Positions 1-64,000 of a stretch of 64,000 bases of DNA are shown here, piece after piece. Position numbers and translations under genes: made by a program. Source of the stretch: Candidatus Thorarchaeota archaeon (GTDB taxonomy: Archaea > Asgardarchaeota > Thorarchaeia > Thorarchaeales > Thorarchaeaceae); the NCBI GenBank assembly GCA_963726195.1, contig CAVSBO010000004.1, positions 320,001 through 384,000 on the forward strand, in the 5' to 3' direction. How positions within the stretch are numbered: position 1 is the first letter of the stretch; every line of letters begins with the position of its first letter. Below the pieces are notes generated by a model, which saw nothing but the letters and a program-made list of their open reading frames with translations, did no database searches and was not told the DNA's origin.

Positions 1-85
1 CCACCGCACAGAAAGTTTAATCAGACTACCCCGATTCCTAATCTTCGTTCCCAGCGGGAATGCTCCGCGCAAATGAGGGAAGTAA

Positions 86-604
86 ATGAGTGAACAGGAC
101 ACCTACGTGCGAGCCAAGCTTGCGGAGATTAGTACCTCGCTTGAACGTCTCACGAACACGCTGAATCGTACTATTGATGTGATATCGAGAATCGTTGAGA
201 TTCAAGACACCACGACCCAAATCATGAGCGCCGTCGCAGCAAATGGCAAGAAGCTCGATGATATCATGCAAACCACACGAAAGACCCCGATGGGTGGTGT
301 GTCGGCGGCGGGCCAAGCAGCTGCGGAACCGCGTTCTGCTGTCTCGCCACTTCAAGTTGTTTTCGATACGCTTGATTCTCAAATAAGAGATGGGGCGATA
401 GCCAGTGATCTGGCTGTGAAGATAAATGAGGCCGCGGACACTCTTGAGCAGAAGGGTGGCGGTAGTGCTGTTGTCGTCAAAATGCAGCGTTGGAACCGAA
501 TTCTGAAGACATACGGGCGCGTAGATCCTATTAGCGCCAACGACATCAGAAAACTACGTGATGACCTAAAGGACTGGCAGCGTGAGGTTGCAAAGGCGCA
601 ATGA
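86..604 (+). CDS. hypothetical protein, N-terminal coiled-coil
   Basis: 172-aa ORF with heptad-like N-terminus; no recognisable family. Confidence 0.7.
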   Translation: MSEQDTYVRAKLAEISTSLERLTNTLNRTIDVISRIVEIQDTTTQIMSAVAANGKKLDDIMQTTRKTPMGGVSAAGQAAAEPRSAVSPLQVVFDTLDSQIRDGAIASDLAVKINEAADTLEQKGGGSAVVVKMQRWNRILKTYGRVDPISANDIRKLRDDLKDWQREVAKAQ

Positions 605-705
605 AATCCTGACCGCTTGACTCACCTTCAGAGTCAGCGGGACAGAATGCTACTCATAGCGGTCAGCTTAAATCAAGACGAGGGCAGAAAGCTGATTGCA
701 GGTCC

Positions 706-2232
706 ATGGAGAGACTCAGCTTCATACAGCCAGATTCGCTACGAAACCAAATGAATAGAGCCGCCAGTGCTATCAGCAATTCCACAAAGGTCCTCGCCGT
801 TTCGCACATAGATGCAGACGGAATTACATCGCTGGCAATAGTGGTGACCATGCTTGAACGGCTCGGTAAGAAGGTGTCTTGGAAGAACATCCACCAGCTC
901 AGCTCGGAAACAATACTTGACGTGAAAGAGCTCGTTGGAGAGTTTCGACCTGACCTCGTTGTATTCAGCGACTTCGGGTCTGGTCAAATGGATCTGGTCC
1001 GTGGGAACATCCAAGGCGAGCCTGGCGTTGACGCCATTGTGGTCTTGGATCATCACATTCCTTCTGACGAGCGCGCGGACTCTTGGATTGAGGGGAATGC
1101 TCAGGGCATAGTGGAAGTGAACCCCTGCCAGCATGGCATGATTGGAAGCTCTGAGTTGTCAGGAGCAGGTCTTGCATTCTTGGTGGCATACTCGATATCA
1201 CCTGAGAATGTCGATCTGAGCGAGCTCGCGGTCGTTGGAGCAACAGGTGACCTACAAGACTACTACGGTCGTGGCTTCTCAGGCCTGAACAAGGAGATAA
1301 TAGCATTAGCACAAGATCACGGCTATGTCAAGGTTCACAAAGACCTGACATTCTTCGGGATAAGCACAAGGCCGCTGCCGTTCTTGTTGGAGTATACGAC
1401 GGATCCCTACCTTCCCGGAATAACTGGAAACAGGGATGGGTGCTTCGCATTCTTCGACGAGTTGGGTATTACCCTGAAGGACGGCCAAGGCGAATGGAGA
1501 ACATGGGCTGACCTCAAGCTGGATGAGAAGAAACGAGTAATTCAGAAGCTGATTGATTCGATTCTTCAAAGCTATGAAAACCCGAGGGCAGCCACTGGCA
1601 TCATCGGTGACGTGATGACACTTGTCAGGCGGCCCCCAAGGACCGAACTTAGAACTGCAAAAGAGTTCTCGACCCTGCTCAACGCGTGCGGGAGAAACAA
1701 GAAACCTGAGGTCGGTGTGAGAATATGCTTCGGTGACCTGGACGCGTGGCGAGAAGGGCAAGTTCTGCTTCAGCAACACAGGGCCAATCTGGCGAGTGCG
1801 CTACGGCGTCTCGAAACAGGAGGGGTTCAAGAGATGCCGGGGATGTATCTGGTCATGGACCCGGAAACGCCTGATACCATTGTGGGTGTCGTAATAGGCA
1901 TGGCTCAGGGATCCAGAATCATACCGACTGACAAACCGGTGATTGGGGTGAGCACGAAGGTATCGGACGAAGGACCTATGCTGAAGATATCTGGTCGTGC
2001 TGTCAGTAGCCTTGTGAAAAGGGGCATCAATCTAAGAGAGGCCTTCGTGTCTGCCAGCAAATCGCTGAACGACAGATATGGGAAGATGATTGCAGAGGGA
2101 GGAGGTCATCCAATGGCTGCAGGTGCGTTCGTGCACACTGACTATCTGGATGAATTCTTGGAAATAGTATCAGACCTAATCTCAAAAACACTGCAGTCAA
2201 CGATTGAAGGAAAAAGTGATGATAGGGGGTAA
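706..2232 (+). CDS. recJ: RecJ/GAN-like DHH-DHHA1 exonuclease
   Basis: Motifs SHIDADG, SDFG, LDHH, GATGD and C-terminal GGGHPMAAG. Confidence 0.88.
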   Translation: MERLSFIQPDSLRNQMNRAASAISNSTKVLAVSHIDADGITSLAIVVTMLERLGKKVSWKNIHQLSSETILDVKELVGEFRPDLVVFSDFGSGQMDLVRGNIQGEPGVDAIVVLDHHIPSDERADSWIEGNAQGIVEVNPCQHGMIGSSELSGAGLAFLVAYSISPENVDLSELAVVGATGDLQDYYGRGFSGLNKEIIALAQDHGYVKVHKDLTFFGISTRPLPFLLEYTTDPYLPGITGNRDGCFAFFDELGITLKDGQGEWRTWADLKLDEKKRVIQKLIDSILQSYENPRAATGIIGDVMTLVRRPPRTELRTAKEFSTLLNACGRNKKPEVGVRICFGDLDAWREGQVLLQQHRANLASALRRLETGGVQEMPGMYLVMDPETPDTIVGVVIGMAQGSRIIPTDKPVIGVSTKVSDEGPMLKISGRAVSSLVKRGINLREAFVSASKSLNDRYGKMIAEGGGHPMAAGAFVHTDYLDEFLEIVSDLISKTLQSTIEGKSDDRG

Positions 2233-2242
2233 GATACCCCCT
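2224..2242. terminator. hairpin between convergent genes
   Basis: AGGGGGTA-AGA-TACCCCCT, a perfect 8-bp stem at the recJ stop, followed by T residues. Confidence 0.45.
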
Positions 2243-2266
2243 TTCAAGTGTGTTAGATGATTTAGT

Positions 2267-2727
2267 CTAGTATTGGTCGGCTGTCAGGCTTGCGCCTATG
2301 ACCCCTGGAATGAAGATCAGAGCGAAAGATGCTCCAAGATCTATTGCGGCCGCCTTAATCACGCCCCACATCGCTGCATAGTCTGAAATGGTCAGACCCA
2401 TAGACAGCAGTGCGAAGCCCAAGAAGAAGAGGACCATCGTTATGATAGAAACGAAGAACATCCTTACTCCGCTCTTGGAGATCAAGCCTGCAACGAACCC
2501 GGCAACGGCAAGGGCTACGATAGGTCCGTAGACGCCGCCCAATGCGGCCGAGTACGGGAATATGAGCTGAGCAAAGAGCAAAGCTCCCACGCAAGCAGGC
2601 CGCTAGTGATGGCTCCAGAGCCCAAAAGTGCCTGAATCTGGGCGATTGAAAGACCCAGAATCTGGAATGCACCGATTACGACAGACACGAGGAGACATAT
2701 TAGTAGTGCGATTATCGTTCTGAACAT
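2267..2727 (-). CDS. multi-pass membrane protein (apparent frameshift near 2586)
   Basis: Hydrophobic ORFs 2515-2727 and 2267-2590 join as ...GLLAW-GALLF... if one G is added in TGGGAGCT. Confidence 0.75.
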
Positions 2728-2963
2728 TGGCTACGAACACTCCTTGAGATGCAACAGAGTTCTGCCACTCTTACCACCAATCCTGTTCCTTTTATACTTC
2801 TTGGCGATATCCCTTTTCATTCACTGTGGGCGGTATCGGGCCATCTTCACAGACCCTTTTCTGCTTCTGCGACCAGATTAGCGATTCTCTCTTTGAGCTG
2901 TTTCAGGAGCTGAAACACGCTTGGGTTCTTTCTGTATTTGACAGGTCTTCAGAGCTGAACCAA

Positions 2964-4124
2964 CTAACAGACTGCAAGCCCCTCAGGCATTGGAACAGCC
3001 TCGAAGCAGGCGGGGCAAGTCAGGTCCTCGTGAATGTTGAAGGGCTCGTTCTCCTCATACTTGACGCGAAAACTGTACTGGCATTTCGGGCAATGTGCCT
3101 TCACGTATCCCCTGAGCCTAATAGAGGCCATCCATGCATCTTCTGCGAGCTGAGACTCTCCGAGCGCTTGGTACTCAGCCGCGAGTTCCACCCATACAGC
3201 AGCGGCGCCACTGTCATCTCTTGCTCCCTGAGTCAGGCAATCAATCGACTCACGATTCCGACCTAGCAATTTGTACGCTTCATGAAAGTACCGCCATGAT
3301 TCAGGATCGTCTGCGATGCTAGACCTCAACCGCTTCAGGTATGTTTCGCAACCGTCTTCATTGCAGGAACGTTTCGCCAAGACAGCCAGCCTTCCAAGAG
3401 CCTCCGCGTTGTCAGGCTCGAGTACTAGCACGCTGGAAAACAGACTAACAGCTTCTTCGTCATGGCCTTGTCGGAATCGAGTCTCGCCGAGGATGATTAG
3501 AGTTCGGTAGTTGTCTGGGTCTATCTGTTGGGCCTTTTCGACGAGATACTCAGCTTCACTGACCTTCCCCTGAAGAAGCAGTGCGTATGCGTGGTTCGAC
3601 ACGGCGACGATAGACTTCGGTTGAAGCCGCTCTATCCTCTCCCAGATTTCAGATGCCCCTCCATAGTCGCCCAGTCTATGGAGGCACATTGCGTACAATC
3701 CCAAGAGTTTCCTGTCCTGCGGAAATCGAAACACCGCTCTCCGCAACACTTCGCACGCCGATGCATATTTCGTCTCGACGTACAGAACCTTGCAGAGATC
3801 GCCCCATGCCTCTGGCTCCTCGGCATCTAGTTGCACAGCAAGTCTCAGATACTTCTCGGCTTCGTTGAACTCGCCTATGGCCTTCAGAGAGCGACCCATA
3901 ACAAGGGCAAGAACAGCGTGGTCTCCGGCTAAACCCTCTGCTTTTCTCAAGACCTCGACAGCCTTCACAGGGTCTCCAGACTGGAGATGCGCCATGCCCA
4001 GACAAACGAGTACGTCAGCATCCTCTTCTCCCGATTCGAGAATTCGTTCGAGGATAGAGACCGCGTCTTTCGGTCGCCCTTCTTCCAGTGCCCTTGCCGC
4101 ATTCTTCAAGGTCGCAAGCGTCAA
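2964..4124 (-). CDS. TPR-repeat protein with C-terminal Zn ribbon
   Basis: Many TPR-like repeats; C-terminal CPKC...CPAC. Confidence 0.85.
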   Translation of the reverse strand: MTLATLKNAARALEEGRPKDAVSILERILESGEEDADVLVCLGMAHLQSGDPVKAVEVLRKAEGLAGDHAVLALVMGRSLKAIGEFNEAEKYLRLAVQLDAEEPEAWGDLCKVLYVETKYASACEVLRRAVFRFPQDRKLLGLYAMCLHRLGDYGGASEIWERIERLQPKSIVAVSNHAYALLLQGKVSEAEYLVEKAQQIDPDNYRTLIILGETRFRQGHDEEAVSLFSSVLVLEPDNAEALGRLAVLAKRSCNEDGCETYLKRLRSSIADDPESWRYFHEAYKLLGRNRESIDCLTQGARDDSGAAAVWVELAAEYQALGESQLAEDAWMASIRLRGYVKAHCPKCQYSFRVKYEENEPFNIHEDLTCPACFEAVPMPEGLAVC

Positions 4125-4359
4125 CGATTCATTTCCTCTTTATTGCTCGCGAAAGGCCTGAGAGCATTAGCGATTAGCCGTCATTGGCTGTGGGCTTACC
4201 TTCGACCCACGCCATAAGTACCTCACTATATGGCACTTTGAGAACTAGGAACGGTTGCTTGGGTTTGAGGCTCTTGCTCGCAGTTTGTGGCTCATGCAGG
4301 GCGTTCTGAACTTCGTGAGAGAAGCTTTGTTATATCGTAGACGCGGCTCGTAGAACTCA

Positions 4360-5210
4360 ATGTCAAAAAACAAGTATGCCACTCCTTTTCCAGTTCTGCA
4401 GGCCGCGAGTCTACTCAGCTCACAGGTCGCGGATTCAGAAGTTCGATATGTCCCTGAAGCAGCTGGTAACGCCTGATAGCTATGTGGTTGACCTTGGGAC
4501 AGGATCTGGTGTTCTTGCGCTGCTCGCTGCTAAGGCCGGAGCCCGAAAGGTCACTGCAGTCGAAATCAGTCAGGAATGCATTGACTATGCTCGAAGGGCC
4601 GTATCGATGAATGGTCTTGAAGACCAAGTTGAGTTCTTTGTCGGGCACTTCTCTGAATTCCGCCCAAGGGAACGAGCCGACATCGTCGTGTGCGAAATGC
4701 TATCGTCGATGATGCTGGTAGAGCAGCAAGTGCCGGCCTGTTTTCACGCTGCCAAGTACATACTCAAGAAAGGAGGCAAGATGATTCCAGAAAGCGCCAC
4801 TGTATGGTTGGTTCCTGTCGAGAGTCCTGATGCATGGAACAGATTCGACCCTCCTAATCTCCACTTTCCACGATTGCCGCAGACGGTTGGTCCTGAGGAA
4901 TACAGAGACCTTCCGGCGGCTGAGGCAGATTTCAACCTTCGACTTCTCCAGTCGTTCGACCTTGCTGACCGTGGACAGAAAGACGCACTTCGATATCATC
5001 GAGGAAGGAACTCTTCACGGTCTCGTGGGATTCTTCGAGTCCAAGCTTCTCGACGGCATTACGCTCTACATGAGCGATGGCTGGAGAGAACTCTTCCTGC
5101 CTCTGGAAGAACCTTCGAATGTCACAAGAGGCACTCGAGTAGGATTTCACATTAAATACTCACCCGGGCAGTTCGACTCGTTGTCATTGACAACCACCAA
5201 TGCACGATAG
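4360..5210 (+). CDS. PRMT-like SAM-dependent methyltransferase (two apparent frameshifts near 4415 and 4915)
   Basis: ATG at 4360 with TATA-like TTATAT about 25 nt upstream; VVDLGTGSG, KVTAVE, DIVVCEMLSSMMLVE, LKKGGKMIP, then the frame of 4830-5210 gives GTLHGLVGFFE...W...FLPLEEP. Confidence 0.75.
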
Positions 5211-5316
5211 GTGCAAACGACAGGGTCACTCCGACTGGGGTTCGTCAGAACGGAACAACACAACCGAAGGACAGGGAGGGCGTGTCCATACCGAAGAGGT
5301 GATTTGTGTCGGCAAA

Positions 5317-5799
5317 ATGCACCCGCCAGTGAATGCGTTGCAGAAGACACAACCATCCAGCACGTGGTCATGGATCCCTGTGACTTGGCTGATTCTATTT
5401 CCTATTCTTACGGTGTTCGGCTACGTTGCCTCCATTCTCGGCGGGCATGAGTTGTATTGGTTAGTGTTTCTCCTCGGAGTACCCATAGTGGTAGCTCCCT
5501 TGACGTATAGGAGACTCGCTGGTGGCGCGTGCAGCGTCAGATTCCGTGTGTGTGCTCTCGTAAAGGGAATCATGGCCGGTGTCGTCTTTGTCTTGCTATC
5601 ATTCATAGCGGATGTTGTGGTCTGGTCTCTTGCAGGCCCTGTTGCCGGATGGAGCCCGATGCCTCATAACCAGCTTGACTTCAGTCCGTACTACGCTTGG
5701 TTCTTGGCGGCACTAGTTGGCGGCTTTGCCGCTAGGGTAGCCGAAGTAAGAGGTCGTAGCAAGCCAGTCAGCCAACTGAAGGTCAGCGGTTTCGAGTGA
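5317..5799 (+). CDS. hypothetical 4-TM membrane protein
   Basis: Four hydrophobic segments; start uncertain (ORF open from 5200). Confidence 0.65.
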   Translation: MHPPVNALQKTQPSSTWSWIPVTWLILFPILTVFGYVASILGGHELYWLVFLLGVPIVVAPLTYRRLAGGACSVRFRVCALVKGIMAGVVFVLLSFIADVVVWSLAGPVAGWSPMPHNQLDFSPYYAWFLAALVGGFAARVAEVRGRSKPVSQLKVSGFE

Positions 5800-5972
5800 A
5801 CACGCAAGTACTTTCTCGATTCTCTGGTCTCTCTCTGGTCCTGCAATTCTGAATGTGCAGCAATACTGAAAGGGTCTCTGTCCACTCGTCTTTACATCGG
5901 GATTTGTTCGGTGTTCTGTCCGAGAACAAAGCTTTAAGTAAAGCGGCTCTGGCTGATGGCTGGGTTGCCGCG

Positions 5973-6644
5973 ATGGTGGAACTCAAGGGACCTCTTTGCT
6001 ATATTCTGGATTTCGACGACATATATCAGTACGCATACCAAACTGCGATAAGAGTCAGGGACTCAAACTGGAGGCCTCAGGCAGTCGTGGGTATTGCACG
6101 AGGAGGTTGGGTTCATGCTAGGATACAGTGCGATCTTCTTGGTGTGAAAGAGCTCTTTAGCATCAAGGTGGATCACTGGGGCGTGACGGCGACAAAGGAT
6201 GGGAAGGCCAAGATATCCTGTCCATTGAGCGGCGATGTAAAGGGCAAGAAGGTCTTAGTCGTCGACGACATCACTGATACTGGGGAGAGTCTGACTCTAG
6301 CTGTGAACCATGTGAAGGAGCAGGGCCGCGCATCTGAGGTGAAATCAGCTACTCTGATGCACATTGCTGGTTCCAAGTTCGTGCCAGACTATTTCGGCGT
6401 GGAAACAAGCTGGGCGTGGGAGATATGGCCATGGAATTTCTATGAAGACCTCACTGCGCTGATAACCAAGATTTTCCAAGGCGAGAAGATCAAAGAGATG
6501 ACCACTCTTGAGCTTAAGAAATACCTGAGAGAGTACAACAATATCGTCCTTTCTGATGAACAGGTATCGAAGGTCAAGGCGCACATGGGCTTCCTTGGTC
6601 TGATACAATATCCGCTGGACAAGACCTGGCGAATGCTCAAGTAG
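5973..6644 (+). CDS. type I phosphoribosyltransferase (purine salvage-like)
   Basis: VVGIARGG and PRPP-binding VLVVDDITDTGES; TTTAAGTA box at 5933-5940. Confidence 0.88.
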   Translation: MVELKGPLCYILDFDDIYQYAYQTAIRVRDSNWRPQAVVGIARGGWVHARIQCDLLGVKELFSIKVDHWGVTATKDGKAKISCPLSGDVKGKKVLVVDDITDTGESLTLAVNHVKEQGRASEVKSATLMHIAGSKFVPDYFGVETSWAWEIWPWNFYEDLTALITKIFQGEKIKEMTTLELKKYLREYNNIVLSDEQVSKVKAHMGFLGLIQYPLDKTWRMLK

Positions 6645-6855
6645 TGTTCTACCCTTCCCGCAGGAAAGTCCTGTCTGTTTGCTCCAACGCAATAAGGGGT
6701 ATGCACTACTTCACCTCAGTAACGACCACATGCTTATCCCGCGTCACAGCACTTCCAAAGAAATAGGACCATGATACACCGGTGGCGCCTCGCCAGATGC
6801 CAACCAGTCCCTGCGCTTCGCAGTTCCTCGACATCGTTGGCTCATCAAGCGAAAA

Positions 6856-6898
6856 TTAGGCCGACCTAAATATCTATAAATATCTTAGGACCACCTAA
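6856..6898 (+). promoter_or_regulatory. two DtxR/MntR-type operators flanking a TATA box
   Basis: TTAGG-CCGA-CCTAA (6856-6869), TATAAATA (6875-6882), TTAGG-ACCA-CCTAA (6885-6898). Confidence 0.8.
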
Positions 6899-6911
6899 AT
6901 CATGACCTGCC

Positions 6912-7682
6912 ATGAGCACTGAGAGTGTTGAGGAGTACCTCGAAGCAATTCATGCCTTCAACGAAAAAGGCGAGCCGGCAAAGACTACAGAATTGGCTGA
7001 GAGGCTCAGTGTGTCTGCTCCCAGCGTTACTGAGATGCTCAAGAGGTTGGCCGATGACAGTCTCGTCGAATATGAGCCATACAAGGGCGCAACCCTGACG
7101 GGCAAGGGAATGGCGTATGCTGAAAGGATTGTGAGGAAGCACCGGCTTCTAGAACGCTTTCTGCACGACTCATTGGGAATCAAAACCGAGAAGGTGCACG
7201 ACGAAGCTTGCCGACTCGAACATAGCCTTTCAGAGGATGTGGCAGACGCAATGTGTCGAGCCCTTGACCAACCCACGACCTGTCCTGATGACCACAACCC
7301 CATTCCGCCGTGTTCACTCGAAGTCAAGGATTGTGATGATTGCGTAGCCGCGAGAAAAAAGGCGAATGATCATCCACGGCTCGTGACTCAGCTTTCAAAC
7401 CTTAGAACCGGTGACGAGGCCATCGTCGCATTTGTAAGAGCAGGAAACGGGGTGTGCAACCGGCTCGTCGACATGGGACTGACTCAAGGCACGCAAGTGA
7501 GAGTAGTAAACATAGCCCCTTTCAAGGGACCTGTTGAGATTGCAGTAAGAGATACGACCCTTGCTCTCGGAAGGTCCCTGGCGTCTTCCGTGTTCGTCGA
7601 GATCAGAGAGGGCAAGGCGCCTATGCATGCTGCTCCCCCGGGCCCTCATACTGGCAGAAGGTGGAGAGCACGTGGGCAATGA
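6912..7682 (+). CDS. DtxR/MntR-family metal-dependent repressor with C-terminal FeoA domain
   Basis: EEYLEAI, HTH, RKHRLLERFL, EACRLEH; FeoA-like RLVDMGLTQGTQV..APFKGP. Confidence 0.92.
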   Translation: MSTESVEEYLEAIHAFNEKGEPAKTTELAERLSVSAPSVTEMLKRLADDSLVEYEPYKGATLTGKGMAYAERIVRKHRLLERFLHDSLGIKTEKVHDEACRLEHSLSEDVADAMCRALDQPTTCPDDHNPIPPCSLEVKDCDDCVAARKKANDHPRLVTQLSNLRTGDEAIVAFVRAGNGVCNRLVDMGLTQGTQVRVVNIAPFKGPVEIAVRDTTLALGRSLASSVFVEIREGKAPMHAAPPGPHTGRRWRARGQ

Positions 7683-9612
7683 ACAGCGGCATCTGAGAAT
7701 CGCCCTGATCGGCAATGCAAACGTAGGCAAGAGCGCCATATTCAACCAGCTGACAGGCCTCCATCAGCATGTGAGCAACTGGCCCGGCAAGACTGTTGAA
7801 AAGGCAGAGGGGACACTGGCTCTCGGCGGCAGCGTTGTCGATGTTGTGGATCTGCCCGGGACGTACGGTCTGACGGCGAATTCGCCTGATGAGTCGGTCA
7901 GCCGTGAGTACATCACGTCCGACCCCCCAGATGCGCTGATCAATGTCGTCGATGCTGTGGCCCTAGAGAGGAATCTGTTTCTAACGCTTGAACTGCTCGA
8001 GCTGCAACCGCGGATGGTCATTGCGCTCAACCAAGTAGATGCTGCCGAGGGAATTGGCCTTAGAGTGGACTCAGTTCACCTCTCCGAGATTCTCGGGGTC
8101 CCTGTGATTCCGACAATAGGCACTCGAAACGTCGGTCTTCACACTCTCATGGAAGAGGCCATTCGGGTTTCGAATGGTCGCCAGCAGCAGTCCAATCCGA
8201 TTAAGTACAGCACTGAGTTAGAGAAGAGAATCCAAGAGCTTACAGACCTACTCGGAATCGAAGGACTACCTTTTCCGAGCCGCTGGGCTGCGTTGAGGCT
8301 TCTTGAGGGCGATGCCGAGATTGAGCGGCTAGTATATGCAGAGAAGCCCGACGTTGAGACAACTGTAACAAGACTGAGGAGCGAAATCGAGAGCCTGACC
8401 GGTCAAGATTCACGGGGTGCCCTTGCTTCAGAGCTTTACACAGTCGCTCACAGAGTTTCCTCTGAGGTCACGTTCCATATTACCGCCAAACCTACAGTCG
8501 AACAGTATGTAGATCGTCTTTCTCTGCACCCTGTGGTCGGCTACCTCGTCATGGCGCTTGTGATTGTATCAATGTTCTACACCGTATTCCTGTTGGGACA
8601 ACACCTTTCGTCGTTGCTGGATCAGGCATTCCAGATACTCAAAGCTGGGTACTATGCGTCCTTTCCGGGTGCTGTCGCAGGGTTTGTCTGGGTTGGAGTC
8701 ATCGAAGGTGTAGTTGCAGGCACAACCGTAGCACTCCCATACATAGTACCGTTCATTGTTGCGTTGTCCATCCTTGAGGACACGGGTTACCTTGCTCGCA
8801 TAGCATTTCTGATGGACTCGGCGATGCACAAGATAGGCTTTCACGGCAAAGGCTTCATCCCACTGATGCTTGGTTTCGGCTGCAATGTACCTGCTTGTCT
8901 CGGCTGCCGCATAATGGAAACAGGACGTGAGCGACTGATATGCGCCTTTGCGACGAGCCTTGTGCCATGCACTGCAAGAAGCATTGTGATCATGGGGCTG
9001 GTTGCAGTCTACGTGGGAATCGGGTGGGCTGCTGTTCTCTACATCATTGACTTCCTTCTTATTTTCGGCCTGAGTCGGCTAGCATTCAAGGTGCTGCCGG
9101 GAGAGCCTACCGGGCTAATCATGGATATGCCGCGCTACCGAAGGCCGAGTCTTGACAACACGATGAAGAAGGCCTGGGCCAACCTGAAGGAGTTCGTCTA
9201 CACTGCGTTTCCGCTCATAATAGTCGGTAACTTCGTAATCCAGCTTAGTAACGTCGTCGGATTGCTTTCCGTTGTTCAATCCTACATGAGTCCGGTGACC
9301 GTCCTATGGCTGGGTCTACCTGCAGTCACGGGCATCGTCCTCATATTCGGCATCCTTCGCAAGGAGATGACCATGATTCTTCTCGCGTCGCTTATGGGTA
9401 CGACGAACTTCGCCCTCATCATGTCACCTGTGCAGATGTTCGTGTTTGCATTCGTCGTCATGATTTACGTTCCATGCATAGCGACAATAGCAGTGCTTGC
9501 CAAGGAGTTTGGCCTTAAGAGGGCCGCGATAATCAGCATCGTAGAGGTATTGCTAGCAATCGCGTTGGGCGGCATCTTGCACTATGGGCTTCTGTTTCTG
9601 GGTTTCTCGTAA
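7672..9612 (+). CDS. feoB: ferrous iron transporter FeoB
   Basis: GNANVGKS, NWPGKTVE, DLPGTY, GFGCNVPA, VPCIAT; GTG start at 7672 after GGTGGAG. Confidence 0.93.
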   Translation: MGNEQRHLRIALIGNANVGKSAIFNQLTGLHQHVSNWPGKTVEKAEGTLALGGSVVDVVDLPGTYGLTANSPDESVSREYITSDPPDALINVVDAVALERNLFLTLELLELQPRMVIALNQVDAAEGIGLRVDSVHLSEILGVPVIPTIGTRNVGLHTLMEEAIRVSNGRQQQSNPIKYSTELEKRIQELTDLLGIEGLPFPSRWAALRLLEGDAEIERLVYAEKPDVETTVTRLRSEIESLTGQDSRGALASELYTVAHRVSSEVTFHITAKPTVEQYVDRLSLHPVVGYLVMALVIVSMFYTVFLLGQHLSSLLDQAFQILKAGYYASFPGAVAGFVWVGVIEGVVAGTTVALPYIVPFIVALSILEDTGYLARIAFLMDSAMHKIGFHGKGFIPLMLGFGCNVPACLGCRIMETGRERLICAFATSLVPCTARSIVIMGLVAVYVGIGWAAVLYIIDFLLIFGLSRLAFKVLPGEPTGLIMDMPRYRRPSLDNTMKKAWANLKEFVYTAFPLIIVGNFVIQLSNVVGLLSVVQSYMSPVTVLWLGLPAVTGIVLIFGILRKEMTMILLASLMGTTNFALIMSPVQMFVFAFVVMIYVPCIATIAVLAKEFGLKRAAIISIVEVLLAIALGGILHYGLLFLGFS

Positions 9613-9778
9613 GGCCCACGGACGCTTTTAGCTCGGGTGCTGGATGAGGTCATCTGGACCTGAGACAAGAGACTACATCTGGCTGTTGAAGTAGAGGCAT
9701 GTGGTAATTCTCACTAGCTATAAATGGAGGGCTGTATCGAGAAACTTGGGGCAACCGTCTCCGGAGCTGACGTAAGAC

Positions 9779-10639
9779 ATGGCATTCGAAGCTAAACCTG
9801 CGTATGTATTGTTGGATTCAAAACAGAAGGACCAGATTGAGAAGCTGCTGCCAATTGAGTTAGGGCTGTTCGGAGGCAGCGGCAACTATGACCCGACAGT
9901 GATTGAGAATCCCGTCGAAATCAAGGTCTTCACTCCATATGGAGCACCATCGGACAACTTCATCGTGGGAACAGTCAAGGGCCGCACTCTCGCGTTTCTC
10001 GCACGACACTGCAGAAACCACCGCATTCCTCCCCACATGATCAACTACCGTGCGAATGTGTGGGGGATGAAGTCACTCGGTGTTAAGAGAATAATCAGTC
10101 CTTGTGCGTGTGGAAGTCTGCAACCTGAGAAGATAGATCTCGGCGAGTTCGTGATTGTTGACCAAATCTTCGACAGGACATTCGGCCAAAGAAGGGACAC
10201 TTTCTTTGACGGAGGACCTGTGGCCCATGTCCCATTTGGGGATCCCTACTGTCCGGAACTAAGGAAGCTCGCGATAGAAACCGGGAAGCAGCTCAATTAC
10301 AAGGTGCATGAGAAAGGAACTTACGTTTGCATAAATGGTCCCAGGTTCTCCACCTATGCAGAGTCGATATTCTTCCACAACCAAGGGTGGGATGTCGTCG
10401 GAATGACAGCATACCCTGAGTCTGTGCTGGCGCGCGAGGCCGGGATTTGCTATTTGAACATAGCAATGCCTACTGACAAGGACGTTTACGGAACCGAACA
10501 TGTGACCCATGAAATGGTTCTGAAAACGATGGCCAGCAACATCGATCGGGTCCGCAAGATGACCTATGACCTGATTCCTAAAATACCGAAGAAAGCTACG
10601 TGCACCTGTCAGACCGCTATGGTGCACGGCCTATTCTGA
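9779..10639 (+). CDS. mtnP: 5'-methylthioadenosine/purine nucleoside phosphorylase
   Basis: GGSG, TPYG, INYRAN, GPRFST, VGMT, PE..LARE motifs. Confidence 0.9.
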   Translation: MAFEAKPAYVLLDSKQKDQIEKLLPIELGLFGGSGNYDPTVIENPVEIKVFTPYGAPSDNFIVGTVKGRTLAFLARHCRNHRIPPHMINYRANVWGMKSLGVKRIISPCACGSLQPEKIDLGEFVIVDQIFDRTFGQRRDTFFDGGPVAHVPFGDPYCPELRKLAIETGKQLNYKVHEKGTYVCINGPRFSTYAESIFFHNQGWDVVGMTAYPESVLAREAGICYLNIAMPTDKDVYGTEHVTHEMVLKTMASNIDRVRKMTYDLIPKIPKKATCTCQTAMVHGLF

Positions 10640-10650
10640 AAGGAACAGTT

Positions 10651-10688
10651 GGAGGTGAGCTCGGGACTAATCCCCAGAGCTCACATCC
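10651..10688. terminator. hairpin between mtnP and a convergent micro-ORF
   Basis: GTGAGCTC-GGGA..TCCC-CA-GAGCTCAC stem followed by CTTTGTTTT. Confidence 0.5.
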
Positions 10689-10731
10689 GGCTTTGTTTTA
10701 GTCTGGTTACTGTTGTTCAGCTGGGAAGACT

Positions 10732-10824
10732 CTACCAGTCCTCGTCAAAATCCTCGTCGTCGCTCCAATCGTCGTCGTCATCGGAGTCGTTGTCAAAGTC
10801 ATCCTCGTCTCGGAACCAGAACAA
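10732..10824 (-). CDS. hyper-acidic microprotein MFWFRDEDDFDNDSDDDDDWSDDEDFDEDW (30 aa; 57 aa if started at ATG 10905)
   Basis: Translated by hand (below the ORF-track cutoff); AAGGTGA SD-like site 5 nt before TTG; mixed GAC/GAT/GAG codons argue against simple microsatellite. Confidence 0.6.
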   Translation of the reverse strand: MFWFRDEDDFDNDSDDDDDWSDDEDFDEDW

Positions 10825-11129
10825 TGCGTTCACCTTGAGAATCCCTAAGAGTGCGTTAGGTGTTAAGCATGCCCCAGAGCCCAGAAGCCGGTGATAGGCC
10901 TGCATGATTGTGAAGATGAGAAGAACTGGCCCTGATGCGAAATCTGAGTGTTATCAACGCTGATTGTATCTTTCAGTCGGTTTATATCATCAAAAGGGTA
11001 ATATCGGGTAGTTTGAATGCACTTCGGCAGTGTCACCCACGGTCCAAAAGTGGGTTGACGGCAACGTGTGCCCAATGAGGCCAATACCCATCACTGGGAC
11101 GTTATCATGACGAGCCCCGCTTTAAGGAT

Positions 11130-11954
11130 GTGATTCTTTCGACCGAGTCTAGATCCTCATCGCGCCGCACCTACGAAGTCATTGTGAGCGGCAGGGTGCA
11201 GCTCACTATTCTCTTGGAACCGACGAAGGATTTTGAGGTCTTGGTTGAGAAGGTGGAGGGAATAAAGAATCTGGCGAGAGGTGTCTTTGTTGCCAAGATG
11301 GAGTCTCAGCCAGTAAGGGATCTTATCCAGAGCGTGCGCCACATCTCATTGAAGAAGACGAAGCGGATACCGAGGGTCAAGGACTCGGGTCCCAGTGAGC
11401 CTGAGAACAGGACGTACACAGTGGTCGCTTACAGTTATGACAGCCCATCAGCACAGCAGAAGAAACAGACACAGAGACTCGTGCGCAGGTCTCCCTGCGT
11501 TAGATTGCGGCCCGGTGTCCTTCTCTTCCCCCATCTCAGGTCCAAGGAGTCTTTACGCTATTACAGGCAGGACACGGCTCATCCTCTCTATGATGCAAGG
11601 ACGTTCGTGGAGAAGATGAAGGAAAACGGCGCCGCGGTGCGGCGATGGTCTCATCTCAGGTTAGCGGACGAAAACAGCGAGGAGCTCGTTGGTCGCGCGA
11701 TTGAAAGAATGGTCTCCAAAGAAATGTCATTGATTGAGTTGAGACTGGCCAAACTCAGAGATGCAGCAGCCACTCCGGGCGTGCCTGTGAGAAAACTGAA
11801 AGAACGATATACCGTGATGGCGAGAAGGTTCAAGATTCTCAAGGCCAACTTCATGGCAGTACAGAGTATCTGGCATCACGATACCGAAAGAGAGCTCAGA
11901 AGGACGTACAACATCCAGCTGAAGGTGAAACGTGAGATTCTAGTCTGTCATTGA
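11130..11954 (+). CDS. hypothetical protein, possible ChrB-N/PaaX-like domain plus helical C-terminus
   Basis: VVAYSY..PS....QRLVRRSPCVRLRPGVLLFP resembles the ChrB-N/PaaX pattern; very basic. Confidence 0.55.
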   Translation: MILSTESRSSSRRTYEVIVSGRVQLTILLEPTKDFEVLVEKVEGIKNLARGVFVAKMESQPVRDLIQSVRHISLKKTKRIPRVKDSGPSEPENRTYTVVAYSYDSPSAQQKKQTQRLVRRSPCVRLRPGVLLFPHLRSKESLRYYRQDTAHPLYDARTFVEKMKENGAAVRRWSHLRLADENSEELVGRAIERMVSKEMSLIELRLAKLRDAAATPGVPVRKLKERYTVMARRFKILKANFMAVQSIWHHDTERELRRTYNIQLKVKREILVCH

Positions 11955-12148
11955 CTCGACAAGTTTAGCACAAGCCGTCGTGCCGCCCGACTCTCACTAG
12001 GGCCATAACGCTGCGGAATTAGATTAGTCACTTTGACATCGCCTCTCCAGTATGGACACGCTCCAGAGTGTCTGCGCCGCTGAAACTTCTCATACGAACC
12101 AAAGGAGTGATAGCGAGGTTTTACATGAGTCCCCATGGCGAGTGCTTC

Positions 12149-12949
12149 ATGATTAGAATCGGCGTGGGTCAAACGCAGCCCAAGATTGGGGACAAAGCCT
12201 GGAACTTGGAGCAAACAAGGCGACTTCTCCAAGCCGCAGACGAGGAATCTGTCGATGTTGTCGTTCTTCCCGAGCTGCTCAACTCGGGCTATGTTTTCCG
12301 TTCCAAGAATGAGGCCAGTACCCTCTCCGAAGACATACCCACTGGACCATTCTCAAAGCTTCTTCGGGAGAGTTCTAGCAAGGGTCGGCTCATCGTGAGT
12401 GGAATATGCCAGAAGCAAGGCAATCTGACTTACAACTCAGCGGCGGCATTCGCCAATGGTGCATTGCTCACCACTTACCAGAAGCTGCATTTGTTCGACC
12501 GAGAGAGCGAGTGGTTTGCCTCAGGCAACAAAGAACCACCCGTAGTGGAGTTCCAAGGATATAGATTCGGCATCATGGTATGCTTTGACTGGGCTTTTCC
12601 AGAGGTGGCACGCATTCTGGCTCTCAAGTCTGCTCAAGTTGTTCTACATCCGGCCAACCTCGTTCTGCCCTACTGTCAGGATGCAATGAGAACTCGGTCG
12701 ATTGAGAACCGCGTGTTCACCGCCACGGCGAATCGCACTGGTCTCGAAAGGGGCGTTCAGTTTTCAGGACGGTCTCAAGTGACCAGTCCAAAAGGTGACA
12801 TACTCCTACGCCGAGGTGCAACGGACGAGGGACTATTCTGGGTTGATGTTGATCCGAGTGAAGCAGACAACAAGATGATTACGACTAGAAACCATGTTCT
12901 TAGAGATCGACGCCCGGAGGTTTACACAATACTTACGAAGACTTCCTGA
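12149..12949 (+). CDS. carbon-nitrogen hydrolase (nitrilase superfamily)
   Basis: E-K-C triad: VLPEL, YQKLHL, VCFDW. Confidence 0.92.
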   Translation: MIRIGVGQTQPKIGDKAWNLEQTRRLLQAADEESVDVVVLPELLNSGYVFRSKNEASTLSEDIPTGPFSKLLRESSSKGRLIVSGICQKQGNLTYNSAAAFANGALLTTYQKLHLFDRESEWFASGNKEPPVVEFQGYRFGIMVCFDWAFPEVARILALKSAQVVLHPANLVLPYCQDAMRTRSIENRVFTATANRTGLERGVQFSGRSQVTSPKGDILLRRGATDEGLFWVDVDPSEADNKMITTRNHVLRDRRPEVYTILTKTS

Positions 12950-13304
12950 TTCTGCGTGGATCTCTTTCGCGAGATTCCGATGCGGGATACTTGCGTGCAT
13001 TCTTTGCTATCTTGTTGATCACAGCAGTCGATGGACTGATTCCAACCGTATCGCAGAGGCGGAGCAGGTAGATCATGACATCAGCGATTTCGTCAGCCAT
13101 CGCCTCTCGATATTCGTCCTTTGCCAGTGAGCTCTCTACGTCTTCATCGCTGCGCCACTGAAAGAGTTCAAGCAGCTCTCCGATCTCGACGGCGGCTGAG
13201 ATAGCGAGGGCTGATGGCTTGTGATACTTGGTCCAGTTTCTTTCTTCCACGAAGCGTCTAATCTGAGCCATAATCTCTTCCATCGAAGGGGATTGGGAAG
13301 GCAT
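12933..13304 (-). CDS. MazG-like nucleotide pyrophosphohydrolase (dCTPase-like)
   Basis: ERNW..YH.P, EIGELLELFQW, EIADV, KIAKNARKYP. Confidence 0.9.
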   Translation of the reverse strand: MPSQSPSMEEIMAQIRRFVEERNWTKYHKPSALAISAAVEIGELLELFQWRSDEDVESSLAKDEYREAMADEIADVMIYLLRLCDTVGISPSTAVINKIAKNARKYPASESRERDPRRIRKSS

Positions 13305-13834
13305 CAATATCCCCTTTTGAGAGTCCTGTCGATTAGCACGACGCTGTACATGCACATGACTACTATGAATATAGCAACGGCGAATACTGGAATTGAAGAT
13401 TCGGGCAGCAGTCCAGCCCCAGTGAAAATGGTCATGAGAGAGTCAGTGACTCCTAGTACTCCACACAACCCGATAGTAATGCCGTTGAACATGCCGCCCC
13501 AGCGAAGACCGGCCCCCGGATTCAGCCTCCATATCTTGAAGCCAAATAGGGAGCCCGTTGAGAAAAGAATCACGAAGATGTATGTTGCAAAGATACTCCA
13601 GCGGTAGGTGTCCCACAAACCGACTGGGGTGAGTACCACCATAATGAAACCGAGAATCATAAGCACAAAGACCAAAGCCGGCCAAGGGTCACTGAGAAAA
13701 CCCCCTTTCTCTCCCTTTGTGGGTGTGACTTTCTCGGGGAATTCCTCCTCCTCAGCCTCTTCCGCCTCAAAAGAGTCTTCTTCCTCTTCAGTCTCATCGT
13801 CATTTTCAATTGGGGGTTGGTTGCGACGACTCAT
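13304..13834 (-). CDS. 4-TM membrane protein with acidic N-terminal tail
   Basis: E/D-rich N-terminus then four hydrophobic helices; stop overlaps the downstream ATG. Confidence 0.75.
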   Translation of the reverse strand: MSRRNQPPIENDDETEEEEDSFEAEEAEEEEFPEKVTPTKGEKGGFLSDPWPALVFVLMILGFIMVVLTPVGLWDTYRWSIFATYIFVILFSTGSLFGFKIWRLNPGAGLRWGGMFNGITIGLCGVLGVTDSLMTIFTGAGLLPESSIPVFAVAIFIVVMCMYSVVLIDRTLKRGY

Positions 13835-14005
13835 ACTCTGGCCTCGCGCTCTGCCCGCGACACAGAACCAGTCCGTTAAAACCCTTGTGTCCAAGCCAAC
13901 GAAGCAAATGCACGGACAGTTCCTGTTGAATCACAATCGACCTGGTTACCAAGGATGAGGTCCATAAGGCGAACTGTTAAAACAAATCGGCGCGGAGTCA
14001 TGCGT

Positions 14006-14611
14006 ATGTCCTTTGAGGGTCAGACCCGTGACCAATGGTTGCAAGCCGCACGTGTCTTCAGGCAGAAGGGCATGAACAAGAAGGCGATTGAGGCTTACCA
14101 GAAAGCACTGAAGGCTGACCCGAAATCAGTTGTGGCGCTGAATGAGATGGGCCTAGTTCACATTCATATCGGCGAACAGGACGCCGCCATTCAGGCCTTC
14201 GACAAGGCCATTGCAGTGATGCCGAACAAACCTGAAGCTTATGCGAACAAAGCAGAGGCATATCTCACAATGGGTGCCTTCGACGATGCTCTCAAGACTT
14301 CTGAGGAAGGTCTCAAGCATGCACCGAGTGACGCCTCACTATGGTGCCGAAAGGCAAGAGCCATGGAGAGTCTCTTGAAAATCCCAGAGGCTGTGAGCTG
14401 CTACAATGAGGCGTTAAAGTACAACTCTGGCGATCCCGAAACATGGAAGGCACTTGCTCTTTGTCTGGACGCTGAGCAGAAGTGGTCCGAGGTCGCTCGG
14501 GCGTACAGGATAGCCGCTGGACTACACAAGAAGCGCGGCGAGGCCCAAGAAGCTGAAAGCTGCTCCAAGTTCGCGAAAATGGCCGAAAGCAGTTCGGATG
14601 CCAATGCCTAG
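14006..14611 (+). CDS. TPR-repeat protein
   Basis: About five canonical TPR repeats (AIEAYQKALKADP, AFDKAIAVMP). Confidence 0.88.
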   Translation: MSFEGQTRDQWLQAARVFRQKGMNKKAIEAYQKALKADPKSVVALNEMGLVHIHIGEQDAAIQAFDKAIAVMPNKPEAYANKAEAYLTMGAFDDALKTSEEGLKHAPSDASLWCRKARAMESLLKIPEAVSCYNEALKYNSGDPETWKALALCLDAEQKWSEVARAYRIAAGLHKKRGEAQEAESCSKFAKMAESSSDANA

Positions 14612-14674
14612 ATATCGATGGCTTGGTGCTCTTTCTAGGTGCGTTGCCGTCAAGGTCATCAAAGAAAAGGGGAA

Positions 14675-14694
14675 AGAGGGGTGTGCACCCCTCT
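14675..14694 (-). terminator. hairpin plus pyrimidine tract after the PLD gene
   Basis: AGAGGGGTG-TG-CACCCCTCT; minus strand continues TTCCCCTTTTCTTT. Confidence 0.5.
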
Positions 14695-14749
14695 GCCATG
14701 ATACGCTTGTCCAAGCTGTGAACCAGTTCACTGCGATTCGCTATGGTTT

Positions 14750-16429
14750 CTACTTCTTCTTGAAGCAGGTGCCGCCAACGAGCACAATTACTGCCGCGAT
14801 GGCCACTATGGCGATGGTTGTCCACGGGATTTCCGAAACTGAGGTTGTAGTGGTTGTGGTTGAGAGAGAACCAAGAGCGTCTTTGACATGTATCACCATC
14901 TGGAATCCCTGATACCATGAGGGAGTTCCTGGGTTCACCTGCACATAGGCTAACACGGTGATGTTAGTGCCGTCTGGTTGAGCTGAAATCTGGTAGGTGA
15001 AGAACTCGAGATGCCCCTTTGGCGATGTGATGGCGTTCGTCGTTATCGTGTGGTTCGTCCATGCTCCTGCGCCGATTTTGACACTCAGGATGACCTGCGT
15101 AATCGAACTTCCGAAGAGTTCCTCGGCGTAAACAGTTACGTCGATGGGTGTCGTGCTCTTCGGTATGTTCGGGTGCCAGTACAGGTTCACATAGTCTTCA
15201 ACATCGCATGAAGCAATGCTCCAGTCATAGTCGAAGACTGCTTGATACCATTGAGCAACGTTTTGGTTCTGAATGATGACGCCCGCTTCTCTGTTGTCGA
15301 CAATGCTCTCGTCACTGAAGTTGATGCTGCAAACTAGGACGAGCCGACCGTCAACGATGATTCCTTTGTTGTGTTCCTCAGAGAACCACGTTGTGTCCTG
15401 CCAACCGATTGGAATCTTATTGGCCCAGCAGATATCAGATATGTTCTCGAAGTCCTTGGTCTCTGCCGTTATTATTCGAACGGTCACTCCTCGATTCTTA
15501 GCGGCCACGATTGCATCTATGACCTGATCAACTTGGCCTCCATCGTATACGCTCGTGAAGTACGGTATCTGTATGTCCAGAGTCACTTGAGCATTGTTTA
15601 TGCAATAAAGGATGGCCTGCAAGCTCGTGTCCGGACTGAAGACCGGTGTTACGTTCATCTGACCGCTGAACGTACCTGCAGCAGCAAACGGGCGAGGGTA
15701 GGAGCTGCCGCTCTCAGTGTAGGTCAAGGCGGTCCCGGTACCGTCCCCAGTAGTGTACGTCTTACCCCTACTCCAATCGTAGTCAAAGACCGCGCGATAA
15801 GCCGCGGCGACATCAACGTCCGTCATAGCGATGTCCCATTCACGGTTGGATATCTTGCCACTTTCTGGGAAGCTGGTCTTTGCCCAGTTTCCCGATTGAA
15901 CGACTATTGTCTTGTTGTCGATTATTATGAACTTTTGATGGGCTTGGGCAAAGTCAGTTGACTTAGTCCATCTGACGGGCAGACCAAGAGTAGTTAGGTT
16001 GTTGGCAACCCACTTGTTGGGGTCTTGATAGTTGAGGCTATTCCATCCAATCAAGAACTTCATCACCAGCGATGGCTTCGCCGTGTGAATCTGATGAATC
16101 AGGTCGACTATGTATGGGTTGTTTATCCCGAATATCTCGACATAGATGCTCTGCTGAGCACTGTTCAAGAAGTGCCACAGCTGGTCACGACTGCCATCGG
16201 GCGCTACGAAAGTAGTTACGTTCATGTTCTTGCTATATGTCGTCCAGGGAATTGCAGAAGGCGCGTATGGCGCTGCGGGCTTAGCGGAAGCCACTCCGGG
16301 CGGAAAAACCACGGGAGCAATTCCCATGATGAGAAGGCTGACTAGCAGAACACTTATTGTCCGATAATGAAAACCGGTCAATGCTTTCTCCTCTAACACC
16401 TGTGATGTCTCCAGCTCGGTACCCTTCAC
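14750..16429 (-). CDS. secreted, C-terminally anchored phospholipase D-family protein
   Basis: Two HxKxxxxD motifs (HQKFIIID, HNKGIIVD), signal peptide, Thr-rich linker, C-terminal TM plus KKK. Confidence 0.88.
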   Translation of the reverse strand: MKGTELETSQVLEEKALTGFHYRTISVLLVSLLIMGIAPVVFPPGVASAKPAAPYAPSAIPWTTYSKNMNVTTFVAPDGSRDQLWHFLNSAQQSIYVEIFGINNPYIVDLIHQIHTAKPSLVMKFLIGWNSLNYQDPNKWVANNLTTLGLPVRWTKSTDFAQAHQKFIIIDNKTIVVQSGNWAKTSFPESGKISNREWDIAMTDVDVAAAYRAVFDYDWSRGKTYTTGDGTGTALTYTESGSSYPRPFAAAGTFSGQMNVTPVFSPDTSLQAILYCINNAQVTLDIQIPYFTSVYDGGQVDQVIDAIVAAKNRGVTVRIITAETKDFENISDICWANKIPIGWQDTTWFSEEHNKGIIVDGRLVLVCSINFSDESIVDNREAGVIIQNQNVAQWYQAVFDYDWSIASCDVEDYVNLYWHPNIPKSTTPIDVTVYAEELFGSSITQVILSVKIGAGAWTNHTITTNAITSPKGHLEFFTYQISAQPDGTNITVLAYVQVNPGTPSWYQGFQMVIHVKDALGSLSTTTTTTSVSEIPWTTIAIVAIAAVIVLVGGTCFKKK

Positions 16430-16504
16430 TTATATCTTGCCCAACGTACATGTCGGAGGAAAGGCGAGTAACGTTATTATTCAGGATGTATCGCATACAA
16501 CGCT

Positions 16505-16762
16505 GTGAAGCTCTTCTACTATGTCGAACCCTCGGCCTACGAAGCGAGCATGAAGAAGGTGCGTGAGAAGTTTGGGATGCACCAAGAGGTAGATGAGGAC
16601 AAGACCATCTTGATGCTGGATGACAAGTCAAAGATTGAGCTAGTTACAGGTAGTTACGATCCGGGTCATGATGCGAAGGCTCTGGTAAGGGTCGTGCTCA
16701 TAGACCAGACGCTCAAGACATTCTTCGATTCGGTTTTTGGTGAGCCTTACAGAATCAAGTAA
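16505..16762 (+). CDS. hypothetical protein
   Basis: 85-aa ORF with protein-like composition, divergent from the PLD gene. Confidence 0.65.
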   Translation: MKLFYYVEPSAYEASMKKVREKFGMHQEVDEDKTILMLDDKSKIELVTGSYDPGHDAKALVRVVLIDQTLKTFFDSVFGEPYRIK

Positions 16763-16985
16763 CCGGCCGCCTCTTCAACAAGCGTCTCTACATCTCTCGA
16801 ATGCATAGCTTCCTTGTTAGAGAGAGCTTCGGCACTTTCGTTGTTGTAGATTCGCAGACTCCTCTCACACGTGTGTTTGTCTTCACCAATGACTGTGCGA
16901 GTGACTTAGCACATTCCTTCATCTTTAAAAAGGGAGCAATATCGGATGCGATACAATTCACACCTGTACGGAGGTCAGACAGTTC

Positions 16986-18014
16986 TTGGTGAAGACAGTA
17001 GAAGCAATCGACCTTGTCAAGCAGTTCAATGGGTTGACTGCTGTGGATAAGATCAATATGTCTGTTGAAAAAGGCGAGATATTCGGACTCTTGGGACCGA
17101 ACGGTGCGGGGAAGACCACCACGATAAAGATGCTCATCACCCTGTTGAAGCCCACCAGCGGCAAAGCGATTGTTGCAGGATACGACTGCGTAACGCAGGC
17201 CGATGAGGTCAGAAGAAGAATCGGCTACGTACCACAGGAATCGGCGCTTGATGGCAGGCTGACCGCAGCAGAGAACCTTGAGCTGTTCGCAGAGCTTTAC
17301 GGCTTGCCCAGGAGTGATATCAAACCCAGGATAAACGAGGTCCTTGAACTCGTGGAGTGAGAAAAGAGGAAGAATGATCTTGTATCACATTACAGCGGCG
17401 GAATGAAACGGCGTCTCGAGATAGCACGCGGTCTGCTTCCGACGCCTCAGGTTCTCTTCTTGGATGAGCCCACTTTGGGTTTGGACCCTCAGAGTCGTCG
17501 AGTAGTGTGGGAATTCATCCACAAGCTGCAGAAGGAATGGGACCTGACCATCCTGACGACAACTCATTACCTTGACGAAGCTGAGAAAGAAATGGACCGG
17601 GTCGCCATCATTGACAAAGGAACAATCATGGCCCAGGGGCCGCCCGAGGATTTGACGACCGATTTTGGGAAGGATGTGGTTGAGCTCGTGGTCAAATCTG
17701 ATAGCGGGGGTAATTCCGGAGAGCAACTGAAATCGAAGCTTTCTGCTCTTCAAATCAGCTCCGACCTGTCGGTCAGTGATCGGAAAGTCAGACTCGGTGT
17801 TCCAAACGGAAAGACCGCACTGCCTTCCATAATTCACAGGGTAGAGTCCGCAGGGCTTGAGATTGAATCAATCTCGGTGAGAAGCCCGTCACTTGATGAT
17901 GTCTTCATGAAATACACCGGGCGTGGTATCAGAGAGGAGGAAGGTCCGTCAGATAGTGCGGACACCAAGAAGCAAAGGGCAATGCAGTTGGCCCGAATGA
18001 GGGGGCGAGTGTAG
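16986..18014 (+). CDS. ABC-2 exporter ATP-binding subunit (DrrA-like; in-frame TGA at 17358-17360)
   Basis: GPNGAGKTT, YSGGMKRRLE, LFLDEPT; the two ORFs share one frame across ELVE*EKRKND. Confidence 0.88.
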
Positions 18015-18015
18015 A

Positions 18016-19258
18016 ATGGCTTTCAGAGCAACACGCGCAATATGGAAGCGAGAAATGAGGAAGTGGAGAAGAAACAGGACGCAGCTGATTCAGCTCCCTG
18101 ATGCTGCCGATTCTCTTTCTTCTGGTGATCGGGAATGCTTATTCAGGTTCATTTTCAGACGTACCTATCGCCATAACGAACCTTGATCCACTGACCCCTG
18201 CATGGGTCTTTGAACAAGCTCTTCGAAACTCAACAACTCTGACTGTCGTTGCGTCCAACATATCGGTCTCGGAAGCAAATGCGATGATTGACAGCGGGAA
18301 GATTGCGGGTTTTGTGTACATACCTGTGAATTTCAGCAAGACCCTCTTGCCATTGCCTTGGGGTGTCACTCCCAACCTAAGTAACAGAATCAATGTTACT
18401 GACGACAATACCAACATCATGATTTCGCAAGCGTTGGAAGGCCTTGTGGCGCAGGTGTTGAATGTGACACTGCACGACAATAGAGTCGCGTCATGGTTCA
18501 CGGATACTACACACATCCCATTCCGCATATCGGGATTGTCCATTGGCAAGGTTGACAGGTACTCAACGGGCTTCACCTTCATTGACTTTCTCGCGCCCGG
18601 CATACTGCTTATGACAGTCCTGTTCACTTCACTGTTCGCTGCAGGCATGCCAATCATACTTGACCGAGAGGTAGGTTACTTTGACATGCTGTTGTCAACG
18701 CCAACCCGCCGTAGTGATCTCGTTCTCGGGTTCACGCTAGCAGGAGTGACGAAGGTAATAGCTCAGGCCACATTCGTTCTAGTGATTGCTATCATATTGG
18801 GAATCCACATGGTACTGTCAGCACTAACGATTCTTTACATCTACATCTTGGCCACGCTTCTGGGGCTAGGGTTCGTGGGAATCTCGATTGCGCTGAGCGT
18901 GAAGGTTGAGCTAACCTCGATGCAGTTCATCAACGGACTGATCAACTTCCCTGTGTTCTTCCTATCGGGTGCGTTCTACCCAGTTGAGTCACTGCCCGCG
19001 TGGCTGAAATCGGTGGTATTGCTCAATCCAATGACGTATGCTGTGGATGGACTGAGAGCAGTCATGATCAAGGGCTCAAGCATTCTCAGTGTCATGCCGG
19101 ATGTAGTCTTCGTTGGTGTTTTTGCACTACTCACGCAGATCCTCGGGAATCTGGCGCTCTATCTTGCATTCTCAGGAAGAAAGATCCAGATACGGCACAG
19201 AAAGCATGCGGTGGTTGCCGCAGCTCCTGTTGCACAACCGCCAACTAACCCGCAGTAG
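18016..19258 (+). CDS. ABC-2 exporter permease (apparent frameshift near 18090)
   Basis: MAFRATRAIWKREM N-terminus joins 18101 ORF; FLAPG, DRE.G, FLSGAFYP, NPMTY. Confidence 0.87.
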
Positions 19259-19362
19259 AGAGAAATCGGTAATGAGAACCAGCCCATCCATATTGTTGTC
19301 GGTGGACTGGTTCATTCTGCTTTTTGGAGAATCAGTTACCTTGGGAATTCGCGAGAAGAAAC

Positions 19363-19566
19363 CTAACCTTCCTCAATCGCTCCCTCGGGGCATGAATCAG
19401 TACAAGCATAGCACTCTGTGCATTCATCGGCACGCTTGACCTGATACTGGGATGTCTTCTTCTTCGTCTTCTTGTCTTCATTGAGAACGTAGAGCGAAGG
19501 ATCGACCGGGCAAACGTCTACGCATGTGCCACATCCAGTGCACTTGCTGTTAACTTTCCAAATCAT
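19363..19566 (-). CDS. 2x[4Fe-4S] ferredoxin
   Basis: CTGCGTCVDVCP and CTECYACTDSCP. Confidence 0.92.
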   Translation of the reverse strand: MIWKVNSKCTGCGTCVDVCPVDPSLYVLNEDKKTKKKTSQYQVKRADECTECYACTDSCPEGAIEEG

Positions 19567-19734
19567 TGTTGTCCACTCTTGGATTGCTTTGTCAGCGGAC
19601 CTTAGGTCCGACAGTCCTGAGGCCTTGGCTTTCCCATATAAGCAGAATGGTTAGCTCCTCTAGTCAATTGAGGGAACACTATCGAACATCCAGAATCCAA
19701 GACCAATGCTGACCACATTTAACCCAAAGAACCT

Positions 19735-20025
19735 CTACTTCTTGGAGGGCGAGAAAATCGGGTCAGGAGTCCATCCTGCCTCTTCCTTGTCCTCGGGACT
19801 TGCCGTAAGGAATGACTCGTAATCTAAGACACCCTGAATGCGAGGCAACTCGTATAGTGCCAGCGTCTCAAAGTCCTTCAGGTCTGGAACTTCGATACAC
19901 ACGATGACGTCATAGGGGCCTGAGTAGATCGTGCATGCCGCCTTCACACCTCTCAGCTTGCGGATGCGTTCCCTAACCCGGTACGCGTGTCCCAGTTCTG
20001 TTTTTACGCCCACGAAGACCCTCAC
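19735..20025 (-). CDS. stand-alone Lrp/AsnC ligand-binding (RAM) domain protein
   Basis: GV..A..YSGPYDVI pattern, no HTH. Confidence 0.8.
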   Translation of the reverse strand: MRVFVGVKTELGHAYRVRERIRKLRGVKAACTIYSGPYDVIVCIEVPDLKDFETLALYELPRIQGVLDYESFLTASPEDKEEAGWTPDPIFSPSKK

Positions 20026-20095
20026 GTCAATCAGAAATGCATACGCAATTCCGGGTTAAGTGCTTATCTTCGGATGTTGAGAGTTTGAAAGCATC

Positions 20096-21661
20096 TCATA
20101 TCGAGGGAGCACGTTTTGGTAACCAGATTCGGAAGTCTGCTCCCTGGCTAGGACAGCCAGCCACCCGATCCCGGACTCGGATTCGCCCACCGTATTTGTT
20201 AAGGATGTAAGCCGTCTGATGCAGTCCCACGCCACCAAAACGACGACCACTGTCGAACAGATATGCCTTTCTTCCATCATCGATTCCCGGACCGTTGTCA
20301 GCTACCGAGAGTTCATAGCCCTCGTCTCGCTCCAGAAGGCTTATCCAAACGTGCCTCTCTTGGAGGGGGTTGTGTACGACTGCGTTCTCGATTATATTGG
20401 TCAGCAGGACGTCTATGAACTTGCTAGCTAGTATGTTTGCGTCGCTGGAAATCGGGCCTACGTCTATTGTTGCATGTGTGAAATCTGTTCTGATATTGTT
20501 AACCGCTCTGTTGACCGCCTCTTTCAGTGATGTGGGATAAAGCGGAGTCTCACTGATGCGCTCCGTGGCCTTGGCCTTTGAAATCATCCTCGCGCATTTC
20601 TCAAGTGTTTCCTTCATCTCGTCAAGAACTGCTTGTCTTGCGTCAGGCTCCTGATGCGTTTCAAGCAGGTCAAGTCCCGCAGATATGGCTTGAAGATGAT
20701 TTCGAATGTCATGCCCCATGAGATCTAGGTATAGGTTAGCCAACTGCTCGGCTCTCTTGATCTGTGACACATCCCTGAAGCTCCACACGCGTCCACCCAG
20801 TTTCCCGCCTTGCGTCATTGGAGAAGAGTAGCATTCCATTAACCGGCCGTTCTTGAAGACAATCGTCATCAGGTCCGCTCCCGACGATGAGGTCAGTTGT
20901 TCGACTTTCTCGCTGAACTCCCCCGGCATCTCTAGTTGAAGTTGGAGCCAGCCGAAAACCTCAGACCAGTTCATCTTCATGATGGTTCCTTCTGGAATGC
21001 CCAGCATGTCCGTCAGGCGAGGATTGACGTGTTTGACTTTCCCCTCAGAATCGACGACGAGGACACCATTATCAGTAGATTCGATTGTCGCTCTAAACAG
21101 TGCCTCACTCTCACTCAAGATTTGCTCAGTCTTTCTCCTGTAGAGCGCCTCAGCGAAGACCGCAGCGACTGCCTCTATGTCTTTCGCATCTGCATTGTCA
21201 AAGCCGACATCTTTGTTGGCCAGCCCAATAACGCCAACAACTTTGTGTGCATAGGTCAGCGGCACACCCAAGAAATTATTGAGTGGTATATGGCCGTCTG
21301 GAACTCCAACTCGAGCTGGATGCAAACTGGGATGGTTCGTCAAGACTGTCTTTCCACTGAGCACGACCTGACCTAGTATCCCGTGGACCGTCATATGATT
21401 GAGTAGCTTCTTTGCCCGTTGTCTGTCAATCTTACAATCATCCAAGGCAGCAAGGTCCATAGCAAGATAGCTAAGTGTGCCATCAGGGTTCAGCTCGTTT
21501 ATTACTCCGAACTCGCTGCCGGTGATGCGCTGTGCAATCTCAAGACACCTCTCAGCCGCCTCCTGGTCAAGGGTTTGTTCGGCTGGGCTATCGGTTGAAG
21601 TAAACACCGAAGCGCTGTGAGGAGGGTCCTTGCCTTTCTTGGATTGTTCTCTGGTAGCCAT
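20096..21661 (-). CDS. GAF-PAS sensor histidine kinase
   Basis: GAF (FLGVPL..GVIGLANK), PAS, H-box GHDIRN, N-box NIIENA, DNGPGI, GVGL. Confidence 0.9.
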   Translation of the reverse strand: MATREQSKKGKDPPHSASVFTSTDSPAEQTLDQEAAERCLEIAQRITGSEFGVINELNPDGTLSYLAMDLAALDDCKIDRQRAKKLLNHMTVHGILGQVVLSGKTVLTNHPSLHPARVGVPDGHIPLNNFLGVPLTYAHKVVGVIGLANKDVGFDNADAKDIEAVAAVFAEALYRRKTEQILSESEALFRATIESTDNGVLVVDSEGKVKHVNPRLTDMLGIPEGTIMKMNWSEVFGWLQLQLEMPGEFSEKVEQLTSSSGADLMTIVFKNGRLMECYSSPMTQGGKLGGRVWSFRDVSQIKRAEQLANLYLDLMGHDIRNHLQAISAGLDLLETHQEPDARQAVLDEMKETLEKCARMISKAKATERISETPLYPTSLKEAVNRAVNNIRTDFTHATIDVGPISSDANILASKFIDVLLTNIIENAVVHNPLQERHVWISLLERDEGYELSVADNGPGIDDGRKAYLFDSGRRFGGVGLHQTAYILNKYGGRIRVRDRVAGCPSQGADFRIWLPKRAPSI

Positions 21662-21836
21662 TCGACTCCCTGCATGTCGTTTAGGGCATGAACCCCACTA
21701 CTCCATGGCAGATGATTCATGCGTCCTGCCTTTTGGCCGCTAGGGCTTATTACGCTATTTTGCGCCGACGTCCGCCGTCTATCCGAAGTACGCGCGTCGC
21801 TTCAGAGCAAATTCCTGTCCTCAGAGTGCTTGTGCC

Positions 21837-23663
21837 TCAGGTCACTTCATCTTTGTCGAGCCATTCTCTGAGTGTGTGTGCAGTCTTCTGTGACATGCCC
21901 TCGACTTTCGCAAGCTCCTCGATACTTGCTGACTTAACCTTCTCGTAGCTGCCAAATGCCTTCAGCAAGGCGGCCCTTCTCTTTGGTCCTATCCCCGGCG
22001 CCTCCTCGAGAATCGAGCCGCTGAATCTCTTCTCCCTTAGTATGTGGTGATACCGTTGCGCAAACCGGTGTGCTTCGTCACGTATCCTCTGAATCAGTCG
22101 CAGCCCGTCCGACTCTGGTGGAAGAGCTATCCCGTTCATGTTGTCCTGAGTGAAGATGATTTCCTCCTTCTTCGCAAGAGCAGCAATCGGGAGGTATTCA
22201 AGTCCTAGCTGACCCAAAGCCTTGAGTGCCGCGCTGAGCTGACCTTTTCCCCCGTCGACCATGATCAAGTCTGGAATGATGCCGCCTCCTTCCAGCACAC
22301 CCTTGTACCTTCTGAGTATTACTTCATGCATCATGGCATAGTCGTCAGGGGTCTCCTTCACGCGCACCCTGAACATTCGGTAGTTGTGGTTCACAGGTTG
22401 GCCATTGACAAAGACTACGCATGAGCCCGTGGGGTCGGTTCCCTGTATGTTGGCGATGTCGAAGCCCTCGATGTGGAGTGGAGCGCGGGTGAGTCCTAGA
22501 GATTCCTTGAGCTGTTTGACGCCTTCGTCAACTATGTCCTCGTCACGGTCTCCGAGTACGAGTATCTTGCGCAGGCTTCTCATAGCATTTGCATTAGCCA
22601 TCTTGACGAGCTCACTCGCTTTGCCTTCGGTCGGTTGAAACAGCTTGACTGGCGTCGCCCGGTTCTGGCTCAGCCAATCGCTGAGCTGTTCCATTTCCGG
22701 AATCTCAACAGGAAGCAGAATCTCATCAGGCACTTGTGGGAGTCTGAGGTAGAACTGCTCGACAAACGAAGAGAGGACCTCCGAGTCCGTTGTGTCCATA
22801 CTGAGTTCGAAATAGAAATGGTCGGTGCCAACGAGCCGACCCGTCCTGATGACGAGCATCTCAACCAGAGCAGCCTGCTCAGTTCTAGATATCCCGAGGA
22901 CATCCCTGTCGATCTCAGCGACATCGAAGACCTTCTGTTTCCTCATGACTATCTCTATGTCTTTGAGCCGATCCCTAAGTCTGGCAGCACTTTCGAACTC
23001 TAGATTGTTGGCAGCCTTATCCATCTCTTTCTTGACTCTTTGTGTGAGCTGGGCTTCCTTTCCCTCAAGGTATAGGCACATCTCTTCGACCATGGACCTA
23101 TACTCCTCTTTTGAGACGTGCTCCTTACAGGGTCCTGCACAGCGCCCGAGGTAATAATCGGTGCACTCCCTCTTGACCGCTTCAGGGCTCTTGCACATGG
23201 CTATTGGTATGAACTTGCGGGCAGAATCCAAGAATCTGTCCAGCCGTCTTGTGCTCCCATATGGCCCGTAGTAGTTGGCGCCGTCCTTCGCGACATCTCG
23301 AGTGACCTCAAAGACAGGGTACTCCTTGTTGAGGTCGACGCGTATCCATGCGTGCCTTCGGTCGTCCTTCAGGGCGATGTTGTACTTGGGCATATGCTGC
23401 TTGATTAGAGTCGACTCAAGAATGACGGCCTCGAGTTCGGTGTTTGTCACTATGGTCTCGAGGTCGCGGGCGTGGCTCATCAGGTCCCACGTTTTTGCGT
23501 CCTGTTCCTTCCTGCTCAGGTAAGAACTGACACGTTTACGTAGAGACTTGGCTTTTCCAATGTAAATGATCTTGCCTGCTTCGTCCTTCCAGAGATACAC
23601 ACCTGGAAGCTCCGGAAGGTCTCCAACCAGTTTGGCAAGATCGGACACATCACGAATCTCCAT
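21837..23663 (-). CDS. uvrC: excinuclease ABC subunit C
   Basis: GIY-YIG (PGVY..IYIGKAKSL), UVR, RNase H-like (EGFDI, VDGGKGQ, RDEAHRFA), HhH. Confidence 0.96.
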   Translation of the reverse strand: MEIRDVSDLAKLVGDLPELPGVYLWKDEAGKIIYIGKAKSLRKRVSSYLSRKEQDAKTWDLMSHARDLETIVTNTELEAVILESTLIKQHMPKYNIALKDDRRHAWIRVDLNKEYPVFEVTRDVAKDGANYYGPYGSTRRLDRFLDSARKFIPIAMCKSPEAVKRECTDYYLGRCAGPCKEHVSKEEYRSMVEEMCLYLEGKEAQLTQRVKKEMDKAANNLEFESAARLRDRLKDIEIVMRKQKVFDVAEIDRDVLGISRTEQAALVEMLVIRTGRLVGTDHFYFELSMDTTDSEVLSSFVEQFYLRLPQVPDEILLPVEIPEMEQLSDWLSQNRATPVKLFQPTEGKASELVKMANANAMRSLRKILVLGDRDEDIVDEGVKQLKESLGLTRAPLHIEGFDIANIQGTDPTGSCVVFVNGQPVNHNYRMFRVRVKETPDDYAMMHEVILRRYKGVLEGGGIIPDLIMVDGGKGQLSAALKALGQLGLEYLPIAALAKKEEIIFTQDNMNGIALPPESDGLRLIQRIRDEAHRFAQRYHHILREKRFSGSILEEAPGIGPKRRAALLKAFGSYEKVKSASIEELAKVEGMSQKTAHTLREWLDKDEVT

Positions 23664-23698
23664 TCATCGGCTGATTTGACAATGCAGTCAGTCATAAA

Positions 23699-26579
23699 TC
23701 AGGTCTTTGGAGGAGGCAGCGTAACCACGGCTGTGTGACGAGCGTTGGGACCGTAGAGGATGCTCTTGAGATGCTGCCCGGTGAATGACTCTGCTACTGA
23801 TGAAACCTCTTCTGGCGTTCCTGCAGCTACGACCGTGCCACCTTTGACCCCTCCTTCAGGACCGAGATCGATGACCCAATCTGCGGTCTTGATAACTTCT
23901 TGGTTGTGCTCGATGACAATGACGGTGTTGCCAGCGTCCACAAGGCGATTCAAGACCCTGAGGAGCACGTCGACGTCTGATGCGGAGAGACCAGTAGTAG
24001 GCTCATCCAGTATGTAGAGCGTGGAGCCGGTGCTTCTGCGTGAGAGTTCCGCAGAAAGCTTTACTCTCTGTGCCTCTCCTCCGCTGAGCGTGGTCGCAGG
24101 CTGACCCAGTTCAACGTACCCGAGACCGACATCGGAAAGTGTTTGGAGCCTGTCAGACTACTTGTGGAATGTCTCGGAAGAATTCCAGTGCTTCCTCGAT
24201 GTTCATTCTAAGAACTTCTGTGATGTTCTTGCCTTTGTATGTCACCTCAAGGGTCTCTCTGTCAAAGCGATTACCATTGCAGACATCGCACGTGATGTAG
24301 ACATCGGTCATGAAGTGCATCTCGACACGGAGCAGTCCGCTGCCTTGGCATTTCTCACATCTGCCAGCACGCGTGTTGAAGCTGAACCTGCCAGCCGTGT
24401 AGCCCCTTGCTTTTGCCTCCGGAGTCAGAGCAAAAAGCTTGCGAATCTCATCGAACACCTTTGTGTAGGTTGCAGGGTTTGATCGAGGAGTCCGTCCAAT
24501 AGGAGACTGGTCCACGAGTATCAGGCGGTCGATGTTCTCTGTCCCGTCAATCCTGTCGTGGTCGCCGGGAGTCTCTGTGGAACCGTTCATAGTCTCAGCC
24601 AAGGCCTTGTACAGGGTCTCATGGACAAGCGTGCTCTTCCCACTGCCTGACACGCCCGTGATACAGATGAACTTCCCGAGAGGAAAGGCGACGTCGATGT
24701 TCCTCAGGTTATTCTGGCGGGCACCTCTCACGACCATTGATTTTCCGTTGCCCTCTCTTCTTGTCTTGGGCACTGGTATCTGCTTCTTGCCCGCGAGGTA
24801 GAGTGCGGTGAGAGACTTGGGGTTTGCCAGCACTTCAACAGGTGTGCCGCATGCAACCAGCTTTCCTCCGTGGACACCGGCCCCGGGACCCAAATCCACG
24901 ATGTAGTCTGCCGCATTAATGGTGTCTCGATCGTGTTCGATTACCACAACTGTGTTGCCAAGGCTTCTGAGTCGAATGAGAGTGACAAGCAGTCGAGAAA
25001 TGTCACGAGGGTGAAGTCCCACCGAGGGCTCATCGAGGCAGTACAGGACACCAGTGAGCGCGGACCCAATCTGTGTTGCCAAACGGATTCTCTGTGATTC
25101 TCCTCCCGAGAGTGTCATAGATGGTCGTTCGAGCGAAAGATAGTCAAGCCCAACTGACACTATGAATGACAAACGTGACACGATTTCCTTCAGGATTAGA
25201 CCCGCAATCTTGTGCTCTCGCTCCGTCAACTCGATGTTCTTGAAGAAGTCGAGAGCATCTTCAATCGTCATTGATGTGATGCTGTCGATTGTCTTTCCCG
25301 CGACCGTCACTGCAAGGCTTTCTGGGCGTAGTCTTTTGCCGCCGCATGTCGCACAGACCTTCCTGCTTGAATATTGGCTGATGATTTTCTCTTTGGTCTC
25401 CTCGGAAAGTCTGCCACGCAGATGGCGCTCGAATCGAGGCACCATGCCTTCCCAAGTGCGAGTGATGCTAACTGTCTGAAGTCGTCCTTTGTAGTCAACC
25501 TGTTGGTAGGAGAACTTCACTCTGAGAGGAGGACGACCCCACATTATGATATCATGAACAGAGTCGGGAAGTTCGTCCCAAGGTGTATCCAGAGAGAATT
25601 TTGCTTCTGCCGCCAGAGCCTCTAGTAGGCGATAGGGCCAAGACTGCAGAGACCCGGCCCATGGCTTGATAGCCCCGTCCGTTAGACTGAGCCTATTGTC
25701 AGGAACTATCTTGTCCGGATCGATGCTGATGGTTGCACCCAGACCGTTGCAGGCCGGACACGCACCAGCAGGAGTGTTGTATGAGAAAGCCTTGGGTTCG
25801 AGCTTCTCGTACTGAATGCCGCAGTGTGGGCACATCAGTTTCTCCGCGAACACCATGTCCTGTTCACCCTCACGTGCGATAATCACTGAACCCTGTCCAG
25901 ACTCCAGTGCGGTCTCAATGGAACCCACTAGTCTTTCCCTGCTTTTTTCACCCAGCTCAACCCTGTCAATTACCACATCGACATTGTGTTTCTTGCGTCC
26001 ATCCAGTTCTAGCCCTTCTAGTTCCTGAATCTCTCCGTCAGCTCTCACTCGCGTGAAACCGTTCTCAGTCAGATGCTGAAGACTATCCTCCAGCTTTCCT
26101 GGCTCTTCTCTGGCAACGGGAGCGAGGACCAAGATTCTCTTGCCACCATTCTCCTGAAGCAAGAGCGTGGCGGCTGACTCGGCAGTGAGCTGCTCCATTG
26201 CAGCACCACACTTGATGCAGTGAGGGACGCCTATGTTGGCAAACAGAAGGCGCAGATAGTCGTGTATCTCCGTGCTTGTTCCAACCGTGCTTCGAGGGTT
26301 CTTCGTGCCGCCTTTCTGTTCAATCGAGATTGCAGGAGGCAAGCCGGTGATTGACTCAACTCTTGGCTTGTCGAGTCGACCCAGAAACCTTCTGGCATAT
26401 GACGAAAGTGATTCGACGTACCTCCGCTGACCTTCCGCGAAGATGGTGTCAAAGACAAGACTGGACTTCCCCGAACCTGACGGACCAGTAACGACAACGA
26501 GCCTATCCCGAGGAATATCAACATCGATACCCTTGAGGTTGTGTTCAGCGGCCCCTCGAACCTTGATGTAGCCTGTCAC
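23699..26579 (-). CDS. uvrA: excinuclease ABC subunit A, second paralog (apparent frameshift near 24157)
   Basis: Two ABC ATPase modules and Zn fingers; continues [30 protein letters not shown] after removing 1 nt. Confidence 0.92.
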
Positions 26580-29500
26580 GACCTCTTCCTCCTCGTCCCG
26601 CTACTCTGGACAGCCGTCTCAGGTTTCTCTTTACGAAGTATCTCTTTGAGATACCTTCCAGTGTATGAGTTCTCGCATCCGGCCACTTCCTCCGGGGATC
26701 CCTCTGCAATGAGGTAGCCGCCTTCATCGCCGCCCTCGGGACCTAAATCTATGACCCAATCAGCTGTCTTAACCACATCAAGTTGGTGTTCCACAACGAG
26801 TACAGTGTTACCCAAGTCCACCAGTTTGTGGAGAACCTCGAGCAGCTTCTTGATGTCCGCAAAATGAAGGCCAGTAGTTGGTTCGTCGAGAAGAATCAAG
26901 GTTTGACCCGTGGCAGGTCGTGAGAGGAACTTGCTGAGCTTGATTCTCTGTGCCTCGCCACCGCTGAGTGTGGTCGCGGGCTGACCCAGCTGAACGTAAC
27001 CCATGCCGACGTCATAGAGGGTCTTGAGCTTGCGATGAATTGATGGAATGTCTGTGAAGAACTCAAGCGCTTCGTCAGTCCTCATCGCAAGGATATCAGC
27101 TATGTTCTTCCCTCTGTAACGGACCTGAAGTGTCTCCCTGTTGTATCGCCGCCCCTTGCACTCAGCGCAGGTTACTTCGACTGGCGGCAAGAACTGCATC
27201 TCTATGACTTCAACGCCAGCGCCCTTGCACTTCTCGCATCGTCCGCCTTTTACATTGAAGCTGAACCTGCCCGGCTGGTATCCTCTGATCTTTGCCTCGG
27301 GCAGATTGGAGAGGAGGTCTCTGATGTCAGAGAACAGGCTAACATAAGTCGCGGGGTTAGACCTCGGCGTGCGGCCGATGGGGCTCTGGTCAATGATGAT
27401 GACCTTGTCTCACTGCTCAGCGCCAATGATTGCATCGCATTCGCCGGGCGTGGCCGTCGCGTTGTAGAACCTTCTTGCCAACTCCCTCTGAAGGGTCTCG
27501 TCTATCAGGCTCGACTTCCCGCTGCCCGATACGCCCGTGACACATACGAAGAGTCCCAGAGGTATGCGCACGTTGATGGACTTGAGATTATGATGCCGTG
27601 CACCCTTTATCTCAATGTATCTACCATTCGGCTGTCTTCGAACAGAGGGGACGGGTATCTTGTCCTCCCCCCGAAGGTACTTGGCCGTCAATGATTTCTT
27701 CGATGCAAGTACTTCATCGACCGTTCCTGCAACAACAACTCGACCCCCTTCATCACCAGCCCCGGGTCCCAGGTCAACGAGGTAGTCAGCAGCCCTCATT
27801 GTAGACTCGTCATGTTCTACCACGACTACGGTGTTCCCTATGTCTCGCAGGCTCTTGAGCGAGTTAAGGAGTCGCAGATTATCACGTTGATGAAGCCCGA
27901 TGGAAGGCTCATCACAAACGTAGGTAACTCCCACAAGATTGGACCCAATCTGACTTGCAAGTCGTATTCTCTGTGCCTCTCCGCCAGCAAGTGACGGTGC
28001 CGGCCGATCAAGTGTCAGATAGTCGAGACCAACCTCCACAAGGAAACCTATCCTTCCCATTATCTCTTTGATGATTGGATGGGCAATCGGTTCTTCTCTC
28101 GGCGTCAAGACCACGGATTGAAAGAACTTGGAGAGATCTTTGATGGACATCCTGTTCACGTCCGTTATCGACAGGTCCCTGAACTTCACGGCAGTCGACT
28201 CGGGTCGAAGCCGCAAACCCTTGCATACTGGGCACTCGTGATCGACCATGAACTTCTCGAGCCACTGGCGTATGTAGTTTGACTTGGTCGTCTTGTAGTT
28301 GCGTTCCATCTGTGCAATCACGCCGCGAAACGGACCGAGCGTGCTGCCCTCCCATTGGGTCTTTGCCGGGTCATCTCCCCAATGCCAGTCGATTTTGATT
28401 TCCTCGTTGCCAGTTCCCAAAAGGACCTTATCCCTATCCTCTGGCTTCAGGTCTCTCCACGGGGTGCTCATCGAAAACCCGTACTTGTCAGCGACTGCTT
28501 TGATGGATGATGAGTGGGCCATCCAGTTATAGGGTGCGATGGCTCCCTGAGATATGGAGAGCGAGTCGTCTGGTATTACGAGTTTCAGGTCAATCTCCCT
28601 GATTGCTCCCAATCCTGTGCAGCTCGGACAAGCGCCGTGGGGGGTGTTCCAAGAAAACAGACGCGGCTCCATCTCTGGCAAGCTTATGCCGCAGTCAACG
28701 CACGCAAACTTCTCTGAGAGAGTAAGACTGCCGGAATCGGTGGCGATGGTCACAACTCTGTCGGCCATCTTTAGCGCGGTCTCTACGGCTTCTGAGATCC
28801 TTGCTCGCTGTGAGTTGGAGACCTTGAGCCGGTCGATGACAACTTCGATTGTGTGCTTGTAGTAACGGTCCAGTGACATGCCCTCTTCGATGTCTTTCAG
28901 TTCTCCATCGACGCGGACTCTGACAAATCCCTTCTCAAGCAGGTCGCGGAACTCTTTCCTGTACTCACCTTTCCTTTCTCTAACAATCGGTGCCATTATG
29001 GCAATGCTTGTCCCCTCTCCAAGGGCAAGAACCCTATCGACAATCTGCTGGGCAGTCTGGGGTTCGATTCTCTTGCCGCAGTTGGGACAGTGGGGAACAC
29101 CGACACGGGCGAACAGAAGCCTCAGGAAATCATAGATCTCTGTGATAGTGCCGACCGTGCTTCTCGGATTGTGACCTGCGCTCTTCTGGTCAATCGAAAT
29201 CGATGGGGATAGGCCAGACATGTAGTCCACCTTGGGCTTCTCAAGCATGCCGAGAAACTGTCGAGCGTAAGCTGAAAGCGATTCCACGAAGCGGCGCTGC
29301 CCCTCTGCGAATATCGTATCGAATACCAGACTGGACTTGCCCGAACCAGAGACACCAGTGACTACCGTCAGCTTGTTCCGAGGAATCTGCAGGTCGATGT
29401 GCTTGAGATTGTGCTCTGCAGCGCCACGAATGACGATGTCCTGTGGACCTTCCGTGTCCAGCTGAACGCTTTTGGCACGAGACCTAGACCTTGATGCCAT
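26576..29500 (-). CDS. uvrA: excinuclease ABC subunit A (in-frame TGA at 27410-27412)
   Basis: Canonical motifs; [26 protein letters not shown] reads in frame into ORF 26576-27199. Confidence 0.93.
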
Positions 29501-29503
29501 CGA

Positions 29504-31485
29504 CTACCGCCCTTCAATCTTCGTCTGCAGTTCACGAATCTGGTCTCGCAGTTCCGCAGCCTTCTCGAAATCGAGGTTCCTTGCTGCTTCCTTCATGTCT
29601 TCCTCAAGATTCACAATCAGCTCTGTGATGTTCTCCAAATCGACTAGGTCAAAGTCAGCTATCTTGGCCTGCTTAGGCTTCTTCTTCGATGGGATGCGCT
29701 CAGCAATATCGTATACGGATTTCACTATGGTCTTGGGCGTGATACCGTGTTGCTCGTTGTATCGCAGCTGGTACTCCCTGCGCCGGTTGGTCTCATTGAT
29801 TGCCGCCTGCATCGCCGCAGAGACATGATCACCGTAGAGTATGACCCGTCCGTTGACATTCCTTGCAGCTCGTCCCATTGTTTGAATGAGCGCCCATTCG
29901 CTTCTCAGGAAACCCTCCTTGTCAGCATCGAGAATGGCCACAAGGGAGACTTCTGGCAGGTCGAGACCCTCCCTTAGGAGGTTAATGCCAACGAGCACGT
30001 CGAATCTGCCAAGACGCAGGTCACGGATGATCTCTATGCGCTCAACCGTATTGATGTCCGAGTGAAGATACCTAGCCTTCACGCCGTTTTCCACTAGGTA
30101 TTCCGACAGCATCTCAGCGGTCTTTTTCGTGAGCGTAGTCACCAGCACTCGCTCATGTCTGGCCGCGGTCGTCCCTATCTCAGCCAGCAAGTCGTCGACC
30201 TGATTTCCAACGGGCTTCACTGTTATTTGCGGGTCGATCAGACCAGTAGGTCTCAGTAGCAATTCTACAATCTGACTACTTGCCTTTCTCTCATATGGCC
30301 CCGGTGTCGCGCTTGTGAAGATTGTGTGTTTCATGTAGCCCTTGAACTCATCGAACTTCAATGGACGATTGTCGTAAGTCTGACGGGAGTCTGAAACCAT
30401 AATCGACGAGGCTCTGCTTGCGAGATATGTCCCCGTGATACATCCCTTCCACCTGTGGAATGCTCATGTGGCTCTCGTCAATAATCATCAGAAAGTCTTC
30501 TGGAAAGTAATCAAGGAGACAGTAGGGCTTCTCACCCTGCTTCCTGCCGTCTATATGTCGGGAGTAGTTCTCGACACCCCCACACGATCCGGTCTGCCTG
30601 AGCATCTCCATGTCGTAGAGCGTCCGTCGGCGGAGCCGATCTGCCTCGACGAGCTTCCCCTGCTTCTTGAACCACTCAACGCGCTCTTCCATTTCGGCTT
30701 CAATCGAGTCCAAGGCGGCGATAGTTTTCTCATGGCGGGCTACGTGGTGCTTTGCAGGCCAGATGTCTATCCCGCGTTCCTCGAATATCCTGCGGGATGT
30801 CAGTGAATCAACTATTGATATTCGGTCTATCCTGTCGCCGTCGAGCTGGAGCCTTGTGGTCTCCGACTCGTAACCCGGATGAATGTCAATTACATCTCCA
30901 CGCACGCGAAATGTACCTGCTTTGAGTTCCATGTCGTTGCGCTCGTACTGCATTGACACTAGCTTTTCGAGAAGCGCGCGTCTTTCAATCTCTTGGCCCA
31001 CCTCAAGCGTCAGAGCAAGCTCGGTATACTCTTTGGGGTCGCCGAGGTTGTAGATACAGGAAACAGAAGCCACGACCACAACATCACTGCGGGTCTTGAG
31101 AGAGCGTGTGGTGGAGTTACGAAGCCTGTCTATCTCTTCGTTGATGTCCGTCTCTTTCTCGATGTACATGTCTTTGCTGGGAACATAGGCTTCTGGCATG
31201 TAGTAGTCATAGTATGAAACGAAGTACTCGACTGCGTTTTCGGGCAGGAAATTTCTGTACTCGGCTGCGAGCTGGGCTGCAAGTATCTTGTTGTGAGAGA
31301 TGACGATGGTGGGCTTTCCGTACTGAGCTATGACGTTGGCCATGACGAAGGTCTTGCCGGAGCCCGTGACACCGAGCAGAGTCTGCTCCTGAAGCCCACT
31401 GTTCAGGCCCTCCACGAGCTTCTGCAGCGCGTCGGGCTGATCTCCAGTGAGTTTGAACGGGGCAACCAGACTTGAAGTCCGCCAT
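29504..31485 (-). CDS. uvrB: excinuclease ABC subunit B (apparent frameshifts near 31470 and 30379)
   Basis: [45 protein letters not shown] (restored), GRAAR, C-terminal UVR. Confidence 0.95.
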
Positions 31486-31804
31486 CTGCTCTAGCCTCGA
31501 CCAGCGCAACGCATGCCTGATTACAAGTAAGGCTTATGGTACCTGCCACGCGCCGACTTGCCACGGCTGTTAGCCCTTCCTTGTATCTTTCTGTTTGCTC
31601 ATGTCCGCGGTGAAGAACGCGACACTAGTAGAGAGATAGTCGAAAGTATGACGGGCATGGGAGCTACGATTTGGCTGCTCGAAAAGTAGCTCTGGATAAA
31701 CGAATGGAGAGAGTTCTTCGCTCTTGTTCATTCGCGCCACTTAAATATCGGCGTGCGTGCGCTCCTTCAAGATGCAACTAGGCGACTTGACTAGGTGACT
31801 TAGC

Positions 31805-33192
31805 TTGATTGAACTTCGTGGATTACTCTACAAGACTTTGGAGAATATAGTTGGGCCGGAAAACGTATCCGACAAGGATTTTGACCTTGAGGCCTACACT
31901 CGGGACTTGAGTTCAGCTCCAGAAAAGAGAGCGTCGTTTGTTGTCCGACCCAGTACAACAGAGCAGGTTTCAACCATCCTTAGAGTGGCAAACCGGTATA
32001 GGATACCGGTCTATATCAGAGGTGGTGGTACCTCGCACTGGGGAGAATGGCTTCCGGTGCAGGGTGGAATACTGATGGATATGACCTCATTGAACCAAAT
32101 TGTGGAGATCGATGAGAGGGAATTGACCGCAACAGTTCAAGGCGGCTGTACCTGGTTCAAGCTTAGAAATGAGCTCAAGAAGCACGGTCTATCATGCGAG
32201 CCGAGAGAAATGGGTGGTCGCGCCATAACGGTTGGAGCTAGCATAACGAAAAGGGGTTCAGGTTCCATAGGAGTCACCAAGCGAGGAAGATTAGGATGGG
32301 ACGTTTTGGGTTTAGAGGTTGTCTTGCCTACAGGCGAGATAGTAAAGACAGCCGCCGTCGAGTATCTTGGACTCAGACCTTTCGACAGTGGGGGAATAGG
32401 GCCAAACTTGACCCAGTTCTTCATCGGTTCAGGGGGGAGCTGGGAGTGATTACGGAGGTCACCCTGAGAGTCACGCCAATTCCATTGGATGCCTACCTGT
32501 ACTTCGATTTCCCGGGGCTTGATAATGTGGAGAAAGTCGGAGATGAAGTGACCAGACCTGTGGGCGATGAGTTGGTCTTTCATCTGGAGTACACCAAAGG
32601 TGGATGTCTGTCAACTGGAGCGGGGGCAGAATGCAGGGTCTGGACGTATGGTTACACCGAAAAGGAACTTGAGTTTCGTTGCGAGAGGATAAGAGACATC
32701 TGTGAGAAAGCCAGCGGGAAGGAAGGCGATCCCAAGAAAACAGAGGTGAGTCATCATCGCGATCATGGCTATCTATGGGGTGGTCTGACTGACTACTTCG
32801 AGCCGGGCCCAATCGACTATGTCGGCGGATATTGTCCAATCTACTCGCTAAACAAATTCTTTGAAGTTTGGGAAGAGGTTGTGATCAAGAAACACGGTTG
32901 GATTCCTCCTCCAAAGGCCGGCTTCGGGGGATGGTTGATTCCCAGAGGCTGGGGAGTTTTCGGGGAATTTCGTTATATCGACCCGGATGAGCGCCCTCGT
33001 GTCAGAGAAACCGCCGAGGAGCTCACGAAGAGATGGTTTGAGCTTGGTTTCATGCCTTGGCGGTTGGGCGATCACCTGTTCCTAGCGAAATACTCGATTC
33101 CGAAACTTGGCGGCTGGTACGAGCTTGTCAAGCGGTTGAAGAAAGAGCTGGATCCAAACGACATTCTGAATCCCGGGAAAATGATCCGATAA
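31805..33192 (+). CDS. FAD-binding oxidoreductase, GlcD/D-lactate dehydrogenase-like (apparent frameshift near 32435)
   Basis: RGGGT, GLEVVLPTG, FIGSGG-ELGVITE across the shift, LDPNDILNPGK. Confidence 0.85.
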
Positions 33193-33206
33193 ACGGAGGC
33201 AAAGGA

Positions 33207-34349
33207 ATGCAGATTTCTAGTTATTATAACCAAATTTGGAAGTGTGGCAGATGTGGTTACTGTGGGGGAGGCTATCTCGAAGACCGTTGTCCCGCTCGAT
33301 TCTTGGGCCGATTTGAATCCTCGACTGCCAGAGGGAAGCTTCTCATCGCAAGAGCCCTCATGAATGGGGGATTGGGCCCCTCCGCTGAGCTCGCGAATAG
33401 GGTCTATGAATGTACACTCTGTGGATCTTGCGAAACCATCTGCGATAGAATCATCCATTTGGACCTGGTGGATATCCTAGAAGCCCTTAGAGCCGACTTG
33501 GTGGACGCCGGGCTTGGACCAATGCCTAGGCACAAGGAAATACTGGATTGGATCAAGAAAGAACACAACCCGTACATGGAAAAACATGAGGACAGACTGA
33601 AATGGATGCCTCAAGGTAGGAATGTTTCGGGAAGAAGCAAGATACTGTATTTCACGGGATGCACAACTCCATACAGACAGCCTGAGATTTCAAGGGCTTC
33701 TATGCAAGTGATGGAAGCCGCCGGAGTTGAGGCTCTGATTGCTCCCAAAGAATGGTGCTGCGGTTCGATTGCCTTCAGGACCGGTGCAAGAGATGCGGGA
33801 TTGGACCTTGCGAAGCATAACGTTGAATTGTTTAAGTCTCTGGGAGTAAACACCATTGTAACCCATTGTCCGGGATGCTATAGAACGCTCAAGCTGGACT
33901 ATCCCAAGCTTCTGGGAGACATGCCGTGGAAGGTTCTTCACTTCTCGGAGTTTGTTGAGGACCTATTAGACAAAGGCAAGCTTCAGTTCGATGGTCAAAT
34001 CGACGCGAAAGTCACTTACCATGATCCATGCCATCTAGGGAGACACGCAGGTGTGTACGATCCCCCTAGAAGAGTCCTCGAGTCGATACCCGGGTTGCAG
34101 CTTGTAGAGATGGAACGTACACGTGAGGAATCGTGGTGCTGCGGTGCTGGTGGAGGTGTGAAGTCTGCATTCCCTGATTCAGCACTGAAGGTCGCGAATG
34201 AAAGAATCAAGGAGGCCGAGCGGACCGGAGCACAATATCTCGTTACAACTTGTCCATTCTGCAGACAAAACTTGAAGGATTCATCTGATTCGTCGGGTGG
34301 ACATCTACAGGTTTGTGATTTGATGGAGTTGCTGGCGCGCGTGACTTGA
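33207..34349 (+). CDS. Fe-S oxidoreductase with CCG domains (GlcF/HdrD-like)
   Basis: CGRCGYC, CTLCGSC..C, WCCG twice, YHDPCHLGR, TCPFC. Confidence 0.9.
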   Translation: MQISSYYNQIWKCGRCGYCGGGYLEDRCPARFLGRFESSTARGKLLIARALMNGGLGPSAELANRVYECTLCGSCETICDRIIHLDLVDILEALRADLVDAGLGPMPRHKEILDWIKKEHNPYMEKHEDRLKWMPQGRNVSGRSKILYFTGCTTPYRQPEISRASMQVMEAAGVEALIAPKEWCCGSIAFRTGARDAGLDLAKHNVELFKSLGVNTIVTHCPGCYRTLKLDYPKLLGDMPWKVLHFSEFVEDLLDKGKLQFDGQIDAKVTYHDPCHLGRHAGVYDPPRRVLESIPGLQLVEMERTREESWCCGAGGGVKSAFPDSALKVANERIKEAERTGAQYLVTTCPFCRQNLKDSSDSSGGHLQVCDLMELLARVT

Positions 34350-34442
34350 GGCGCTTTCAGCTGAATCGTCAGGTCTCTGCGTGTCAATATGCGGGAGAGA
34401 CCATCGACTTCCAATGCAGACAGTATGAGTTAAACGACCATT

Positions 34443-34994
34443 GTGTGCTTATCAAGAATAGGTGCTACAACGATGCAGGCAGACAGGCTGCTCTCTGCTC
34501 TGTGCAAGAAGGCACAGAGTCATGACAGCCTTCCTTGGCTAGCTACATATCTCAGTTGCAGCAGTTTGTCGGGCGAAAGATACACGGAGTCGAGTCCCCC
34601 AGAAGGCAACATCGACACAAAGCAGATTGGGCCTTGGCTCCTAGTGACCGTTAGCATAAGTTACAAAGGAACGACAGATGGTCCCAGCACGGATCGTGCT
34701 GGTGGTGACCCCTATTCTGCACAAGTGCGATACGACTGGATTGGTCCTGCTGCTTCCACCCCCCACACGGTCACGAATCCGGAAGAACTGAATGCATGGG
34801 CCCTCCTCGGCACATTCTATGTCCGCGAGTATACCGATGTGGGGAGTTGGGGAGTGCATGAGGGGAGTTGGGTTCAGAATCTAAGCGAGGATGGAACCGT
34901 GTTCATTCGAGAGGGAAATGGGCGATTCCAGGATGAGCTGCCTGAATCCAAATCGACCCGAAGAAAAGTCGTGCTGAAGATGCCTCAGCGCTGA
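34443..34994 (+). CDS. hypothetical protein
   Basis: 183-aa ORF with no recognisable family; start uncertain. Confidence 0.45.
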   Translation: MCLSRIGATTMQADRLLSALCKKAQSHDSLPWLATYLSCSSLSGERYTESSPPEGNIDTKQIGPWLLVTVSISYKGTTDGPSTDRAGGDPYSAQVRYDWIGPAASTPHTVTNPEELNAWALLGTFYVREYTDVGSWGVHEGSWVQNLSEDGTVFIREGNGRFQDELPESKSTRRKVVLKMPQR

Positions 34995-35399
34995 ACCAAG
35001 AGCAGATATGATAGGTCCCTGCGTTGATGTTCTACAGAGTGGAGCCGATATGAAAAGGCCCCGGGTGACATGAGTCGGTTGGCGATTGCTGGCGGGAGTG
35101 CGATGGCAGTAGTCGCTCTGGTCGTTGTCTACTAGGTGTGTCCAGCGAAGCCGCACATAGTCACCATTGCCCAGAAGCATTCACTATTCGTCATGTCCCG
35201 CGATTGCCTCTGACTCATGGACGCTCTGAGATTCGAGCGATTGTTGGTTAGTTTTTCGCTGATTCTAAAGAAAGGATTGCGATGTACATTATGACCCATT
35301 CCTTATGTACCCGGATGCTCGATTGCTTCAACCGTTAGGGCAAACGGTTTACCGAATTCGGCCTAACGAAATAAGCGGTATTGGAAAGAGGCGATATCG

Positions 35400-35996
35400 A
35401 TGTCGAGCAAAGCTGAAGAAGCGCAGCTGATGCAGGAATTCTTTCAGAAGTATCCGGACATAGGCAAGACGTACAATGAGAACATACTTGCCAGTTTCAA
35501 TAGGAGCCCGAATCTTGCCGAGACAGTACGCGGAATGATAACGTGGCACAACGGCATGATCGACTCACTAGTAGCAAAACCAGTCAAGAGGTTCTTAGAA
35601 GAGACGCTTAAGTCCCCTGCAGGCATGGCTGACAAGAAGGAGTTCAAGGAAGCTGCCGCCAAGTTCAGAGAAGCGATAAAGAAGTCACACGAGAAGGACG
35701 ATGGGTTCAGAAAGCAGCTGAAAGATGATAGCCTGTCGGAGTGGGTTTTCTTCGCCGGAGAATTCCTTACATCCATGCGAGCAGACATGACCAAGATGAA
35801 GGAAGAGCAGAAGAAGTCGAAGGATCTGTACTTGATAGTCTTGCACAGGTACTGCTCCTCTCTGTTCAATGCCGCTAGAAACAGCATCAGGGATGAGACC
35901 GGCGTCAATGATCTCTTCCTGAAGACAACGGAACCTCTAGTCAAGTGGTTGCAGATGATAAAACCTGCGTCAATCGAGGCCATCTGGGGTCTATAA
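35400..35996 (+). CDS. hypothetical alpha-helical protein
   Basis: 198-aa ORF with GAGG upstream, charged and helical. Confidence 0.75.
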   Translation: MSSKAEEAQLMQEFFQKYPDIGKTYNENILASFNRSPNLAETVRGMITWHNGMIDSLVAKPVKRFLEETLKSPAGMADKKEFKEAAAKFREAIKKSHEKDDGFRKQLKDDSLSEWVFFAGEFLTSMRADMTKMKEEQKKSKDLYLIVLHRYCSSLFNAARNSIRDETGVNDLFLKTTEPLVKWLQMIKPASIEAIWGL

Positions 35997-36045
35997 AAAA
36001 GGATTTGGTTTCTTCACTTCAACGAAGCTCAGAGAATAAAGAAGA

Positions 36046-36069
36046 ACGACCCGGAGTTCACCGGGTCGT
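36046..36069 (-). terminator. hairpin plus pyrimidine tract
   Basis: ACGACCCGG-AGTTCA-CCGGGTCGT; minus strand continues TCTTCTTTATTCT. Confidence 0.5.
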
Positions 36070-36084
36070 AAGGAATCTCTAGAC

Positions 36085-38400
36085 CTACTTTATCTTCTTG
36101 ACATAAACGACGTATAAGACCTCAATGGCAATGGCACCCACTGCAACTGGCAGTGCTATGCTGCCAAGCACTGCGAAGATGTCTGGTCCAGGTGCACTCA
36201 GAGGCTGCAGCCAGGCCAGTGTGTGACTCTCCATTGGAGTTATCTGAATCCAGAGGAATCCTGCAGTCGCTAAGATTCGTCCTAACTGGAGATGAAGAAT
36301 CGCGTACTCGGAAATGGCACCGAACTGGAACGAGATTCGAGGCAGAGATCCGACAAGCTCGTCATTCAGGTCCGCCCACAACGTGGAGTGAGTTCTGGAG
36401 TCATAGTGGCTGTAGAGAGTAGCTGTGAACGATGAGACGTCAGCGGTTCTCACAGTAACATTGTACCACGTTCCAGGTGTCATGTTCAGCCTGACTGCGA
36501 TGTAGTTAGGGCTCGTACTCGGCAAATTGAGAGTGAAGTTGTTCGAGGCAGCTATAGTCCGGATGTCTAACGACGCAACCCCGTTGTACCATTTGTCAGT
36601 GTATTGCCGCCAATCAACTGTGAACCTGATTGGGCGGTCGACGTATTCAACAAGGGCGCCAGTGTTGTTATACACACGAAATGACATCGTCAAGAAGGCA
36701 TAGTTGTCCGACCACAAGCGACTTGTGAGAAACGATGACCAATTCGCGTAGGTTGGATGTGGCTTCCAATTAACCCCATCCCACCGGTTGGCGAGAGTGA
36801 CACTAGTACTCCAAATAGGCGTGTAGAACTTGTCGTAGGCTCCTATTTGGATCGTCACTGTGATATTATTGAGCGTGTCGAGGTGCAGTGTCAGGTTGTA
36901 GTACTCACAGGGGCTCGTGGGAACCCTGAAACCACCGAAACGGATCAGGTCAGCCGTCATCGTATCCGTCACTATCGGCGCGAAGCTGAACTCAATGTAC
37001 TCCGATACTGTTCCAGCGATATCAATGAGGACCACATAGTCGCCTGCTCTTAGAAAGTAGCTCGCTGATGCTTGAAGTGTAGAGCCATCTGTTATGCTCT
37101 GAGACTTGAAGAATCCATCCTTGTTGACTCCGAACACTGTAATGCCGAAGTCACTTCCCACACCAGTGGAGTTAGCTTTCAGCACTGAGTCTTGCGCCAC
37201 GTTCAGTCGGTAAGCTTTCTGAATGGCCGTACTGAACGGGTTCTCAAGCAGGAATTCGTGGGTCAGAGGCAGGTCCACGGCGCCGTTGTCCTTGTGGTAC
37301 AAAGTGTACTGGACGTTGTCTCCACCATAGACAGTCACGTAGAGTGGTCCTCCTCTGTAGAAGAACCGTCCATTGCTCGGAGAAACTGAGTCACGCACAT
37401 ACTGAGATCCGCCGTTGTAGTTGTACTCATAGGCGTCACTCGTCAACAAGATGCCTGTCGTTTGAGGGACACCGTTTGACACTTCGGGGTAGTTGAATGC
37501 ATAAGTCACCGATGCAACATCGTCGGGAGATGTCACCTTGTAGGTGTTCACAGTAGGTGCCATCTCTTGATGGACTAGGCTGCCAGTATCACTGCGGACA
37601 ATCAATTCACCAGTCGGAAGTGTCCCTTGCACTACCTCTCCGAGTCCGATTGTCGTAACTGTCGTTGAGACTGGGTACAGGTCAAAGATTGCGAAGGTAC
37701 CTGCGGCGTGATTCGCTTGCAGGACAACAATGTAGTTGCCGGCAATTGCGGGTCTAAAGGGAACAGCGAGTATGTCACCGCCGGTGCCAGAAATTCCATT
37801 CACATGCCTGCCGAGCGGATCATAGACTGTTGCACTCCAAGATAGGCCGTCTTGGAGCGAGCTGACTATGAGGTTTACGAACTCTTGACCGCTTATCGCC
37901 ACCACGCCGAAGTAGACGTACCCGCCTTCCATCACAACACCTGTGTGCTGGCCAACGGTAAGGACGAACGACCTCCGCTCCAAAGTTGTGTTGATGACGG
38001 CACCACTTCCGTCACTCCCAACAAAGTTGAAGAAGTCAGGTAGATATGCGGGATTTCCAAAAGGTCCGTTAGAAAACCCAGAAAACTGCTGCCAATTGAA
38101 GTTCGGGTTGCTTGGAGCTGACAGTGAGCCGGTCGTTCTGGCCCATCCTGTGGCATCATATGAGTAGAGTCGATAGTCTAGGTCTTCATTCACATGCATC
38201 TTGCTTGAGGACGCGAAATCCAATGCGTTCGGCTTGACAAACACATACGTGAAATTGTTAGTTCCGGGCGCTATGGCTTGATTGTATTTCTCAATTACTG
38301 AACTGGCCTGAAGTGCCGATGCTGGAGCAGCAAGAGAGCCCAGCATTAGGAAGAGCGGCACGATTAGGCCCAGCAATATTCTCCTGTCAATGTGTCTCAT
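36085..38400 (-). CDS. large secreted beta-rich surface protein with C-terminal TM anchor
   Basis: Signal peptide, many NxS/T sequons, beta-sandwich-like repeats, C-terminal TM plus KKIK. Confidence 0.8.
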   Translation of the reverse strand: MRHIDRRILLGLIVPLFLMLGSLAAPASALQASSVIEKYNQAIAPGTNNFTYVFVKPNALDFASSSKMHVNEDLDYRLYSYDATGWARTTGSLSAPSNPNFNWQQFSGFSNGPFGNPAYLPDFFNFVGSDGSGAVINTTLERRSFVLTVGQHTGVVMEGGYVYFGVVAISGQEFVNLIVSSLQDGLSWSATVYDPLGRHVNGISGTGGDILAVPFRPAIAGNYIVVLQANHAAGTFAIFDLYPVSTTVTTIGLGEVVQGTLPTGELIVRSDTGSLVHQEMAPTVNTYKVTSPDDVASVTYAFNYPEVSNGVPQTTGILLTSDAYEYNYNGGSQYVRDSVSPSNGRFFYRGGPLYVTVYGGDNVQYTLYHKDNGAVDLPLTHEFLLENPFSTAIQKAYRLNVAQDSVLKANSTGVGSDFGITVFGVNKDGFFKSQSITDGSTLQASASYFLRAGDYVVLIDIAGTVSEYIEFSFAPIVTDTMTADLIRFGGFRVPTSPCEYYNLTLHLDTLNNITVTIQIGAYDKFYTPIWSTSVTLANRWDGVNWKPHPTYANWSSFLTSRLWSDNYAFLTMSFRVYNNTGALVEYVDRPIRFTVDWRQYTDKWYNGVASLDIRTIAASNNFTLNLPSTSPNYIAVRLNMTPGTWYNVTVRTADVSSFTATLYSHYDSRTHSTLWADLNDELVGSLPRISFQFGAISEYAILHLQLGRILATAGFLWIQITPMESHTLAWLQPLSAPGPDIFAVLGSIALPVAVGAIAIEVLYVVYVKKIK

Positions 38401-38632
38401 GACACATCCTCACCTCTTCCGAGGACTATTGTATGAACGGTTATCAATCAATCGTGCACAGACGGACTGGGATTGTTCACTTCTTGCCTTGACATGCAAT
38501 CCGGATGGAGTGTCATGGGCTCCTCGTTCATTTCCACGCGCGAAAAGCCGAGAATGACGTCATGGAAATGTGGCAGGAAATCGGAGCCTATAGTTGTCGG
38601 TGCTGAGCTTACCTGCGAGCAGAAAGACCTGC

Positions 38633-39307
38633 TTACGCCTCAGGCTTGTCTGCAAGAAACAAGTATGCCACAAACCTGCCGACTAGCCCAATTCCTACCC
38701 AGTACAGAAGTACCATGCTTCCCACCACGGGCACATACACATCAATTGACTGTACGTTCAGGATTGGCACAATGTACGTTGCTGGGTAGATGGCCGCGAG
38801 AAGCAGCAGACTCACTATGCCACCGTGGCAGAGTACCGCTCCCCAGTCTCTTCTGCAATAGACTTCCCACAGGTTCTGGACCAGAAACACGTTCATGTAT
38901 CCGACTACTTCGACGATGCCGAACAAGATGATGGCATAGCCAACATAGGTCCCAGTCATACCTCCAAACAGCCTGCCGAAGTAGTTCACGTAAATCCACA
39001 TCCAGAATGATGCTACTACGGCGAATGAGAGATACAGCCCGTGGTAGAGTGCAGTCGGCACATCTCTCCTGATATGGAAATCTCTTATTGGTCTGCTCTT
39101 TCGTATCCGCGCAGCGGCCTCTTTTTCAGCTGATATCGTGACTGCCGAACCTCGGTCCTGTTCAAGCTTCGACGGGACTGAGAGCCACTTCCCGCAGTTC
39201 TGGCACTGAACGGTTCCGTCCGCGGCAATCTTGTTTCTATGATAGAAGTATGTCGCGCCGCAGCTGGGGCATGTGACCGATTGACCTTCTCTGTCATATT
39301 GTTCCAT
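38633..39307 (-). CDS. Zn-ribbon plus 4-TM membrane protein
   Basis: CPSC..CQNC followed by hydrophobic helices; ATG at 39307 after GGAGG. Confidence 0.75.
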   Translation of the reverse strand: MEQYDREGQSVTCPSCGATYFYHRNKIAADGTVQCQNCGKWLSVPSKLEQDRGSAVTISAEKEAAARIRKSRPIRDFHIRRDVPTALYHGLYLSFAVVASFWMWIYVNYFGRLFGGMTGTYVGYAIILFGIVEVVGYMNVFLVQNLWEVYCRRDWGAVLCHGGIVSLLLLAAIYPATYIVPILNVQSIDVYVPVVGSMVLLYWVGIGLVGRFVAYLFLADKPEA

Positions 39308-39482
39308 CCGATTCGCCTCCTTTTGCTCAAGGTCAATTCTCTTGGAATTCGCGCGAGAGGCTATAAAACATCCGAAAACGGAATTCTCTGCAGCTCTTGG
39401 GCCTTGAACTCGGCACTTCGCCCTTTCCAAGCCAAAGGCTTTTCTTTTCCATCGTGGATTTGGCATTCACAGCTCTTCTGAG

Positions 39483-40604
39483 ATGAATTCTGCGTTGGTC
39501 GATGAACGAATTCAGCGTCTCGCTCGCCTCACTATTGAGTACTCAATTGGAGTGTCTAACGGACAGCTAATCGCAATCAACGGACCCACCCTCGCTGAAC
39601 CTTTGGTCCTCGAGCTCGTACGCGAAGTCCTCAAGGCGGGAGGTCACCCGTTCACCATTGTCAGTATCCCCAAGTCGCAGGAGATCTTCTACTCACTCGC
39701 GCAGGATCACCAGCTCGACTACGTCAACCCCATCAACCGCTACGTGTTCGAGACAGTTGACGCATATATCACGGTTTTTGTAACGGATAACCTCAAGATT
39801 CTCTCCGACGTCGACCCCGCACGCATAGCCCGCGCGGCCAAAGCCCAGACCGAGACCCGGAAGATAATGATGCAACGCTTCAAGAAAGGCTGGTACGCGC
39901 TCGTTCCTTTTCCCACACCCAGTCTTGCGCAAGAGGCCTCCATGGGAACAGAAGAGTACGAAGACTTCGTCTATCATGCCTGTCTTGTTGACAGAAAGGA
40001 CCCTGTAAAGGAATGGCAGAAGATCAGCACAGAGCAAGCGAAAGTCAAGAAGTACCTCGACACCAAACGCTCCATACACTTCGTCGGCAATGATGTCGAC
40101 CTCACAGCAAGCGTCGCCGGGCGCCAATGGGTGAACTGTGATGGCCACCTCAACATGCCCGACGGCGAAATCTTCACTTCACCTGTCGAGAATGGGGTGG
40201 AAGGCTCCATCCGCTTCAGCTACCCCGGCATCTACATGAGCAAAGAGGTCGGCGACATAGTCCTCACCTTCAGCAAGGGCAAAGTCATCAAGGCCACAGC
40301 CGCCAAGGGACAGGACCTGCTCGACCAACTCCTCAAGATTGATGAGGGCGCTCAGCGACTCGGCGAAATCTCCATCGGCACGAATCCCGGCATCACCAAA
40401 TTCACAAAGAACATGCTCTTCGACGAGAAGATGTCCGGCACCATTCACTGTGCGCTTGGCAACGGCTTCGAAGAATCCGGCAGCAAGAACGAATCGGCCA
40501 TCCACTGGGATTTGCTTGCGGACATGACACACGGTGGTCAAGTCTATGCCGACGACGAACTCTTCTACAAAGATGGGAAATTCCTGCCAAAGGTTATCGG
40601 TTAG
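39483..40604 (+). CDS. M29-family aminopeptidase (AmpS/AmpT)
   Basis: NMPDGEIFTSP, LGEISIG, FDEK..GT.H.ALG, SAIHWD. Confidence 0.93.
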   Translation: MNSALVDERIQRLARLTIEYSIGVSNGQLIAINGPTLAEPLVLELVREVLKAGGHPFTIVSIPKSQEIFYSLAQDHQLDYVNPINRYVFETVDAYITVFVTDNLKILSDVDPARIARAAKAQTETRKIMMQRFKKGWYALVPFPTPSLAQEASMGTEEYEDFVYHACLVDRKDPVKEWQKISTEQAKVKKYLDTKRSIHFVGNDVDLTASVAGRQWVNCDGHLNMPDGEIFTSPVENGVEGSIRFSYPGIYMSKEVGDIVLTFSKGKVIKATAAKGQDLLDQLLKIDEGAQRLGEISIGTNPGITKFTKNMLFDEKMSGTIHCALGNGFEESGSKNESAIHWDLLADMTHGGQVYADDELFYKDGKFLPKVIG

Positions 40605-40725
40605 GATTTCTGAAAGGTTGTTGGACAAGGTTTCGATAATCACAAGCACTGACGAATCCGGGTACGGAATCCCCTAGAGTGAGCACACTATGAAATGACT
40701 TCTAATGAAGCATCGACCACGCCGA

Positions 40726-42204
40726 CTAGGTGGTCTCTGTGTCATCTGCGGCCAACTGGAAACCGTCTTCTGACGTGGCTTTCTTGATTGTGACCTCGAT
40801 GTCCTTAGCCTTTGGAATCGGGTTTGAGAAGCCGACCCTGATAAGAGCAGTACCTGCGAGAGCGATGACCGATACCAAAGCGAATGTGGGCCCGAATCCG
40901 TATTCAGGAAGGAAAGAGCTGAAGAACCATATCAAGGGGAGTGCACAGAGAACCACGAGCGTGGGCCTTAGAGAATAAAGGCTGTTTCTGATTCTGTTCG
41001 GGATTACGTCTATGAACACACGTTGAGTCAAGATATCGGCGAATGCCCCGAGGAAGTCTGTAACCATGAAGACAAGGAAGATAATCGTCAGCGGTATCAC
41101 AGACTCCGCTGGAACCTCGAAGAGCATGATACTGGTCAGCGGGATGAGAACTGATATCATGTGAGCCTCCTCAAGAGTCGGCGCCTTGAAGATGAATGTG
41201 GTTGCTGAAAGCAACAGAAAGAACGCAAACCCGCCGAACTGCAATAGTCTGAGACGTGGAACCCACTTGACCGGATTGAATCTGCGTGACCAGATTCCAC
41301 TTCGTTCCTGAGCCGCCACGTTCGGAATGAATACCAATGTCCTGAAACCCGAGATACCCACGTAACTCAGAAGATACGTGAAATAGAAAGGAAACAGGAT
41401 GATGTCCCACCATAGTTCTCCGGTGGCAAAGAGAATTGTTTCACCCAGAATGGTGAAGAACACGAAGCGGCTAGAGCCAACGAACTTGAGCCCGTCAATC
41501 AGTACACGCGAGTATCCGCCCGATAGCGCGTTCTGTTTCTTCCGCAGATCCGCTGCTTCTGGAAAATCCTTAATGACCCTCAATACGACTAGAGCGAGAA
41601 CCATGCTCATTATAGCTTGGAACCTGAAAACCCATCTCTCCGAATACATGACGGCGAGCCAAGCACCGGGAAGAAGAACCAGGGTTGACACGATCTGGAA
41701 TATCATTCCAGAGCGACCCTGCATGACGCCATACATTTTCCTGTCTTTGTCATGAGGCATAGCTACGCGGTAGTTGTTGTCGAACCATGCGCCCCAGGCC
41801 CCGCTTTCTTGGGATTGTGCTACTCCCATTACTACGTAGATGACGACAAAAAGCAAGTATGGAGTTTCGGCTGTCACAGTTGATGTCAGCCAGAAGGCAA
41901 TGGCATAGCAGGTAAGCGCCATCGCGATTATGTATCTCTGGCCGATGTAGTCTCCAAGCGCGCCACTAGGATAGTCCAGAACAGTTCTTATGACGAGCTG
42001 GATTATCACTAGGAATCCTACCATGGGTAGGCCTGCCATCAGATCACCGCCACCAAGCGAGGTAGCAATGAAAATCATCCAGAAGGTGGTGGAAATCATG
42101 AACGTCGCTGCCATGGTGGGCATCAGGAGAACCATAGTCCGGACTAACCGGATCGCTTTGTCCGTGGGTTCCTGTAAGCCGAAGAATCTGGCGAATCTGC
42201 CCAT
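40726..42204 (-). CDS. MFS transporter
   Basis: About 12 TM; LDYPSGALGDYIGQR motif A variant. Confidence 0.85.
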   Translation of the reverse strand: MGRFARFFGLQEPTDKAIRLVRTMVLLMPTMAATFMISTTFWMIFIATSLGGGDLMAGLPMVGFLVIIQLVIRTVLDYPSGALGDYIGQRYIIAMALTCYAIAFWLTSTVTAETPYLLFVVIYVVMGVAQSQESGAWGAWFDNNYRVAMPHDKDRKMYGVMQGRSGMIFQIVSTLVLLPGAWLAVMYSERWVFRFQAIMSMVLALVVLRVIKDFPEAADLRKKQNALSGGYSRVLIDGLKFVGSSRFVFFTILGETILFATGELWWDIILFPFYFTYLLSYVGISGFRTLVFIPNVAAQERSGIWSRRFNPVKWVPRLRLLQFGGFAFFLLLSATTFIFKAPTLEEAHMISVLIPLTSIMLFEVPAESVIPLTIIFLVFMVTDFLGAFADILTQRVFIDVIPNRIRNSLYSLRPTLVVLCALPLIWFFSSFLPEYGFGPTFALVSVIALAGTALIRVGFSNPIPKAKDIEVTIKKATSEDGFQLAADDTETT

Positions 42205-42297
42205 GGCTGGATATCTCTTTCTATTTCTTCAGTTCCCGAAGTCTCTCCATTAAGAAGCTTGGCATGACCGCCATGCTCTTCCAATGCCGGCCAACTC

Positions 42298-52118: not shown

Positions 52119-53051
52119 TTGAGGAGAATGCCAGTCACGATGCCTCGGCTCCGCATGTCATACGTTCTTCTGACTTTTACGATGCTAGTGTGGGCTGGCG
52201 GCTGGGTCTCAGGCAAACTTGTGACGACAGTTGTGCCTCCTTTCACTGCGGGATTCATCCAGTACTTGCCTGCAACTATTCTGCTCTTGACGGTTGTATC
52301 GTCGAGACGGTCAGAAACAGGTCATCATTATGGCAGAGCAGAGGTCAAGGGCTTTGTACTGCTTGGGTTGACCGGGTTCTTTGGTTACAGCATACTCTTC
52401 TTCGTGGGAGTACGTCTCACAACCGCGGCACAGGGTGTGATAATCTCGGGAATCTCGCCGGCCGCTGTTTCCATTTGCGCTTATGCCCTCGACAAAGAGG
52501 TTCTTGAATCTCGCTGGCAATACTCCGGATTCATCCTGAGCTTTGTCGGAATCATCTTCGTAATCGGGATTCAATCATTGCTTGACTTTGAACCGTCCTA
52601 CATGATTGGTAATCTGATAGTGCTCGCATCCATGTTCTCATGGGGATTGTACTCTGCAATCGGCAAGAGGGTGACACAGACGGTCACAGCACTGGAGGCG
52701 ATTGCCGGGGCAGCAACCACGGGAACGATTATGTTTTCCGTCGGCGCGGTAGCGGAGCAGTTCTGGAGTCTGCCGGGATTGCAGAGCCCACTCTTCTGGT
52801 TCAACATACTTTACTTGGGAATCTTGGGCAGCTTCATGGGCGACACACTGTATCTTCAGGCCGTTAGCAGAATAGGGCCGACACGGACTGGTGTGTTCCT
52901 GAATCTGGTTCCGATCTTCGGAGTAATCCTGTCAGCTCTGATACTGAACGACCCAATCTACTGGACTTTCATCGTAGGAATGATCTTGATCATAGCAGGG
53001 ATTCTGGTCATCAATCATCGTCCGAAGTCAACGGCCACCGTGAATTCATAG
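52119..53051 (+). CDS. DMT/EamA-family transporter
   Basis: 10 TM in two EamA repeats; NLVPIFGVILS.LIL. Confidence 0.9.
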   Translation: MRRMPVTMPRLRMSYVLLTFTMLVWAGGWVSGKLVTTVVPPFTAGFIQYLPATILLLTVVSSRRSETGHHYGRAEVKGFVLLGLTGFFGYSILFFVGVRLTTAAQGVIISGISPAAVSICAYALDKEVLESRWQYSGFILSFVGIIFVIGIQSLLDFEPSYMIGNLIVLASMFSWGLYSAIGKRVTQTVTALEAIAGAATTGTIMFSVGAVAEQFWSLPGLQSPLFWFNILYLGILGSFMGDTLYLQAVSRIGPTRTGVFLNLVPIFGVILSALILNDPIYWTFIVGMILIIAGILVINHRPKSTATVNS

Positions 53052-53126
53052 CCAAATGGATTGGCCACCGGATGTAAATGGACTGAGAAGCCAACATACT
53101 GAGTGCGCGTCATCATCGAATCCGCA

Positions 53127-53393
53127 CTACTCGAGCACGAACACCTTGTCGTTTTCCTTCACGGGACTCTTGACCTTGATAGCTATTTCCTGACCAGGTG
53201 TCCCTTGCTGGATTGGCTTCCTATCTATTTGCATTGAGTCGATGACCTGTTCCACTGTACCAGCAGGTCCCTCAATGCTGATTTTGTTGCCCATGCGAAG
53301 TGGCTGTTCAAGCTTAATGGCGGCCACACCAATGTTACTGAAGAAGCGGGTTACGATGCCGACTTGCTTCTTCTTTACCTTCTTCGCGGACAT
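53127..53393 (-). CDS. EF-Tu domain II-like / U32 C-terminal-like small beta-barrel protein
   Basis: VG.VTRFFSNIGVA, SMQID, GQEIAIKV..PV.END.V. Confidence 0.8.
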   Translation of the reverse strand: MSAKKVKKKQVGIVTRFFSNIGVAAIKLEQPLRMGNKISIEGPAGTVEQVIDSMQIDRKPIQQGTPGQEIAIKVKSPVKENDKVFVLE

Positions 53394-53526
53394 GGGACTA
53401 TCTTTCGTGGAACCTACTGAAAAGCACTGTGCTCATCACTGCACATGAATCACGAGCTGAATGCGGCCTCGCACAATAGATGTGAGTGAGAGTCCATCTT
53501 GCTTGCGGCAGTGCGTTTCCTCAATA

Positions 53527-54585
53527 TCACTTATAGCCCGGACCGAACTCAGCCTTTGCAAGAGCACTTGCAACTTCGAACTGGGCTATGTTCCCTGAGA
53601 AATCGTGAACTGCCTTTCCGAATACCAGTTGGAACTTCTCGGAGAAGTCCTTAACTTTGTCCAACAGCACTCTGTAGGATTGCCTGGCTATGAGGACTGA
53701 AGTGAAATCTGGTTCGTGAGCGAACAGAATGTTGAAGTCTCCAACTGACAGGTTGTTGAGGCCTGCTTGGCTCTGCGTTATTTCTTTGAAAAGCTCTTGG
53801 ACTCCTGCTATGCCCGCTGCTGCGAGACTCTCATCCATGTTGACTGTGGACACGAACTTGTAATGGAATAGCAGGATGCCGCTCGAGTGAATCATGTAGA
53901 GTTCGAGCATCTGGTCGGTCCAATCTAGCTCATCAAGGGCGGGTGACCCCAGTATGGCAGTGCCCAAGATTAGAAGCCCCCCGACGAGCAGAAGACCGCT
54001 CAGAACATAGACTTGGGGGCCAAGGCCTGAGTATATGAAATCGCTACGACCGAGGTAGCCCACGAAGCCGACAAGAAATCCGACCAATATGACCCTCATG
54101 CTGCTTCTCACACTACCGGTCGTGCTACTCACAAAGAATCTGAAGAACAATGCAAGAATCCCGAATGCGACGACACTGGCTACGAGTGCGAGAGTTGTCA
54201 GCAGCTCCCTTGGTGCTAGCGCAGAGGTTACAGCAATGACTGTGCTCATAGCTGACGGAATATGGTGCAGATGATACGGCAGAATCCTCTCAAGGGCAAC
54301 ACAGAAGCCCGCGAGAGCAAGAATCATTGACACATAGCCTGCCTTGACCCACAGCAACGATACAGAGCCTGTGGTGTAGAAGTCCGACATGATGAAGCAA
54401 GAGGAATTTGAGGCCATTCCGAACATGAAAACAGACCAAGCCAGCCTGACATCTGTGAGCTTCCTGAGTGGGCTCCTCATCCATCCAAGAACGAGCGTGA
54501 CCCCAAACAAAAGCGTGTAGAGCACGACGGCTGAGTCGAGCACCAACACAATGTCCCTTACTAGCGGAACCACAAAGTCGGGCAT
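53527..54585 (-). CDS. 7-TM protein fused to a C-terminal longin/roadblock-like domain
   Basis: Seven hydrophobic helices then LYMIHSSGILLFHY..DESL..GI.GV..LFKEI..F..KF...F. Confidence 0.7.
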   Translation of the reverse strand: MPDFVVPLVRDIVLVLDSAVVLYTLLFGVTLVLGWMRSPLRKLTDVRLAWSVFMFGMASNSSCFIMSDFYTTGSVSLLWVKAGYVSMILALAGFCVALERILPYHLHHIPSAMSTVIAVTSALAPRELLTTLALVASVVAFGILALFFRFFVSSTTGSVRSSMRVILVGFLVGFVGYLGRSDFIYSGLGPQVYVLSGLLLVGGLLILGTAILGSPALDELDWTDQMLELYMIHSSGILLFHYKFVSTVNMDESLAAAGIAGVQELFKEITQSQAGLNNLSVGDFNILFAHEPDFTSVLIARQSYRVLLDKVKDFSEKFQLVFGKAVHDFSGNIAQFEVASALAKAEFGPGYK

Positions 54586-54929
54586 ACTTGACCTCCCAAG
54601 ACCTAGGCGAGAAAGCCTCTAGGGGATACGTCTAGTATTCAAGTTGGGCTATTGCTCACTAAAGCATTCTGCGTACGAATGTCTCCTTCAGCACTCAGTG
54701 CAACGACATGATGCTTGGTGCGGACGGGCAGGTGACATTATGCGGTTCTCAGGCTGTCACCGTTTCCTTGTTGATCAAGTTGTGTGTTTTTGCAGCCGCT
54801 TGGTAGGCAGCACGTTTCCTGCCTGACGCCAAGCTTTCTGCCATTCGTTGTCGCTGGGCCACTATGTGCACACAAAAAAGACAAGATAAAGGCTCAAGTG
54901 AATACTCGTGCCGTCAAACAAGCGGTTGA

Positions 54930-55892
54930 ATGACGACTTTACGAAGTGCGGAGAGAACCCAAGTGACATTATCCGGGATCGTAACCAACATTCAGAGATT
55001 CTCCACTGAAGACGGTCCGGGTATTCGGACCACAGTATTCCTCAAAGGTTGTCCGCTCAGGTGCCTTTGGTGTCAGAACATCGAAAGCATTGATACAACA
55101 CCGCAAGTAGTCTGGTACGCGGTCAAGTGTATTGCAGACCAGAGCTGCGTTCAAGCCTGCCCTGAGAATGCTCTTGAGCTAACACCGACGGGCATGAAGA
55201 TCGATCGGAGCAAGTGCACGGCATGTGGCAAATGCGAAGCTGCTTGTCCGACAAACGCGATCAGATTGTTGGGCCATGCTTGGAGTTCTGACTCTCTCAT
55301 TCAAGAGCTTCTGAAGGATTGCGTCTTCTTTGAAACATCGGGCGGAGGGGTAACCTTCTCGGGAGGAGAACCCACAAGTCAGGTCGAGTTTGCGATTGAA
55401 GTCGCGTCAGGACTTAGGATGGAAGGAGTTCATGTAGCGATTGAGACCTCGGGCTATTGCGGCAAGAAGGTCATGGAGCGAATCATATCATCCGTAGATT
55501 TGATACTGTACGATTTGAAGGTCATGAACCCAGATAGGCATCTGGATTACACAGGAGTACGCATCGACACCGTCCTAGCCAACGCTCGTTTGCTCGCATC
55601 AAAGACAGTGCCATTCTGGGTGCGCACGCCCGTAATTCCAGAACATACTGACAGCGAAGAAAACATCAGAGCGATAGCTAGGTTTGTCTACAAGAATATG
55701 CCCCGTGTCGAAAGATACGAACTCTTGGCCTTCAATTCACTCTGTGTCGACAAGTATACTCTCCTAGGACTTGACTATTCGCTTCGCGGTCTTCAGCCTA
55801 TCACACGTGAAGCAATGGAGCATTTGGCCCATGTTGCGGCAGAGGAAGGCTTAGCGAACGTTGTGTGGTCTGGAATGACGCGCAAGTCGTAG
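54930..55892 (+). CDS. glycyl-radical enzyme activating protein (radical SAM with ferredoxin insert)
   Basis: DGPGIRTTVFLKGCPLRCLWCQN, two 4Fe-4S motifs, GGVTFSGGEP. Confidence 0.92.
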   Translation: MTTLRSAERTQVTLSGIVTNIQRFSTEDGPGIRTTVFLKGCPLRCLWCQNIESIDTTPQVVWYAVKCIADQSCVQACPENALELTPTGMKIDRSKCTACGKCEAACPTNAIRLLGHAWSSDSLIQELLKDCVFFETSGGGVTFSGGEPTSQVEFAIEVASGLRMEGVHVAIETSGYCGKKVMERIISSVDLILYDLKVMNPDRHLDYTGVRIDTVLANARLLASKTVPFWVRTPVIPEHTDSEENIRAIARFVYKNMPRVERYELLAFNSLCVDKYTLLGLDYSLRGLQPITREAMEHLAHVAAEEGLANVVWSGMTRKS

Positions 55893-55999
55893 CATGGGCA
55901 GGCATCTTCGATGGGCTTGTCCCTTTCACTCCGTGCTGACGCGGTCCTAGAAGAAGACTGATATGGCACAGAACAAGACGCTAGCGAAGAGGTTCGGTC

Positions 56000-56536
56000 T
56001 TGAAGTCATGGAGCTATAGGTCCAAGGATGGACGACCAGTAGCCGTGCGTTGCGCAGGCACTGGCGATGCCAGGCTACTCCATGACGGCTTCTGCGATGT
56101 CGTGAGCGAAGGACTGTGGCTCCCCACTTTTGTGTCCACTGCCACGATATCAGATTGGGCCAACTGGATACAAAGAGCATCAGTTGGTTCCGAGGCAATC
56201 CTCGTCGCGGAAATTGGAGATCGGTATGCGGGACACTTGACACTCCAGCCCGAAGAATGGATGGCGTCAAGGCATGTAGCAAAGCTTGGTATCATCATCA
56301 TCAAGGGCATGCGCAACCTAGGAGTGGGGAGAGCACTCATGATTGCTGCCGAGGACGTAGCCCTCGACAAGGAGTATGAGAAGATAGTGCTAAGCACCTT
56401 CAGCGACAACGATCTGGCTTTGTCATTGTACCAGTCATTGGGTTACCGGACAGTCGGATATCGAATACATCACTTCAAAATGGAACGAGGTTATGTAGAT
56501 GAAGTCCTCATGGAAAAAACCCTCCAAGAAGCCTAA
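56000..56536 (+). CDS. GNAT acetyltransferase
   Basis: RNLGVGRAL, N..A..LY..LGY. Confidence 0.88.
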   Translation: MKSWSYRSKDGRPVAVRCAGTGDARLLHDGFCDVVSEGLWLPTFVSTATISDWANWIQRASVGSEAILVAEIGDRYAGHLTLQPEEWMASRHVAKLGIIIIKGMRNLGVGRALMIAAEDVALDKEYEKIVLSTFSDNDLALSLYQSLGYRTVGYRIHHFKMERGYVDEVLMEKTLQEA

Positions 56537-57083
56537 GACCGGGACTGATAGAACGGGCAACCACCTTTTCTGGCAGACGATTGTGGAGTCCTTCCACGAA
56601 TCCCCTGGCAGACTCAAAGTAGCTCAGTCCATATTGATTCACGGATTTCACGTGGAGTCGGCAGGGGTCATCAAGTGCAGGTCCATCAGGATTCCCATGA
56701 AGTCTATCGGTGACGCCCTCGGTATAGACAGGCGTACGGTACGTTCAACAACCGAGGCTATTTGTTCTGATCCCAAGCTGTTCGAGTTATTCTCTCGAAT
56801 AGAGCCTGCGGGTCCATCTCTTGAGAAGGTCAGCAAGGTTTTCGGATATGGAGTAGTGAAGGTCTACGTTGAGTCACCGGAGCTTCCGGGCATTCTTTCT
56901 GAAGTGGCATCCACGATTGCCGGCTATGATATTGCGATCAGACAGGTCGTAGCAGAGGACGCTGCCATATACGAAGAACCCTGTCTGAAGATAATCACTC
57001 AGGAACCTCTCTCAGGATCCGTCATTGATTCACTCAGGGCAATAAGGGGTGTTAGCAGGGTCGTAATCGACAAGCCTTCGTGA
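56499..57083 (+). CDS. archaeal ACT-domain regulator of amino acid metabolism
   Basis: F..SP...KVA, LGIDRRTV, PGIL..V...IA...I.IRQ; start uncertain. Confidence 0.8.
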   Translation: MKSSWKKPSKKPKTGTDRTGNHLFWQTIVESFHESPGRLKVAQSILIHGFHVESAGVIKCRSIRIPMKSIGDALGIDRRTVRSTTEAICSDPKLFELFSRIEPAGPSLEKVSKVFGYGVVKVYVESPELPGILSEVASTIAGYDIAIRQVVAEDAAIYEEPCLKIITQEPLSGSVIDSLRAIRGVSRVVIDKPS

Positions 57084-57105
57084 GAAGTCAATACGTAGTG
57101 CGATA

Positions 57106-58440
57106 TTGAGGAAGACTGAAAAGCCCCAGAAGAGGCCGCCGACGGCGGCGCATGCGTTGACTGATGCTGATATCGGACCGCACTTGTCAGACCAGCCAGA
57201 CGAGATCATAACAACAGGCACAGTCAATGTAGGCATGCATCAGGTCTGGACACTTGCAGTATGCATGGCCATACTCCAGATTGGCTTTGGAATCGTCATT
57301 CCGATTTTCCCGTATTACATTCTGTCAATGAATCTCGGCGGTATGGAGCTCGGCATTCTAGCCGCAGCATATGCCATGGCTCAAATCCTTCTAGCAGGAC
57401 CACTTGGACATCTTTCCGACCGAACTGGTCGAAAGCCCGTGCTCGTCACTGCAATGCTTGGCTTTGCCGCAGCAAACGTGCTGTATTCTCTGGCTAATGA
57501 TGTATATGTCATGATTATTGCGCGAATAATAGAGGGTGCAGTCTCAGCAGGGTTCTTTCCTGCAGCAAATGCATTTGTCGCAGATGTGACCGCCGCATCT
57601 ACCCGTGGAAAAGCAATGGGTTTCCTGAGTGCCGGTGGCATGGTCGGCTTCATCATCGGTCCTACTCTGGGAGGAGTCCTAGCAGAGTTCTTTGGCCTGA
57701 GACTACCGTTCGTTATCACGGCCTTCATCACTCTTGTGACACTTGCCGCGTTACATCTGCTCATTACAGAACCCGACCATCAACGCGATTCGGCCCACAA
57801 TGAAGGAGTGCATGTCTTTGAACTGCTCGGCCGCCATGCAACCGCATATGCTGCCTTGGCTGTCTCAGTGTTCGCTAATATTTTCGCTCTTGGTATACTT
57901 GAGGTAGCCTTCACGTTGGACGCCGTTCAGAGATTCAAAGTGACCCCTCTTGAGATTGGCCTGTTCTTTGGTGTCGTTGGAGTTGTTACCATATGCGGCA
58001 GTATCGGATTCGGCCTAGAGTCTGATAAGGTCGGCAGGAAATGGCCCATTGTGCTAGGGTCATTTTTGGGAGCGGTATCGATGCTCTTGTTCATGGAGGC
58101 TACTGATCTCACTGGTCTCCTTGAGGGCGCAGTAGTGCTCGGTCTGGCAATTTCGATGAGAGGGCCGACAACACAGGCTATGGTCGCGGATCTTACTGAC
58201 AAGAATGCCTACGGTGTCGTAATGGGCGTCTTTGGGATGGTCAACAACACAGCCTACGTTATAGGGCCTCTACTCGCAGGCTACTACTATTCAAACACTG
58301 GCGTAGCCACTTCGAGCCTTCTGCTTGGGTCGATAGTCTCTCTCGCCGGTTGCGTGACTGCCATAGCCGGGCTTCCAAGCGCCAAGCCAAATCCCAGGGC
58401 CCACCATACAGAGGACGTAGTCTCTGATGCATCTGTCTGA
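57106..58440 (+). CDS. MFS efflux transporter (TetA/DHA1-like)
   Basis: GHLSDRTGRKPV, GFIIGPTLGG, 12 TM. Confidence 0.9.
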   Translation: MRKTEKPQKRPPTAAHALTDADIGPHLSDQPDEIITTGTVNVGMHQVWTLAVCMAILQIGFGIVIPIFPYYILSMNLGGMELGILAAAYAMAQILLAGPLGHLSDRTGRKPVLVTAMLGFAAANVLYSLANDVYVMIIARIIEGAVSAGFFPAANAFVADVTAASTRGKAMGFLSAGGMVGFIIGPTLGGVLAEFFGLRLPFVITAFITLVTLAALHLLITEPDHQRDSAHNEGVHVFELLGRHATAYAALAVSVFANIFALGILEVAFTLDAVQRFKVTPLEIGLFFGVVGVVTICGSIGFGLESDKVGRKWPIVLGSFLGAVSMLLFMEATDLTGLLEGAVVLGLAISMRGPTTQAMVADLTDKNAYGVVMGVFGMVNNTAYVIGPLLAGYYYSNTGVATSSLLLGSIVSLAGCVTAIAGLPSAKPNPRAHHTEDVVSDASV

Positions 58441-58456
58441 GCACAGGCATACTTGA

Positions 58457-59305
58457 CTAAGTAATCTCAGCAGCCACATAAGCGACGACTTGCCCATGAT
58501 CACCTGTCACGTCACCGCTGTTCATGTACTTTAGCAGATTGAACTGAGTGGCTCCTCGTTCGATGGCGAACACCAATGCCGCGGCAATCGGTCCTGCTCC
58601 ACAGATGGTCAGTCGGTGGCTTTGCACGAATCTCAGGAATCCTTCCGGGTCTAGGTTCTCAAGGTATTCAATTGCTTGGTTGTCTTTCTTCCTCGCGCTT
58701 TCTGCTGACTCGAAATGAGTGAAGTCAGAACTCGCAATTACCACTATGTCATTGTCCTTGGCGACATTGGCGACAGTCTTACCAATGGACTCGCATGTCT
58801 CATAGCTTTGGTCGCTAACGCAAATCGGAACGAAGCTTAGGTCCTTGCCAAAGACGTACTGGAGAAAAGGCAGCTGAACCTCGATTGAGTGTTCTCCACT
58901 ATGTGCAATGCAATCGGGCATCGCATATTCATTCTGCTCAAGGATGAGCGGCCCGATCTTCCGGTCATACTTGATTGGTCCGAGAGGCGTTTCCCAGTTA
59001 TCTTCACAAAGTGCAAGGCGAGATAGGTCCAGACCCCTGCCTGTGTGGTTTGGACCGAAGATGACTATGTGCTCAGGCCGCCCGTCTTCGTAGAGATTCA
59101 GATAGCTATGGGCTGCCGCCATGCCTGAGTACATGTATCCTGCATGAGGAGAGACCAGTGCCTTGATGCTTCTCGTTTTTCCTGGGCCGCCCTTTGGAAG
59201 GCGCCCGGGACCGGGGCTTTTTGTGAAGCAGTTCTCTAGGCGCTGGAGTAACGCGTCCGGCTTTCCTTCGTAGAAGGACCCTGCAACCACAGGCATTCTT
59301 GTCAT
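58457..59305 (-). CDS. MEMO1-family protein (AmmeMemoRadiSam protein B)
   Basis: R.P.VAGSFY, PHAGYMYSG, GPNH, EHSIEVQLPFLQ, ASSDFTH, CG.GP. Confidence 0.93.
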   Translation of the reverse strand: MTRMPVVAGSFYEGKPDALLQRLENCFTKSPGPGRLPKGGPGKTRSIKALVSPHAGYMYSGMAAAHSYLNLYEDGRPEHIVIFGPNHTGRGLDLSRLALCEDNWETPLGPIKYDRKIGPLILEQNEYAMPDCIAHSGEHSIEVQLPFLQYVFGKDLSFVPICVSDQSYETCESIGKTVANVAKDNDIVVIASSDFTHFESAESARKKDNQAIEYLENLDPEGFLRFVQSHRLTICGAGPIAAALVFAIERGATQFNLLKYMNSGDVTGDHGQVVAYVAAEIT

Positions 59306-59402
59306 CAATAATCCCTGACTACGGAGTGCGGTGCCTGACAAAAAAGGCTTCGGTCACCGCTTCCAGCACGGCTGGTCTAGAATCAAGCCCTATCTGTTTG
59401 AA

Positions 59403-60713
59403 TCATTTCTTCAGACTGATCTGGACATGCTTCACGAGTCCATCCATCTTGACTTGGCGCGTTTCTTTGGTCCGCATGTCGCGAACACTGACCTCGCCCT
59501 TTTCGAGATCGCGTTCGCCGATGATTACTGCATATCTTGCCTTCTTCGAGTCAGCGACTTCGAGCAGTTTCTTCAGGTTCCTTTCCATAAGGTCAATCTC
59601 ACAAGAGAAGCCAGCCTTGATGAGCTCCGACTGCAGCTTGGCGGCATATCTGACCATTGATGGAGTAATCGGGGCAAGAAACACATCGAGGGTCGGCGTG
59701 AGTTTGTCGCCGAGGCCTCTTGCGAGCATGACATCAATAAGCCTACCAATGCCTAGCGAGATGCCAGTCGCAGGTGTTGCCGGGCCTCCGAACTTCTCAA
59801 TTAGGTTGTCATAGCGACCGCCCCCAGCGATCGATCCAACCTTTGGCTCGCCAATGAATGCACCTTCAAACACGGGGCCCGTGTAGTAATCGAGTCCCCG
59901 TGCGAGAGACATATCGAATTCAACGAATTTGCCCACGCCCGCTTCCTCGAAATTAGTCGCCATGGTTGACAATTCCTCCACTCCGCGGATGCCGACCTCG
60001 GATCCATTCAGAAGTTCCCTGAATTGCTGAAGGACGGACTCACCTTTGCCTCTCAGAGTAATGTTATCCATCAGGAAGCCGCTCTCTTCCTTGCCAATCC
60101 CTCTGGTCTTGAGTTCCTCAAGTACTCCATCCCGCCCAATCTTGTCCAGCTTGTCTATCGACCTGAAGCATTCGAAGGCTAGAGCATCGGGCACTCCTGC
60201 TTTCTCAGTAAGCCCCTTCAGAACCTTCCTGTTGTTTATGCGAATCAAGTAATCATTTCCCAAGACTCGCCTGAAGAACTCAAGTGCTACAAGGACCACT
60301 TCTGTATCTGCAGCCATGCTGCTTGAGCCTACTACGTCAACGTCTGCTTGTGTGAATTCCCGGTATCGACCTGCTTGGGGTCTGTCATATCTCCAGACCT
60401 TGCCAATTGCGTATCTCTTGAAGGGCTTTGGTAGAGTGGGGTTGGAAGCCACGATTCTGCCCAAAGGCACTGTCAGGTCAAACCTAAGGCCGACCTCACG
60501 CCCGCCCTTATCCGTGAATTTGAAGGTGTCTGATTCCACCTCTTCCCCGCCCTTAGCAGCAAGAGTTTCCCACAGTTCCATCACAGGTGAATCCAGTGGC
60601 TCGTAATTGAAGAGTCGAAAGACCTTCACCGCAGTCTCAATGAGATAGTCATTGACATACTCCTCTGGACCCATGAGGTCTCTCATACCTCGTACTAATC
60701 TCATCTCACTCAA
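59403..60713 (-). CDS. hisS: histidyl-tRNA synthetase
   Basis: RGMRD, LRFDLT, RYDRPQAGRYREF.Q, ARGLDYYTG, GGGRYD; TTG start after GGAGGA. Confidence 0.96.
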   Translation of the reverse strand: MSEMRLVRGMRDLMGPEEYVNDYLIETAVKVFRLFNYEPLDSPVMELWETLAAKGGEEVESDTFKFTDKGGREVGLRFDLTVPLGRIVASNPTLPKPFKRYAIGKVWRYDRPQAGRYREFTQADVDVVGSSSMAADTEVVLVALEFFRRVLGNDYLIRINNRKVLKGLTEKAGVPDALAFECFRSIDKLDKIGRDGVLEELKTRGIGKEESGFLMDNITLRGKGESVLQQFRELLNGSEVGIRGVEELSTMATNFEEAGVGKFVEFDMSLARGLDYYTGPVFEGAFIGEPKVGSIAGGGRYDNLIEKFGGPATPATGISLGIGRLIDVMLARGLGDKLTPTLDVFLAPITPSMVRYAAKLQSELIKAGFSCEIDLMERNLKKLLEVADSKKARYAVIIGERDLEKGEVSVRDMRTKETRQVKMDGLVKHVQISLKK

Positions 60714-60871
60714 AGCAAAGTCCTCCAGAATCAGTCGCAACGACAAGCAGCGTCTGGTCTGTCTTGGGATAATCAGAATTCAAGATGAACAGAGCCACGA
60801 CCGCTCACGCTTGTCACCAAGCCGGCTAACGTGTCTCTGTTCTTTAAGTCTTCCGCTTGTCATCAGTCAGT

Positions 60872-62224
60872 CTACTCAAAAGATATGTATCCTGTCTGGA
60901 GCAAGATGAGATAGATGACAATAGCAGCGCCCATCAGCAGCACATCCTTTGTGGCCATTTTCGTCAGGTCGCGCGGGCCTTGGTAGTCACCAATGAAGAC
61001 GTAGATGATCTTGTTGAATACCGATGTGGTTGTGGCGATAATGACTGCGTAAGCCGCTGTCACAAGTGTAATGGCTCCTGTGGAATAGGAAACTGCAGCG
61101 ATGGAGACCACTGCTCCTGCCGAAGCGAATCCTCCGATGAATGCAGCGACTATCATTCCCAGCTGATTGAAAGATTGCTGAGCCCAAATCGCCAGCAGCG
61201 AGACAAGTGAGAAGACAACTGCAAACCGGAACGCGGCGTGCAGAGAGAATGGTGAACCGAACCCGGCTTGGATTCTGGTGCTGAGGTCTTCTTTGGATTC
61301 CGGCTTCGTTCTTTTCCCTGCTTCGTACAAGAACCTCAACATGCCCACAAATGTGAGAATGATCAGTGGGCCCAAATACAGTCTGAACAGCTTGAGACTA
61401 GGATCGAGAATTACAACCAGTAATCCGTTTCTAAGCGCCATTGCGATGTTGGCGAGTATTACGGCCAGTGACATCCTGCCCGGGTATTTCTCCTCGAGCG
61501 CGTTGTGAAAATCCACGATGCTTGACACCGTTGCTTCGCTATTCGCAAATCCTCCGAAGAATCCGAAGAAGTAGGGACCGCGGTCTTTGTACTTCTTCAC
61601 AAGTATGTAGTTGGCAAACGAAATGGACAGTAGGATGACAATCAGGAGGTAGGTCTCAAATAACGGAAATGCAATTGCGCCGATATTGACAGTCGGGTAC
61701 TGCGTGAGGATTGGCCACAGAAAGGCAATCAGAACCATCAGCTCGGCCGCGCCAATCATTTCCTCGTGGCTGACAGCAGCCACTGCGGATGCCAGTTCCT
61801 CTTTGAAGCTCAAGACCAGAAACACGAGGAACGATATCGTCATCGCGAAGACTTCTAGTTCTCCGAGGGGCCGAATTGGTGTCGCCGTAGAATCCATACC
61901 CACCAATGCGCCTAGGACGAAGGATATGGCAAACACGACTGATGTGGTCAGGCCCTTCCGAGTGGTCCTGAATACCTTGTACACAACTGAGACCGTGGAG
62001 ATGACGATGGAAATGCATATGGCGTAGATGAGGACGTACGGGTTATTGTAGACACGATATATGTAGGCGGCTACGGTGCCGAGCAGGCTGTGAAGTCCGA
62101 ATGTCCTCACTCCCAAGGACATCTCTTCTGTCATTCGCTTTTGTCGCTCAAGACCTATCAGAGCGCCTACTCCAAACCCGACTAGGCACATCATCACGAG
62201 GTCAGGAGTGACAATTACCTGCAT
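60872..62224 (-). CDS. MgtC/SapB plus DUF4010 membrane protein
   Basis: GALIGLER, GVRTF, GLTT, GGF..S.A, SPFSL..A..F. Confidence 0.88.
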   Translation of the reverse strand: MQVIVTPDLVMMCLVGFGVGALIGLERQKRMTEEMSLGVRTFGLHSLLGTVAAYIYRVYNNPYVLIYAICISIVISTVSVVYKVFRTTRKGLTTSVVFAISFVLGALVGMDSTATPIRPLGELEVFAMTISFLVFLVLSFKEELASAVAAVSHEEMIGAAELMVLIAFLWPILTQYPTVNIGAIAFPLFETYLLIVILLSISFANYILVKKYKDRGPYFFGFFGGFANSEATVSSIVDFHNALEEKYPGRMSLAVILANIAMALRNGLLVVILDPSLKLFRLYLGPLIILTFVGMLRFLYEAGKRTKPESKEDLSTRIQAGFGSPFSLHAAFRFAVVFSLVSLLAIWAQQSFNQLGMIVAAFIGGFASAGAVVSIAAVSYSTGAITLVTAAYAVIIATTTSVFNKIIYVFIGDYQGPRDLTKMATKDVLLMGAAIVIYLILLQTGYISFE

Positions 62225-62336
62225 ACACTATCACCATCGGGATCTACGACAACGCATTCAATGGCTCTTAAGGGGTACTATTACGCATCTCGTTGCCATT
62301 TGGCTTTTTACGGAAAAAGAAGATGGAAGTTGGATT

Positions 62337-62999
62337 CTATTCCAACTTCGTGCTTTTTAGCAGAATTGACAGGGGAATATCGAAATGCTGCCCGGTTGGT
62401 AGGGTTCTTCTCACGGTCATGGGAAGTGCACCTGCCTTCAGTTCAGCCTCAGCGAGGGCAAACAGTCCTTTCGGGGCAGTGCTCATATCGATGAGTACGG
62501 GGGCGCCCATTGATATCTGAAGTGCACGAGCACCAATCACTCTGGCTCTCTCGTACTTCGTCAACCACTTCGGACCGATCTCTATACCCATCTCTTTCTT
62601 CTCTCTGTCATACCCGGTCTGCAATGACGCGACTTCGTCCTCGTGAGCCAGCTCGGTTGCAGGAGGCAGTTCTACCTTTTCGGGTTCGGCATCGGTGCTC
62701 TTCTTGCGTTTAGCCTTCTTGCCCTTCTCTTCCGCTTCGGCCGCGGACTCCTCCAAGAAGGACTTTGCTTCGTTGATTATGACCTCTGCCTTTGCCTCGC
62801 TCAGACCAGGAACTGCACCAGCTAGCGTTTCGGCATCCACTGCAGCAATCTTCTCGACATCGCCGTAACCGGCAGCTGCAAGCTTCTCAGCAGTCTTTGG
62901 TCCCACGCCGGGAATCTTGGTCAGGACGAAAGACCGTTCTGGTTCTTCCTCGATGAACTCCTCGTTCTCGTTCTCTTCCGGGTCGAAGTCTTCTGCCAT
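62337..62999 (-). CDS. rpo6: RNA polymerase subunit Rpo6/K with N-terminal acidic tail and HhH domain
   Basis: [22 protein letters not shown] core; N-terminal [21 protein letters not shown]. Confidence 0.93.
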
Positions 63000-63032
63000 T
63001 AGTCGCACCTTTTCGTCATACCAACGGGGTCT

Positions 63033-64000
63033 CTAGTCTTGGTCGAGTTCCCTATCGTGTTCTCCCTTGCCCTTGCCGCCCGGAGAGCCCATTCCCTTCT
63101 TGCCTTTGGAGCTAATCACATCGTCGATTTTCAGAATCATCTGTGAGGCCTCTGCGGCAGAAGCGATAACTTGCCTCTTGACAAGTGTTGGTTCAATGAC
63201 GCGAGATTTCTTCATGTCGCCAACCTTCCCCTTTTCAACGTCGATTCCGAATGTGACCTTGCCTTCGGAGTGTGCCGTTCTAAGGTCAACAAGCGTATCA
63301 ATTGGTTCGAGGCCAGCGTTCTCCGCAAGCGTTGCAGGGATAGACTCTATTGCATCTGCGAACGAGTTCACAGCGTACTGCTCTCTTCCTTCGAGAGTCG
63401 ATGCCAACTGACGGAGCTTCATGGCTACCTCGGTCTCGACTGCACCTCCTCCGTAGTTAATCTTCGGGTACTTCATGACATCACGCACAACCCAAAGAGC
63501 ATCGTTCACGACACGGTCAACTTCGTCGACAACGTGTTGAGTGCCACCCCTGATTAGGATGGTTACTGCTGATGAGAATGGCGTTCCCTCGACGAAGACC
63601 ATTTTGTCATCGCCGATTTTCCTCTGCTCAACGAGCTTTGCTTTTCCGAGGTCTGCCTTAGTGAGCATGTGAATCTTTGAAACGATCGCAGCTCCTGTGG
63701 CCTTGTGAAGTCTCTCCACATCTGACTTCTTGATTCTTCTAACGGCTAGGATACCATTCTTGGCAAGATAGTGCTGGGCCACGTCATCAATCCCTTTCTG
63801 GCAGATTACGACGTTCGCTCCTGATTCAATGACTTTGTCAACCATGGTCTTGAGAAGTCTCTCCTCCTCACCAAGGAAGTCCTGCATCGACTGAGGATCA
63901 TGAATCGCAATCTTGGCCGTGATCTCTGTCTTTGTAATCTCGAGTGGACACTCCAAGAGAGCTATCCGGGCCGCTTCCACCTTTGTTGGCATACCCGGAT
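63033..64000 (-). CDS. ths: thermosome (group II chaperonin) subunit, 5' end outside the window
   Basis: CQKGIDD, GGGAVE, TLAENAG, ILKIDDVI. Confidence 0.95.
   Translation of the reverse strand, partial: PGMPTKVEAARIALLECPLEITKTEITAKIAIHDPQSMQDFLGEEERLLKTMVDKVIESGANVVICQKGIDDVAQHYLAKNGILAVRRIKKSDVERLHKATGAAIVSKIHMLTKADLGKAKLVEQRKIGDDKMVFVEGTPFSSAVTILIRGGTQHVVDEVDRVVNDALWVVRDVMKYPKINYGGGAVETEVAMKLRQLASTLEGREQYAVNSFADAIESIPATLAENAGLEPIDTLVDLRTAHSEGKVTFGIDVEKGKVGDMKKSRVIEPTLVKRQVIASAAEASQMILKIDDVISSKGKKGMGSPGGKGKGEHDRELDQD

Follow-up and report, generated by a model that had tools for sequence, protein, structure and literature searches.

The window analysed here, a stretch of DNA 64,000 nucleotides in length, harbours a short minus-strand reading frame that is missing from the gene track and lies between two forward-strand genes. 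The host is a Thorarchaeota (Asgard) MAG. The first of the flanking genes, with which the short frame is convergent, is mtnP (9779..10639, + strand), a PNP_UDP_1/MTAP-type gene; the second (11130..11954, + strand) codes for a basic protein of 274 residues with a net charge of +24, the conserved neighbour and proposed partner of the product of the short frame. An initial annotation of the window had reported the overlooked frame at 10732-10905 and assigned it an intergenic slot of its own, and both points were confirmed, the slot extending from the mtnP stop (10639) to the basic-protein gene (11130). The coding sequence proper occupies 10732..10824 on the minus strand, running from a TTG start (10824-10822) to a TAG stop (10734-10732), and when read from that TTG yields the 30-residue product MFWFRDEDDFDNDSDDDDDWSDDEDFDEDW, which has a net charge of -17 and, as originally counted, 18 Asp or Glu residues, together with three Trp and four Phe. 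Only five residues, a Met/Leu-Phe-Trp-Phe-Arg head, precede the acidic tract; thereafter runs of Asp and Glu are broken by Phe and Trp up to a terminal Trp carboxylate, the stop codon following directly after ...DEDW. The product is predicted to be an intrinsically disordered polyanion.

The signals previously described around the frame were likewise recovered. A Shine-Dalgarno (SD)-like AAGGTGA lies on the minus strand at 10836-10830, 5 nt ahead of the TTG, and the downstream hairpin corresponds to a GC-rich inverted repeat (10651..10688) in the gap on which mtnP and the microprotein gene converge, 44 nt past the stop of the latter, the two 15-nt arms (10651-10665 and 10674-10688) being 87% complementary. 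The repeat is terminator-like in both directions, a call made also for the + strand, and hairpins of differing sequence occupy the same site 3' of the stop in other loci. On the 5' side, a TATA-like box, CTTAACACCTAA (10856..10867, - strand), located ~32-45 nt from the start codon, is a candidate promoter; it is kept in all three congeneric genomes, although the sequence between box and SD site has diverged. The entire divergent spacer common to the microprotein and basic-protein genes (10825..11129) contains blocks conserved between genomes G000 and G003, among them TTTATAT/AAAAGGTAATATC and AGTGTCAC. Across loci, GAGGTGA or a close variant was recorded 5-9 nt before the short start (15 loci), and a CTTAAC/TTTAGA/TTTTAC box ~40-47 nt 5' of it (16 loci), which is where the TATA box of an archaeal gene with a short leader would be expected.

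The same minus-strand frame can be read from an ATG at 10905 to give a product of 57 residues, an alternative that the initial annotation had also offered. The in-frame extension concerned (10825..10905, - strand) is not conserved, and is probably not translated: in G002, a congeneric genome, only the 40 codons before the stop are open, with different upstream residues and a diverged sequence 5' of the SD site, and in G003 and all other genera the 57-residue frame is likewise closed or different. Every relative, on the other hand, starts with M/L-x-aromatic immediately ahead of the acidic tract. The short TTG start with its own SD site was accepted as the conserved form, and the long start was rejected.

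The rarity of the frame within its own genome was assessed from all stop-to-stop frames of the 2.9-Mb assembly. The window frame was the only one with at least 11 Asp or Glu and at least two Trp in its last 20 residues; a content of 13 Asp or Glu within 20 residues was reached by only seven frames, and the window frame alone joined such acidity with tryptophans or with a [DE]3-W end. One per 2.9 Mb was accordingly used as the background frequency of acidic-Trp reading frames, and, as the sole such frame in the genome, the microprotein frame lies far beyond what base composition would produce by chance. The varied synonymous codons noted earlier were also apparent, the Asp codons being a mixture of GAC and GAT.

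Loci in related organisms were located by searching two samples of genomes with the 274-residue protein and then reading the flanks of each homologue. A divergent upstream micro-ORF was present beside the basic-protein homologue in all 31 Thorarchaeial genomes with enough flanking sequence, which span at least 13 genera. G002, a 32nd genome, has a contig break within the spacer, and its micro-ORF lies beside mtnP where a separate contig ends. The Thorarchaeial orthologues, all of them preceded at 5-9 nt by a GAGGTGA-type SD site, are products of 19-35 residues that begin M/L-x-F, are punctuated at intervals of 4-9 residues by W (or F/Y), and in most cases end in W. The window peptide could be aligned with 14 orthologues, at identities of 48-73%. 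Variation at the aromatic positions is restricted: the peptide contains an invariant internal W, the N-terminal M-x-F is conserved, and a terminal W was recorded in 38 of 48 members. Within one genus (12 genomes), the columns varying at codon positions 1, 2 and 3 numbered 5, 6 and 18 of 37 respectively, with free drift between GAT and GAC and retention of the TGG codons; the stop directly after W and the start context are kept across loci.

Such third-position wobble is the signature of a translated frame and, judged from these sequence features, the gene appears to be independently transcribed and translated. The minus-strand interval 10732-10824 is thus almost certainly a real gene, and conserved orthologues, SD site and codon wobble together uphold the proposal of a genuine, missed, stand-alone microprotein gene. 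The family to which the peptide evidently belongs, an undescribed class of acidic tryptophan microproteins widespread in Asgard archaea, is defined by a length of 19-53 codons, an SD-like site, an M/L-x-aromatic (or Pro-rich) head, and Asp/Glu runs interrupted by W/F/Y every 4-9 residues, all of which are found in the window gene; net charges range from -12 to -35 with a mean of -19. Literature searches found no paper on such peptides in archaea.

Conventional searches had little purchase on so short and biased a sequence. Apart from three near-identical entries, each annotated from the incorrect long start, no database protein matched the 57-residue form. Run over 61 genomes of the family, a hidden Markov model built from the peptide alignment found only five and did not recover the copy in the window; a profile search of the PDB with the same alignment returned no matches; and the look-alikes recovered from a protein atlas were unnamed clusters of 30-40 residues with scores of 0.80-0.84, under the useful range. 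Profile searches being too insensitive for the purpose, neighbour-anchored scans and a DNA-level pattern, described below, were used instead.

The association of the two genes extends well beyond a shared position. In genomes G008, G023, G017 and G020 they are still adjacent away from mtnP, and in other Asgard families an acidic-Trp micro-ORF lies beside the homologue at 17 of 20 loci, in arrangements that outside Thorarchaeia are divergent in two families, same-strand and downstream in a third, and with two downstream copies in a fourth. Among remote homologues (profile E 1e-22 to 1e-5), which are located on metagenome or MAG contigs with unrelated surroundings, seven (L057, L061, L066, L067, L149, L151 and L152) have a micro-ORF either upstream or downstream, two (L060 and L064) have none, and three more have flanks too short to judge. 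A protein of 267 residues and net charge +36, the neighbour of a micro-ORF in one more family and missed by the HMM, was recognised by hhalign profile comparison (probability 85%, E 6.7e-6) as distantly homologous too.

Against a background of one such frame per 2.9 Mb the pairing cannot be ascribed to chance, and because the pair moves together, rearranges, and recurs at remote loci and in an additional family, the genes appear to be linked by function and not simply by gene order kept through descent. Such a link between microprotein and basic protein is therefore considered probable, and the earlier suggestion that the product of 11130-11954 could be the partner gains strong support from a gene neighbourhood that is both conserved and rearranged. 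The near-constant pairing suggests an undescribed, charge-based partnership. Complementarity of charge between peptide (-17) and partner (+24) is evident from the calculated values; the net charges are uncorrelated over 48 pairs (Spearman -0.02). Prediction of a complex between the 274-residue protein and the 30-residue peptide, both supplied as alignments, scored 0.01 relative to a mark of 0.32, a result that argues neither for nor against binding.

Members of the basic-protein family have net charges of +17 to +42 (mean +29), and when 1.84 billion representative proteins were searched with a profile of the family, 90 representative clusters matched, all without annotation. A homologue was detected in 84 of 301 sampled Asgard genomes, specifically in 54 of 76 Thorarchaeial genomes and in 17 of 19, 3 of 3, 3 of 5 and 2 of 3 genomes of four other families, and in none of the genomes of three large Asgard families in the same sample (0/68, 0/28 and 0/21). 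Pfam yielded nothing credible for the protein or its family, a profile search of the PDB gave only coiled-coil noise, and no eukaryotic counterpart was detected by PDB profile, Pfam or representative-protein searches.

The AlphaFold2 model of the protein is confident (pLDDT 88, pTM 0.83), and consists of two ferredoxin-like beta-alpha-beta-beta-alpha-beta domains (residues ~23-76 and 96-178) followed by a three-helix bundle (181-272). Foldseek comparisons with the PDB gave weak matches, the best being Escherichia coli PaaX (8a39, E 0.011, TM 0.26) and the fifth in rank the PaaX-like Rv0674 (3kfw, E 0.031). The nearest shapes in the ESM Atlas were unnamed clusters from Thorarchaeota and Bathyarchaeota (TM 0.86 and 0.75), followed by ChrB_N/PaaX_M clusters with TM values of 0.43-0.51 by query and 0.55-0.67 by target. 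With VIA-align, residues 17-182 gave only generic ferredoxin-like matches, the best (Z 6.8) being to an unrelated protein, and Rv0674 aligned with the ferredoxin-like half at Z 4.9; the whole protein matched mostly spectrin-like three-helix bundles, with Z values of up to 11.8 that remain under the helical-bundle threshold. Neither PF20229 nor PF20803 matched any of 16 members of the family at E values up to 1, and PF20229 found no match in the genome.

The predicted structure hence resembles ChrB_N/PaaX_M by shape only, and membership is not claimed. A possible likeness to ChrB_N (PF20229) and PaaX_M-PaaX_C lies in the ferredoxin-like (Cas2-like) domain followed by a helical bundle; in contrast to them, the modelled protein has no HMM match, no winged-helix DNA-binding domain and no rhodanese-like ChrB_C, it carries a second ferredoxin-like domain at the N-terminal side, and its net charge is much higher. 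In an alignment of 16 sequences the invariant or near-invariant residues were mostly Gln, Arg and Lys (Q110, R116, R127, R137, K139 and R172) together with aromatics (F133, W248 and Y260). The only near-invariant acidic residue of the protein is D251, in the helical bundle; none, invariant or near-invariant, falls within residues 96-180 of the same alignment.

Taken together, these features invite a reading, to which about an even chance is given, in which the peptide, a disordered polyanion, attaches to the basic protein and mimics a polyanion for it, the binding, the mimicry and the ligand of the partner all being inferred. The adaptor or nucleic-acid mimic suggested in the initial annotation is thus a plausible mechanism. 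The peptide would bind the protein directly, its acidic runs lying along the conserved Q110, R116, R127, R137, K139 and R172, and its Trp and Phe side chains and C-terminal Trp carboxylate serving as anchors near F133, W248 and Y260. Standing in for nucleic acid or another polyanion, the peptide would thereby shield, chaperone or switch the surface on which the basic protein binds its ligand.

Several known systems offer partial precedents for such an arrangement. Strongly negative small proteins that accompany strongly positive ones are exemplified by prothymosin-alpha and linker histone H1, by analogy with which a charge-driven role as chaperone or competitor is the natural model for the present pair (-17 and +24). 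Here, however, the putative basic partner is predicted to be folded (pLDDT 88), and the microprotein has regularly spaced aromatic anchors that prothymosin-alpha does not. The acidic tails of bacterial SSB, phage T7 gp2.5 and the ribosomal stalk proteins aP1/P1-P2 share with the microprotein an acidic run and a terminal or near-terminal aromatic residue, and are docking peptides that compete with nucleic acid; those tails belong to larger proteins and end in Phe, or have Leu/Phe in a hydrophobic patch, whereas in the present case the tail is the whole gene product and ends in Trp. The DNA mimics Ocr, ArdA and DMP19 are also acidic and cover the surface with which a basic target binds nucleic acid, as is proposed here, but they are folded proteins of ~100 residues or more that copy the charge distribution of B-DNA rather than a disordered peptide of 30 residues, and, unlike such phage and bacterial proteins, the microprotein is encoded at a conserved chromosomal locus.

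The initial annotation had likened the peptide to DSS1/Sem1 and CSNAP, and resemblances there certainly are: all are very small, disordered and rich in Asp and Glu, with a few Trp and Phe as the conserved positions. DSS1/Sem1 binds PCI-domain proteins, BRCA2 or RPA, and is thought to lie along basic grooves of its partners, in the case of RPA imitating single-stranded DNA. It comprises about 60-90 residues, which include two acidic-aromatic sites and end in a helix, whereas the microprotein is under half that length, exhibits no sequence relationship to it, has no C-terminal helix and ends in Trp, and is encoded beside a dedicated basic partner for which no eukaryotic homologue was detected. 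Searches with PF05160 matched neither 15 members of the microprotein family (E up to 10) nor the six frames of the genome (E up to 1).

The competing explanation that survives best, although still judged unlikely, is that the peptide is a general adaptor or mimic with some other widely conserved target, the basic neighbour being one client, a regulator or merely a co-regulated gene. Candidate targets would lie in the translation apparatus, where the peptide would mimic the stalk acidic tail on ABCE1 or translational GTPases, or among chromatin proteins. Part of the support for this explanation comes from genomes in which no basic protein was detected. Two Thorarchaeial genera, g4 and g5, in each of which the basic protein was found in 0 of 5 genomes, keep a related 'type B' microprotein of 23-51 residues with a VEW-x3-W-G-D-x-W core and a DDDW end, located downstream of mtnP in the mtnP-CN_hydrolase interval; in some genomes it occurs together with the type found in the window. 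A DNA pattern that places [DE]2-W at a distance of 9-24 nt after [DE]3-W was found in 172 of 301 Asgard genomes, the reversed pattern that served as control giving only ~17 matches in all, and these genomes included 41 of 68 and 17 of 21 from two families with no detected basic protein (0/68 and 0/21). Pattern matches inspected at the level of individual loci, which were drawn from other families including the 17/21 one and not from the 41/68 one, were often micro-ORFs with a Lys-rich head and without a basic neighbour, and some were the acidic tails of ~290-residue proteins.

Since such micro-ORFs are also present in lineages without a detected copy of the basic protein, the peptide class is not tied to that partner, and a wider target for the peptide is possible. 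A further hint comes from a single remote contig on which the basic protein, an acidic-Trp micro-ORF and ABCE1 (identified by its Fer4_RLI, Fer4 and two ABC_tran domains) follow one another in that order, ABCE1 being a known client of the ribosomal stalk tail. In the genome of the window, by way of contrast, ABCE1 is on another contig; the basic protein is the only constant neighbour of the microprotein in Thorarchaeota and four other Asgard families; and the microproteins lacking a basic partner, often with a Lys-rich N-terminus, may constitute a different subfamily.

A toxin/antitoxin pair had been raised in the initial annotation. A toxin-antitoxin-like or defence pair, in which a basic nuclease-type toxin of Cas2/VapD fold would be held in check by an acidic peptide inhibitor, is considered decidedly improbable. 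The adjacency of a small acidic gene and a larger basic one would accord with such a pair, as would the weak alignment of the second ferredoxin-like domain with Cas2 (8ia4_A, Z 5.6, rmsd 2.7, 71 aligned residues; SSO8090, Z 5.2), except that these Z values are within the generic ferredoxin-like range, as the higher value of 6.8 for an unrelated protein attests. Apart from the near-invariant D251, neither the first strand nor any other part of the partner retains an invariant acidic residue of the kind required for catalysis, such as the metal-binding Asp that closes strand 1 in Cas2/VapD nucleases, and a Cas2-like domain without conserved acidic residues makes the protein unlike a nuclease. 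The genomic setting is equally discouraging: the locus is single-copy and vertically conserved, family-wide, between the housekeeping genes mtnP and CN_hydrolase, there are no mobile-element genes nearby, and the two genes are mostly divergent, as in the window and the 31 Thorarchaeial genomes, unlike the co-transcribed, patchily distributed and mobile small operons of type II toxin-antitoxin modules.

Very improbable too is the proposition that the frame does not specify a functional protein as such, and is instead an Asp- or Trp-sensing leader or uORF, a DNA or RNA repeat, or the precursor of a modified or metal-binding peptide. Its low-complexity, GAY-rich composition with direct repeats would fit, and Trp codons are a classic attenuation signal. 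A leader peptide was nonetheless rejected as the microprotein gene converges on mtnP and has no downstream gene on its own strand, and in other families the micro-ORF lies downstream of its neighbour rather than before it. Conservation at the peptide level, with drift between GAT and GAC and retention of TGG, of the stop after W and of the start context, speaks against such readings. A RiPP or metal-binding peptide was dismissed as well, the neighbourhood containing neither a modifying enzyme nor an exporter or signal peptide.

Least probable of all is an archaeal orthologue of DSS1/Sem1 or CSNAP (PCI complexes), or an acidic-Trp tail of WASP/WAVE type (Arp2/3-like), for which only the grammar of an acidic run plus Trp/Phe and the Asgard host speak, and against which stand the failure of PF05160 to match peptide, relatives or genome, a product of 30 residues that is acidic to its last residue and has no helical or other region outside the acidic tract, the absence of the WH2 (V) and connector (C) helices of a VCA tail, for which the five residues ahead of that tract leave no room, and a genomically linked protein with no detected eukaryotic counterpart; of the 'missed eukaryotic-like protein' suggested at the outset, the missed gene stands and the eukaryotic likeness is not supported.

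Although invisible to standard annotation, the gene ranks with the features of its locus that are kept most consistently across Asgard archaea, and it exemplifies how filters on ORF length and low complexity discard microproteins that are extreme in composition yet conserved. If the peptide binds and controls the basic protein, the two genes would constitute a new regulatory module, and the interaction would provide the first functional handle on a rare, unannotated protein family. The system should be simple to study, comprising as it does a synthetic peptide of 30 residues with intrinsic Trp fluorescence and a protein of 274 residues with a confident predicted fold. A far bolder generalisation, entertained here as a long shot, is that acidic-Trp microproteins are general and ancient archaeal 'docking tails', free-standing gene products that regulate basic nucleic-acid- or ribosome-binding proteins by mimicry. 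Were that so, the ChrB_N-like protein here would be one client and factors around ABCE1 would be others in different lineages, and the acidic-plus-aromatic grammar deployed in eukaryotes by DSS1, stalk tails, activation domains and histone chaperones would have pre-existed as stand-alone genes in their archaeal relatives.

A further feature of some of these loci is an additional small Lys-rich reading frame. None was detected within 9000-13500 of the window or at nine other Thorarchaeial loci (L003-L008, L013, L014 and L016), and one is present at L012, L015, L098, L101, L103, L113 and L117, a distribution that marks the Lys-rich micro-ORF as an optional component.

In most Thorarchaeial genomes the module was flanked on one side by the gene for an MTAP-type phosphorylase (window 9779-10639, +) and on the other by that for a CN_hydrolase that may be an omega-amidase (window 12068-12949, +). 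The two could form a methionine-salvage set into which the microprotein/basic-protein pair was inserted. Within the divergent spacer separating the microprotein gene from the basic gene (window 10825-11129), the blocks TTTATAT…AAAAGGTAATATC and AGTGTCAC were kept in the two congeneric genomes compared, and could represent the promoter of the basic gene plus an operator.

A second acidic-Trp microprotein akin to that of the window, termed type B, was present in other Thorarchaeial genera (L005:456-575, L014:1276-1410, L031:1288-1443, L046:882-1007 and L048:1174-1275 on the + strand; L007:2307-2411 and L016:2274-2369 on the - strand), and was absent from the window's own genome. It is 23-51 aa in length, with a VEW-x3-W-G-D-x-W core and a C-terminal DDDW, and its gene lies in the interval from the basic gene (or mtnP) to the CN_hydrolase gene.

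The acidic-Trp motif was also found as the tail of larger proteins encoded in another Asgard family: these, about 285-300 aa in length with net charges of -30 to -42, end in such a tail, preceded by a conserved LGYLLAPMQPE segment (L134:688-1575, L136:646-1548, L138:1483-2406, L141:649-1554 and L145:676-1548).

On a remote archaeal contig (L067:2501-5570), the gene order CGI-121, basic-protein homologue, 37-aa Glu/Trp micro-ORF and ABCE1, the last with Fer4_RLI, Fer4 and two ABC_tran domains, connects the module, in this lineage, with a gene for ribosome recycling.

In several lineages the acidic micro-ORF was adjoined by a Lys-rich micro-ORF of the M-A-K-K-K… type, about 20-30 aa long (L012:2619-2771, L015:2694-2846, L098:2728-2799, L113:2407-2520 and L117:2443-2553, +; L101:405-476 and L103:1276-1416, -); none was detected within window 9000-13500.

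A 196-aa ORF lacking a Pfam match (window 13304-13894, -) combines an N-terminal acidic stretch (about 15 D/E in 20 residues) with subsequent, apparently hydrophobic segments, and adjoins a MazG-like gene, an arrangement kept in the related contig L020. Outside the window, an A-rich low-complexity stretch of roughly 3 kb (G000:C3:394039-396895) reads as long poly-Lys in each of the three + strand frames; it could be either an unusual repeat or an artefact of assembly.

Follow-up and report, generated by a model that had tools for sequence, protein, structure and literature searches.

A conserved tandem of two diverged class I uvrA genes in the excision repair operon of a Thorarchaeota archaeon: a candidate UvrA·UvrA' heterodimer

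A Thorarchaeota archaeon (an Asgard MAG) has an operon for nucleotide excision repair of the bacterial type that encodes two diverged UvrA proteins, hereafter A and A', in the gene order uvrB-uvrA-uvrA'-uvrC, with all four genes on the minus strand. Textbooks present the damage sensor UvrA as a homodimer. The tandem arrangement of the two genes makes plausible, just short of probable in our judgement of the sequences, that coupled translation yields an A·A' heterodimer. The gene order proposed by a first-pass annotation of the same DNA is borne out by coordinates and Pfam domains; the archaeal host and the GTGA stop/start overlap are confirmed as well. Literature on Asgard archaea was searched, and no paper describing a paired-uvrA arrangement was found.

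The operon lies within the window, i.e., the 64,000-nucleotide stretch analysed, and holds the sole uvrB and sole uvrC of the genome, each found as a single copy by whole-genome tblastn (Table 1). The UvrB_inter, ResIII, Helicase_C, UvrB and UVR domains were found on the two fragments of uvrB, which is 92-93% identical to the UvrB of a related genome (G002), and uvrC, starting 35 nt past the uvrA' stop, encodes the GIY-YIG, UVR, UvrC RNaseH and HhH domains. The stop codon of uvrA (TGA) and the start codon of uvrA' (GTG) share four nucleotides, and a purine run, GAGGAGG, stands 9-15 nt upstream of the uvrA' start, where it may function as a Shine-Dalgarno-like element for uvrA'. None of the RNA runs searched for the locus contains it.

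Table 1. Coordinates of the operon genes, the overlap region and the four sequence errors in the window
Feature	Position	Strand	Remarks
uvrC	21837..23663	-	608 aa, intact
uvrA' (A')	23699..26579	-	959 aa with 1 spurious base removed; diverged class I UvrA
Spurious inserted base in uvrA'	24157	-	window GTAGTCTGAC; true GTAGCTGAC, giving ...IPQVADRLQTL; at AGCT
GTGA overlap	26576..26579	-	uvrA stop TGA and uvrA' start GTG, 4 nt shared
uvrA (A)	26576..29500	-	974 aa after correction; canonical class I UvrA
GAGGAGG	26588..26594	-	Shine-Dalgarno-like purine run within the uvrA end; direct sequence reading
False in-frame stop TGA in uvrA	27410..27412	-	reads AEQ*DKV; true codon CTA (Leu); window CAGCTAGAC; true CAGTGAGAC
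uvrB	29504..31485	-	659 aa with 2 spurious bases removed; start ATG 31485; stop TAG 29504-29506
Spurious inserted base in uvrB	30379	-	window TCAGACTTAC; true TCAGCTTAC; at AGCT
Spurious inserted base in uvrB	31470	-	window AAGTCTGG; true AAGCTGG; at AGCT; gap versus G002

By score, A and A' are both canonical class I UvrAs. The class I model NF001503/TIGR00630 (cut-off 1147 bits) was scored on the G002 orthologs (92% identical to window A and 93% to window A'), the window copies being broken, and over profile positions 4-942 of 943 gave 1422 bits for the ortholog of A and 1372 bits for that of A'. The UvrB-binding domain (PF17760) is found with 124 bits in A and 92 bits in A', and the insertion domain (PF17755) with 97 and 94 bits, respectively. 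Walker A, Q-loop, signature, Walker B and H-loop are present in both ATPase modules of each protein, and the consensus sequences of A and A' retain every CxxC cysteine pair of the zinc modules. The proposal that both copies keep the ATPase, zinc, UvrB-binding and insertion regions is thereby substantiated, and both are of class I rather than class II.

Like the class I homodimers of known structure (G. stearothermophilus 2R6F/3UWX, T. maritima 3PIH, M. tuberculosis 3ZQJ and the 9GXK series), to which A and A' align over the full length (A' with 2R6F in particular), the two proteins combine two ABC ATPase modules, three zinc modules, and UvrB-binding and insertion domains, with uvrB and uvrC adjoining. 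Unlike in those systems, two diverged genes (products ~50% identical) joined stop-to-start take the place of one, A carries at the family level a Ser-to-Ala change in signature I (LAGGE), and A' is changed in the UvrB-binding domain, the distal D-loop and contact position 82. With class II UvrA2 (D. radiodurans 2VF7) and the UvrA-like resistance proteins the locus shares the presence of a second UvrA-family paralog in the genome; however, class II UvrA2 lacks the UvrB-binding domain (PMC3167621), whereas A' possesses it and is embedded in a uvrBC operon.

The pair is conserved among relatives. Tandem uvrA-uvrA' is intact in the 15 genomes of the host family that were examined in full, of 18 family genomes 17 have an A' ortholog whose reading frame is intact, next to uvrA wherever the contig extends far enough, and the B-A-A'-C order recurs in a sister family. 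The overlap itself, as ATGA or GTGA, is kept within this order in 14 of the 16 family operons, so that both the pair and the coupling architecture suggested from the single locus extend across the family. In the operons surveyed, A' always stands between uvrA and uvrC. Orthologs of A are 72% identical and those of A' 69%, and on these comparisons purifying selection acts on every domain of both copies.

A keeps GRKGEY and R.sEA. In A', GRKGEY is lost, RLADS has become RLxGS (RLVGS in the window), the distal-site D-loop has changed from GLH to GLS (GLSASD replaces GLHFxD in the window), Pro82 is fixed at a dimer contact and the first Walker A carries GPSG; the UvrB-binding domain and the D-loop of the distal site thus both bear fixed changes. 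The three motif changes first noticed in the window (RERKGEY to REEPGKL, RISEA to RLVGS and GLH to GLS) are all present. The insertion domain is the most diverged part of A', with 25% identity to A. It had also been suggested that one side of the pair is weakened for UvrB loading. This appears doubtful, because the UvrB-binding domain of A' is about as conserved among orthologs as that of A (65% versus 70%), and because a predicted fold of this domain with UvrB domain 2 was weakly positive, with a score of 0.49 and a best control of 0.00. Mapping onto the listed UvrA dimer-contact residues (PMC12796330) reveals paralog-specific fixed residues at positions 55 (F in A, Y in A'), 82 (S, P), 84 (S, A) and 508 (V, T). 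F66, which makes the homotypic contact, is kept in both paralogs, as is almost all of the remaining interface. The dimer contact domain is not contiguous in the protein sequence.

A comparable pairing exists in covalent form. In fused double UvrAs (~1,800-1,950 aa, NF001885 type), fusion holds two class I-like modules at 1:1; one module keeps RKGEY and the other is degenerate, often with GPSG in Walker A as in A', which makes these proteins, already named as a parallel by the first-pass annotation, an apt one. A fused double UvrA of 1,916 aa also occurs in an Asgard relative (G022), and the best 150 matches of a representative search were almost all of this type, with no single-copy outgroups among them. 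Unlike the fused type, the present locus encodes two polypeptides in separate ORFs with a TGA/GTG overlap, the NF001885 model (cut-off 3054) yields only 714 and 697 bits, and all four Walker A motifs are intact in A and A', whereas the third is degenerate in many fused forms.

In phylogenetic trees, A groups robustly with the N-halves of the fused proteins (support 96/99, and 92 in a quick version of the site-heterogeneous LG+C20 tree), while the placement of A' depends on the model: under LG+G4 it joins the C-halves with support of 94 in one tree and 67/82 in another, a grouping absent in FastTree and under LG+C20. A single clade of A and A' is not rejected by the AU test (p = 0.21), nor is A' more similar to the C-halves than A is. 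The description of the locus as an unfused counterpart of the double UvrA is robust only for A, with the N-halves; the link of A' to the C-halves is model-dependent.

We propose that A and A' would be made in roughly equal amounts by coupled translation and would join through their ATP-binding-I domains, the resulting A·A' heterodimer replacing the textbook UvrA2 homodimer. A would serve as the canonical protomer and A' as a specialised one that has diverged in the UvrB-binding and insertion domains and in the D-loop of the distal site. Homodimeric UvrA works asymmetrically: it has a recognition and a support insertion domain and binds UvrB sequentially (PMC11985968). An asymmetry gained by the homodimer only on damaged DNA might be built into A·A', such that the insertion domain of one protomer grips the lesion while the other yields, and UvrB binds one side first, although UvrB is probably still touched by both sides. 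Besides this precedent, the proposal draws on the kept tandem overlap, the single uvrB and uvrC, purifying selection on both copies, the paralog-specific contact residues, the canonical-plus-degenerate split of fused double UvrAs and the grouping of A with their N-halves. In its strongest form, which we advance tentatively, the heterodimer would be obligate, with the lesion-holding and yielding roles and the order of UvrB loading set by protein sequence instead of being selected on the DNA.

Were this so, the locus would provide a natural, separable two-subunit damage sensor. Recent structures leave open what selects the damaged strand and which single UvrB stays (PMC11985968), and an A·A' sensor could show how the symmetric UvrA2B2 search complex becomes a strand-specific pre-incision complex with one UvrB: with two distinct, coupled, fully equipped UvrAs and one UvrB, each protomer is separately mutable.

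The retention of F66 and most interface residues speaks against the heterodimer, since each paralog could still homodimerise, and adjacency and overlap would also fit two co-regulated separate homodimers. Two such assemblies, A2 and A'2, sharing UvrB and UvrC are possible, though somewhat less likely; A2 would perform housekeeping global repair, A'2, a second class I sensor, would serve another lesion range or a different coupling, e.g., to transcription, and the overlap would merely secure co-expression. In line with such a division, each copy scores as a UvrA on the equivalog model along its whole length and retains the ATPase and zinc motifs together with a conserved UvrB-binding domain, that of A' having weak fold support with UvrB domain 2, and the known paralogs, class II UvrA2 among them, have been described as homodimers (PMC3167621). 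However, a strict overlapped tandem across two families is tighter than co-regulation needs, the fixed paralog-specific substitutions sit exactly at contacts 55, 82, 84 and 508, and many fused double UvrAs enforce the pairing of a canonical with a degenerate module covalently.

It is unlikely that A' is an accessory, UvrB-independent UvrA-like factor merely housed in the operon, acting in DNA-toxin or drug tolerance or in DNA scanning, roles that have been put forward for class II UvrA2 and the resistance proteins. Such a role would agree with the loss of GRKGEY and of the acidic residue of RLADS, the changed distal D-loop and the low identity of the insertion domain to that of A, but A', unlike class II proteins, has a full UvrB-binding domain under purifying selection, scores above the class I equivalog cut-off and never leaves its place between uvrA and uvrC.

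As deposited, the window does not contain two full-length uvrA genes: uvrA is interrupted by an in-frame TGA and uvrA' by a frameshift, and uvrB carries two further breaks, all passed over silently in the earlier reading. Once corrected, uvrA and uvrA' are full-length, and their 974 and 959 aa match the ~970 and ~960 aa claimed for them. An independent check was provided by Logan short-read contigs from four public runs (X1-X4) of two studies, at the sites that they cover. The uvrA codon reads CTA in the contigs of X1, X2 and X4 (27411 C>A and 27412 A>G), the extra base at 24157 in uvrA' is absent from the same three runs, that at 30379 in uvrB is absent from all four, and that at 31470 is absent from X1 and X2. 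Over the pieces that they cover, the X3 and X4 contigs otherwise hardly differ from the window. Recoding of the uvrA TGA as selenocysteine or Trp is ruled out, as the codon is CTA in other runs and the matching codon of G002 encodes Leu.

All four lesions, one TGA and three insertions, are located at AGCT. Across the genome, 39 of 186 ORFs with G002 orthologs (~1 in 5) are broken in this assembly, and a +1 insertion accounts for 23 of 27 frameshift junctions, many of which lie at AGCT or AGNCT. The breadth of this damage and the absence of the lesions from short-read contigs show that the four lesions are not decay but errors in the consensus of a long-read-type assembly, made at AGCT words, and that the apparent pseudogene in the raw window is likewise an assembly product. 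Judged from the contigs of other runs rather than from the MAG's raw reads, all four genes are intact in the living population. True decay of this strain's operon through fixed nonsense and frameshift mutations would account for the concentration of four lesions in three genes inside 9.6 kb, with none in ~28 neighbouring orthologs, yet is highly improbable given that every covered lesion is missing from independent runs, two of which otherwise match the window, that all lesions share one 4-mer, that similar lesions are spread genome-wide and that relatives at 93% identity are intact.

Methylation-motif consensus errors of long-read assemblies likewise comprise single-base insertions and a two-base miscall at a short palindrome (here AGCT), spread genome-wide and absent from short-read contigs; by this analogy, the platform and methylation may be to blame here as well. 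AGCT is not depleted in the genome, so the error hits only a minority of AGCT sites. A genome-wide scan for ORF pairs that fuse once the central base of AGNCT is removed was too noisy to reveal enrichment, because adjacent genes dominate. Broken genes in this assembly should not be taken as gene decay.

The nearest named records to this genome are the Candidatus Thorarchaeota MAGs OWC5 (G002), whose second uvrA (A') is 93% identical, and OWC3. The uvrB-uvrA-uvrA'-uvrC order and the GTGA overlap reported in the first-pass annotation are both found on the minus strand, with the genes head to tail. The first uvrA (A) begins with an ATG 3 nt past the end of uvrB, GAGGAGG occurs 9-15 nt ahead of the A' GTG start, and 35 nt separate the A' stop from the start of uvrC; uvrB and uvrC each occur once in the whole genome.

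Coordinates of the uvr operon, its lesions and neighbouring features in the window
Feature	Position	Strand	Remark
uvrC	21837-23663	minus	
uvrA' (A')	23699-26579	minus	
uvrA (A)	26576-29500	minus	
uvrB	29504-31485	minus	
GTGA	26576-26579	minus	A stop TGA overlapping A' start GTG
Frame change in A'	24157	minus	
In-frame TGA in A	27410-27412	minus	
Frame change in uvrB	30379	minus	
Frame change in uvrB	31470	minus	15 nt past the uvrB ATG
GAF-PAS-HATPase_c sensor histidine kinase	20096-21661	minus	175 nt downstream of uvrC; no ortholog at the corresponding position in G002
Three overlapping same-strand ORFs	31805-34349	plus	last encodes a CCG/4Fe-4S (HdrD/GlpC-like) protein

Of 18 further genomes from this family, 17 contain an A' ortholog, 64-93% identical and with an intact frame of ~950-1020 aa, and a uvrA copy, ~50% identical, adjoins it wherever the contig permits; the sole exception is an 85% complete assembly (G001), in which A and A' are both missing. 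The proposed survey of gene order in relatives agrees with the layout seen here: operons were retrieved from 16 family genomes (the uvrA of one, G003, being truncated at a contig end), and B-A-A'-C is kept in them wherever the contig permits. A and A' overlap by 4 nt in 14 of these operons and by 1 nt in one, and in another they are 15 nt apart. A sister-family genome, G019, shows B-A-A' as far as its contig end. The remaining sampled Asgard genomes carry one UvrA, except for G022, whose UvrA is a fused double of 1,916 aa with two modules in one polypeptide. Paired UvrA in Asgard archaea has no mention in the searchable papers, which do mention Asgard UvrABC.

Aligned to the operon of the congeneric G002, the window carries one extra base at each of the three frameshifts, and the operon genes contain no other indels. 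Contigs from two peat runs (X1, X2) and two freshwater-sediment runs (X3, X4), compared over 23600-31600, lack the extra base at 24157 (X1, X2, X4), at 30379 (all four) and at 31470 (X1, X2), and at 27411-27412 those of X1, X2 and X4 give the codon CTA (Leu) rather than TGA. The X3/X4 pieces otherwise differ from the window at 0-1 positions, the CTA-codon piece at one more. Adapter remnants in the loose ends of the contigs point to short-read libraries. The breaks in uvrB, A and A' of the window are assembly artefacts, and the comparison contributes read-level proof of this for the present operon copy. The corrected proteins measure 659 aa (UvrB), 974 aa (A) and 959 aa (A'), so that the full lengths of ~970 and ~960 aa claimed earlier hold for the corrected genes and not for the interrupted window ORFs. 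A true pseudogene, one of the refuting outcomes named earlier, is dismissed, as the lesions lack support in the X1-X4 contigs and the A' frames of relatives are intact.

In the corrected sequence, AGCT is found at all four lesions: the insertions lie in AAG^CTGG, CAG^CTTA and TAG^CTGA, and at the fourth lesion corrected CAGCTAGAC appears in the window as CAGTGAGAC. With ~279 AGCT sites in the 64-kb window, the placement of three of three insertions exactly mid-AGCT is not chance. Across this assembly (19 contigs, 2.9 Mb, estimated completeness 88.9%), 39 of 186 G002 ORFs have a counterpart whose frame changes or whose alignment contains a stop; a part of these stops are upstream-of-start artefacts. 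Insertions of one base (+1) account for 23 of 27 frameshift junctions; many of them sit at AGCT or AGNCT, others at GAGAC-like words, and the genome shows no AGCT depletion. The pattern probably reflects methylation-linked consensus errors that a long-read assembly makes where a motif is modified. The ORF overlaps at 31805-34349 may be further assembly frameshifts.

Both G002 orthologs match the UvrA equivalog model over its full length (1422 bits for A and 1372 bits for A', against a cut-off of 1147) and score far under the cut-off of the double-UvrA model; A' residues 5 to 947 align with G. stearothermophilus UvrA. In a comparison of 16 A and 16 A' sequences, the Walker A and B motifs, Q-loops, signatures, H-loops and all zinc cysteines are conserved in both, in line with the earlier view that each copy keeps two ATPase modules and its Zn fingers. 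The motif differences quoted earlier are likewise present, namely VRERKGEY in A versus AREEPGKL in A', RARISEA versus RERLVGS, and GLH versus GLS. Several features are fixed in A': Walker A-I reads GPSGSGKS within the family, GRKGEY is gone ([RE][DE]E.GK[HL] in the family, NYTDFNE in the sister family), RLADS becomes RL[VI]GS and, past the distal Walker B, GLHFxD becomes GLSASD. In family-level A, signature I is LAGGE (Ser to Ala), the altered serine corresponding to Ser490, to which PMC12796330 ascribes a catalytic role at the distal site. LSGGE is found in most single-copy UvrAs, a few others having LAGGE as well, and in sister-family A, which is fully canonical.

The first-pass annotation had further proposed that one side of the pair is weakened for UvrB loading. 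Per-domain constraint figures, contributed here, show that orthologs of A' share on average 65% identity across the UvrB-binding domain and those of A 70%, a ratio no worse than for the whole protein, and that A and A' are 38% identical in this domain and 25% in the insertion domain. It follows from the values of 65%, 70% and 38% that the UvrB-binding domain of A' diverged and was then held constant, with no drift. A complex fold of A' residues 126-252 with UvrB residues 156-264 (16-row alignment each) received weak support, with a score of 0.49 against 0.00 for the best of three controls, at least 97% contact agreement between runs and partner pLDDT of at least 82; this score may express likeness only, since a similar complex has been solved (3FPN/3UWX). 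In calibration, 58 of 80 solved complexes passed the mark, as did 2 of 110 mismatched pairs, and scores of 0.60 or lower comprised 7 of the 80 solved complexes meeting the mark plus both passing mismatches. Given the domain constraint and the weakly supported fold, we do not take weakened loading as shown; an altered or ordered UvrB interaction is possible.

In the UvrA dimer, the protomers touch through their ATP-binding-I domains, and the contact involves R54, Y55, S58, F66, G80-I85, L507, M508 and V510, with Y55-Y55 and F66-F66 as homotypic pairs (PMC12796330). We mapped the A/A' differences onto these published contacts. The contact segments are near-invariant inside each paralog and unlike between A and A' at contact positions 55 (Phe in A, Tyr in A'), 82 (Ser, Pro), 84 (Ser, Ala) and 508 (Val, Thr), and also at 506 and 511; the A' signatures GLPPAIS and ARRFLGRL are found in the sister family too, where A is still canonical. 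Judged from sequence, these paralog-specific residues fit a specialised interface. An A·A' heterodimer, tentatively held at a little under even confidence, is the most likely reading, because the genes are coupled, there is one UvrB, the asymmetry is conserved and fused double UvrAs offer a covalent precedent. The arrangement would hard-wire the asymmetry of homodimeric UvrA on damaged DNA, where one insertion domain serves recognition and the other support, and where UvrB binds sequentially (PMC11985968). Two co-expressed homodimers are a serious, if less probable, alternative: F66 and most contacts are common to A and A', so homodimers remain compatible with the contact residues.

Fused double UvrAs are very common, filling the best 150 representatives, and resemble the A/A' pair in that one module has RKGEY and the other lacks it, often with GPSG in Walker A-I. 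Nearly all of them have RKGEY in a single module, which is the N module in the first of two classes and the C module in the second, and in many just three of the Walker A motifs are canonical. The suggestion that the pair is an unfused counterpart of these proteins is robust for A only. Thorarchaeal A clusters with N-halves from one fused class, an Asgard one included (0.985 in FastTree; 96/99 in a careful IQ-TREE LG+G4 tree; 92 in a quick LG+C20 tree). The A' sequences form a single clade with a long stem, and the neighbours of this clade vary by method: one fused N-half in FastTree, C-halves under LG+G4 (94 in the quick tree, 67/82 in the careful one) and single-copy UvrAs, other Asgard ones included, under the site-heterogeneous LG+C20 model (88, quick). 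C-halves resemble A' no more closely than they resemble A, and A plus A' as one clade is not rejected by the AU test (p = 0.21). Equivalence of A' to the C-half is therefore not established, its link to C-halves proving model-dependent in this analysis; the pair may have arisen by duplication within the lineage, the copies diverging fast at an early stage.

A third UvrA-family gene, a fused double that measures 1,619 aa in G002, lies outside the window, ~80 kb upstream (G000:C4:235786-240641, in the genome studied here), with an intact ortholog at L061:9854-14710:-. The N module of this gene retains the UvrB-binding domain and lacks the insertion domain; its C module has the insertion domain and lacks the UvrB-binding domain. 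Two frameshifts split the gene in this assembly, one of them near a CCAGACTG word, although not pinned in the G002 alignment. The gene also occurs in five further compared genomes (G001, G003, G008, G017, G029), two of which carry an extra full-length UvrA paralog (G008:C5:72317-74719 and G017:C50:3700-6102; frames of 979 and 952 aa) that is 42-44% identical to A' and, in G008, lies ~10 kb from the fused double UvrA.
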